A DNA stretch of 32,000 nt from Micromonospora sp. 067-2 (GTDB lineage: Bacteria; Actinomycetota; Actinomycetes; Mycobacteriales; Micromonosporaceae), in NCBI RefSeq assembly GCF_046549295.1, contig NZ_JAJPWB010000014.1, positions 135,495-167,494 on the forward strand, in the 5' to 3' direction. Position numbers and translations under genes: made by a program. The notes below the pieces were generated by a model that saw nothing but the letters and a program-made list of their open reading frames with translations, had not been told where the DNA came from and did no database searches. How positions within the stretch are numbered: the stretch's first letter is position 1; the number at the start of each line of letters is the position of its first letter. Shown here piece after piece: positions 1-32,000 of this stretch.

Positions 1-123
1 ACCCGCCGCCCGAGCTTCGAGCGGACCAGGGAAGCCGACGAGAACCCGCTGGACTCCCAACGGAGCGAGCAGGCCCCGCCGCAATGGCGGCATCCGGGCG
101 ACGAGGACGACGAGAGGAGGTGA
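1..123 (+). CDS. 3' end of an unidentified gene entering from the left edge (acidic tail ...PPQWRHPGDEDDERR*)
   Basis: Frame 1 is open from base 1 to the TGA at 121-123. About 36 of 40 codons end in G/C, the third-position bias of real genes in this DNA. No family recognisable. Confidence 0.3.
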   Translation, partial: TRRPSFERTREADENPLDSQRSEQAPPQWRHPGDEDDERR

Positions 124-529
124 GGAGGTCCGGTCACCGGGCGCTCGATCCTGGACCAACCAGCAGTCGGTTCCTCAGATCGCGTGGCAGCCCGTGGGTG
201 TCGTGCAGGGAGCGCTGGTCCTTCCCGTAAGCGGTCTCCGGGACAGGCCACGGGAGACGACGAAGGGCCGCGCGGCACCAGTCCGCGCAACGGTTACCGC
301 CTCTCGAGCTGCGGGGCACGCGTCTCAGAATGAGAGCAGGACCAGGACAAGCGCGGCGTCCCCCGGTCAGCGCTGCTCAGCGCGTCGTCACGGCCGCGAT
401 CACAGCCCCGGCACGGCCAGCGGGGCGACCGGTTCGTCGATCACGTACCTGCGGTGCACCTGCACCAGGTGCGAAGGTCAGTCCTGGACCCTCAACCAAC
501 TGTGCCGCCAGCGGCGTCACCCCCGCAAT

Positions 530-1711
530 TCAGGTGTTCTCGTCGTAACGTTCTCGTGTCAGCCGGTTGGCCGTCTCTGGTTCGAGACCACTGGCGCGCA
601 GCAGGTCACTCGCCGCGACGCGTGTCTGGGTGACCAGGGTCTGGCTGAACCGGCCGGTAGCGACGTCGCCAGCCTTCCGGGCGCTGCGCATGGCCGCCTG
701 GGCTGTTGCTCGCGCCCGCCGTGGATCACGTCCCGAGACGCGTTCGGCTCGAAGCTGCTCGTTGGCGTCGGCGAGTTGCCTGAGTGTCTCGGTCAGCTCA
801 CGCGGAACGGTCTCGTCGTACTGCAAGGCGGTCGCCGAGGTACGCGCCAGATCCTGTGCGTCGTCGATCAGCCGTTGGCCATGCTCAGCGAAGTGGGCGA
901 ACTGTTCCACGTCATCTCGCCGGAGCCATCTCGCCGGAGCCAGACTCACCACCTCCTTCGCTCCGTCGAGCGCCTGCGACAATCGCGCGAGGTCGGGTCC
1001 CGAGTTCTGCAGGCGCTGCAGCGACGCGGTCGCCTGCTCAGCGTCACGCTCGTTCAACGCAGTCGCGATGGTGCGTAGTTCCGCGCTGGTCAGCTGAACG
1101 ATCGGTATGGCCGCCCGGTTGAGAATGCGCATCGGGTTGACCGGGAAAAGAAGCGTGACCACCACCAGCCCCACCGCCCCACCGATGAAGGCATCCAGGA
1201 TCCTGGGCCACTCAAGATTGGGACTCACCGGCGACAGGGTCGCGATCACGACAGCCGAAGCACCCGCGTGGGCCACGATCGCGCCGCTGCCACCGGAAAG
1301 GATCAGCGCGATCGCGATCGCGATCCCCACCGCCAAACCGATCTGCACCGGTCCCGGACCGACGGTATAGAGCAGAGCGTCCCCGATGAGGATTCCAATT
1401 ACCACGCCGATCAGCGTCTGGGCGGTTCGTCGGACCCGCTGACCGATCGCGGCAACGATCGTTCCGACCGCCGCGGACGGAGCGAACACCGGCGCAGGGA
1501 TGCCCAACACGTCGTGCCCGATGAACCACGACAACGCCGCAGCCAGCGCCGCCTGCACCGCGATCACCAGGATGACGTTCGTCAGGCGCAGCCGCACCCG
1601 CCACTCCCGACGACCACGCTGGCGAACCCGCTCTGCCACCTGCCGGACGCGGCTGGCGACGGCGTCAACGTCGGAGGGCGGACCGAGCGGGCGCTCCTGG
1701 GCAGCACTCAT
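530..1711 (-). CDS. FUSC / aromatic-acid-exporter-like integral membrane protein
   Basis: ORF track 530..1735 (-). The N-terminal half has several hydrophobic helices (NVILVIAVQAALAAALSWFIG, LIGVVIGILIGDALLY, GLAVGIAIAIALILSGG). The C-terminal half is a long Ala/Arg/Glu-rich helical soluble domain. This is the layout of fusaric-acid-resistance-type (FUSC/ArAE) proteins. The ATG at 1711 (MSAAQERP) is preferred over the TTG at 1735. Confidence 0.75.
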   Translation of the reverse strand: MSAAQERPLGPPSDVDAVASRVRQVAERVRQRGRREWRVRLRLTNVILVIAVQAALAAALSWFIGHDVLGIPAPVFAPSAAVGTIVAAIGQRVRRTAQTLIGVVIGILIGDALLYTVGPGPVQIGLAVGIAIAIALILSGGSGAIVAHAGASAVVIATLSPVSPNLEWPRILDAFIGGAVGLVVVTLLFPVNPMRILNRAAIPIVQLTSAELRTIATALNERDAEQATASLQRLQNSGPDLARLSQALDGAKEVVSLAPARWLRRDDVEQFAHFAEHGQRLIDDAQDLARTSATALQYDETVPRELTETLRQLADANEQLRAERVSGRDPRRARATAQAAMRSARKAGDVATGRFSQTLVTQTRVAASDLLRASGLEPETANRLTRERYDENT

Positions 1712-1952
1712 ACGGGTGACTACCCGAAGCAGCAACCAACAAGACTCTGGTCAACATCTTCGGTTGCGGAGCGAGGTGCCTTCGCCGCGTCGAAGCGGGC
1801 GGCCGAGCCCGACCACCGGCGCTGTTCAAAACGCACCGTGGCGTGACCTGCCGGAACGCCTCCGGCCGTGAACGGGCCGACACGTGTGGCCCCGCCGCCG
1901 ACAACCGATGTCTGCGGTCATCGCACCGGGGCCCCCGGGCAGGGTACTGAAT

Positions 1953-2276
1953 TCACGTTGTGGATGAAGCGGCGATCGGGCTGCCGGTGTTGACGACCCA
2001 GAGCCGGTCGGCCGGGTCCACTACGATGCTCTGCACCGAGACGAACGTGTTGGCGTCGTCGTCCCTGGCGGGCTGGTTCCAGGCATGGTCCGGGAAGGGC
2101 ACCTCGCGGCCGTCGCGCAGCTCGACCACCGTGGCGGGCACGTCGTCGCCCCACGTGGGGAAGTTCACGAAGATCCGGCCGGTGTGCGAGACGGTTACCC
2201 CGGTGGGCACAGGTCCGGCGAAGGTGTGCACGAGTTCGAGGTCGCCGACGGGTTCATGGGCTCGGGGGCCGTTCAT
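1953..2276 (-). pseudogene. N-terminal fragment (~107 aa) of a major-royal-jelly/yellow-like (L-dopachrome-tautomerase-related) beta-propeller protein
   Basis: The peptide VTGVTVSHTGRIFVNFPTWGDDVPATVVEL...FVSVQSIVVDPADRLWVVNTGSP matches the N-terminal blades of bacterial MRJP-family proteins as I remember them. Those proteins are ~350 aa, whereas this ORF stops after GSPIAASSTT. No continuation is visible in any frame in 1736-1952. Confidence 0.55.
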
Positions 2277-2434
2277 CCGCTGCTCCTGACTGTCGGCGCG
2301 CCGCCTTTTTCCCGAAGCCCTGAGCGGCAAACGCTGAGGTGCTGCCAGCCCGGAGCGTGCTCTACGAAATCACCGTGATCGGGGCACCGGACCGTGACAG
2401 CGCCAGCAACCAGCGTCACGACCCCGCGCGCCGA

Positions 2435-3608
2435 TCATCGGTTGGGTTCGAAGACGGCGCGTACGCAGCCGTCGAGCTTGTTCTTGAACATGTTGTATCC
2501 CTGTGGCGCCTCGTTCAGTGCCATGGTGTGTGTCGCGAGGTGTTCGGTGACCAGTTCGCCGCGTGCCATCCGTTCGAGCAGCATCGGAATGTAGCGGTGT
2601 CCGTGCTGTTGGGCGCCGCGCAGGGTGAGGCCCTTGTTCATGACCGCCCCGAGCGGGAACTTGTCGATAAGGCCGGCGAAGACGCCGAGCAGGAACACGC
2701 TGCCGCCCTTGCGGCAGTGGTAGATGGCCTCCCGGGCGGCGATCGGGCGGTCCGATTCCAGGCGCAGCTGCTGCTTGACCTGGTCGTACAGATACTGCAG
2801 CCCGGTGCTGTGGGATTCCATCCCCACCGCCTCGATGCACACGTCGGGCCCGCGCCCGCCGCTGCGTTCGATCAGTTCACCGCCGACGTCCTGGGTCTGG
2901 TAGCTGAGCGTCTCCACGCCCAGGTACTTCTCCGCCATCTGCAGCCGATTGGCGTAGCTGTCAATGATGATCACCCGCGCCGCGCCGAGCAGGACCGCCG
3001 CGTGCGGCCATCTGGCCCACCCCGCCCGCGCCCCACACCGCGACAACGTCGCCGGCCTTGACCCCACCGAGGTCCGCGCCCATCCAGCCGGTAGGGGCGG
3101 CATCGGAGGCGAAGAGAGCACGCTCGTCGCTCACCTCGTCGGGGACGGTGAAGGCCCCCTGGTCGGCGTAGGGAACGCGGATGTACTCGGCGTGGCTGCC
3201 CGCGAAGCCGCCGAGTGCGTGGGAGTAGCCGTAGCAGCCGCCGGGTGCGAAACCCCAGAGGTTCTCGGTGATCGCGGGGTTGGTGTTGCCGTTGTCGCAC
3301 AGGGAGTAGTGCTTTTGCTGGCAGTACCAGCAGCGGCCGCAGGAGATGAACGAGCAGACCACCACCCGGTCGCCCACCTTGTGCTTCCGCACCTGCGGGC
3401 CGACCTCGACCACCTCGCCCAGGAACTCGTGCCCCAGCACGTCGCCCCGCTGCATGAATGGGATGTACCCACCCAGCAGGTGCAGGTCGGAGCCGCACGT
3501 CGTCGTCTTGCGCACCCGGATGATGGCGTCCTGCTCGTTGCGCATCGTCGGGTCCGGAACCTCGTTCACCGACAGTTCGTTGACGCCTTGCCACACCAGT
3601 GCCTTCAC
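2435..3608 (-). pseudogene. Zn-dependent alcohol/formaldehyde dehydrogenase (MDR family), interrupted by a frameshift near 3000-3008
   Basis: ORF 2961..3608 (-) carries the catalytic-Zn motif GHEFLGEVVEVG, the structural-Zn cysteines CGRCWYCQQKHYSLC and the start of the Rossmann motif VAVWGAGGVGQMAA. ORF 2435..3121 (-) continues in another frame with HAAVLLGAARVIIIDSYANRLQMAEK...GYNMFKNK. The two frames swap immediately after the QM codons at 3009-3014. Confidence 0.85.
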
Positions 3609-4090
3609 AGTCGCCCCTCCCGCCGACCTTGCCGCGTCGCCATCTGCAGCGGTTTGTTGACCGCCGTCGTCCGGGTGGTGGATGGAGAGTCAGGGTGCAA
3701 CACCTCGCCGGTTTCCAGGAGCTGCTTCGTCTCGCGCAGCGCGGCGCGGATCGCCTGGTGGGGATCGCGACCCGCGAGTCGCCTGGCTCCCGCTGTCACC
3801 GGCGACTGGGCACCGTCGCGCAGCCGTACCGCCAGCTCGATGCCGCGGTCAGCCGCGGCGCGGCGGATCTGCACCTCCACGGCGTCACCGAGACCGGCCA
3901 GTGGCTCGGGAAGTGGCGAGTCCGGGGCCAGCTCGTCGTGGAGAGGGTTCACCGTCACCACGTGCCACCGCGGTTCGCGCCGCATCAGCGGGGTCCGCTG
4001 CCAGCCCCGTTGACGGCCCGACGGAAGCAGGAACCTGCGCACGGCCCACCCCCCGACCACGACGACCCCCGTCTTGACCAACGCCCTCAT
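3605..4090 (-). CDS. Conserved actinobacterial hypothetical protein with an N-terminal membrane anchor (possibly SRPBCC-like)
   Basis: ORF 3605..4165 (-). The likely start is the ATG at 4090 (MRALVKTGVVVVGGWAVRRF, a hydrophobic helix). The stretch WHVVTVNPLHDELAPDSPLPEPLAGLGDAVEVQI...LRETKQLLETGEVL resembles a family I recall next to dehydrogenases in actinomycetes. Its TGA (3605-3607) overlaps the GTG start (3606-3608) of the downstream ADH, giving a GTGA junction. Confidence 0.6.
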   Translation of the reverse strand: MRALVKTGVVVVGGWAVRRFLLPSGRQRGWQRTPLMRREPRWHVVTVNPLHDELAPDSPLPEPLAGLGDAVEVQIRRAAADRGIELAVRLRDGAQSPVTAGARRLAGRDPHQAIRAALRETKQLLETGEVLHPDSPSTTRTTAVNKPLQMATRQGRREGRL

Positions 4091-4245
4091 ATGTGCCTCC
4101 GGGTCGACCGCGCCCATCGCCGCATCTGCCTGACCGGCGACTCCGTCATGGACAAACCGTCTCATATCCGTTCAGTGTCACGCTGACGATTCCCGCACCC
4201 GGCGAGGGGCGGTGGTGCGGGCGCGACACCACGTGGGTGAAGGAC

Positions 4246-4514
4246 TCACCGCTCGATGATCAGCCGAGCCACGAACAAGCCAATCCACCGACCGCGGGGC
4301 TCCTCGTAGTCGCCGCCGTGGATGGCCCCTGCCCTGGGCGCGGGACCATCGGCGGGGCGGCCCGGCGTCCCGTACCCGAGATGGCGCGGGTCCGGATGAC
4401 CTCCGTGGCTTCTGCGGCCACCTCGCCCGCGACCGCCGCCGTCGCCCGGGGCCGTCGACCGGCGGTAGCGGCGGCCTCCAACGCGGTGAGCAGGACCGCG
4501 GGCCGCTCGAGCAA
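4246..4514 (-). pseudogene. Small unidentified gene that appears to switch reading frame midway
   Basis: G/C at third codon positions is about 90% in the frame of ORF 4260..4514 over roughly 4370-4514 (LLERPAVLLTALEAAATAG...EVAAEATEVIRTRA). It is equally high in the frame of ORF 4246..4539 over 4246-4330 (AIHGGDYEEPRGRWIGLFVARLIIER*). No family recognised. Confidence 0.25.
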
Positions 4515-4596
4515 CGCCTGTCTCCCTCAGGTAACCCACGCTACGGAGGCGGTCCCAGACAGGTGCCGCCTCCGCGCGTCATGCGGACAACCCTGG

Positions 4597-5754
4597 TCAG
4601 CGCCCGCCGTCGGGGTGCAGCAGCACCTTGGTCCAGCCGTCGTTGCGGGCATCGAAGTTGCGGTACCCCTCCGGTGCCTGATCCAGCGTGAGTTCGTGCG
4701 ACACCAGGAAAGAAGGCTCGGCCTTGTGGTTCGCGATGAGGTTCATCAGCTGCCGGTTGTAGTTTTTCACGTTGCACTGACCGGTGCCCATGCTCTGTCC
4801 CTTGAACCAGAACATGCCGAAGTCGAACGGCGCCTTGCCCTGTTTCTGCAGCGGGTCCGGCGACCCGGGGTCCGTCGGCATGTACACGCCGACCACGCCG
4901 ATCGTGCCGCCGAACCGCACCGAGTGCACGAGGTTGTTCAACGTCAGCGCCGACTTCTCCTGGCCCTGCGGGTCATGCGCCTGGTAACCGACGGCCTCGC
5001 AGCCGCGGTCCGCGCCCCTCCCGCCGGTCTGCTCCAGGATCTGGTCAACCGGCGACCCCTTGGAATCGTCGATTGGGATGGCGCCGATCCGCTCCGCCAG
5101 GCGCAGCCGGTCCGGGTGCCGGTCGACCACCATCACCATGTTGGCGCCCTTGATGATCGCGGAGTACGCGGCCAGCAACCCGACCGGTCCGGCACCATAA
5201 ACTGCCACGCTGTCGCCGGGTCGGACGCAGGCGAGCTCGGTCGCGTGCCAGCCGGTGGGGAAGATGTCCGAGAGCATGACGTAGTCCTTCTGCCGGCTCA
5301 TGTCCCGGACGTCGGGCGGCAGGACCAGGCAGTTGAAGTCGGCCCACGGCACCCGCAGCAGCTTAGCCTGACCGCCCGCGTAAGGACCCATGTCGGCATA
5401 CCCGTAGGCCGCGCCGGCCATACCGGGCGCCGGGTTGGCCACCAGACAGAACGCCGTCAGACCCTGATTGCAGTTCGCGCAGGACCCGCACGAGACGTTG
5501 AACGGCATGCACACCATGTCGCCGACCTTGACCAGGTGGACCCCTTCGCCGACCTCGATGACCTCACCCATGTTCTCGTGCCCGAGCACCGAGCCCGGCT
5601 GCAGATCCGTGCGCCCGTCGTACATGTGCAGGTCAGACCCGCAAATGTTCGTCGTCGTGATCCGTACCAAGGCGTCCGTCGGTCGCTCGATCCTGGCGTC
5701 CGGCACCTCCTTGACGCTGACCGTCCGTGGCCCGTCGTACACGACCGCTTTCAT
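4597..5754 (-). CDS. Glutathione-independent formaldehyde dehydrogenase-like Zn-dependent dehydrogenase (MDR family)
   Basis: Intact 385-aa ORF with GHENMGEVIEVG, CGSCANCNQGLTAFC, Rossmann VAVYGAGPVG and the tail FDARNDGWTKVLLHP typical of this subgroup. It is a paralogue of the broken gene at 2435-3608. Confidence 0.9.
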   Translation of the reverse strand: MKAVVYDGPRTVSVKEVPDARIERPTDALVRITTTNICGSDLHMYDGRTDLQPGSVLGHENMGEVIEVGEGVHLVKVGDMVCMPFNVSCGSCANCNQGLTAFCLVANPAPGMAGAAYGYADMGPYAGGQAKLLRVPWADFNCLVLPPDVRDMSRQKDYVMLSDIFPTGWHATELACVRPGDSVAVYGAGPVGLLAAYSAIIKGANMVMVVDRHPDRLRLAERIGAIPIDDSKGSPVDQILEQTGGRGADRGCEAVGYQAHDPQGQEKSALTLNNLVHSVRFGGTIGVVGVYMPTDPGSPDPLQKQGKAPFDFGMFWFKGQSMGTGQCNVKNYNRQLMNLIANHKAEPSFLVSHELTLDQAPEGYRNFDARNDGWTKVLLHPDGGR

Positions 5755-6152
5755 TCAGTACCCCCCGCGTGAAGATTCCCGCCCCCCTACTGCGGCTCCG
5801 GGGCCGCCGGCAGTCTTATTCTCGCAACTCCGCTCTTCCCCCCACCTCCTGATTCGCGCTATTGGCTGGGTGGAGAAGAAGCCGGTCATCGCTGAACGCT
5901 CTGGTGTCTTCGCCACCGACGGCCCCTACCAACGAGGTGTTCCTTGTCGACACGCATGACGCGCGAAGGCCAGGTACGCGAGCGCCACCGGATCGACGCC
6001 GATTCTGGCTCCCGCTGAGCGGCCCGCAGGCTGGCCGACCACACCCCACTGACCACCACCGTCAGCCCCAGCCTCCGCGCTGTCCTCCGCAGGATCGCCG
6101 AGCGGATGGCGCCGACCTAGACCGGCGCCATCCGCCGAGGGGGTCGGTGGCG

Positions 6153-6995
6153 CTACAACATTTCCAGCGGTTGCGGGCCGGCCGGCGGCGGGAACGCCGT
6201 GTCGAGTGCCGCTACGTCCTCCTCGCTCAGGTGCAGGTCGCGCGCTTCGGCGTTCTCCCGGGTGTGGTCGGACTTGGACGATCGAGGGATGGCGGCAACC
6301 CTCTCCTGCCGCAGCAGCCAGGCCAGCGCCACTTGAGCGGGCGTGGCCCCGTGCCGGGCGGCGACCTCCGCGACCTGGGGGTGGCCGAGCAGTCGGCCCT
6401 GCTCGATGGGCGAGTAGGCCATCACCGGGATTCGGTGCTCGCGTAGCCACGGCAGCAGTTCGTACTCGGGACCGCGGCGGGTGAGGTTGTACAGGATCTG
6501 ATTGGTCGCGCAGGAGTTCCCGCCCGCCTCGAGCAGCTCCGTCATGTCGGAAAGATCGAAGTTGCTCACGCCCCACTGCCCGATGTCACCGGCGTCGACG
6601 AGTTCGGCGAACGCCTCGATCGTCTCCGCGAGCGGATGAGTGCCTCGCCAGTGCAGGAGATAGAGGTCGATGTGGTCGACGCCGAGTCGTTGCAAGCTGC
6701 GGCGACAGGCCTGCACGGTTCCCCGTCGGCTGGCGTTGGACGGCACCACCTTGTCGACCAGAAAGACGTCGGTGCGTCGTCCGGCGATCGCCTCGCCGAC
6801 GAATTCCTCGGAAGCGCCGTCACCGTACATCTCCGCAGTGTCGATCATGGTCATGCCCAGGTCGAGCCCGGTGCGTACGGCGGTGTTCTCGTCTTGTCGC
6901 CTCGCGGGGTTCTCGCCCAGGTACCAGGTTCCCTGGCCGAGCACGGGCATGGTCTGGCCGGACGGCAGTTCGATCGCGGCGGCAGCGAGGGCCAT
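6153..6995 (-). CDS. Aldo/keto reductase
   Basis: MPVLGQGTWYLGE, IDTAEMYGDG, HIDLYLLHW, GVSNF and IPRSSKSDHTREN are classic AKR blocks. The ATG at 6995 (MALAAAAIELPSG) is preferred, because the 36 codons upstream in the track ORF look non-coding. Confidence 0.9.
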   Translation of the reverse strand: MALAAAAIELPSGQTMPVLGQGTWYLGENPARRQDENTAVRTGLDLGMTMIDTAEMYGDGASEEFVGEAIAGRRTDVFLVDKVVPSNASRRGTVQACRRSLQRLGVDHIDLYLLHWRGTHPLAETIEAFAELVDAGDIGQWGVSNFDLSDMTELLEAGGNSCATNQILYNLTRRGPEYELLPWLREHRIPVMAYSPIEQGRLLGHPQVAEVAARHGATPAQVALAWLLRQERVAAIPRSSKSDHTRENAEARDLHLSEEDVAALDTAFPPPAGPQPLEML

Positions 6996-7572
6996 GTGGC
7001 GACCTTTCCGGAGCCTGTGGTGTCTATAGGTTGCCTGCGTTACCCACCACGACAGGCAGTACACCCCCTCTGAGCGCGACCTCTTCTCCGCGACGGCCCT
7101 CACCGTGTAGCGAGCACCTGGCGGATTGTCCGCTCTCGAGCGGCCTTCGCCGGCCCCTTCGCCGATCCCGGCACCGCGAGGGTGACCGCGAGTAAGCGAC
7201 GCACCCCTGACCGGGCGGCGCGGCGAAACGGCACGTCACGTCCCGGTTCTTTCGCCGTCGAACGGCTTCGGACGCTGCCCGGGTCAGGGCCCACGCCGGG
7301 ACCGGTGTGGCTGATTGGCTGGTCAACGTGCCGGCGGTGCTGGTCATCCTGCTCCCGCTTGCGTTCTGTACGGGCTGTTCCGCAACGGCTCCTCCGACTT
7401 GCGGCGCAGCTGCCACATCGCTGATTCCGGCCACTTGCCCCGGATCGGGGTGGCGGGCAGGCCTGGGTGCTGACACTGAGAGGCGAGCGCGATGACAGTG
7501 GTCGGAGAGGTCACGACGACCGTAGGTCGCTGAGTGGACGGCGACTTGCCCTGCTACACGTGAGGAGCACCG

Positions 7573-8712
7573 ATGACCCGCAGCGAGCGGCACCGGCCGG
7601 AGATCGTCGTCGGACTGGTGGCGACCCCGCCGGATTACCCGGCCCGGGTGGCCGCGCGGCTCACCGCCGAGCTGGCCGGCCGGCTTGCCGATCGGGTGGA
7701 CGCCGACGTGCGGTGGACCGTCCGGGAAGGCTGGGGTGAGGTGGCGCCGCGCCGCGACGGCGGCGTTGAGGCGCTGCTCGATGATCTTGCCCAACGGCGC
7801 GCCGGCGACCGGTGGGACGTCGCAATCTGCCTTACCGACCTGCCGCTGCACACCGAGCGGGCGCCGCTGGTCGCGCAGAGCTCAGCCCGTCGCCGAGTCG
7901 CGGTGGTGTCTCTGCCCGCGCTGGGACTTGGGCAGTTGCGAGCGGCCCGCGTGGCCGTCCCGGATCTGGTGAGCCGACTGCTCACCGACGCTTCCGACCA
8001 GCGGGTGGCGCCGGCCGGCTGGGCACCGGGCGAGATGGCGAGCCGGATTACCGCCATCCACCGTGTGGTTGGCGAGGCCGATGCCGGGGAACTGCGCTAC
8101 GTCGACTCGCGGCTGACCGGCCGGGTGCGGCTGTTGACCGGAATGGTCAAGGCCAACCGCCCGGGGCGTGCTCTGCTGGGCCTGTCCAAGCTGCTGGTCG
8201 GCGCGTTCGGCACGGCCGCGTTCGCGCTCACCACGAGCACCGTCTGGCAGATGGGCGAAGCGCTCGGCGGACTCCGGCTCGCCGTGATCATGATACTCGG
8301 GCTGGCTGCGTTGGTGGCTTGGCTGATCATCGCCCACGACCTGTGGGAGGAACCAGGCCGCGAGACACCGCCTGAGCTGGCCCGGATGTTCAACCTGGGT
8401 ACGATCCTCACCCTCACCCTGGCTACCGCGGTGTCCTACCTGGTTCTGTTCGCCGGAACGGTTCTCGCCGCGGCGCTGCTGATTGACACATCCGTGCTGG
8501 AACAGACCCTGCAGCGCCCAGTCGGTATCACCGACTACCTGACGCTCGCCTGGATCACCAGCTCGCTAGCCACCGTCGGCGGCGCGATCGGCTCCGGGCT
8601 GGAGAACGAGGAAAAGGTACGGGCCGCCGCCTACGGCTACCATCCCGAACCCGGCGGCTGGCGGGACGAGAGCGACGGAATCTCCGTCGGTGAGGACAGG
8701 ACCTCCGGTTGA
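7573..8712 (+). CDS. Conserved hypothetical membrane protein: ~190-aa soluble N-terminal domain plus 4 predicted TM helices
   Basis: 379-aa ORF with strong G/C third-position bias. The N-terminal domain reads EIVVGLVATPP...DVAICLTDLPLHTERAPLVA...VAVVSLPALG. The C-terminal helices are LLVGAFGTAAFALTTSTVW, LAVIMILGLAALVAWLIIA, LGTILTLTLATAVSYLVLFAGTVLAAALLI and LTLAWITSSLATVGGAIG. No family with a known function recognised. Confidence 0.75.
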   Translation: MTRSERHRPEIVVGLVATPPDYPARVAARLTAELAGRLADRVDADVRWTVREGWGEVAPRRDGGVEALLDDLAQRRAGDRWDVAICLTDLPLHTERAPLVAQSSARRRVAVVSLPALGLGQLRAARVAVPDLVSRLLTDASDQRVAPAGWAPGEMASRITAIHRVVGEADAGELRYVDSRLTGRVRLLTGMVKANRPGRALLGLSKLLVGAFGTAAFALTTSTVWQMGEALGGLRLAVIMILGLAALVAWLIIAHDLWEEPGRETPPELARMFNLGTILTLTLATAVSYLVLFAGTVLAAALLIDTSVLEQTLQRPVGITDYLTLAWITSSLATVGGAIGSGLENEEKVRAAAYGYHPEPGGWRDESDGISVGEDRTSG

Positions 8713-9011
8713 ACTTGATCAGGAGATTTGGATCGGAATGTGAAGGTATGCCGTCCGGCCGGCGCATGGTGACGTGTTCAGGCGCGAGCAGCGGCGTTCG
8801 AGGCAGCGGTGCCGGCAGCACGTGTAGCTGATGCTGCCCGCCCGAACTGTTGCGGCGGGGGCAGCGGCGGTTGGGTTCGCGGCGATCGTGGCCGCTCGGT
8901 GGCTGCTTTGACGTCGGGGAATTGTCACGGACGTACGGCTAACCAACCGACCTCAGTGGGAATAGCCGCGCCCGGTATCACGGAGGTGCTCCGTCGGGCA
9001 TTCTGTGCCAC

Positions 9012-9266
9012 ATGCTCCTGGTTCTGGCCCAGCCGCCCGTGTCCTTGGATCCTGGCTGGACACAGTGGGTTCCTGCGGCGTCGGCAGCCGTGGCACTGCT
9101 CGCGTTGCTGGTCGCACTGACCAACCGCAACGTATCCCAGCGGGCCCTGGCGATATCGATGCAGCAAGAGGATCGCCGTACGGCCCGACTGAACGTCACT
9201 CTTGCCGACTCGGCGTCGTGGCGTGGGTCGGCGGCGGACGGGATGGCGCTAGGAGTCGGAGAGTAA
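9012..9266 (+). CDS. Small single-pass membrane protein, possibly truncated at the island boundary
   Basis: 84-aa ORF with about 75% G/C at third positions and one hydrophobic helix (AASAAVALLALLVAL). Its last 18 nt overlap the convergent low-GC ORF, so its stop lies exactly where GC content drops. Confidence 0.35.
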   Translation: MLLVLAQPPVSLDPGWTQWVPAASAAVALLALLVALTNRNVSQRALAISMQQEDRRTARLNVTLADSASWRGSAADGMALGVGE

Positions 9267-9674
9267 GTCCCGGAAGGGACCGATTCCCCAGGCACGCGCA
9301 ATTGGTAGCAGAAAGTTTGGCACGTGATCGTAGTCCTTCTCGACAACTGGCCAAAAGACGATATTGCCTTCTGCGTCCCATTCGAATATCGATTGCAGTT
9401 GCTTCGTTCGGCCATCCTTAGTCATGCCGGTAACGGCGATCGCCTCCTTGCGGTCTGGGCGATCTCTGGCTGGCACGATTGCTCGATTCCGAAGATCCTC
9501 GCCAGGCTTGGCGAATGCAACCCACTGCTCTCCCGCAAAAATGAACCCGTTCGCTCCCGCTATGCGGATCTCGTTCGCCAGTCGCTGGAACGCGAGTCGT
9601 TTGGCGTCCTGATCGGAGAATGCAATCGGCAGGTGTGCGACTATGCGGTCATTAATCCAAAAGGTAAGCGAAGG
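9249..9674 (-). pseudogene. Distal segment (~139-141 codons) of the low-GC orphan gene, lacking its own start
   Basis: The track ORF 9249..9476 begins at a GTG, but the same frame stays open upstream to a TGA at 9675-9677 with no ATG/GTG/TTG in between. That upstream stretch reads as protein-like sequence (LTFWINDRIVAHLPIAFSDQDAKRLAFQRLANEIRIAGANGFIFAGEQWVAFAKPGEDL). It is best read as a continuation of 9652..10563 after a frameshift. Confidence 0.55.
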
Positions 9675-10563
9675 TCAGGTGGGATTTATCGACTTTCAAC
9701 ACGTGTTGAGCGGTCTTCAGTAGGTTGGGCAGGCGATCTATCGCGTCACCCGTTCCAACGTCAAATTCTCCTCCGTATTTCTCGAAGGCCATTCGGGTCA
9801 ATTCAGCTGAGTCCCCATCGAAGTCCACACGTGACTCGCGAATTGTTTGTCCCGTTTGCAAATCTACATGTAGTAGACGGTTGTCGTCGGCAGAGTCCAT
9901 GCAGGTCAATGAACTGTGGATGTCGGAGGTCACGCACGCTGTCTGCCGAGCGGGCAGGTTGCAGGCTTCGACTCCCGCCTCTTGGTGGGCCGTATAGATG
10001 ATTTGGCCGATCCGGTCATAGGCGTACGAGGTTGCCTCCAGCAACTCCCACTCTGGCAAAGCGCGGTCGATCCAACGCCGGTTGATTGTGATTGTGCCTG
10101 TTGGCGGTATGGTGTTCGCGACGAGTATGCCCGCGAGGATTTGTCTTGTAGGAAAGCGAGGGGGAAACTGAAGAGTTTTTTCGAATTCATGTGTCCAGTC
10201 GAGTGAGATGCGGACCTTTGCTTCACTGTGGATCTCTAGGTCCGCTTCCTTGACGATCCGATTGCGGGATTTGACAATCCACTTCATCACGGAGTCGTCT
10301 TTTGCGGAATCCTGCCATGCCCCATACCAATGTCGAAAATTGGTAAAGTCGCCTTTCCTCTTTTGAAGGAGCCAGGTGATGTTGCGCAGGTTCTGTATCA
10401 GTGCATTAAGGTTCAGGCGGAACCCATCAGGGCTCATATACGAATCTGCGGTCATGTGCCAGTGTGCATGGCAATCCATGAACCGCCGATGCGCGTCTCT
10501 GATGGGGCAGGGGAGCCGTTGGTCGTCCCCAACTTTCGGCTCGCCTATAGGACCCTCGTGCAT
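9652..10563 (-). CDS. Low-GC orphan protein (303 aa as it now stands), function unknown
   Basis: This is the part of track ORF 9652..11070 (-) downstream of the ATG at 10563 (MHEGPIGEPK). The upstream 169 codons overlap the IS transposase in another frame and are Pro/Ser/Ala shadow sequence. The body is Lys/Asn/Ile/Trp-rich and about 50% GC, unlike every neighbour. No recognisable domain. Confidence 0.7.
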   Translation of the reverse strand: MHEGPIGEPKVGDDQRLPCPIRDAHRRFMDCHAHWHMTADSYMSPDGFRLNLNALIQNLRNITWLLQKRKGDFTNFRHWYGAWQDSAKDDSVMKWIVKSRNRIVKEADLEIHSEAKVRISLDWTHEFEKTLQFPPRFPTRQILAGILVANTIPPTGTITINRRWIDRALPEWELLEATSYAYDRIGQIIYTAHQEAGVEACNLPARQTACVTSDIHSSLTCMDSADDNRLLHVDLQTGQTIRESRVDFDGDSAELTRMAFEKYGGEFDVGTGDAIDRLPNLLKTAQHVLKVDKSHLTFAYLLD

Positions 10564-10687
10564 CGACAAATCATACGTCCACCCGGACTCGCTTAGCAGT
10601 CCCAGGTCCGGGAGGATTGGATTCGGGGCTGGCAGCGACGGCCCCGGCAAGGCTTCCGTCCTGAGAGCGTGTTTGAGATGGGGCTGG

Positions 10688-11368
10688 TCAGGTCCAGGTG
10701 AAGGTGCGGCGGGCTTGGCGTCGGGCGGGTCGACCGCGGGTGATGCGGCGTGCCATGCCGGCGATGGCGGCCCAGCGGATGATGGCTTCGGAGGTCTCGG
10801 GGTGGCGTTCGTAGTCGCGGGCCAGTCGGCGGCATGCGGTGAGCCAGGCCAGAGTGCGTTCGACGACCCAGCGGCGGGGATGCACGGCGAAGCCGCGCTG
10901 GTCGGGGGGCTTGCGGACGATCTCGAGGGTGGTGCGCAGGATGTCGCGGGTCCAGTCGACGAGTCGTCCGGTGAAGCCCTGGTCGGCGAAGACGTGTCGG
11001 ATCGGGGCGGCCATGTAGGCGCCCAGCAGAGCGGTCTTGGCGCCGTCGCGGTCCTGCCAGCTTGCGGCAAGGACGGTCACGGTGACCAGCAGGCCCAAGG
11101 TGTCGGTGACGATGAACCGCTTGCGGCCGTTGACCTTCTTCCCGTCGTCGTAGCCCCGGCTGTCTCGGCCGACGGTGTCAGCGCCCTTCACTGACTGGGA
11201 GTCGATGATTCCCGCCGACGGCTGCGGCTCGCGGCCCTGCTGCACCCGAGCCTTGATACGCAGCGCCGCCAGGAGCTTCTCGGTCACACCGGCGTCTTCC
11301 ACCGGGTGAAGTACCAGTACACCGTCTGCCACGGCGGAAGATCTGCCGGCAGAAACCGCCACGGACAC
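10688..11368 (-). CDS. IS5-family transposase, DDE catalytic ORF (orfB), in the -1 frame relative to orfA
   Basis: IIDSQSVKGADTV...GYDDGKKVNGRKRFIVTDTLGLL...VFADQGFTG...VVERTLAWLTACRRLARDYE are the DDE-domain blocks. A -1 slip after the AAG codon of ...TRWK joins orfA to DAGVTEKLLAAL and yields a protein of normal length. Confidence 0.85.
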   Translation of the reverse strand: MSVAVSAGRSSAVADGVLVLHPVEDAGVTEKLLAALRIKARVQQGREPQPSAGIIDSQSVKGADTVGRDSRGYDDGKKVNGRKRFIVTDTLGLLVTVTVLAASWQDRDGAKTALLGAYMAAPIRHVFADQGFTGRLVDWTRDILRTTLEIVRKPPDQRGFAVHPRRWVVERTLAWLTACRRLARDYERHPETSEAIIRWAAIAGMARRITRGRPARRQARRTFTWT

Positions 11369-11529
11369 CCCGCCCGAACCACGTACAGGATCGCGTTGAC
11401 GATCTCCCGCCGCGGGTGCTTCTCCCGCCGCCCGTCCGTGTTCGGCTCCGGCAGCAGCGCCTCGATCAGCGCCCGCTGAGCATCAGTCAGGTCCGAGTGA
11501 TAACCATGACGAGCAGACACCCGAGCCAC
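11284..11529 (-). CDS. IS5-family transposase, N-terminal ORF (orfA)
   Basis: GYHSDLTDAQRALIEALLP...AILYVVRAGCPWRFLPADLPPWQTVYWYFTRWK is the canonical N-terminal DNA-binding region of IS5/IS427-type transposases. Confidence 0.85.
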   Translation of the reverse strand: MARVSARHGYHSDLTDAQRALIEALLPEPNTDGRREKHPRREIVNAILYVVRAGCPWRFLPADLPPWQTVYWYFTRWKTPV

Positions 11530-11917
11530 CCTGCCCGCTGAAGACCCTCGGCGTCACGCCAACACACCGTCCACAACAGACCTTCTCAAACACGCTTTAA
11601 GGTTCCTGGCGTGGTGGCGCCCTGCGGGCGCCCGGCTTCCCAGAGCAGGAGGTCCGGGTGCGGGCACGGGAGGGGGCCGGGCGGGTCTTCCCGCCTCCGG
11701 AGTCTTACGGCAACAGCGTCTGGGGCGCCGGAGCTCACGTCACGCCGCCGGTGGCGTCCGATGCCATCGACGACATGCGGATCGTGCCACCCGTCTTCAT
11801 GCCACGTCGACTCGAGGAGATTCGTCGGCGGTTCGGCGTTCGGTGACGCTGGTGCGGTTCGGCTCGCCTCTGCTGGCCGTGAGTGATTGACAGGTGACGT
11901 GAATGTGATCCTCATGT

Positions 11918-13792
11918 TTGACTATGGACATGGCGGCGGGGGAAGCGCGGTTGTCGATCGACTGCGGCAGCGCCGGCACCCAAGCCGTCCTGGCGTGCGC
12001 CGACGGCAGCGCACACGTGCTGACATTCGACGGGAATCCACCCCTACACCGCACGCCGCATATGCCCGCCAACGGACAAGCGACGGGGCAACCCGCAGCG
12101 TTCATTCCGGGGCCGCGCCAGCCGGTGGAGGACGCGACAACAGGTGACGCTCGCGGCGACGCGCTGGAGGTGGCGGCGTCGCCGCTGCGCAGGGTCGCCG
12201 CCGAAGCCGAGCGGGTCGTCGGTCAGCCGGTGCGCGATGTGCGGGTGGTAGTCCCTGCGGGGTGGGGGCCTCGGCGGCGGACCTGGATGCGGCAGGTCGC
12301 GCACCGGGCGGGGTTGCCGCAACCGCGTCTGGTGGAGGCCCCGGTGGCGGTCGCCGAGTATCTGCTCACCACTGGTGTGCGGGTGCCGGTCGGTGCGTTC
12401 CTTGTTGTTTGTGACGTCGGCGCGGGCGCGGAGGTGACGGTGCTGCGCCGCGGGCCGGCCGGGTTCGAGGTCCTCGCGACCCTCGCCGACGCCGCGGCTG
12501 GCGGCACGGCAGTCGATCACGCGCTCGCCGACGCCCTCATCGGCGCGTCGACGGGAGAGGGTCAGCGCGCGTCGGTGGCGGACAGCGTTCGGGTGGCCAA
12601 GGAAGCGTTGGTGAGCCATCCGGCTGTCACGGTGCCGCTCCCGGACCGGCCGCCGGTGATTGCGAACAGCGCGATGCTCGACGAGGCCGTCCGGCCGGTG
12701 GCGTGGCGCGTGGCGCAGTTGACGCAGGAAACCGTCGCCGCCGCCGAGCTCACGGTCGGCGACCTCGCCGGTATCTACTGTGTGGGCGGCAGCGCCCAGC
12801 TACCGCACCTAGCGGCGGCGATCGCCGAGCACACAGGCGCCGCACCCGTCGTCGTGCCCGAGCCGGGGCTGGTCGCGGCCCGGGGCGCCGCTGACGTCGG
12901 CGCCGTCGATATCGCGACGGTCGAGCGGGTGGAGGTGCCGGTGCCGCCCGTGCGGCGGGCGGCGGCGATCGCGGTCCCAGGCTTCGCGTCGCTGGCCCTG
13001 ATCTGGCAGTGCCTCCTGACCGCGGAGCGGCACGGGACGCTCGGTGTGTACTACTCGGTGAGTGTGAACTGGGGCGAGTTCACGATGGCGGCGGTGATGG
13101 CCCTGCTGGCGTGCCTGGCCGCGGGCACGGTCCTCGGCTCGCTGATCGCCGCCCGCAGTCCCACCCCCGGCACCCGAACCGAAGGGGGAAGGGTCAGCGT
13201 CGGGATCCTCGCCGCGGTGTCCCTCGGCGCGGCGATCGCTGGCCTGTACGCGGTGGTCACCAGCCAATACTTCGGTGTGCCCGTCGGCCCGTACCTGAAG
13301 TGGGCGCTGTGGCCGATCGCGCCGGTGTCGGTGATGGCCGTGGCGATGGCGGTCGTCGCCGCTCGGCAGTGGCGTGCCCCGCACGGCGGCTGGTCGGCGT
13401 TGCTGGCCGCGCCGACCGGATCCATCGTCGCCGCCACGCTCGGCATGGGGTTGATCCAGTACTCTCTGACCGCCGACCGGTGGCCGGATCGGATCCTGTG
13501 GATCGACATCGCCGGCCGCGTCGGCGGTCTCCTCCTCGGCGTCGCCGTGGTCATGGCAGTGGTGACGCCCCTGATGTTCCGCCTCATCCTCGCCGCCCCG
13601 CTGGCGGTGATCTTCGCGGCGATCGTCAGTAGACGGGCCGCCGGCATGCTCGGCGTCATCTACGCCGTCGCCGTCGCGACTTGGTGGGCTACTCGGCTCT
13701 GGAGCCGTGTCCTGCGCCCCGCCCCACCCGCCCGCACCGCACTGGCCACGGGCCGGGTTCGGGCGGACATGTCACCGGGTGAAGGCGCGTGA
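11918..13792 (+). CDS. Hsp70/actin-fold ATPase domain fused to a C-terminal polytopic membrane domain
   Basis: All five Hsp70-type nucleotide-binding motifs are recognisable in order: LSIDCGSAGTQAV (phosphate 1), VVVPAGWGPRRRTWMRQVAHRAGL, LVEAPVAVAEYL (like NEPTAAALAY), LVVCDVGAGAEVTVL (phosphate 2) and IYCVGGSAQLPHLAAAIAEHTGAAPVVVPEPGLVAARGAA (adenosine motif). From about aa 350 there are ~8 hydrophobic helices and no Hsp70 substrate-binding domain. The start could be the TTG at 11918 or the ATG at 11924 or 11930. Confidence 0.85.
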   Translation: MTMDMAAGEARLSIDCGSAGTQAVLACADGSAHVLTFDGNPPLHRTPHMPANGQATGQPAAFIPGPRQPVEDATTGDARGDALEVAASPLRRVAAEAERVVGQPVRDVRVVVPAGWGPRRRTWMRQVAHRAGLPQPRLVEAPVAVAEYLLTTGVRVPVGAFLVVCDVGAGAEVTVLRRGPAGFEVLATLADAAAGGTAVDHALADALIGASTGEGQRASVADSVRVAKEALVSHPAVTVPLPDRPPVIANSAMLDEAVRPVAWRVAQLTQETVAAAELTVGDLAGIYCVGGSAQLPHLAAAIAEHTGAAPVVVPEPGLVAARGAADVGAVDIATVERVEVPVPPVRRAAAIAVPGFASLALIWQCLLTAERHGTLGVYYSVSVNWGEFTMAAVMALLACLAAGTVLGSLIAARSPTPGTRTEGGRVSVGILAAVSLGAAIAGLYAVVTSQYFGVPVGPYLKWALWPIAPVSVMAVAMAVVAARQWRAPHGGWSALLAAPTGSIVAATLGMGLIQYSLTADRWPDRILWIDIAGRVGGLLLGVAVVMAVVTPLMFRLILAAPLAVIFAAIVSRRAAGMLGVIYAVAVATWWATRLWSRVLRPAPPARTALATGRVRADMSPGEGA

Positions 13793-13793
13793 C

Positions 13794-15893
13794 ATGCGGT
13801 GGCCGCGGCAGCTGATGTCGCTGCTGTTCGTCCTCGCGCTTCTGGTCGGCCCTCCAATAGTGCTGCTGTCACTGGTCGGAGCACCGATACAAGGTTGGCC
13901 GACCGCCGCGCAGGCAGAGGAGTGGGTGCAGAACCCGCTGACCGAACAGACCCTCACCGCCGCGCTGACCATCGCGGCGTGGCTGGTGTGGCTCCTGCTC
14001 GCCTACACGGTCACGATCCGGGTGCTGGCACGCCTGAGCGCGACCGTGTCGTGGCTGCGGCGCATGCCGCTGCCGACGCCCTGGCAAGCCACCGCCGGTG
14101 GCATCGCCGGCGCGGCCGTGTTCGGCGTCAGCTCCCACGCGATCGCCGCACCGCCACCGCCGCCCACGCAGCCGGTAGCGGCAGGAACCCTCTATGAGGC
14201 CGGCAACCTGACGCCATCAGACGGCGACGTCCTAGCCGACGCGGGGATCAGCGTCGCCGGTGGCTGGCTGCCGCGCGACGTGGCGGAGCAGGTCAGCGCG
14301 GCGGCGGCGCTGGTGTGGCTGCGTCGCCGTCGCTCCTACCGGCCCCGCCCGCCCGGTCCGCCGAGCCGCGAGGACTCGGACCTGGCGCCGTTGCCCCCGA
14401 CGGTGGCGGCCGTGCAAGCTGCCCTCGCCAATTCGACGCCACCGCCTACCGAACCCGGCGCCGCCTCGGCGGGCTCGTCGCTGCTCGACCGGCCAACCGT
14501 CGCCGGGGCTTTCCCCCGAGCTGGGGTCGGTCTCACCGGGCTGGGGGCGCAGGACGCGGCGCGAGGCCTGCTCGTCACCAGCCTCCTAGCTGGGCGTCAT
14601 CACCCGGCAGTGTCCGTGGTCGTCACCCGACCTGTCCTGGCCGGGTTGCTCGGCCCCACCGCCGAAACGCTGGGCCCACGCCTACCGAGGCTGGCCGTCA
14701 TCGACAACCTCAGACAGGCAGCGGAGTTCTTTTCCAGAGACCACCCTGGTCGTGGCCTGGGCAGACGAGACCAGGCACACCGTGACACACAGGAGGGCAC
14801 CGGCCAACCCGGACCAACCCTCATCGTCGACGAGGCGTCCGCGACGGACAACGCCGACACCCTGGCGACTCTGGCCATCACCTCCGCCGCGGTGGCCGTG
14901 CTTGGACGGTGGCCGGCCGCCGAAACATGGCAGATCGACCCGTCGGGGCGCACCCACCACCAGGACGGCAGCGGGTTAGCCGGGCTACGGATGTGTGTCC
15001 TTAGCCAGATCACGGCCATTGACCTGCTCACCGTCATCGCCCACCCCGACACGGCGCCGCCAGAGCCTGGTACCTCCGGCCCGTCGCGCAACCCCGCCCT
15101 GGCAGGCCGGACCCCACAGTGGGAGGCCACTGCCCAGGACCACCCCGTCCGCTCAGGCAACGACAAACGACGCGTTCAGCTACGCGTGCTGGGCGAAGCG
15201 ACACTGCTGCTGGACGGCCACCCGGTGGAGATCCGGCGTACCGCCGCGCTCCAAGTCCTCGTGTTCCTCGCCGCCCACCCCGACGGAGCCGACACCCGAC
15301 AGCTGACCCACGCCATCTGGCCGGGCCTGCCCCGCCGCTCTCTCACCGGCCGCCTCTACACCACCCTCAGCGACCTCCGCGCCACCATCCGGTCCACGGC
15401 CGGGGTGACCATCATCGAGCACAGCGACGACCGGTACCGCCTCGACCCCACCGCCGTCACCGTCGACCTGTGGCACTTCCACCACGCGGTCCGCGACGCC
15501 ACCACCACCGTCGCCACCCACGCGACGGCCTGGAAGGCCGTCATCGATGCCTACCCCGGTGACCTCGCCGCCCGACGGACCTGGCCCTGGCTCGACCCGG
15601 TCCGCGAGGCCACCCGCCGGCACGTCATCGACGCACACGCGGCTCTCGCCAGCGCCAGCCCTGACGCCCGTGAGGCCCTGGCATGGCTGCAGGCCGGCAT
15701 CCGCATCGACCCGTACAACGCCGACCTGCACACCCGCGCGGCCAGCGCACTCATCACCCTCGGCGACCACGACGCGGCCGACCACATACGGGAGGGCTAC
15801 ACCCGACGCCTCGCCGCAGCGGGCATACGCCCCACCGACACGGCCGACGGAACAGCCACCCTCAGAGACCAGCCCGGCATCCCCACCCGGTAA
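13794..15893 (+). CDS. Membrane-anchored SARP-type regulator: N-terminal TM helices, Pro/Ala-rich linker, central domain, C-terminal OmpR-like winged helix plus BTAD
   Basis: The ATG at 13794 lies 1 nt after the upstream TGA (13790-13792). The N-terminus has hydrophobic helices LMSLLFVLALLVGPPIVLLSLVG and LTAALTIAAWLVWLLLAYTVTI. The C-terminus reads VQLRVLGEATLLLDGHPVEIRRTAALQVLVFLAAHPDGADTRQLTHAIWP...RYRLDPTAVTVDLWHF (SARP DNA-binding domain). This is followed by AYPGDLAA...WLDPVRE...AWLQAGIRIDPYNADLH (BTAD/TPR-like). Confidence 0.85.
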   Translation: MRWPRQLMSLLFVLALLVGPPIVLLSLVGAPIQGWPTAAQAEEWVQNPLTEQTLTAALTIAAWLVWLLLAYTVTIRVLARLSATVSWLRRMPLPTPWQATAGGIAGAAVFGVSSHAIAAPPPPPTQPVAAGTLYEAGNLTPSDGDVLADAGISVAGGWLPRDVAEQVSAAAALVWLRRRRSYRPRPPGPPSREDSDLAPLPPTVAAVQAALANSTPPPTEPGAASAGSSLLDRPTVAGAFPRAGVGLTGLGAQDAARGLLVTSLLAGRHHPAVSVVVTRPVLAGLLGPTAETLGPRLPRLAVIDNLRQAAEFFSRDHPGRGLGRRDQAHRDTQEGTGQPGPTLIVDEASATDNADTLATLAITSAAVAVLGRWPAAETWQIDPSGRTHHQDGSGLAGLRMCVLSQITAIDLLTVIAHPDTAPPEPGTSGPSRNPALAGRTPQWEATAQDHPVRSGNDKRRVQLRVLGEATLLLDGHPVEIRRTAALQVLVFLAAHPDGADTRQLTHAIWPGLPRRSLTGRLYTTLSDLRATIRSTAGVTIIEHSDDRYRLDPTAVTVDLWHFHHAVRDATTTVATHATAWKAVIDAYPGDLAARRTWPWLDPVREATRRHVIDAHAALASASPDAREALAWLQAGIRIDPYNADLHTRAASALITLGDHDAADHIREGYTRRLAAAGIRPTDTADGTATLRDQPGIPTR

Positions 15894-16095
15894 CGCCGCC
15901 GGCCCCGAGCACGGGCGAACCCGTTCGTGACAGCCCGAACTGTGCTACCCCCATGCGCTTCCGGGAGCACTTCCGCTTTCGGCTGCCTCCGTGCTCGGTC
16001 CCGAACGGCCAGCTCGTCCTGCTAATAGGGGGCGCCACTTGGCCGCAGCAGATGCCGCGGGCCTGTCTCGCTAACGGTGTTTGCGGCGATCTTGG

Positions 16096-16395
16096 TTAGT
16101 AGGTTTCAGCGGCTGGGAAGCGGTCGCTGAAGGTGATGGCGAAGGCGTTCAACGCGGGCTTCCAGCGCATCGTCCATCGGGTTCTTTCTGCTCCGGTGGG
16201 GTCCAACGATCGGGTCACCAGGTACGGACACTTCAACGCGGCCAGCTCGTTGGGGAAGTGGCCGCGGGCTTTCACGCCCCGTCGGTAGCGGGCGTTCAAC
16301 GACTCGATCGCGTTCGTGGAGCAGATGACGGTGCAAATCTCCACGTCGTAGTTCAAGAAGGGGATGAACTCGGCCCAGGCGTTGTCCCACAGGCG
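16096..16395 (-). mobile_element. IS256-family (mutator-type) transposase, C-terminal remnant only
   Basis: RLWDNAWAEFIPFLNYDVEICTVICSTNAIESLNARYRRGVKARGHFPNELAALKCPYLVTRSLDP...RWKPALNAFAITF is the conserved C-terminal ~95 aa of IS256 transposases. Upstream sequence in the same frame is unrelated, so the element is 5'-truncated. Confidence 0.8.
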
Positions 16396-16463
16396 GCGAT
16401 CCCGATGATGTGCACGATGCTGACCGTGGTCGCGGTGATCCGTGACGGGGCATCCGCGGGGGC

Positions 16464-16673
16464 GTGCACACTCTCGCCGGACTGGTGCGCAGCCTGCCCT
16501 GCTACCTCGCCTTCTGCGTCACGGTCGCGCTCACCGCCGCCGTCGCAGGCACCACGTGCGTCGGACTCGGCCTGCTGGCCTGCCTTGCGGCGGCCTCCCT
16601 CACCTGGAAACGCGTGCCGGTCGCCCGGACCTCGGCGCTCGACTCTGGCCAGGTGCTGGAAACGGCGGCCTGA
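16464..16673 (+). pseudogene. Fragment of a membrane sensor-domain protein (possible stub of another histidine kinase N-terminus)
   Basis: 69-codon ORF with about 88% G/C at third positions and two hydrophobic helices (LPCYLAFCVTVALTAAVAG, CVGLGLLACLAAASL). It resembles the 'putative sensor' N-terminal modules of actinobacterial kinases. It is far too short to be a complete gene. Confidence 0.3.
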
Positions 16674-16818
16674 TCTCGTCCGGACGCCTGAAGAAGGTCG
16701 TTGCTGCGCTGGCTGCGCGCTCGAGGCAGCGGATGGCTTCTTTGTGGGTCTGGCCTGCGGCCCGTTTCCGCTGGTAGTCCTGTCCCGGGGTCGCTCTTTT
16801 GATCTGGGCGATGGCCAT
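16600..16818 (-). mobile_element. IS110-family transposase, C-terminal remnant
   Basis: PGQDYQRKRAAGQTHKEAIRCLER matches the conserved C-terminal YYxRKRAEGKxHxxAxxxLAR block of IS110-type transposases. Nothing corresponding to the N-terminal catalytic domain is present. Confidence 0.5.
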
Positions 16819-16828
16819 GACGTGCAGC

Positions 16829-17077
16829 GCGCTTGATCTCCTTGAGTACCTCCCGGCCGTCGCGGAGCGGCTAAACCAGGTCGAGCAGGATCAGATCGGG
16901 ACTCGCCGCGTCGGTGTACAGACCCTCGCGCCGCAGGTAGGCCAGCGCCTCGGCGCCGTCGGAAACGACGCGCAGGCGGTTGCCCAGCCTGTGTTCGGCG
17001 AATGCCTCCTGGGTCATCAACACGTCACGGGCATCGTCCTCGACCAGCAGAACCTCGATCGGGTTATCCCCGTGCAC
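16829..17077 (-). pseudogene. Response-regulator receiver domain: in-frame TAG, then truncated
   Basis: [20 protein letters not shown]...[13 protein letters not shown]...[22 protein letters not shown]. The stop codon (16868-16870) sits where the conserved Leu of LLDLNLPxxDG belongs. Homology ends near 16829, where the IS110 remnant begins. Confidence 0.75.
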
Positions 17078-17090
17078 TGCACCGCAATGG

Positions 17091-17530
17091 TCATCGCGTC
17101 ACCTCGCCTGCCCGGGCCGCGACCATGGGCCGTGCGCCGCTACTGGGCAGAGCGCCGCCAGTCGGCACGGTACGCCCGGCGGCGCGGCACGCAGCGAAGC
17201 AGCCGTCGCTGCCGCCGTCGACCGGCGTTTTGGGGCAGCGTGAAGACAACGGCGGCGCCATCAGCGTTGTCGGCACCGAACCAGATGCGTCCGCCGCGAG
17301 CGTGTCGAGGTCCACGACGGTGAAGCCGGCGGGTGACCCGGCCGATGGGGGAGAACGCGAGCAGGTCGTTGATCAGGCGTTGCACGCGTTGCGCTGAAGT
17401 CGACGACGAAGGCAAACACTGGTCCGCCCGCTCGTCGAGCTTGCCGATGTCTGCCCAGCAGTGTGGAGATCATCCTGCCGGCGGTCCAAGTGCACGCCGC
17501 GAGTTCGGTATCGACATGGACAGCCAGCAC
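17091..17530 (-). pseudogene. Sensor histidine kinase remnant (HisKA region plus extreme C-terminus), with multiple frameshifts and an internal deletion
   Basis: Kinase blocks are scattered over three frames: KLDERADQ, VFAFVVDFSA, AQRVQRLINDLLAFS.IGR, FTVVDLDTLAADA and IWFGADNADGAAVVFTLP (end of HATPase_c). Most of the ATP-binding domain is missing. It lies immediately upstream of the broken response regulator on the same strand. Confidence 0.55.
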
Positions 17531-17703
17531 CTTCGCTTGGCACGGTGACTGGCCGCGGGTTCGACTACAAGCACGGTCGTTTCAGCCAGCGACGGTCGAC
17601 AGCCGGTGATCCTTGTTGTTCATGACCACGGTTTATCGTCTGCCCTGGCTGGCTGGCTGGCGTCGGGTCGGCGCCGGTGGCCGGGGTGAGGGGAGCGGGC
17701 AGC

Positions 17704-18969
17704 ATGAGCGGACCGTCGGCGGTCTCGGACGCGGGATCGCTTCAGCGTCGGTTGGGTCTGTTCGACGCGGTGGTGATCGGTCTTGGGTCGATGATCGGCG
17801 CGGGGATCTTCGCCGCGTTGGCGCCGGCCGCCGCAGCGGCGGGGTCGGGGTTGCTGGTCGCGTTGGCGGTGGCGGCGGTGGTGGCGTACTGCAACGCCAC
17901 GTCCTCGGCGCGGCTCGCGGCCCGGTATCCCGCGTCCGGCGGCACCTACGTCTACGGCCGTGAGCGCCTCGGTGATTTCTGGGGCTACCTTGCCGGGTGG
18001 GGATTCGTCGTTGGAAAGACCGCCTCGTGCGCGGCGATGGCGTTGACCGTCGGCGTCTACGCCTGGCCCGCGCAGGCTCACGCGGTCGCGGTCGCCGCGG
18101 TGGTGGCGTTGACCGCGGTCAACTACGTCGGGGTGCAGAAGTCCGCGTGGCTGACCCGGGGCATCGTCGCCGTGGTGCTGGTCGTTCTCGCCGCGGTGGT
18201 CACGGCTGGCCTGACCTCCGACGCGGCCCGCCTCGACCGCCTCGACCCTTCCGGTGAGATCACCGCCGGCGGGGTGCTGCAGGCAGCCGGGCTGCTGTTC
18301 TTCGCCTTCGCCGGTTACGCGCGTATCGCCACCCTCGGCGAGGAGATCCGCGATCCGGCCCGCACCATTCCCCGGGCCATCGGTCTCGCGTTGGGTGTCG
18401 CCCTGGCCGTGTACGCGCTGGTCGCCGTCGCCGCCCTCGTCGTTCTCGGTGACCGCCTCGGAGCCAGCGCCGCGCCGCTGGCCGACGCCGTGCGCGCCGC
18501 CGGCTTTGCGGACCTCGCCCCGGTGGTGCGGATCGGGGCAGCCGTGGCGGCGCTCGGGTCGCTGCTGGCGCTGATCCTGGGAGTCTCGCGTACCACCCTG
18601 GCGATGGCCCGCGACCGGCACCTGCCACATGCCTTGGCGGCGGCGCATCCCCGCTTCGGGGTGCCGCATCGCGCCGAGGTGGCCGTCGGTGCGGTGGTCG
18701 CCGTGCTCGCGGCCACTGTCGACGTGCATACCGCGATCGGGTTCTCCTCCTTCGCGGTGCTGCTCTACTACACGATCGCCAACGCCAGCGCCTGGACCCT
18801 CACCACCGCGCAAGGCCGACCACCACGGTTCGTACCCATGCTCGGCCTGGCCGGCTGTCTCGTGCTGGCCATCGCCCTGCCCCCGCGTTCGGTGATCGCC
18901 GGGATCGTCGTGGTCGCAATCGGGGCGCTCATCTACGGCCTACGTCACCTGGCCTGGCGTAGACGCTGA
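17704..18969 (+). CDS. APC-superfamily amino acid permease
   Basis: LGLFDAVVIGLGSMIGAGIFAA..., ARYPASGGTYVYG and about 12 hydrophobic segments. The ATG at 17704 is preceded by GGGGAG and is preferred over the GTG at 17677. Confidence 0.85.
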   Translation: MSGPSAVSDAGSLQRRLGLFDAVVIGLGSMIGAGIFAALAPAAAAAGSGLLVALAVAAVVAYCNATSSARLAARYPASGGTYVYGRERLGDFWGYLAGWGFVVGKTASCAAMALTVGVYAWPAQAHAVAVAAVVALTAVNYVGVQKSAWLTRGIVAVVLVVLAAVVTAGLTSDAARLDRLDPSGEITAGGVLQAAGLLFFAFAGYARIATLGEEIRDPARTIPRAIGLALGVALAVYALVAVAALVVLGDRLGASAAPLADAVRAAGFADLAPVVRIGAAVAALGSLLALILGVSRTTLAMARDRHLPHALAAAHPRFGVPHRAEVAVGAVVAVLAATVDVHTAIGFSSFAVLLYYTIANASAWTLTTAQGRPPRFVPMLGLAGCLVLAIALPPRSVIAGIVVVAIGALIYGLRHLAWRRR

Positions 18970-19238
18970 CCGCGGAATCCGTCCCTACTGACTCGACAGG
19001 CATCGTCGCGGACAGCCGGGTAGGGGGCCCGACGGACCGCAGCTCGGCCGGTCAGCCTGTGCGGCAGGAGCGGGCCACAGCCAGCCCACCGAGGACCGTG
19101 CGATCAGCCCGACCACCAGGGCCACGCAGCGGCGGATGAACGTGACGACGTGTGGGTACGCTGTCCGCTGTTTGCCGCGCTTGTGATCTTTCGAGGTTCG
19201 AGAGGTCACGAGGCGACCGACGTGGGGACGGAGCTGAC

Positions 19239-21314
19239 ATGGGCAGTGGACTGGACGGAAACGCGCGGGCGCGCCGTAGACCTGTCACGGGGCAGAGCCC
19301 TGCTCCGGGCCGAAACAACGCCCAGCGCCCGGACGGGCACTCAACGATGCCCGCCTGCGTTGAGGTGCCCAGCTCACTGCACCCGCCGTCGAAGACGGTG
19401 ACGCGGTGGCTTCTGAAGCACCGCGTGCAGCCGGCGGGCCCGGAGAGCGGCGAGTCACACGCCGCACCGCACGCGTGGTGGAAGGTCATGTGCCTGACCG
19501 GGGTGGACTACTTTTCCACCCTGTCGTACCTGCCGGGAATCGCCGCGCTCGCGGCGGGTGCGCTGTCACCGCTGGCGACGTTGCTGATCGTGGCGTTGAC
19601 GCTGTTCGGGGTGTTGCCGATGTACCGGCGGGTGGCCGGGGAGAGCCCGAACGGGCAGGGGTCGGTGGCGATGCTGGAGCGGCTCCTGCCGTTCTGGAAG
19701 GGCAAGCTGTTCGTCCTGGTGTTGCTGGGGTTCGTGGCCACTTCGTGGATCATCACGATCACTTTGTCGTCGGCGGACGCGACGGTGCACCTGCTGGAGA
19801 ACCCGGTCCTGCCCGACGGCTTTCCGCACGGCACGACCGCGGCGGTGGTGGTGACGGTCGTACTCCTTCTGATTCTGGGCGGGGTGTTCCTGCTCGGGTT
19901 CAACGAGGCCGTCGGCGTGGCCATCCCCCTGGTCGCGATCTTCCTCGGGTTGAACGCGGCGATCGTCGCGGTGGGCGTGGTCGCGATCGCACAGGATCCG
20001 GCGCTGCTGTCCGGGTGGACCGACGCGCTCACCGCCGGCTCCAGCGGCGTCGGCGACGTCATCGGCCCCGCCGTGCTGGCGTTCCCGCTGCTCGTACTCG
20101 GCTTGTCAGGGTTCGAGACGGGTGTCAGCATGATGCCCCTGGTCAAGGGCGACGGTCTCGATGCCGAGCAGCGACTGGCCGCGCGGATCCGCAACACCCG
20201 CAAGCTGCTCACCGTTGCGGCCCTGGTCATGTCCGGCTACCTGATCATGACGACGGTGGTCACCACGGTGCTGATTCCCGCCGAGGCGTTCCAGCCCGGC
20301 GGGGAGGCCAACGGCCGCGCGCTGGCCTACCTGGCCCACGAACGTCTCGGTGAGGGCTTCGGCACGGTCTACGACATCAGCAGCGTGTTGATCCTGTGGT
20401 TCACTGGTGCCTCGGCGATGGCCGGGTTGATCAACATCGTGCCCCGCTACCTGCCGTCCTACGGCATGGCGCCCGAGTGGGGGCGCGCTGTGCGGCCCGT
20501 GGTCATCGTGTACACGCTGATCAGCGTCGCGATCACCGTCGCGTTCGACGCCGACGTCGACGCCCAGGCCGGTGCCTACGCCACCGGGATCCTGGCGATG
20601 ATGGTCTCCGGCGCCGTCGCGGTCACCATTTCCGCGCTGCGCCGCCGCCAGCGCGCCGCCACCGCCGGGTTCGCGCTGCTGACGGCCGTGCTGCTGTACG
20701 CGCTGGCCGAGAACGTGATCGAGAAGCCCGACGGCATCGCCATCTCGGGACTGTTCATCGCCGGCATCGTCACCGTGTCTCTCGTCTCCCGGATCTACCG
20801 CACCACGGAGCTGCGCGCTGAACGCATCGAGTTCGACGACACCGCCCGCCAGTTCATCGCTGACTCCCTCACCCACGACGGCCGGCTGCACCTGATCGCC
20901 AACAAGCGTCAGAGCGGCGCCGCCGAGGAGTACCGGCTCAAGGAACGCGCTCAGCGCGGCATCAACCCCGTCCCGGGCGCCGCCGACGTGCTTTTTCTCG
21001 AAATCGACGTCGTCGACCCCTCCGAGTTCAGCGGAGTCCTGCACGTCACCGGCGCCGACGTCAGCGGTCACCGGATCCTGCGCGCCACCGCTCCCGCCGC
21101 CCCGAATGCCATCGCTGCGATCCTGCTCGCCCTGCGCGACGCCACCGGCGTCCGCCCCCACGCCCACTTCGAATGGTCCGAGGGCAACCCCGTGGCCCAC
21201 CTGCTGCGCTACCTCCTGCTCGGTCGCGGCGACACTCCACCTGTCGTCCGGGAGATCATCCGCAAGGTCGAATCTGACCCCGCCCGCCGACCCGGCATCC
21301 ACGTCGGTGGCTAA
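19239..21314 (+). CDS. Large APC-fold-like permease with a ~220-aa C-terminal soluble domain
   Basis: [30 protein letters not shown] begins a block of about 12 hydrophobic helices. A non-membrane C-terminal domain follows ([32 protein letters not shown]...). The ATG at 19239 is preceded by GGAG; the alternative ATG at 19347 is also possible. Confidence 0.8.
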
Positions 21315-21614
21315 CCGCTGACCTCGCCCCATCACCGGCTCGGGCGGGGCTGTCAGGCGCCGCGCGGGAACAGGGCGCCGGCGGCGACCAAACCGATCTC
21401 CACCAGGGGGACGAAAGACGGCCCACGGGGCTGCGAGCGTTGAAGATCGGGTGCCGTCCGGCAAAACACCACCGCGGCCTCGGAACCCGTGCGGGATCGG
21501 TCTGCCCGCTGCAGCGTCCTTGCGCCGGCCCTGTTCAGATGACCCGAGTAGAGGCTTCGGCTCTGCCCGCCCGCTTGCGGGGATGACCTCCGCGGTCGAT
21601 CGGACGGTCCCCGA

Positions 21615-22043
21615 TCAGTCCTCGGCCGCGGTGCCCTGTTCGGTGGTGCGGATACGGCTCAGCCGGCACAGGGCGGCGAGGCCGTCAGCCGTGCCGGGCC
21701 AGTGCCGGCGGACCGGCCCGAGGCCGGCGCGGCGGACGACCGAGCGCAGCACGGCGGCGACGATGATCGCGTCGTCGGCGTAGCCGATGACGGGGATGAA
21801 GTCGGGGATCAGGTCGACGGGGATCGTCAGGTAGGCCATCAGCAGGCCAAGCCGGACCCGCACGCCGCGGGGCAGGCTGGGGTCGGCGGCCAGCCGGCGC
21901 AGCAACCGCAACAGGTCCGGCAGGATCCGCATCGCTTCGATGAGCAGGGAGCCTTTCGGCCGCACGATCAGCAGACCGACCAGCAGCGCCAGCCACGACG
22001 CCGCCACCGCCACCGCCACGCCGACTCCGATGTCCCACCACAT
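21615..22043 (-). CDS. DUF1232 (YkvA-like) membrane protein
   Basis: [29 protein letters not shown] is the DUF1232 signature, preceded by an N-terminal TM helix. Confidence 0.85.
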
Positions 22044-22249
22044 TCAGACAGTCGCTTCCTTCTGGCAGCACCCCGTCGCCGCACTCGGAGCCGGCAATCA
22101 TCGCACTGTTCGACGCGCCACGTCTCGGGACCCTCCCCACCGCCAGTGCGGCGATCATCAGCGCGGCGGAATTGTCAGCCCACACCCAACCCGGCCAGGG
22201 GTGCGCAGCGGCTCGTGCCGCAGCCGGGCGACATCCTCGACCTGCCCGC

Positions 22250-22800
22250 CGCCCATTACAGCGAGGTCTGTCCCCGGTGAAGTCAGCCGAGCAGTCGCCG
22301 CCGGGGTCGGCGGGATGGCAGTGCCCGCCCTGATCTACGTCGCGGTAAACGCGAGCGCGGGGGACGGCGCGTTGGCGGGCTGGGCGGTCCCGACTGCCAC
22401 CGACATCGCGTTCGCCCACGCCGTCCTCGGGGTGATCAGCACCCACCTGCCCGCCACCCTGCGAACATCTCTGCTCACCCTCGCCGTCGTGGACGACCTG
22501 ATCGCAATCCTGATCATCGCCCTGTTCTACAGCAGCTCACTTCACCTGATTCCGCTCGGCCTGGCGGTGATCCCTTGCGCCGTTCGGGGTGCTGGTGCAA
22601 CGGCGGGTGCGGTCACGGTGGCTGCTGCTGCCTTGGCCGCCGCCACCTGGGCACTGGTTCATGCCGGCGGAACCCGCGCCGCCGTGGCTGGCATTCTGCT
22701 GGCGTTCAGCGTGCCGGTGAACCGTCGGGCCGAGGGACCCGGCCCCGGCTTGGCTGAGCACTTTGAGCACCGCTTCAGCGCGCAGGAGGTAGCGGGCCGC
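22250..22800 (+). pseudogene. nhaA: Na+/H+ antiporter NhaA remnant: both ends missing, internal frameshifts
   Basis: [15 protein letters not shown]...[20 protein letters not shown]...[20 protein letters not shown] is the central NhaA core including the TATDIAF motif. Between about 22570 and 22645 the NhaA-like sequence ([17 protein letters not shown]) is in a different frame, returning at TWALVHAGG. Homology fades after AEHFEHRF. Confidence 0.75.
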
Positions 22801-22973
22801 GGTTGGTGCCCGTCAATTGTTGATGCCGGACTGCCGGTCCTCATCCCCCGGATATCCGTCTCGCGGCTCAAAGCGGGATTGCGCTCAGCCTGGTGCCGCG
22901 CGTTGGGTGGCAGACCTGCGCAAGAAGACAGCGCCGCATCCGTGCGGATGCGGCGCTGTCTTCTTGCGATCGG

Positions 22974-23738
22974 CTAGCTGATCTTTCTGCGGTAGATCGC
23001 TGTCGCCGCGGCGTAGGCGGCAACGAGAATGCCGGCGCACCAGGCGAGGGCGATCCAGATGTCGTTGCCGACGGGTTGCTGCGCGAACAGCGTGCGGAGA
23101 GTGTTCACGATGGATGTCACCGGCTGGTTCTCGGCGAACCACGCGACCGGGCCGGGCATCGAGTCGGTGGGGACGAACGCCGAGCTGATGAAGGGCAGGA
23201 AGATCAGCGGGTAGCTGAAGGCGCTCGCGCCGTCGACGGTCTTGGCGGACAGGCCCGCTATCACGGCGATCCAGGTGAGGGCGAGGGTGAACAGGATCAG
23301 GATGCCGGCGACGGCGAGCCAGTCGGCTACGGATGCGCCGGTGCGGAACTCCATGATCAGCGCGACGCCTGTGACGATCACGAGCGAGGCCAGGTTGGCC
23401 ACGAGTGAGGTGAGGACATGCGCCCAGAGCACGGAGGGTCGTGGGATCGGCATCGACTGGAAGCGCTCGAAGATGCCGCCCTGCATGTCGAGGAACAGGC
23501 GGTACGCCGTGTAGGCGATGCCGGATGCGATCGTGATGAGCAGGATGCCCGGGAGCATGTAGTTGATGTATGACTCGTCGGATCCGGTGTTGATGGCTCC
23601 ACCCAGCACGTACACGAAGAGCAGCATCAGCGCGACCGGGGTCACCGCTGTGGTGATGATGGTGTCCGGGCTGCGGAGGATATGACGCAGGGAGCGGCCG
23701 GTGAGGGTTCCGGTGTCGCTGAGCACGTGGATGGTCAT
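22974..23738 (-). CDS. ABC-2 type (DrrB-like) efflux permease
   Basis: 254 aa with six hydrophobic helices and an N-terminal [14 protein letters not shown] motif typical of ABC-2 permeases. Its ATG overlaps the upstream stop (ATGA at 23735-23738). Confidence 0.85.
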
Positions 23739-24547
23739 CGGGATTCTCCTCCTGCGGACATGGCGGCCTTGTCGGCGGTGTCACTGGTGTCGCCGACGAG
23801 GGCGAGGAAGACGTCCTCGAGGGTCGGCTGCTTCTCGACGTACTCCACCCTTTCGGACGGGAGGAGCTGCTTCAGCTCGGCGAGGGTGCCGTTCTGGATG
23901 ATCACACCTTTGTGCAGGATCGCGATCCGGTCGGCGAGTTGCTCGGCCTCGTCGAGGTACTGGGTGGTCAGCAGGATGGTCGTGCCATCCTTGGCGAGCT
24001 GCTTCACCGTCTGCCAGACCTCGATGCGGGCCTGCGGGTCGAGGCCGGTGGTCGGCTCGTCGAGGAATACCACCGGCGGGTTGCCGACAAGGCTCATCGC
24101 GATGTCCAACCGTCGGCGCATGCCGCCCGAGTACGTCGCCGCCCGGCGGTTCCCGGCATCGGTGAGCGAGAAACGGGCGAGCATGTCGTCAGCGATCGCA
24201 CCCGGGTTCTTCAGGTGGCGGAGCTTCGCGACCAGGATCAGATTCTCCCGGCCGGTGAGCACCTCGTCGACTGCGGCGAACTGACCGGTCAGGCTGATCG
24301 ACTTGCGTACGTCGCCCGGAGCCGAGGAGACGTCGAAGCCGTGGACGGTCGCGGTGCCGGTGTTCGCCCTCAACAACGTCGACAGGATCCGCACCAGCGT
24401 GGTCTTCCCGGCGCCGTTCGAGCCGAGCAGAGCGAAGATGCTCCCGGCTGCGACGTCGAAGTCGACGCACCGCAGCACGGGCAGGTTCTTGTAGGATTTC
24501 GTGATGGCCCGCACCCTGATCGCGGGTTCGCGTGTCTTGGCGGTCAT
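23735..24547 (-). CDS. ABC transporter ATP-binding protein (DrrA-like)
   Basis: Walker A GSNGAGKTT, signature YSGGMRRRL and Walker B VVFLDEPTTGLD. ATGA overlap with the upstream gene at 24544-24547. Confidence 0.9.
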   Translation of the reverse strand: MTAKTREPAIRVRAITKSYKNLPVLRCVDFDVAAGSIFALLGSNGAGKTTLVRILSTLLRANTGTATVHGFDVSSAPGDVRKSISLTGQFAAVDEVLTGRENLILVAKLRHLKNPGAIADDMLARFSLTDAGNRRAATYSGGMRRRLDIAMSLVGNPPVVFLDEPTTGLDPQARIEVWQTVKQLAKDGTTILLTTQYLDEAEQLADRIAILHKGVIIQNGTLAELKQLLPSERVEYVEKQPTLEDVFLALVGDTSDTADKAAMSAGGESR

Positions 24548-24930
24548 GCGCTCTTCTCCTCGCCGTTGTCGACGGCGTCGTCGTCGATGGCCTTCCGGAG
24601 GCGCTCGCGTTCCTTGTCAATCCACTGCCTGCCGGAGTACGCCTGCAGGAACGTCTCGGCGAACTCGACCGGGTCGTCGCCGACGATTGCGCGGACCGGC
24701 GTTGCGTCGGCGACCGCACGCTCCCAGAGGTCGACGAAGTCGCCGAGCATCGTGATGAGCGTGCCGCCGTCGAGGATCCCTCCGTGGTACATGAAGTACC
24801 GCTGAAGAGCCTTGGCCGCGCTGCGATAAGGCTCCGGCAGGGCCTCGATACGGGCCATGTGGCGCTTGTACTGCCTTTTCTGCTCGAGCGACCCGACGAG
24901 CGTCTCGATCCACTTCGCGGCCATGCTCAT
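24544..24930 (-). CDS. DUF1048 domain protein (the usual partner of PadR regulators)
   Basis: 128 aa reading WIETLVGSLEQKRQYKRHMARIEALPEPYRSAAKALQRYFMY...GDDPVEFAETFLQAY..WIDKERERL. This matches my recollection of the DUF1048 family layout. ATGA overlap with padR at 24927-24930. Confidence 0.75.
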   Translation of the reverse strand: MSMAAKWIETLVGSLEQKRQYKRHMARIEALPEPYRSAAKALQRYFMYHGGILDGGTLITMLGDFVDLWERAVADATPVRAIVGDDPVEFAETFLQAYSGRQWIDKERERLRKAIDDDAVDNGEEKSA

Positions 24931-25274
24931 GCTCCTTTGTCGTGTTGGTTGTCGTTGTGGTGGAGTTGCTCGATGCGTTCCGCGAGGACGCTCCACGTCC
25001 TCCAGAACTCGGCGAGTTGGTCTCGCCCCTTCGCGTTGAGCGAATACACCTTCCGCGGGGGGCCCTTCTCGGAGGGGACCTTCTCTACGTCCACGAACCC
25101 GCGCTGCTCGACGCGGACGAGCAGCGCGTAGATGGTGCCTTCCGCGATGTCCGAGAATCCGCGGTCTCGCAGCCACGCGGTGATCTCGTAGCCGTATGCG
25201 GATCTGCGAGCCAGGATCGCCAGGACGATGCCTTCGAGCGTGCCCTTCAGCATCTCGGTCATCTGGTTGCCCAT
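24927..25274 (-). CDS. padR: PadR-family transcriptional regulator
   Basis: LKGTLEGIVLAILARRSAYGYEITAWL......EGTIYALLVRVEQRGFV.....EKGPPRKVYSLNAKG is the PadR winged-helix signature. Confidence 0.9.
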   Translation of the reverse strand: MGNQMTEMLKGTLEGIVLAILARRSAYGYEITAWLRDRGFSDIAEGTIYALLVRVEQRGFVDVEKVPSEKGPPRKVYSLNAKGRDQLAEFWRTWSVLAERIEQLHHNDNQHDKGA

Positions 25275-25301
25275 GCCATCTTCTCCTCGCTATCAAGCGA
25301 C

Positions 25302-25344
25302 GCTATCTACCGGTAGACGGTAACACTAGGTACCGGTAGATAGC
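25302..25344. promoter_or_regulatory. Probable PadR operator: 14-bp perfect inverted repeat containing two TACCGGTA palindromes
   Basis: GCTATCTACCGGTA (25302-25315) and TACCGGTAGATAGC (25331-25344) are exact reverse complements. Each arm holds the 8-bp palindrome TACCGGTA, with centres 23 bp apart. The repeat lies 28-70 bp upstream of the padR start codon. Confidence 0.6.
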
Positions 25345-26015
25345 AACGCTGAATACCGAGGGATTTCAGCATGGCCACTCGCCTCTGGAGTCCACGCCGT
25401 GGCGATCAGGCTGGACCGTCCGGTACGAGCCCAAACCGCCGTCGACGAAGCTGGTGGACACCCCGCCGCCTCGATCCTTGACGCGCACCGCTGCCGTGAA
25501 TGAGGCTCGGTGCCAGCTCTGTCATGTGCCAGCTGCTTACCGACGAGCCGTCCGCCGGCGTCAGCGCACCACCCGGCGCCGTGCCTCGGGACCGCGTGGG
25601 CGGCCCTTGGTCGCCGCTCATCACGCCGCGCATGACACCGGTCGAGGTTTCCCAGTAGTGAACCCAGACATCCGGACGGCTCAGATCCTGGTTGCCGGTC
25701 TACTCGACCTGTTCGCCGCGAGCGCGGATCGCATCAAGGCATCTCAGACCATTCAGGCCCGACACGGCTCAAATTAGTGCGCACCTTGCGTGATCGCGGC
25801 GCCGGCGGTGCAGAGGTCGTCGGGTAGTAGGTTGGTGGCGGTGATGGTGTGGTTGCCGGCCTGAATGTCGGTGACGTGGTGGCGGCCGGCGGTGCGGACG
25901 AGTCGTCTGATCGACCAGTCATTGCGGTCTCGATCCAGCGGCGGGATAACCTGCCTGCGGTGCCTCGAATCGCATGACCGGAGGAGTCGATGCTGGGATG
26001 ACGGCAGGGCGACCG

Positions 26016-26954
26016 ATGCCGACACAGGACGACGTGCTCGGCTACTTCGACACGCTGTCGAACTGGGGGCGGTGGGGCGACGAGGACGAGCTCGGCACTC
26101 TGAATCACATCACCGACGACGTCCGGCTGGCGGCGGCGCGGGCCGTGCGCCACGGCAGGAGCGTGTCCTGCGCATGGGAGGTTGCCGTACCGCGAGACAT
26201 GGAGCGGTCGACGACGACGTGCCCATGCGCCGCCGACATGCCGGGTGCCGAGAACATGCCAGTGCCCGCCTTTCACGCCGACAGGCGCTGGGGCTTCTCG
26301 AACGAGCGGCTCGGCATCATGTTCCACGGCAACACCATCACCCACGTCGACTCGCCGTGCCACATCTTCTGGGACGGCAGGATGTACAACGGGCGGTCGC
26401 ACTCGTTGGTCGACGCCGCTACGGGATCGGCGTGGGCGGCCGTCACGGCGGCGGCGAACGGGATCATCACGCGTGGTGTCTTGCTGGACGTCGCGCGGGC
26501 CCGCGATGTGCCGTGGTTGGAAACGGGTCAGGGTGTGTTTCCCGACGATCTCGAGGAGGCCGAGCGTCGCCAGGGCGTACGGGTGCGATCCGGCGATGCG
26601 GTACTCCTGCGGACCGGCCAGGGTCGCGTCCGGCACGAGGCCGGTGAGGCCAGCGCTTTCACACAGGCCGGCTGGCACGCGTCCTGCCTGCCGTGGCTAC
26701 ACGAACGCGATGTCGCGGTGATAGGCGCTGACACCCCCCAGGACGTTCAGCCGTCGGGGTACGACGACGTGTTGATGCCGGTTCACGCCGTGAGTCTCGT
26801 CGCGATGGGTCTGTGGCTGCTCGACAACTGCGACCTGGAGGCGTGCGCGACAACGGCTGCCGAGCTCGGCCAGTGGGACTTCCACCTCGCAGTCGCGCCG
26901 GTCCGATTCGCCGGTACGTCCGGCAGCCCGGTCAACCCGATCGCCACATTCTGA
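26016..26954 (+). CDS. Cyclase-family protein (kynurenine-formamidase-like fold)
   Basis: The N-terminus reads LSNWGRWGDEDELGTLNHIT. FHGNTITHVDSPCH matches the HxGTHxDxPxH metal-binding motif of the putative-cyclase family. The start is the ATG at 26016, or upstream at 25974 or 25998. Confidence 0.8.
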   Translation: MPTQDDVLGYFDTLSNWGRWGDEDELGTLNHITDDVRLAAARAVRHGRSVSCAWEVAVPRDMERSTTTCPCAADMPGAENMPVPAFHADRRWGFSNERLGIMFHGNTITHVDSPCHIFWDGRMYNGRSHSLVDAATGSAWAAVTAAANGIITRGVLLDVARARDVPWLETGQGVFPDDLEEAERRQGVRVRSGDAVLLRTGQGRVRHEAGEASAFTQAGWHASCLPWLHERDVAVIGADTPQDVQPSGYDDVLMPVHAVSLVAMGLWLLDNCDLEACATTAAELGQWDFHLAVAPVRFAGTSGSPVNPIATF

Positions 26955-27241
26955 CCACGGTTCACGAGGGGAGGCGATGTCATGAACGGCCCGACCCGCA
27001 CCTGGAACGCGGTCGTGGTCGGTGAGGACACAACGTGCTGGTCGGGAACGAGGCGGCACGCGCGTCTCAAAGGTTGCAGAGGATCCATTTCGGAGGGTAT
27101 GCACAACACAGGGATCTGCCGGACCGCGGTTGTGGGCTACTGGGTGAGAGGCCTCCGATCGCGCGACCAGCTTGGCCGCGGGGGCGCCGGGGAATGCCAC
27201 CGACTCGGGGCCGCCGGACGCGGAGAGCGGGCATCGCCTGA

Positions 27242-27279
27242 ACCGGATGGACGCGGCACGAGCGCCGCGTCCATCCGGT
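27242..27279 (-). terminator. Perfect 16-bp stem / 6-nt loop hairpin
   Basis: ACCGGATGGACGCGGC (27242-27257), loop ACGAGC, then GCCGCGTCCATCCGGT (27264-27279). It begins 8 nt after the TGA (27287-27289) that ends the I36-like reading frame on the minus strand. There is no clear U-tract. Confidence 0.45.
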
Positions 27280-27286
27280 CGCACGG

Positions 27287-27640
27287 TCACGTGTCGCAGA
27301 CGTGCGCCCCGTCGATCTTGTTGTCGTAGGCGGGCATGTCGACGCCAATGTTGCTGTTCCAGTCGAACGCAGTACTGCTGAAGAGCAGTCCCACCTATTT
27401 ACACCGTTCCAGTTATACAGGTAGGTGTTGGCCCCATGCGTCTGGTTGTTGACGTAGGCCGACACCTCGTCGTTCCACCTTCCCCCCGGGCGGGAATTTG
27501 ATCGCCCCCAGGTCCATGAACGCGCAGTCATCAAACCTGATCCTGTAACCGGAGATATAACCCGGGTCGGCCCACAGGCATAGGTACTTGTATTCGCACG
27601 TGTAAACCGAACCTCCGGCGGCCACGGACGCACGCTCAGC
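27287..27640 (-). pseudogene. Peptidase-inhibitor-I36-like (beta/gamma-crystallin-like) small secreted protein, frameshifted and lacking its 5' end
   Basis: Three frames carry consecutive pieces: SVYTCEYKYLCLWADPGYISGYRIRFDDCAFMDLG, then RWNDEVSAYVNNQTHGANTYLYNWNG, then FDWNSNIGVDMPAYDNKIDGAHVCDT*. The C..G..C.W....F.G......C...L.....N...S...N pattern recalls the I36 family. GC content is also lower here. Confidence 0.4.
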
Positions 27641-27649
27641 CGGCGTGAT

Positions 27650-27880
27650 TGCTCGATCCTGGCCGCGATCCGCGTTCCCCGCCTGGTCACCGCGAGGACC
27701 CACCGAACCGGGTGCTGGCCGACAAGGCGTACACGTCGACGGCCAACCGCCAGTATCTGCGCCGACGGGGCATCGCCGCGACGATCCAGAGCAAGACCGA
27801 CCAGGACGCACACCGGCGAGCCAAAAGATCCAAAGGCGGCCGGCCACCAGCCTTCGACCCGCACATTTCTCAGCAGGGGA
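27650..27880 (+). mobile_element. IS5-family transposase remnant (middle to C-terminal portion)
   Basis: ILAAIRVPRL is in one frame, followed in the next by RVLADKAYTSTANRQYLRRRGIAATIQSKTDQDAHRRAKRSKGGRPPAFDP. This is the conserved ADKAY...RRRGI...GGRPP.FD block of IS5-type DDE transposases. There is no N-terminal part, and the sequence decays after AFDP. Confidence 0.7.
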
Positions 27881-27934
27881 CGCGGCACGCGCAGACTCGG
27901 CGTATGCACCCTTTCCGACAGGCTGGTCTTTTCC

Positions 27935-28160
27935 GTGGCGACGTTCCTCTCCGGGATGCGCGACTTCTGCTTCCGACGACGTGGCCTCGTCGTCCTCCTG
28001 TGGATCATCGCGCTGGGCGGCATGGGTTTCGCCGTCTCCGCCCTCGACACGTTCTCGATGCCAGGCACGAAGTCGCAGCAGGCATTCGACCTACTGCAGG
28101 AAGCGATCAACGCTGCTGCGCCCAAGGCGTTCGTGACCATCGACGGCACCCCTGCTGTCC
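27935..28160 (+). pseudogene. MMPL-family transporter, 5' stub (~75 codons)
   Basis: The frame starts at a GTG and reads ATFLSGMRDFCFRRRGLVVLLWIIALGGMGFAVSALDTFSMPGTKSQQAFDLLQEA. This is the typical MMPL N-terminus: first TM helix followed by the F(S/T)xPGTESQ motif. MMPL proteins are 700-1000 aa, and nothing further is present here. Confidence 0.6.
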
Positions 28161-28346
28161 ATCGACCGCGGGTGCAAAGGCTGCCTGGTCAAAGTCCGAG
28201 TCGCCGCGCGCATCGCGCCAGATGGGCGCGGCGGATCAAGCCGCGGGTTCCCGAGACTGCCGCGCGTGGCAGTTGCCCGTCGGCTGAACGATCAGGTGGC
28301 GGCCGGAGAGAGCCGCGCTGTTTCAAAGCAGGCGCCAGGGCTGAGC

Positions 28347-28718
28347 TCAATTCAGCGGCGGCGCCCAGGTAGGGCGCCTGATCAGGCAGAATGGGTGGCC
28401 AGCGGGATCGGCGTACACGTGGTCGCCGGGCAACCGCCGCGCACCCAGCGCGAGCACTGCCTCACCCGCGGCCTCCTGGTCGTCCACCATCACGTCAAGG
28501 TGCATCTGCTGCGGCACGGTCGGGTCCGGCCAGGTAGACGGCTTTGAGTCGGTGGCGCGCTGAAACGCCAGCCCGGACGTCGCCGTGCTGGCCGACACGA
28601 CGACGAAGTCCTCGTCCGCGTAGGTGATCGGGTCGCCGAGCACTTCGCTCCAGAACCGCGCCCCGGCCATCGGATCAGGGCAGTCCACGATCAGATGGTG
28701 GAGCCGGCCGATAGGCAT
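28347..28718 (-). CDS. VOC (glyoxalase/bleomycin-resistance fold) family protein
   Basis: 123 aa reading RLHHLIVDCPDPMAGARFWSEVLG...GLAFQR........MHLDVMVDD.EAA...VLALGA.......VYADPAGHPFCL, a single VOC module. The ATG at 28718 is preferred (alternative at 28733). Confidence 0.8.
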   Translation of the reverse strand: MPIGRLHHLIVDCPDPMAGARFWSEVLGDPITYADEDFVVVSASTATSGLAFQRATDSKPSTWPDPTVPQQMHLDVMVDDQEAAGEAVLALGARRLPGDHVYADPAGHPFCLIRRPTWAPPLN

Positions 28719-29210
28719 CGCGATCACTTCCATCGTGGTCAGGCCCGTGCCAGCACGGTTGTGTGGCCGCTGCCGGCTGGTGGGCGGGTTCGTGTCTGGA
28801 CAATCTTCGTTCATCGTTGCCCAGATGGGGGTAGGAAGAACTGTCACTCGGGCGGACAGCGGCAGTGACCGGATGTTCGCGCCGATCGCCGCTAGATTCG
28901 TGCTCGTGGAGACCGAGGCGTGGCTCTGGATCAAGACCGATCGCGAGCCGCACGGCGGTGACCCTCGTGACGGCGACCTGCACCTGGTCGACTCGCCAAG
29001 GTGCCACGTTCGCGGCCACTCGGTCGAGACAGCACCGTTGCCCTCAATGGTCTGCATCACGAGGCACGACTCGTTGTCGTCACATGCCCGAGAATCTGCC
29101 GCGACAGTCGGCTGCGTTCCCAGCCGAGTAGTTCGCCACCTCGTGTTCATGCAGGCTGCCATCGCCAAGCTCAACGAGCCGGGTCAGGATCACGAGGTCC
29201 GCCCGGACTT

Positions 29211-29516
29211 CCGTGCTGTTGTACGCGCTGGTTGAGAACGTGATAGAGAAGCCCGACGGCATCGCCATCTCGGGGCTGTTCATCGCCGGTATCGTCACCG
29301 TCTCCCTCGTCTCCTGGATCGTCCGCACCACGGAGCTGTGCGCTGGGCGCATCGAGTTCGACGACATTGCCCGGCGGTTCATCGTCGACTCCTTCGCCCA
29401 CCACTGTCAGCTGCACCTGATCGCCAACAAGCGTCAGAGCGGCGTCGCCAAGGCGTACCGGCTCAAGGAACGCGCGCAGCGCGGCATCGACCCCGTCCCG
29501 GGCGCCTTAGACGTGC
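29211..29516 (+). pseudogene. Internal fragment copy (~100 codons) of the permease gene at 19239-21314
   Basis: The DNA aligns base for base with 20686-20991 at roughly 88-90% identity. The peptide [41 protein letters not shown]...[32 protein letters not shown] compares with [41 protein letters not shown]... Flanking sequence on both sides is unrelated. Confidence 0.85.
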
Positions 29517-29721
29517 GGGCTGCTCTCCTGCAACGTCGGATCGCGCGCCTCTGGATGCGTCGCGTCGGCGACGGTGGCGGCCGAGCGGCGGCCAGTGCCG
29601 GTGGCCTGACACGCTGCTGCGTCCGCGTCCGCGGGCTGATGACGTGCGGGCGATCGATGGACTCACACCCCTCAGTTGACATTGGTGTCAGCTTCAAGTG
29701 CCAGGCGTGTGAGGTGAAGGA

Positions 29722-30102
29722 ATGCGAATAGGTGATCTGTCCGAGCGCACTGGCGTCAGCGAGCGGTCGCTGCGCTACTACGAGCAGCAGGGGCTTCTGA
29801 AAGCCGGGCGAACCCCCGGCGGTCATCGCGAATATCGCGAGAACGCGGTCGACCGGGTCATCCGTATCCAGGAGCTCTTCGCCGCAGGGCTACGCAGCGC
29901 GAAGATCGCGCAGTTGCTTCCCTGCATGCGGGATTCAGACGGCGGACCGTCCACAATCGCCACACCGCAGCTGGTCACCGACCTGACCACGGAACGAGCC
30001 CGTGTCAATCGGATGATCATCGACCTTCTCCGGTCGCGAGAGGTCTTGGACGAAGTGATCGAGGCGGCTTCGGGCCGACACGAGTCCACCACCACGCCTT
30101 GA
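29722..30102 (+). CDS. MerR-family transcriptional regulator
   Basis: MRIGDLSERTGVSERSLRYYEQQGLL is the MerR helix-turn-helix signature. The ORF is 126 aa, with GAAGGA 3 nt upstream of the ATG. Confidence 0.9.
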   Translation: MRIGDLSERTGVSERSLRYYEQQGLLKAGRTPGGHREYRENAVDRVIRIQELFAAGLRSAKIAQLLPCMRDSDGGPSTIATPQLVTDLTTERARVNRMIIDLLRSREVLDEVIEAASGRHESTTTP

Positions 30103-30237
30103 CCATCGGCAACCGCGAGCACTGGACGGTCCAGCCGAGGTAGCTGTCCAACCTGCAACAGTTGCTTCTGAACGCTGCAGCCGAACCGACCGGAGCCCTG
30201 GCCAGCTGCCAGAGGTGAGCGAGATCGGGTCTGTCGA

Positions 30238-30705
<468 letters not shown>

Positions 30706-30733
30706 GTCAACCTACCCCAGTAGTGAGGACCCC

Positions 30734-31777
30734 GTGCGCGCTACCGTCATCCATGGGCCGAACGACATCCGGGTCGAACAGGTGCCCGACGCGACCCTGC
30801 GTCATCCCACCGACGCCGTGGTGCGCGTGGTGCTTGCCTGCATCTGCGGTAGCGACCTCTGGGCCTACCGCGGCGTGGCCACGCGGCAGTCCGGCCAGCG
30901 CATCGGTCACGAGTTCCTCGGGGTTGTGGAGGAGGTCGGCGTCGAGGTCACCTCGGTCCGCCGCGGCGACCTGGTGGTGGCTCCGTTCGTCTGGTCCGAC
31001 GGCACCTGCGATTTCTGCCGCGAGGGTCTGCACACCTCCTGCCCGCACGGCGGGTTCTGGGGTGAGCCTGGCTCGGACGGCGGGCAGGGTGAGGCGGTGC
31101 GCGTGCCGTACGCCGACGGAACGCTGGTCGCACTGCCGGCCGAGGCTGCCGGGGACGACCGGTTGCTGACCGCTCTGCTGGCGCTCTCCGACGTGCTGGC
31201 CACCGGACACCACGCGGCCCTGGCCGCCGGGGTCCGCCCAGGTGCCACCGTCGCGGTGGTCGGCGACGGCGCGGTGGGCCTGTGTGGGGTGCTCGCTGCT
31301 CGTCGCCTTGGTGCCGATCAGATCATCGCGTTGGGTCGGCACACTGTTCGCACCGACATCGCGCGGGCTTTCGGGGCCACCGATGTGGTGCCCGAGCGCG
31401 GTGACGCGGCGATCGCCGCGGTGCGGGAGTTGACCAAGGGGCAGGGCGCGCACGCGGTGCTGGAGGCGGTGGGAACCGAGGAGTCGATGCGTACCGCGAT
31501 CTCCATCGCCCGTGACGGCGGCGCGGTTGGTTATGTCGGCGTGCCGCACGGTGGCAGCGCCGGGGTGGATATCCGGCAGATGTTTAACCGAAACGTCCGC
31601 GTCGGCGGAGGCGTCGCCCCGGCGCGCGCGTACCTGCCGGAACTGCTCGCCGACGTGTTGGTTGGCCGGATCGACCCGTCTCCGATCTTCGACCGCTCCG
31701 TCTCCCTTGATGAGGTCCCGGACGGATACCGCGCGATGGACGACCGCAGCGCGGTCAAGATCCGAATCACCTTCTGA
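30734..31777 (+). CDS. Zn-dependent alcohol dehydrogenase (MDR family)
   Basis: 347 aa with GHEFLGVVEEVG, CDFCREGLHTSC and Rossmann VAVVGDGAVG. It has a GTG start with GTGAGGA 5 nt upstream. Confidence 0.9.
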   Translation: MRATVIHGPNDIRVEQVPDATLRHPTDAVVRVVLACICGSDLWAYRGVATRQSGQRIGHEFLGVVEEVGVEVTSVRRGDLVVAPFVWSDGTCDFCREGLHTSCPHGGFWGEPGSDGGQGEAVRVPYADGTLVALPAEAAGDDRLLTALLALSDVLATGHHAALAAGVRPGATVAVVGDGAVGLCGVLAARRLGADQIIALGRHTVRTDIARAFGATDVVPERGDAAIAAVRELTKGQGAHAVLEAVGTEESMRTAISIARDGGAVGYVGVPHGGSAGVDIRQMFNRNVRVGGGVAPARAYLPELLADVLVGRIDPSPIFDRSVSLDEVPDGYRAMDDRSAVKIRITF

Positions 31778-32000
31778 CGCCTCCATGCGGATCCGCCGAC
31801 GTCGGCACCGATAGATTCACCGTGCGCTTAGCGGTCGTGTCCTCCCGGTGATGGCTAAGGACCTCCAGCAGGAGATCCGTTCGGGCCTGTGGTGGTGGGT
31901 GGTTCGCCCGTAGACAGCGAGCAGCCACTGCTGAGTCTCACGGGTTGTGTGGACCTCAAGAGATGCGGCGGTGGCTGCCGCTACAGAGTAGACGTTCAGA

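Follow-up and report, generated by a model that had tools for sequence, protein, structure and literature searches.

The closest described relative of the gene analysed here is ea47 of phage lambda, which has stood for 50 years without an assigned role. A literature search on Ea47 returned no phenotype, just uses of the locus for engineering, essentiality data and two-hybrid data. The gene is nonessential and unannotated (PMC10695390), and the sole interactions reported for its product are low-confidence two-hybrid matches (PMC3224144). It has 31% GC and is adjoined by the genes of Ea59 and Ea31, which gave full-length matches to PtuA/PDC-M01A (E 4e-201) and PDC-M01B (E 6e-113), respectively. 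These Septu-like PtuA/PtuB proteins (PADLOC PDC-M01) share with Ea47 the b region of lambda and the condition of accessory, low-GC, nonessential cargo; Ea47 itself, however, lacks both an ATPase and an HNH domain. A second group to compare with is that of the HEPN Abi proteins (AbiV, AbiJ, AbiD/F). Like Ea47, they are single-gene cargo of mobile elements with a helical N-terminal module, an invariant Arg and a basic residue or His five positions on, and the Ea47 family co-occurs with AbiJ- and AbiV-like genes.

A foreign gene in a high-GC stretch

We analysed a stretch of 32,000 nucleotides of Micromonospora sp. 067-2 (hereafter the window), in which an earlier note, made from the sequence alone, had pointed to a low-GC island with one minus-strand coding unit of about 434 aa. 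The gene (9249-10563) has 54.6% GC against 68.7 ± 2.3% in the rest of the window (z = -6.1), the background being all other 1.3-kb windows of the 32 kb (mean 0.687, sd 0.023, minimum 0.641). In sliding windows of 200 nt the GC content goes from 0.65-0.74 to 0.50-0.60 within ~9250-10600, making a compositionally distinct region that is the sole stretch of such low GC in the 32 kb. The count of 29 G/C at 9301-9360 on which the note relied is exact, and both edges it drew are where it placed them: on the right, the left inverted repeat of the IS begins at 10660, 97 bp upstream of the ATG at 10563, and on the left, the stop at 9249-9251 overlaps the 3' end of the convergent plus-strand ORF (9012-9266) by 18 nt. 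A single coding unit was likewise recovered, with a product of 437 aa once a frameshift is repaired, so that the description of a compositionally foreign, IS-adjacent, single-gene insert in need of that repair was correct. The features are collected in Table 1.

Table 1. Features of the Ea47-family locus of Micromonospora sp. 067-2 (positions in the window).
Feature	Coordinates	Strand	Evidence or remarks
Small convergent ORF, 84 aa	8971..9266 (ORF 9012-9266)	+	5' remnant of a 186-aa gene, cut at the cassette junction 9223
Low-GC single-gene cassette	9221..10625	-	blastn; common to other Micromonospora genomes, flanks differ between genomes
3' part of the Ea47-family gene, +1 frame, 136 aa	9249..9659	-	Stop TAG 9251-9249; aligns with residues 303-437 of intact homologues
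5' ORF fragment of the Ea47-family gene, 303 aa	9652..10563	-	ATG 10563, premature TAA 9654-9652; aligns with residues 1-302 of intact homologues
Frameshift, one extra G	9657..9658	-	Sole coding indel vs M. zamorensis and vs WMMD710
N-terminal helical domain, ~residues 20-135	10159..10506	-	AlphaFold2 helices; alignment; invariant R60, T63, Q67, W79, R100
R-N-R-I-V-K motif, R100-K105	10249..10266	-	Family form R-[NT]-x-x-x-[K/H]
Conserved upstream leader of the cassette	10564..10625	-	Kept in M. zamorensis and WMMD710
IS5-family IS	10660..11602	-	22-nt imperfect inverted repeats 10660-10681 and 11581-11602, 86% complementary
IS ORFA; ORFB	11284-11529; 10688-11368	-	Pfam matches DUF4096 (ORFA) and DDE_Tnp_1 (ORFB)

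Membership in the Ea47 family of phage lambda

The earlier note could assign no part of the protein to a known family and proposed it as something undescribed. This proposal fell: rather than being of a new kind, the gene is almost certainly a Micromonospora member of a family already known, that of Ea47 from phage lambda (PF26900, PHROG 19262). Alignment of the family with lambda Ea47 in hhalign gave a probability of 99.9% (E 1.9e-32, 382 aligned columns, 24% identity), residues 25-427 of the repaired protein being paired with residues 7-402 of Ea47, and tblastn reaches lambda ea47 directly (E 3e-14, 83% query coverage). The precomputed annotation PF26900 "Phage_lambda_Ea47" is carried by all 52 homologues of the first search (52/52), including one 89% identical (P0001). 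The statement that no domain can be recognised holds for the Pfam, NCBIfam and PADLOC libraries, whose scans with the repaired protein gave no match; in general it does not, for residues 25-186 match PHROG 19262 (E 3e-20) and the homologues carry PF26900. The null scans reflect a Pfam copy older than PF26900 rather than an orphan gene.

The family is large, with 3,044 representatives at E <= 1e-3, 764 at E <= 1e-30 and ~3,000 clusters at 50% identity. Decay to fragments, which the note had named as a sign against its proposal, was not what we found among the homologues, which are intact conserved ORFs; thousands of intact relatives in many bacterial phyla are under purifying selection. The Micromonospora protein and lambda Ea47 are homologous over their full length, are similar in size (437 vs 410 aa) and have in common the motifs FRLNLN..Q..R.VT...QK.K, WY, SRN.I.K..DLE, RRWV, ELL, F.DQ..K, E.W and E....G. 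Both genes are low in GC relative to their carrier, and each is carried as cargo close to an integrase or attachment site, among neighbours of the defence type. They differ in that lambda Ea47 lacks the N-terminal C-P...H..L.DCH..WH segment of the actinobacterial clade and the conserved cysteines C201, C210 and C221, in the carrier, which is a high-GC actinomycete chromosomal island or integrative element here and a lambdoid phage there, and in the frameshift of the 067-2 copy. As lambda Ea47 itself has no assigned role, membership in the family gives no mechanism.

Protein architecture and the HEPN question

The helical N-terminus foreseen in the note appears in the AlphaFold2 model (pLDDT 89.5) as helices 22-40, 45-68, 76-88 and 91-106. 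The N-terminal domain also occurs alone, in proteins of 100-310 aa, and such relatives are found in haloarchaea and Nitrososphaeraceae as well. The remainder of the protein is mixed alpha/beta, with conserved D108, S113, R162, E173, H193, D292, E345 and E373. Conserved charged residues were scored over 164 full-length members, and the family-invariant R60, T63, Q67, W79, W95, R100, D108, S113, R162, E173, H193, E345, W347 and E373 are all present in the repaired protein.

Neither structure nor profile provides the family with a neighbour. Foldseek against the PDB found none for the model (best E 0.36), and against BFVD it returned just uncharacterised phage proteins of 150-220 aa that cover part of the model. 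Searches of PDB sequences gave chance matches only, both with the family profile (the Rx coiled-coil, E 0.05) and with the N-domain profile (e.g., HIV integrase and BST2), and no PDB relative was found for an N-terminal extension common to three homologues (P0136, P0123 and P0154). Fused forms combine Ea47 with SEC-C and TPR repeats (including TPR-S), DUF5677 with Ea47, and HNH with Ea47. DUF5677 is enriched near serine recombinases and was not among the ORFs that protect against phage (PMC12632615).

The layout had reminded the note of HEPN/Abi-type modules, even though, as it correctly remarked, the canonical Rx4-6H motif is absent: RNRIVK, at residues 100-105, has Lys in place of the HEPN His. 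We asked then whether the N-terminal helices could form a diverged version of the HEPN fold and, through the R-x4-K/H motif, cut RNA in the course of abortive infection. The domain is indeed a four-helix unit, and five positions after the invariant R100 stands K in 92% of members or H in 8% (K 154, H 13 and R 1 among 168); in the H members the sequence R[NT]xxxH has the spacing that is canonical for HEPN. R-x4-H forms exist among the stand-alone N-domain proteins too, and an AbiV-like HEPN gene adjoins the family gene in two integrative elements. However, we found no HEPN-clan Pfam match at E <= 1-10 for the window protein, five homologues or 10 N-domain-only proteins, and no HEPN structure came out of Foldseek against the PDB. 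The hhalign comparison of the N-domain profile with the AbiV-like neighbour gave a probability of 0.2%, by which the kinship of the two was rejected. The HEPN motif normally stands at the start of helix 4; here it lies in the C-terminal half of that helix (residues 91-106), and the other invariant residues, R60, T63 and Q67 of helix 2, are not HEPN hallmarks. The large conserved alpha/beta C-terminal part of the Ea47 family has, moreover, no counterpart in the HEPN Abi families. The resemblance is thus not substantiated, and a HEPN nuclease is very unlikely.

Genomic context of the family

The gene of the Ea47 family travels as cargo of prophages, actinomycete integrative elements and plasmids, without a conserved partner. 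A search for such a partner in an operon among the 382 neighbour proteins of 44 loci yielded 340 clusters, none of them spanning more than 4 related loci. In 31 of these 44 loci the GC content of the gene is more than 5 points under that of its flanks (mean difference -9.5 points). The family moves alone, as AT-shifted cargo beside integrases and defence genes. Integrases are the commonest neighbour family, and the genes lie within or beside integrative/conjugative (AICE-like) and mobilisable elements of actinomycetes.

Such an address could also be that of a gene for the housekeeping of its carrier, acting in replication, integration, transfer or regulation with no part in conflict, as the regular presence inside integrative elements near int, xis, RepSA and Prim-Pol genes might suggest. 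The carriers, however, are unrelated (lambda, AICE-like elements, a relaxase-type mobilisable element, large plasmids and islands free of integrase), the gene keeps no conserved partner or position in them, it is patchy among close relatives and dispensable in lambda, and it came to the 067-2 locus as a single-gene cassette. We regard a housekeeping role as highly improbable.

Defence genes are among the immediate neighbours in a minority of loci only. Near family genes we found AbiJ_NTD3, SocA_Panacea, RVT_1 and Mrr_cat, and matches to RmrA, GajA and capP are among the neighbours; the AbiV-like gene lies 33 bp downstream of a family gene, with McrBC and ApeA_NTD1 close by. PtuA/B-like genes are not linked to the family in the actinobacterial loci; therefore, Ea47 as a third component of Septu was rejected.

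Possible function

The earlier note read the insert as the footprint of a horizontally acquired conflict, defence or toxin gene, and this reading stands in part. It is reasonable to describe the gene as conflict-type cargo acquired horizontally, because the homologues, which are intact, lie in integrative elements and beside defence-type genes; a role in defence or as a toxin is putative. With PADLOC-DB v2 there was no match for the repaired protein at E <= 1, nor for lambda Ea47 at E <= 1e-3.

The explanation that best accounts for the whole, held here with moderate confidence, is that of an Ea47-family mobile-element cargo, a putative conflict or exclusion enzyme, inactivated in 067-2. Its functional part, an enzyme in the conflict of mobile elements and phages, is proposed more tentatively. 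The many invariant charged residues point to a possible enzyme, and the neighbours of the gene suggest a role in conflict; the protein would then act between mobile element and phage by exclusion or by a defence of the abortive-infection type, to the benefit of the carrier element. A stricter form of the proposal, in which the family would constitute an immunity or exclusion enzyme so far unrecognised, encoded by one gene on mobile elements, having a fold without a solved relative and an active site made of R60/T63/Q67 and R100-x4-K/H, with the Micromonospora cassette recently inactivated, is a doubtful possibility. If true, one of the few lambda genes still lacking an assignment would gain a role. 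The intact allele of Micromonospora sp. WMMD710 and lambda itself are two tractable systems in which to put the question of defence, exclusion or anti-defence.

The last of these roles deserves to be weighed. The Ea proteins of lambda are early lytic products, which suits defence expressed in the lysogen no better than host takeover or anti-defence, and ea47 is an early product (pL). An anti-defence or establishment factor of this kind would be made early on entry of the phage or element and would neutralise host immunity or remodel the host, without protecting it. The location of the lambda gene beside attP/int, within the b region, agrees with such a factor, as do its dispensability on laboratory hosts, typical of anti-defence genes, the place of homologues beside the integrase at the borders of integrative and mobilisable elements, and the sporadic occurrence of the gene (lambda ea47 is present in 121 of 5,426 complete E. 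coli genomes). On the other hand, a protein of ~430 aa with many invariant charged residues is unlike most inhibitors, which are small; fusions with sensor-type TPR/TPR-S repeats or with HNH are characteristic of defence proteins; and it resides with genes for defence or toxins rather than with further anti-defence genes. The family is also rare in sequenced virulent and temperate phages outside lambda, since 16 of the 18 phage records that carry it are lambda or close lambdoid phages and the other two, of phage O276, match just at the N-terminus. We thus consider anti-defence quite unlikely and keep the conflict or exclusion enzyme as the preferred reading.

A cassette, probably broken recently, in a decaying island

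Little is at stake at the 067-2 locus itself, where the island is decaying and the gene, of a family already catalogued, is broken. In Micromonospora the gene moves as a self-contained 1.4-kb low-GC cassette. By blastn, the cassette is 97.5% identical over 1405 nt to that of Micromonospora sp. WMMD710 and 89.6% identical over 1383 nt (9223-10605) to that of M. zamorensis, and on both sides the DNA similarity ends ~25-60 nt beyond the coding sequence. The intact WMMD710 allele (WP_278124753.1; P0312) has 437 aa and carries the precomputed PF26900; the M. zamorensis protein is 89% identical to the repaired 067-2 product. A clean empty site was sought in the closest genomes and none was found, the synteny with M. 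purpureochromogenes stopping at 8678 with a variable region beyond.

Instead of the intact single ORF of ~380-450 aa that characterises the family, the 067-2 copy is split in two parts (303 + 136 aa), the larger of which is labelled by NCBI as hypothetical protein WP_410814926.1. At the frameshift the window reads TAC CTT TTG GAT TAA and the intact allele TAC CTT CTG ATT AAT. Removal of the extra G restores a 437-aa ORF, 97% identical to the WMMD710 allele, whose junction, FAYLLINDRIVAHL, is the same as that of the in-silico repair.

The dN/dS ratio is 0.13 upstream of the frameshift and 0.14 downstream; since it is equally low on both sides, the break is either very recent or a sequencing error. 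This similarity, together with the lack of a second lesion, would also fit a frameshift that is not biological, the gene being intact and misread by sequencing or assembly, or one that is passed by +1 ribosomal slippage at CUU-UUG-G to give the full-length product. CUU_U followed by the rare codon UUG looks like the +1 slippery sites that are known, a likeness that speaks for slippage. However, the lesion is a compound change beside a substitution (CTTCTGATT -> CTTTTGGATT) and lies outside any homopolymer run, none of ~190 inspected homologues requires a frameshift, and the surroundings show independent decay (the IS, a truncated neighbour gene and missing segments). Programmed +1 frameshifting was judged unlikely on the ground that no homologue requires it; an assembly error could be the source, and both possibilities taken together are unlikely. 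Given the single-G insertion and the decaying island, the 067-2 copy is most likely a very recent pseudogene.

The decay of the island is seen in the IS 97 bp upstream, the truncated neighbour gene and two segments of the sister island that are absent from that of 067-2. The truncation affects the small convergent ORF: the window at 8971-9223 is 86.6% identical to positions 16835-17087 of the WMMD710 locus (L079), where the gene (16423-16983) is intact. As similarity to WMMD710 reaches 10670, the real end of the IS may be a few nucleotides inside its repeat. A scan for consensus promoters gave no match on the minus strand at the cassette leader. The hexamer TATGAT at 10575-10570, 6 nt ahead of the ATG, is a possible -10 box from which a leaderless transcript would start.

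The cassette gene belongs to the phage lambda Ea47 family

The low-GC minus-strand gene at 9249-10563 (the cassette gene), which the earlier note could place in no known family and proposed as undescribed, adds a new, frameshifted member to a known, uncharacterised family already catalogued as PF26900 and PHROG 19262, that of phage lambda Ea47. The repaired protein (437 aa, extra G removed) had no match in the Pfam, NCBIfam and PADLOC libraries; the Pfam release scanned predates the PF26900 model. PHROG 19262, a 410-position family of unknown function, matched residues 25-186 (E 3e-20), and tblastn gave a direct match to lambda ea47 (J02459 22686-23918, complement) at E 3e-14 and 83% coverage. 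Alignment of the Ea47 family against lambda Ea47 returned an hhalign probability of 99.9% (E 1.9e-32, 382 aligned columns, 24% identity), and membership is shown by these homology searches.

A large protein search recovered 52 intact homologues of 316-462 aa, all with PF26900 "Phage_lambda_Ea47" precomputed, from Micromonospora, Actinomadura, Kitasatospora, Streptomyces, Nocardioides, Motilibacter, Gryllotalpicola and metagenomes; the homologues are thus not merely decayed fragments. When 1.84 billion cluster representatives were searched exhaustively with HMMER, 3,044 proteins scored at E <= 1e-3, 764 of them at E <= 1e-30; the genome loci span Actinomycetota, Alpha- and Deltaproteobacteria, Nitrospirales, Planctomycetota, Chloroflexota, Patescibacteria and others. 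In sequenced phages, only lambda and its close relatives gave full-length matches, phage O276 matching in the N-terminal part alone; lambda ea47 occurs in 121 of 5,426 complete E. coli genomes.

Coordinates of the features discussed (L005, lambda J02459 19000-29500; L079, Micromonospora sp. WMMD710 locus; L076 and L077, Micromonospora integrative elements; L061, L063 and L067, loci of stand-alone N-domain proteins)
Feature	Sequence	Position	Strand	Remark
5' ORF fragment	window	ATG 10563 to TAA 9652	minus	303 aa; annotated hypothetical protein WP_410814926.1
3' fragment, +1 frame	window	9659 to TAG at 9249	minus	136 aa
Convergent small ORF	window	9012-9266	plus	overlaps stop codon of cassette gene
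IS5-family element	window	inverted repeats 10660-10681 and 11581-11602		starts 97 bp upstream of cassette gene ATG
624-aa protein gene	window	pair, 11918-15893	plus	just right of the IS; Hsp70-like nucleotide-binding domain, hydrophobic C-terminal half
728-aa protein gene	window	pair, 11918-15893	plus	start overlapped by 624-aa gene; weak TPR/BTAD and weak PADLOC "TPR" matches
Cassette similarity to WMMD710	window	9221-10625		97.5% identity
Cassette similarity to M. zamorensis	window	9223-10605		89.6% identity
186-aa gene and its remnant	window; L079	8971-9266; 16423-17087		intact in L079
Similarity entering the IS repeat	window; L079	10660-10670; 6639-6649
AbiV-like genes	L076; L077	11185-12048; 11186-12046	plus
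lambda ea47	L005	3687-4919
lambda ea31	L005	5510-6400	minus
lambda ea59	L005	6397-7974	minus
Stand-alone N-domain genes	L063; L061; L067	9905-10720; 1506-2084; 9866-10459

Composition and borders of the cassette

The GC drop described in the earlier note is real, its 29 G/C at 9301-9360 being an exact count. Measured over 200 nt at a time, GC drops from 0.65-0.74 to 0.50-0.60 in the stretch from about 9250 to about 10600. The cassette gene has 54.6% against a mean of 68.7% (sd 2.3, minimum 64.1; z = -6.1) for every other 1.3-kb window in the 32 kb, where no second stretch shows a comparable drop. Low GC is a trait of the family and not specific to this locus, since nearly all Ea47-family genes are AT-shifted against their hosts: the gene is poorer in GC than its flanks by over 5 points at 31 of 44 genome loci (mean difference -9.5, up to -23), and lambda ea47 has 31% GC in a region averaging 44%. 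The AT-shift could stem from frequent transfer, from an origin at low GC, or from selection, for instance xenogeneic silencing.

The IS5-family element has imperfect 22-nt inverted repeats and two ORFs, with Pfam matches to DUF4096 (ORFA) and DDE_Tnp_1 (ORFB); no clear target-site duplication was identified. Because similarity to the WMMD710 island extends about 11 nt into the repeat, the actual terminus probably lies at about 10667-10671. The element sits at the exact point where collinearity with that island stops. A TATGAT six nt before the cassette gene ATG, inside a conserved upstream stretch of 42-62 nt, is a possible -10 box of a leaderless transcript; a consensus promoter scan found no promoter on the gene's strand.

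The 067-2 copy is broken within a decaying island

Between Micromonospora genomes, DNA similarity is limited to the cassette gene and 25-60 nt on either side, and synteny with M. purpureochromogenes, the closest core genome, ends at 8678. The window is collinear with the WMMD710 locus except for two segments present only in the latter, one on either side of the cassette: a 3.3-kb stretch carries AbiJ_NTD3 along with a 65-aa ORF, and a 5.5-kb stretch carries three ORFs plus an IS. In the window, a 186-aa gene is truncated at the cassette junction, its 5' end surviving as the convergent small ORF. These comparisons show independent decay around the cassette gene. The gene pair of 11918-15893 sits in the same variable region.

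The gene itself is broken by an extra G at 9657/9658, the sole coding-region indel relative to M. zamorensis. The WMMD710 allele is intact (437 aa, 97% identical to the repaired window sequence) and reads TAC CTT CTG ATT AAT where the window has TAC CTT TTG GAT TAA; its junction, ...FAYLLINDRIVAHL..., is the same as that obtained by the in-silico repair which the earlier note had suggested. Against M. zamorensis, dN/dS is 0.134 for the gene as a whole, with 0.130 upstream and 0.143 downstream of the frameshift, and the downstream part is therefore without drift. Either the lesion arose very recently or the assembly is in error; a real mutation is the probable answer, because the change is compound and outside any homopolymer run and the surrounding island decays independently. 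On the minus strand, the site (9652-9668) reads CUU_U then UUG, and a +1 slip would give ...FAYL-W-INDR...; UUG is rare in high-GC actinomycetes, and the site resembles the known +1 slippery sites of prfB and Ty1. The resemblance is probably a coincidence, since no homologue carries the frameshift.

Ea47-family genes are solitary cargo of mobile elements

We sampled ±5 genes around 44 loci (382 proteins) and found no conserved partner gene: the neighbours fell into 340 clusters, the largest being local synteny of 3-4 related genomes. Among the 149 immediate neighbours, the top Pfam family was Phage_integrase (6), followed by GntR, NUDIX, Peptidase_M78/HTH and HicA, and PADLOC matches included RmrA, GajA, capP, PDC-S07 and PDC-S35. 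In WMMD710, an integrase, AbiJ_NTD3 and SocA_Panacea lie upstream and IS elements downstream; in M. zamorensis, the surroundings hold AbiJ_NTD3, SocA_Panacea, RVT_1, a faint Mrr_cat and IS21. Micromonospora sp. WMMD737 has two copies in elements resembling actinomycete integrative and conjugative elements (AICEs; FtsK, Prim-Pol, NUDIX), each adjoining an integrase and one adjoining Mrr_cat. The gene is flanked by dnaX and the integrase of a relaxase/MobC element in Kitasatospora viridis, and adjoins HTH-Peptidase_M78 in a Prim-Pol element of S. malaysiensis. Large plasmids of Streptomyces, Nocardia, Arthrobacter and Acidithiobacillus are further carriers.

In M. globbae (integrase and xis upstream) and Micromonospora sp. 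WMMA1949 (RepSA, integrase and xis upstream; McrBC and ApeA_NTD1 nearby), an AbiV-like HEPN gene of about 287 codons follows 33 bp downstream on the same strand, scoring 26.2 and 26.7 bits against a Pfam threshold of 27.1; the two genes may form a local arrangement, not conserved elsewhere. Ea47-family genes are solitary AT-shifted cargo under purifying selection, resident in prophages, integrative elements and plasmids, and defence or toxin genes often adjoin them. The features seen in the earlier note were correct, and its picture of foreign, mobile, conflict-type cargo was rightly guessed.

Protein architecture and the HEPN question

The AlphaFold2 model (50-sequence alignment; pLDDT 89.5, pTM 0.83) has four N-terminal helices (22-40, 45-68, 76-88 and 91-106), a mixed beta/alpha middle and an alpha/beta C-terminal part. 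At least 90% conserved in 164 full-length members are R60, T63, Q67, W79, Y80, W95, R100, D108, S113, R162, W164, E173, H193, C221, D292, E345, W347 and E373; so many fixed charged residues suggest a candidate enzyme. The N-terminal ~115 residues also stand alone in proteins of 100-310 aa from Alphaproteobacteria, Chloroflexota, haloarchaea and others, all assigned to PF26900, with R60, T63, Q67, W79 and R100 likewise invariant; an alphaproteobacterial subfamily of ~270 aa has the motif LNAFLSAxRSVTFVLQK...RNxSQKEG. Some members are also fused to a C-terminal SEC-C motif with TPR repeats, among them the TPR-S "sensor" family, to an N-terminal DUF5677, or to a weakly matched N-terminal HNH-like domain (Pfam E 2e-4; Cas9-HNH E 0.013).

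The HEPN/Abi likeness proposed in the earlier note holds as far as the motif exists, but it takes the form R-x4-H in only 13 of 168 members (R-x4-K in 154, R-x4-R in 1) and in archaeal stand-alone forms. HEPN-clan Pfam models gave no score for the window protein, five homologues and ten N-domain-only relatives, and there was no match between the Ea47 N-domain profile and the AbiV-like neighbour (probability 0.2%). Foldseek found no PDB neighbour for the model (best E 0.36), and profile searches of PDB sequences gave chance matches only. The HEPN motif normally stands at the start of helix 4, whereas that of the Ea47 family lies in its second half. With all this against it, an HEPN-type RNase is an improbable mechanism.

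The lambda b region and possible function

Ea59, adjacent to ea47, is a full-length PADLOC match to PtuA/PDC-M01A (E 4e-201 and 5e-184), and Ea31 a full-length match to PDC-M01B (E 6e-113) with a weak Pfam HNH match. The two resemble a candidate defence pair of the Septu type, and since they adjoin ea47, the lambda b region would be a small defence-type island. We tentatively propose, with less than even confidence, that Ea47-family proteins are enzymes in the conflict between mobile elements and phages, acting through exclusion or abortive-infection-type defence. Lambda makes its Ea proteins early in lytic growth, which makes an anti-defence or establishment factor plausible, if unlikely; a role in element housekeeping is very improbable. 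Lambda ea47 is nonessential (PMC10695390) and has low-confidence two-hybrid partners only (PMC3224144); in the literature searched, no phenotype is reported for Ea47, and the locus otherwise serves as a cargo site. The window locus is of modest interest and the Ea47 family a worthwhile target, for which the intact WMMD710 allele and lambda are test systems at hand.

What the first reader, a model, noticed from the sequence alone, without database searches (positions are those of the whole stretch)
11918..15893. Coupled pair: membrane-embedded Hsp70-fold ATPase plus membrane-tethered SARP/BTAD transcription factor
Gene 1 has a complete Hsp70/actin-type nucleotide-binding domain, with all five motifs readable. 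In place of the peptide-binding domain it has about 8 transmembrane helices. Gene 2 starts 1 nt after the stop of gene 1. It begins with TM helices, has a long Pro/Ala-rich linker and an unassigned central domain, and ends in a SARP DNA-binding winged helix plus BTAD. SARPs are normally soluble activators of antibiotic clusters. A DNA-binding domain tethered to the membrane implies regulated release or membrane-proximal DNA binding. The coupled chaperone-like ATPase is an obvious candidate for the sensing or gating component. No kinase, protease or biosynthetic target gene is present in the window. The architecture suggests a kinase-independent transmembrane signalling module whose mechanism, as far as I know, has not been described.
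Basis: partly seen in the sequence, partly recalled or inferred. Interest (0 to 1): 0.7.

Follow-up and report, generated by a model that had tools for sequence, protein, structure and literature searches.

The report
Membrane Hsp70-like ATPase plus tethered SARP
Two translationally coupled Micromonospora genes encode a membrane-embedded Hsp70-type nucleotide-binding protein and a membrane-anchored SARP-like DNA-binding protein; the pair is always found together, has never been characterised, and carries conserved promoter repeats that make its proposed regulatory role directly testable.

Summary
Gene 1 (best start ATG 11930, end 13792) is an Hsp70 nucleotide-binding domain fused to eight transmembrane helices. 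Gene 2 (13794-15893) starts 1 nt after its stop. It has an N-terminal two-helix membrane hairpin, disordered Pro/Ala linkers, an unassigned alpha/beta domain, and a C-terminal winged helix plus BTAD that superposes on EmbR and AfsR.

The ATPase is not "complete". The catalytic Lys70 and Thr199 of DnaK are replaced, and this clade has a 10-residue deletion in a poorly modelled segment.

In 69 of 69 informative loci, all Micromonosporaceae, gene 2 directly follows gene 1. The usual unit has four genes: a LysM-bearing SARP paralogue (g3) and a membrane HTH protein (g4) follow. In this window they are missing, cut off by an IS256 remnant.

Two new cis-elements were found. One is a ~45-bp block upstream of every gene 1 (window 11878-11923). 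The other is four 10-bp-phased TGTNAGG repeats, set exactly 30 bp before a -10-like hexamer, upstream of every g3. Both fit binding of tandem direct repeats by the winged-helix domains and self-regulation of the locus.

Charge distribution places the DNA-binding end in the cytoplasm. No literature, phage, plasmid or defence-model match was found. Gating by the ATPase remains inference.

The parts
11878..11923 (+). Conserved non-coding element directly upstream of gene 1. It contains a (T/C)GTGAG half-site (11878-11883), a -35-like GTGACG (11894-11899), an 18-nt spacer, TG (11915-11916) and TTGACT (11918-11923). The conserved ATG follows 6-7 nt later.
   Evidence: In the 77-sequence alignment A5 the blocks GGGTGACGTGA and TCATGTTTGACT are at least 90% conserved, although the proteins fall to 48% identity. 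The element occurs once per locus and only upstream of g1: 71 of 83 loci match the loose two-block pattern, and it occurs once in the window against 0 expected. There is no Rfam hit and no compensatory base changes, so it is a DNA-level site. The promoter and leaderless reading is inference.
11930..13792 (+). Gene 1 (620 aa; the ORF is open from 11918): an Hsp70-type nucleotide-binding domain fused to a polytopic membrane domain.
   Evidence: The start is set by the conserved ATG column and by NCBI protein WP_410814929.1, 620 aa. dN/dS is 0.17-0.28.
11930..12946 (+). Hsp70/DnaK-like nucleotide-binding domain (residues 5-343 in 624-aa numbering). It ends in a conserved VEVPVPP segment that aligns with the DnaK interdomain linker VLLDVTP.
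   Evidence: Profile against DnaK 2v7y gives E 9e-31, with the alignment shown. Foldseek gives E 1e-12. D15, E140, D166 and G290-G291 are conserved; K70 is Pro66 and T199 is Ala171. Residues 38-80 have low confidence and carry a clade-specific 10-aa deletion.
12947..13714 (+). Eight-helix transmembrane domain that replaces the Hsp70 substrate-binding domain.
   Evidence: AF2 helices span 344-599, supported by hydropathy and loop charges. The domain family has only 148 clusters at 50% identity among 1.84 billion representative proteins. Most full-length members are about 600-700 aa with the domain in the C-terminal half, and all named members are Micromonosporaceae.
13794..15893 (+). Gene 2 (699 aa): a membrane-anchored SARP-like protein, translationally coupled to gene 1 (TGAcATG).
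   Evidence: It is 100% identical to a Micromonospora sp. 067-2 protein that NCBI names an AfsR/SARP family regulator. dN/dS is 0.42-0.55.
13800..14060 (+). N-terminal membrane hairpin (TM1 residues 3-28, TM2 residues 51-89), predicted N-in and C-in.
   Evidence: Hydropathy is 2.35 and 1.84. Mean K+R is 2.0 in the N-tail, 1.6 in the loop (with D+E 2.4) and 4.0 after TM2, across 29 homologues. Helices are seen in the AF2 model.
14061..14510 (+). Pro/Ala-rich, largely disordered tether. It includes two weakly hydrophobic segments (residues 109-127 and 161-176) homologous to the third and fourth TM helices that flank the LysM ectodomain in paralogue g3.
   Evidence: pLDDT is below 50 for residues 88-148 and 214-237. 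Segment hydropathy is 0.07 and 0.78 in g2 against 1.08 and 1.61 in g3.
14511..15038 (+). Central (beta-alpha)5-type alpha/beta domain of unassigned family.
   Evidence: The AF2 model is confident here. No Pfam or PDB sequence match was found even at E 10. The only fold hints are weak: OmpR-family response regulators at E 3e-3 to 2.5e-2, and RadA and EccC at E about 0.06. The Gly-rich loop GxTGxGA has no Walker lysine, and there is no conserved phospho-acceptor Asp.
15174..15833 (+). OmpR-type winged helix (residues 461-555) plus BTAD/TPR-like helical domain (residues 557-680); together these form the SARP module.
   Evidence: Foldseek: EmbR 2ff4 E 5e-7 over 263 columns, and AfsR 8hvr_I TM-score 0.64 normalised to the target. 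Pfam BTAD scores 18.2 bits here, below threshold, but 35.7-46.4 bits in g3 paralogues. The motif R520-L-Y-T-x-x-S-x-L-R529 is invariant.
15894..16058 (+). Remnant of the g2-g3 intergenic region. Synteny with the closest relatives ends here, about 40 bp before the position where they carry the four-repeat array.
   Evidence: blastn: window 11811-16061 matches L001 9860-14139 at 92.6%. The L001 array lies at 14182-14221.
16059..16396 (-). IS256-family (Mutator-type) transposase remnant that replaces g3, g4 and their promoter.
   Evidence: Pfam Transposase_mut, E 4e-12, for the fragment 16096-16356. It is 92% identical to transposase copies in L015 and L016.
10660..11602 (-). IS5-family insertion sequence with 22-nt terminal inverted repeats and a two-ORF transposase. 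It lies 208 nt left of the left synteny break at 11811.
   Evidence: DDE_Tnp_1 and DUF4096 hits. Inverted repeats at 10660-10681 and 11581-11602. Matches are annotated as IS5 family transposase.

Best explanation
This is the conserved two-gene core of a lineage-specific, membrane-based transcription-control cassette of Micromonosporaceae. The full cassette is g1, g2, a LysM-bearing paralogue g3 and a membrane HTH protein g4.

Anatomy. Gene 2 is a membrane-tethered one-component regulator. A two-helix hairpin anchors it, and a long disordered tether hangs an alpha/beta domain, an OmpR-type winged helix and a BTAD in the cytoplasm just under the membrane. The paralogue g3 has the same build with an external LysM domain.

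DNA binding. The winged helices most likely bind as head-to-tail oligomers to 10-bp-phased TGTNAG(G) direct repeats. Four such repeats lie at about -84 to -43 of the g3 promoter. One related half-site lies at the same phase in the gene 1 promoter. From these sites the proteins would activate their own locus while still in the membrane, as ToxR and CadC do.

Role of gene 1. Gene 1 supplies a polytopic membrane partner. Its cytoplasmic Hsp70-type domain probably acts as a nucleotide-binding switch rather than a fast ATPase. It would couple its state, through the retained interdomain linker, to the helix bundle. In that way it would hold or free the hairpins of g2 and g3.

Status in this window. 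Insertion-sequence events have removed g3, g4 and the repeat array, leaving the g1 promoter, g1 and g2 intact.

What is shown and what is inferred. Shown: domain anatomy, strict synteny, the cis-elements and their phasing, and the truncation. Predicted: topology. Inferred: which protein binds the repeats, activation rather than repression, the g1-g2 contact, the signal, and any targets outside the locus.
For: - Anatomy.
- Coupling and synteny: TGAcATG junction. In 69 of 69 loci gene 2 follows gene 1, 27 of them with a 1-nt gap. The three loci without g2 despite downstream sequence have a C-terminally truncated g1.
- Purifying selection on both genes.
- Cytoplasmic location of the DNA-binding end: positive-inside counts in 29 g2 and 51 g3 homologues. 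In g3, LysM (E 1.8e-12) sits between the third and fourth hydrophobic segments, followed by an Arg-rich stretch.
- Invariant recognition-helix motif RLYTxxSxLR.
- Repeat arrays: 46 arrays of at least three TGTNAG units at exact 10-bp spacing occur in 1.59 Mb, against my estimate of about 4e-4 expected by chance. 45 of them lie upstream of a g3-type ORF start and the last lies at a contig end. In 36 of the 40 arrays where a -10-like TA[ACG][CG]GT motif was found, it lies exactly 30 bp after the array.
- Gene 1 promoter block: conserved far beyond synonymous divergence, found only upstream of g1, with a TGTG.G half-site exactly 40 bp before the TTGACT hexamer. This is the same phase as the last repeat at the g3 promoter.
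- The g1 interdomain-linker equivalent V-x-V-P-V-P-P is conserved.
Against: - No experiment exists, and no tool here could model the g1-g2 complex.
- By sequence, the wHTH-BTAD of this protein is sub-threshold.
- The repeats could be bound by g4 or by a host factor.
- The repeat array is absent from the window, and no two-unit site occurs anywhere in it. In this genome region only the single half-site at the g1 promoter remains as a target.
- The proposed -10 of the g1 promoter (TTGACT) lacks the canonical A at position 2, and the consensus scan found no sigma-70-type promoter.
- K70 and T199 are replaced, and the IB-region segment is degenerate. Gene 1 may therefore not cycle nucleotide at all.
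- Neighbourhoods are variable and rich in mobile and conflict-type genes. That also fits non-regulatory roles.
Confidence: 0.45

Rival explanations
1. The cassette is a membrane-associated DNA-handling device of mobile-element ancestry, not a transcription switch. On this view it tethers or moves DNA at the envelope or cross-walls. Several membrane-anchored DNA-binding proteins (g2, g3, g4) and a peptidoglycan-binding LysM would hold DNA at the membrane, with the Hsp70-like protein as the energy or assembly component.
For: Three of the four proteins are membrane proteins with a putative DNA-binding end. UniRef names g4 a DUF2637 domain-containing protein. The central domain gives weak RecA/EccC-like fold hits and has an FtsK-style GxTGxGA loop. 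The loci are multi-copy, sit in variable neighbourhoods and are flanked here by insertion sequences.
Against: No integrase, replication protein, TraB/FtsK translocase or other transfer gene recurs nearby. Nothing was found in the plasmid or viral collections. The Walker lysine is invariably absent. The repeats stand in fixed phase with a -10-like hexamer, which is a promoter feature rather than a transfer-origin feature. The fold hints for the central domain are equally compatible with a receiver-like domain.
Confidence: 0.15
2. The cassette is a biological-conflict module, for anti-phage, anti-competitor or abortive responses. On this view the membrane proteins are sensors or effectors, and the SARP-like end merely switches the module on.
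For: Loci lie among GmrSD_C nucleases, DUF4365, NACHT-type NTPases, NERD-UvrD helicases, Imm1 immunity proteins and transposases. There are one to three diverged copies per genome. Gene 2 evolves fast, with dN/dS about 0.45. Hsp70-domain-only proteins are known in actinobacterial conflict systems (PMC7159879).
Against: No PADLOC model matches g1, g3's core or g4; g2 and g3 give only a weak TPR-model hit. No recognisable toxin or nuclease effector lies inside the conserved unit. None of the recurrent neighbours is found in more than 22 of 83 loci. Within the closest clade the locus is inherited vertically with conserved synteny.
Confidence: 0.15
3. The copy in this window is an orphaned remnant without function. 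It has lost g3, g4 and the repeat array, and sits between insertion-sequence scars.
For: Synteny with the closest relatives is confined to 11811-16061. An IS256 remnant lies at 16059-16396 and an IS5 element at 10660-11602. No g3 or g4 sequence occurs anywhere in the window.
Against: Both ORFs are intact, and the g1 promoter block is identical to that of relatives. dN/dS stays below 1, as in other copies. Seven other loci keep an intact g1-g2 pair with no g3 within 10 kb. A g3-g4 unit could lie elsewhere in the genome, because it travels separately in several genomes.
Confidence: 0.15

Closest known systems
SARP family regulators (AfsR, ActII-ORF4, DnrI, EmbR)
   Same: The OmpR-type winged helix followed directly by a BTAD/TPR-like helical domain is shared. 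The fold superposes on EmbR and on the AfsR SARP module. The recognition helix carries the family-style xLYxxxSxLR motif. The candidate target is a set of phased direct repeats just upstream of the core promoter.
   Different: The module is at the C-terminus, not the N-terminus. It is preceded by a membrane hairpin, a long tether and an unassigned alpha/beta domain. Sequence similarity is marginal. The repeats have a 10-bp period and end near -43. From my own knowledge, SARP boxes are instead heptamers at 11-bp spacing that overlap the -35 region. No biosynthetic cluster is nearby.
ToxR/CadC/TcpP-type membrane-bound OmpR-like one-component regulators
   Same: A winged-helix DNA-binding domain is tethered to the cytoplasmic membrane and would act on promoters without release. 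The CadC DNA-binding domain is among the fold hits (5ju7). CadC is controlled through membrane contacts with the polytopic permease LysP (my own knowledge). That is the closest analogy for a g1-g2 partnership.
   Different: The order is inverted. ToxR-type proteins have an N-terminal wHTH, one TM helix and a periplasmic sensor. Here there is an N-terminal hairpin, almost no external part in g2 (LysM only in g3) and a C-terminal wHTH plus BTAD. The partner here is an Hsp70-fold protein, not a transporter.
OmpR binding sites F1-F3 at ompF (tandem 10-bp half-sites from about -100 to -40)
   Same: Four head-to-tail 10-bp units lie from about -84 to -43 relative to the inferred start of the g3 promoter, in fixed phase with the -10.
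   Different: The comparison rests on my recollection of the OmpR literature. The motif is different, and no phosphorylatable receiver is evident in g2 or g3.
Canonical and atypical Hsp70s (DnaK, HscA, HscC, EutJ-like NBD proteins)
   Same: The nucleotide-binding domain aligns end to end with DnaK. This includes the phosphate-1, phosphate-2 and adenosine motifs and a linker-like segment.
   Different: There is no substrate-binding domain or lid; eight TM helices take their place. K70 and T199 are replaced, and the segment equivalent to DnaK residues 45-60 is deleted or degenerate in this clade. I know of no described Hsp70 with an integral membrane domain, and searches found none.

Membership tests
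Hsp70 (PF00012) chaperones | Actin-fold nucleotide-binding domain with phosphate-1, phosphate-2 and adenosine motifs | tested here: met
   Pfam HSP70 scores 60.4 bits against a cut-off of 20.6. The profile against DnaK gives E 9e-31 over the whole NBD. Foldseek gives E 1e-12. D15, D166, E140 and G290-G291 are conserved.
Hsp70 (PF00012) chaperones | Catalytic Lys70 and Thr199 (DnaK numbering) needed for efficient ATP hydrolysis | tested here: not met
   K70 aligns with the invariant Pro66, and T199 with Ala171, which is conserved in at least 90% of homologues.
Hsp70 (PF00012) chaperones | C-terminal beta-sandwich substrate-binding domain and helical lid | tested here: not met
   The Pfam and NCBIfam matches stop at about residue 330. 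Residues 344-599 form eight TM helices.
SARP (OmpR-type wHTH + BTAD) regulators | OmpR/PhoB-type winged-helix DNA-binding domain | tested here: met
   This holds at the fold level only. Foldseek matches EmbR, AfsR, PhoB, CadC and RstA DNA-binding domains. Pfam Trans_reg_C was not detected in g2 and scored E 0.063 in g3.
SARP (OmpR-type wHTH + BTAD) regulators | BTAD (PF03704) directly after the wHTH | tested here: inconclusive
   This protein scores 18.2 bits, below the 22.1 cut-off. About a quarter of listed homologues carry PF03704, and g3 paralogues score 35.7-46.4 bits. The fold match to EmbR and AfsR covers the BTAD.
SARP (OmpR-type wHTH + BTAD) regulators | Binding to phased direct repeats at target promoters and activation of transcription | not testable with these tools
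   Candidate sites were found, but the identity of the binding protein and the effect on transcription need EMSA, footprinting and reporter assays.
ToxR/CadC-like membrane one-component regulators | N-terminal cytoplasmic wHTH, a single TM helix and a C-terminal periplasmic sensor | tested here: not met
   The domain order is reversed, and the anchor is a two-helix hairpin. The resemblance is functional only.
P-loop (FtsK/RecA-like) NTPases or CheY-like receiver domains (central domain of gene 2) | Walker A lysine and Walker B acid, or a phospho-acceptor Asp pocket | tested here: not met
   Invariant positions are G-x-G-A...R-G. There is no lysine and no conserved Asp at the end of beta-3. No Pfam or PDB sequence hit was found. 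Fold hits are weak and split between the two classes.
Known anti-phage defence systems (PADLOC-DB) | Match to a defence-protein model | tested here: not met
   There is no hit for g1 or g4, and only a weak TPR-model hit for g2 and g3.

The most novel reading that the evidence does not exclude
This would be a previously undescribed mode of transmembrane signalling. An Hsp70-fold nucleotide switch is built into the membrane, with its substrate-binding domain replaced by eight helices. It would gate membrane-tethered SARP/OmpR-type activators. One of these (g3) reads the cell wall through LysM. The output would be direct activation of promoters that carry 10-bp-phased repeats. The pathway would need no kinase, phosphorelay, anti-sigma factor or proteolysis.
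Probability: 0.25. Interest if true: 0.8.

Novelty: new variant of a known kind. Interest (0 to 1): 0.62.

Why it matters
Three points would matter if the model holds.

- **Reach of the SARP family.** SARPs are the main pathway-level switches of antibiotic production in actinomycetes and are regarded as soluble proteins. A membrane-anchored branch with its own conserved operator would extend what the family can sense, for example envelope or peptidoglycan cues.
- **A new use of the Hsp70 fold.** An Hsp70 nucleotide-binding domain fused to a polytopic membrane domain, with the interdomain linker kept, would be a new use of one of the best-studied allosteric machines.
- **Testability.** The system is compact, multi-copy and confined to Micromonosporaceae, a major producer lineage that includes Salinispora. 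The cis-elements found here give an immediate handle: defined DNA probes, defined promoters and a predicted leaderless start.

Tried and rejected
- **RNA element upstream of gene 1.** The candidate 7-bp hairpin shows no compensatory change, the RNAalifold consensus energy is about 0, and there is no Rfam family. Rejected in favour of a DNA site.
- **Generic sigma-70 promoter.** The consensus scan found none.
- **Phage or plasmid origin.** No viral-contig relatives, and no plasmid match by DNA or protein. PHROGs gave only an Hsp70-like family and LysM hits.
- **Defence-system membership.** PADLOC was negative.
- **Rosetta-stone fusion of g1 and g2.** The 840-aa protein P0333 matches both, but it is an out-of-frame read-through containing nonsense sequence. 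It is not evidence of a fusion.
- **A conserved third partner beyond g3 and g4.** All-against-all clustering of 883 neighbouring ORFs found only clade-limited neighbours: a secreted GmrSD_C nuclease, DUF6745, Imm1, a RecD-like helicase and a permease.
- **Repeat-array targets elsewhere in the window.** None found.
- **Literature.** Six searches returned nothing on this pair.

Full report
**Source and gene calls.** The window comes from a Micromonospora genome. Gene 2 is 100% identical to a protein of Micromonospora sp. 067-2. Gene 1 is that strain's 620-aa "Hsp70 family protein", WP_410814929.1. Both ORFs are present as described and have coding-type GC3 of 0.86 and 0.83. The junction reads TGA-C-ATG, so gene 2 starts one nucleotide after the stop of gene 1. 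Across 77 distinct homologous loci the conserved start codon aligns with ATG 11930, not with TTG 11918.

**Gene 1.**
- Pfam HSP70 scores E 1.3e-16, and NCBIfam HscA and DnaK models match residues about 80-330.
- A 33-member family profile aligns with the DnaK nucleotide-binding domain end to end (2v7y, E 9e-31).
- The AF2 model (pLDDT 72) superposes on DnaK NBDs (Foldseek E 1e-12).
- Conserved residues include the phosphate-1 Asp (D15), the E171 equivalent (E140), the phosphate-2 Asp (D166) and the adenosine GG motif.
- DnaK Lys70 aligns with an invariant Pro, and Thr199 with an Ala that is conserved in at least 90% of homologues.
- The whole clade at or above 88% identity, including this copy, has a 10-residue deletion in the segment equivalent to DnaK residues 45-60. 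Residues 38-80 are modelled with pLDDT below 50.
- A V-x-V-P-V-P-P segment aligns with the DnaK interdomain linker.
- Eight helices (residues 344-599) then replace the substrate-binding domain. Loop charges fit an N-in, C-in topology.
- The membrane domain is rare: 148 clusters at 50% identity among 1.84 billion representatives. Most full-length members are about 600-700 aa, with the domain in the C-terminal half. Distant full-length members that were tested still hit HSP70.
- All named members belong to Micromonosporaceae: Micromonospora, Salinispora, Plantactinospora, Polymorphospora, Actinoplanes, Dactylosporangium, Virgisporangium and Solwaraspora.

**Gene 2.** The AF2 model (pLDDT 67) shows these parts in order:
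- two long helices (residues 3-28 and 51-89);
- a disordered tether;
- a confident (beta-alpha)5 domain (240-415);
- a winged helix (461-555);
- a helical BTAD (557-680).

The C-terminal 260 residues match EmbR (E 5e-7) and the AfsR SARP module (TM-score 0.64 normalised to the target). Sequence evidence alone is thin. BTAD scores 18.2 bits against a 22.1 cut-off, and a family profile finds only TPR-like PDB matches. However, many homologues and the paralogue pass the BTAD threshold, and the recognition-helix motif RLYTxxSxLR is invariant.

The central domain has no family by sequence. Its weak fold hits are split between response-regulator receivers and RecA/EccC-type cores. Neither a Walker lysine nor a phospho-acceptor Asp is conserved. 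It stays unassigned.

**Topology.**
- In 29 g2 homologues the N-tail and the stretch after TM2 are Arg-rich (mean K+R 2.0 and 4.0, with almost no acidic residues). The inter-helix loop is net acidic. This indicates N-in and C-in.
- The paralogue g3 carries a LysM domain (E 1.8e-12). It lies between two further hydrophobic segments and is followed by an RRRR stretch. This fixes g3's C-terminal module in the cytoplasm.
- The homologous segments in g2 are only weakly hydrophobic. Whether g2 has two or four TM helices, the wHTH-BTAD is inside.

**Co-occurrence and the larger unit.**
- A scan of GTDB species genomes returned 80 loci.
- Every one of the 69 loci with an intact g1 and at least 2.3 kb downstream has g2 immediately after it. 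27 of them have the 1-nt gap.
- The three loci that lack g2 despite downstream sequence have a truncated g1.
- 51 of 59 loci also carry g3 within 10 kb. g3 is about 940 aa, LysM-bearing, and 29% identical to g2 over 490 residues.
- 23 of 59 loci carry g4, a roughly 430-aa membrane protein with a C-terminal HTH-like end, which UniRef names DUF2637.
- Nothing else is consistently linked.

**State of the window copy.** Similarity of the window to its closest relatives (about 92% nucleotide identity) runs only from 11811 to 16061. On the right an IS256-family remnant begins at 16059. An IS5 element with inverted repeats at 10660 and 11602 lies 208 nt beyond the left break. The window therefore holds a truncated cassette.

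(a) *Upstream of gene 1.* Directly upstream of g1 in essentially all loci lies a block of about 45 bp: cTGTG.GT..TT.acgGGTGACGTGAatGtGATCcTCATGTTTGACT.
- Its two cores are at least 90% conserved, even between loci whose proteins are under 50% identical.
- It occurs once per locus and only there.
- It shows no RNA covariation.
- It can be read as a promoter: a -35-like GTGACG, an 18-bp spacer, and a TGn-extended TTGACT. The conserved ATG follows 6-7 nt later with no conserved Shine-Dalgarno sequence, which suggests a leaderless mRNA. This reading is inference, and the hexamer is non-canonical.

(b) *Upstream of g3.* Every g3 is preceded by an array of usually four exact 10-bp-period direct repeats, (c/g)TGTgAGGtc.
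- 46 such arrays occur in 1.59 Mb, against my estimate of about 4e-4 expected by chance.
- 45 of them lie upstream of a g3-type ORF start, and the last lies at a contig end.
- In 36 of the 40 arrays where a -10-like TA[ACG][CG]GT motif was found, it lies exactly 30 bp after the array.
- The units therefore start at about -52, -62, -72 and -82.
- The half-site in the g1 promoter block sits in the same phase, 40 bp before its hexamer.
- Phased head-to-tail repeats next to a promoter that lacks a -35 are the classic site type for OmpR/PhoB/SARP winged helices (my own knowledge).

This is the best available evidence that g2 and g3 are genuine DNA-binding regulators acting at least on their own locus. 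The array is missing from the window: synteny ends about 40 bp before its position. No two-unit site occurs elsewhere in the window.

**Selection and context.**
- dN/dS is 0.17-0.28 for g1 and 0.42-0.55 for g2 across comparisons with dS from 0.11 to 0.89.
- Genomes hold one to three diverged copies.
- Neighbourhoods are variable and include nucleases, NTPases, helicases, immunity proteins and transposases.
- There are no PADLOC, viral or plasmid matches.
- Six literature searches found no description of the pair. The nearest item is the mention of Hsp70-domain-only proteins in actinobacterial GTPase-centred conflict systems, which is a different architecture (PMC7159879).

**Verdict.** It also gains support from the cis-elements. 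But the claimed complete ATPase is doubtful, the pair is a truncated part of a larger unit, and the proposed gating role of gene 1 is untested. I rate the finding a new variant of a known kind (a membrane-bound winged-helix one-component regulator), with a partner protein that has no described counterpart.

Noticed in passing
L001:14169-14225 (also L062:14083-14122 and 44 other arrays in related loci); absent from the window: Four exact 10-bp-period direct repeats, (c/g)TGTgAGGtc, lie upstream of every LysM-SARP paralogue gene (g3). In 36 of the 40 arrays where a -10-like TA[ACG][CG]GT motif was found, it lies exactly 30 bp after the array. This looks like an activator-dependent promoter with OmpR-type site geometry.
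   Followed up: yes
window 11878-11923: This non-coding block upstream of gene 1 is conserved across Micromonosporaceae far beyond the coding sequence. It occurs once per locus and has no RNA covariation. There is no conserved Shine-Dalgarno sequence before the conserved ATG at 11930, which suggests a leaderless transcript.
   Followed up: yes
window 16059-16396 and 10660-11602: An IS256-family transposase remnant lies right of the pair, and a complete IS5-family element with 22-nt inverted repeats and a two-ORF transposase lies to its left. Similarity of the window to its closest relatives is confined to 11811-16061.
   Followed up: yes
window 9652-10560 (-): This gene has low GC (about 58-60% against about 69% for the window). 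It matches phage family phrog_19262 (unknown function, E 6e-18) but no Pfam or NCBIfam model. It lies next to the IS5 element and is probably foreign DNA.
   Followed up: partly
window 12047-12157 (gene 1 residues 44-80): A 10-residue deletion and sequence divergence occur in the NBD segment equivalent to DnaK residues 45-60. All homologues at or above 88% identity share it. More distant copies keep the VWTGQQAWQA segment.
   Followed up: partly
L001:17403-18722; L003:16966-18252: The fourth gene of the full unit (g4, about 430 aa) has N-terminal TM helices, an acidic linker and a C-terminal HTH-like end. UniRef names the Salinispora copy a DUF2637 domain-containing protein. My Pfam and NCBIfam scans gave no hit.
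   Followed up: partly
proteins P0068 (788 aa, M. globbae) and P0380 (1031 aa, Dactylosporangium): These are variant architectures of gene 1. P0068 has an N-terminal DUF5954 fused in front of the NBD. P0380 has a degenerate NBD, an extra TM helix and a C-terminal extension of about 400 residues.
   Followed up: no
window 2435-3608 (-): The ADH_N and ADH_zinc_N halves of a zinc alcohol dehydrogenase lie in two overlapping ORFs in different frames. This is a likely frameshift or pseudogene.
   Followed up: no
window 19152-21314 (+) and 7573-8712 (+): A 720-aa and a 379-aa ORF have high GC3 but no significant match in Pfam, NCBIfam or PADLOC; the 720-aa ORF also has none in PHROGs.
   Followed up: no
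window 17677-18969 (+): An amino-acid permease gene of the same family recurs near the g1-g2 pair in seven other loci (cluster c7). Its position and orientation vary, so this is probably a conserved chromosomal neighbourhood rather than a functional link.
   Followed up: partly
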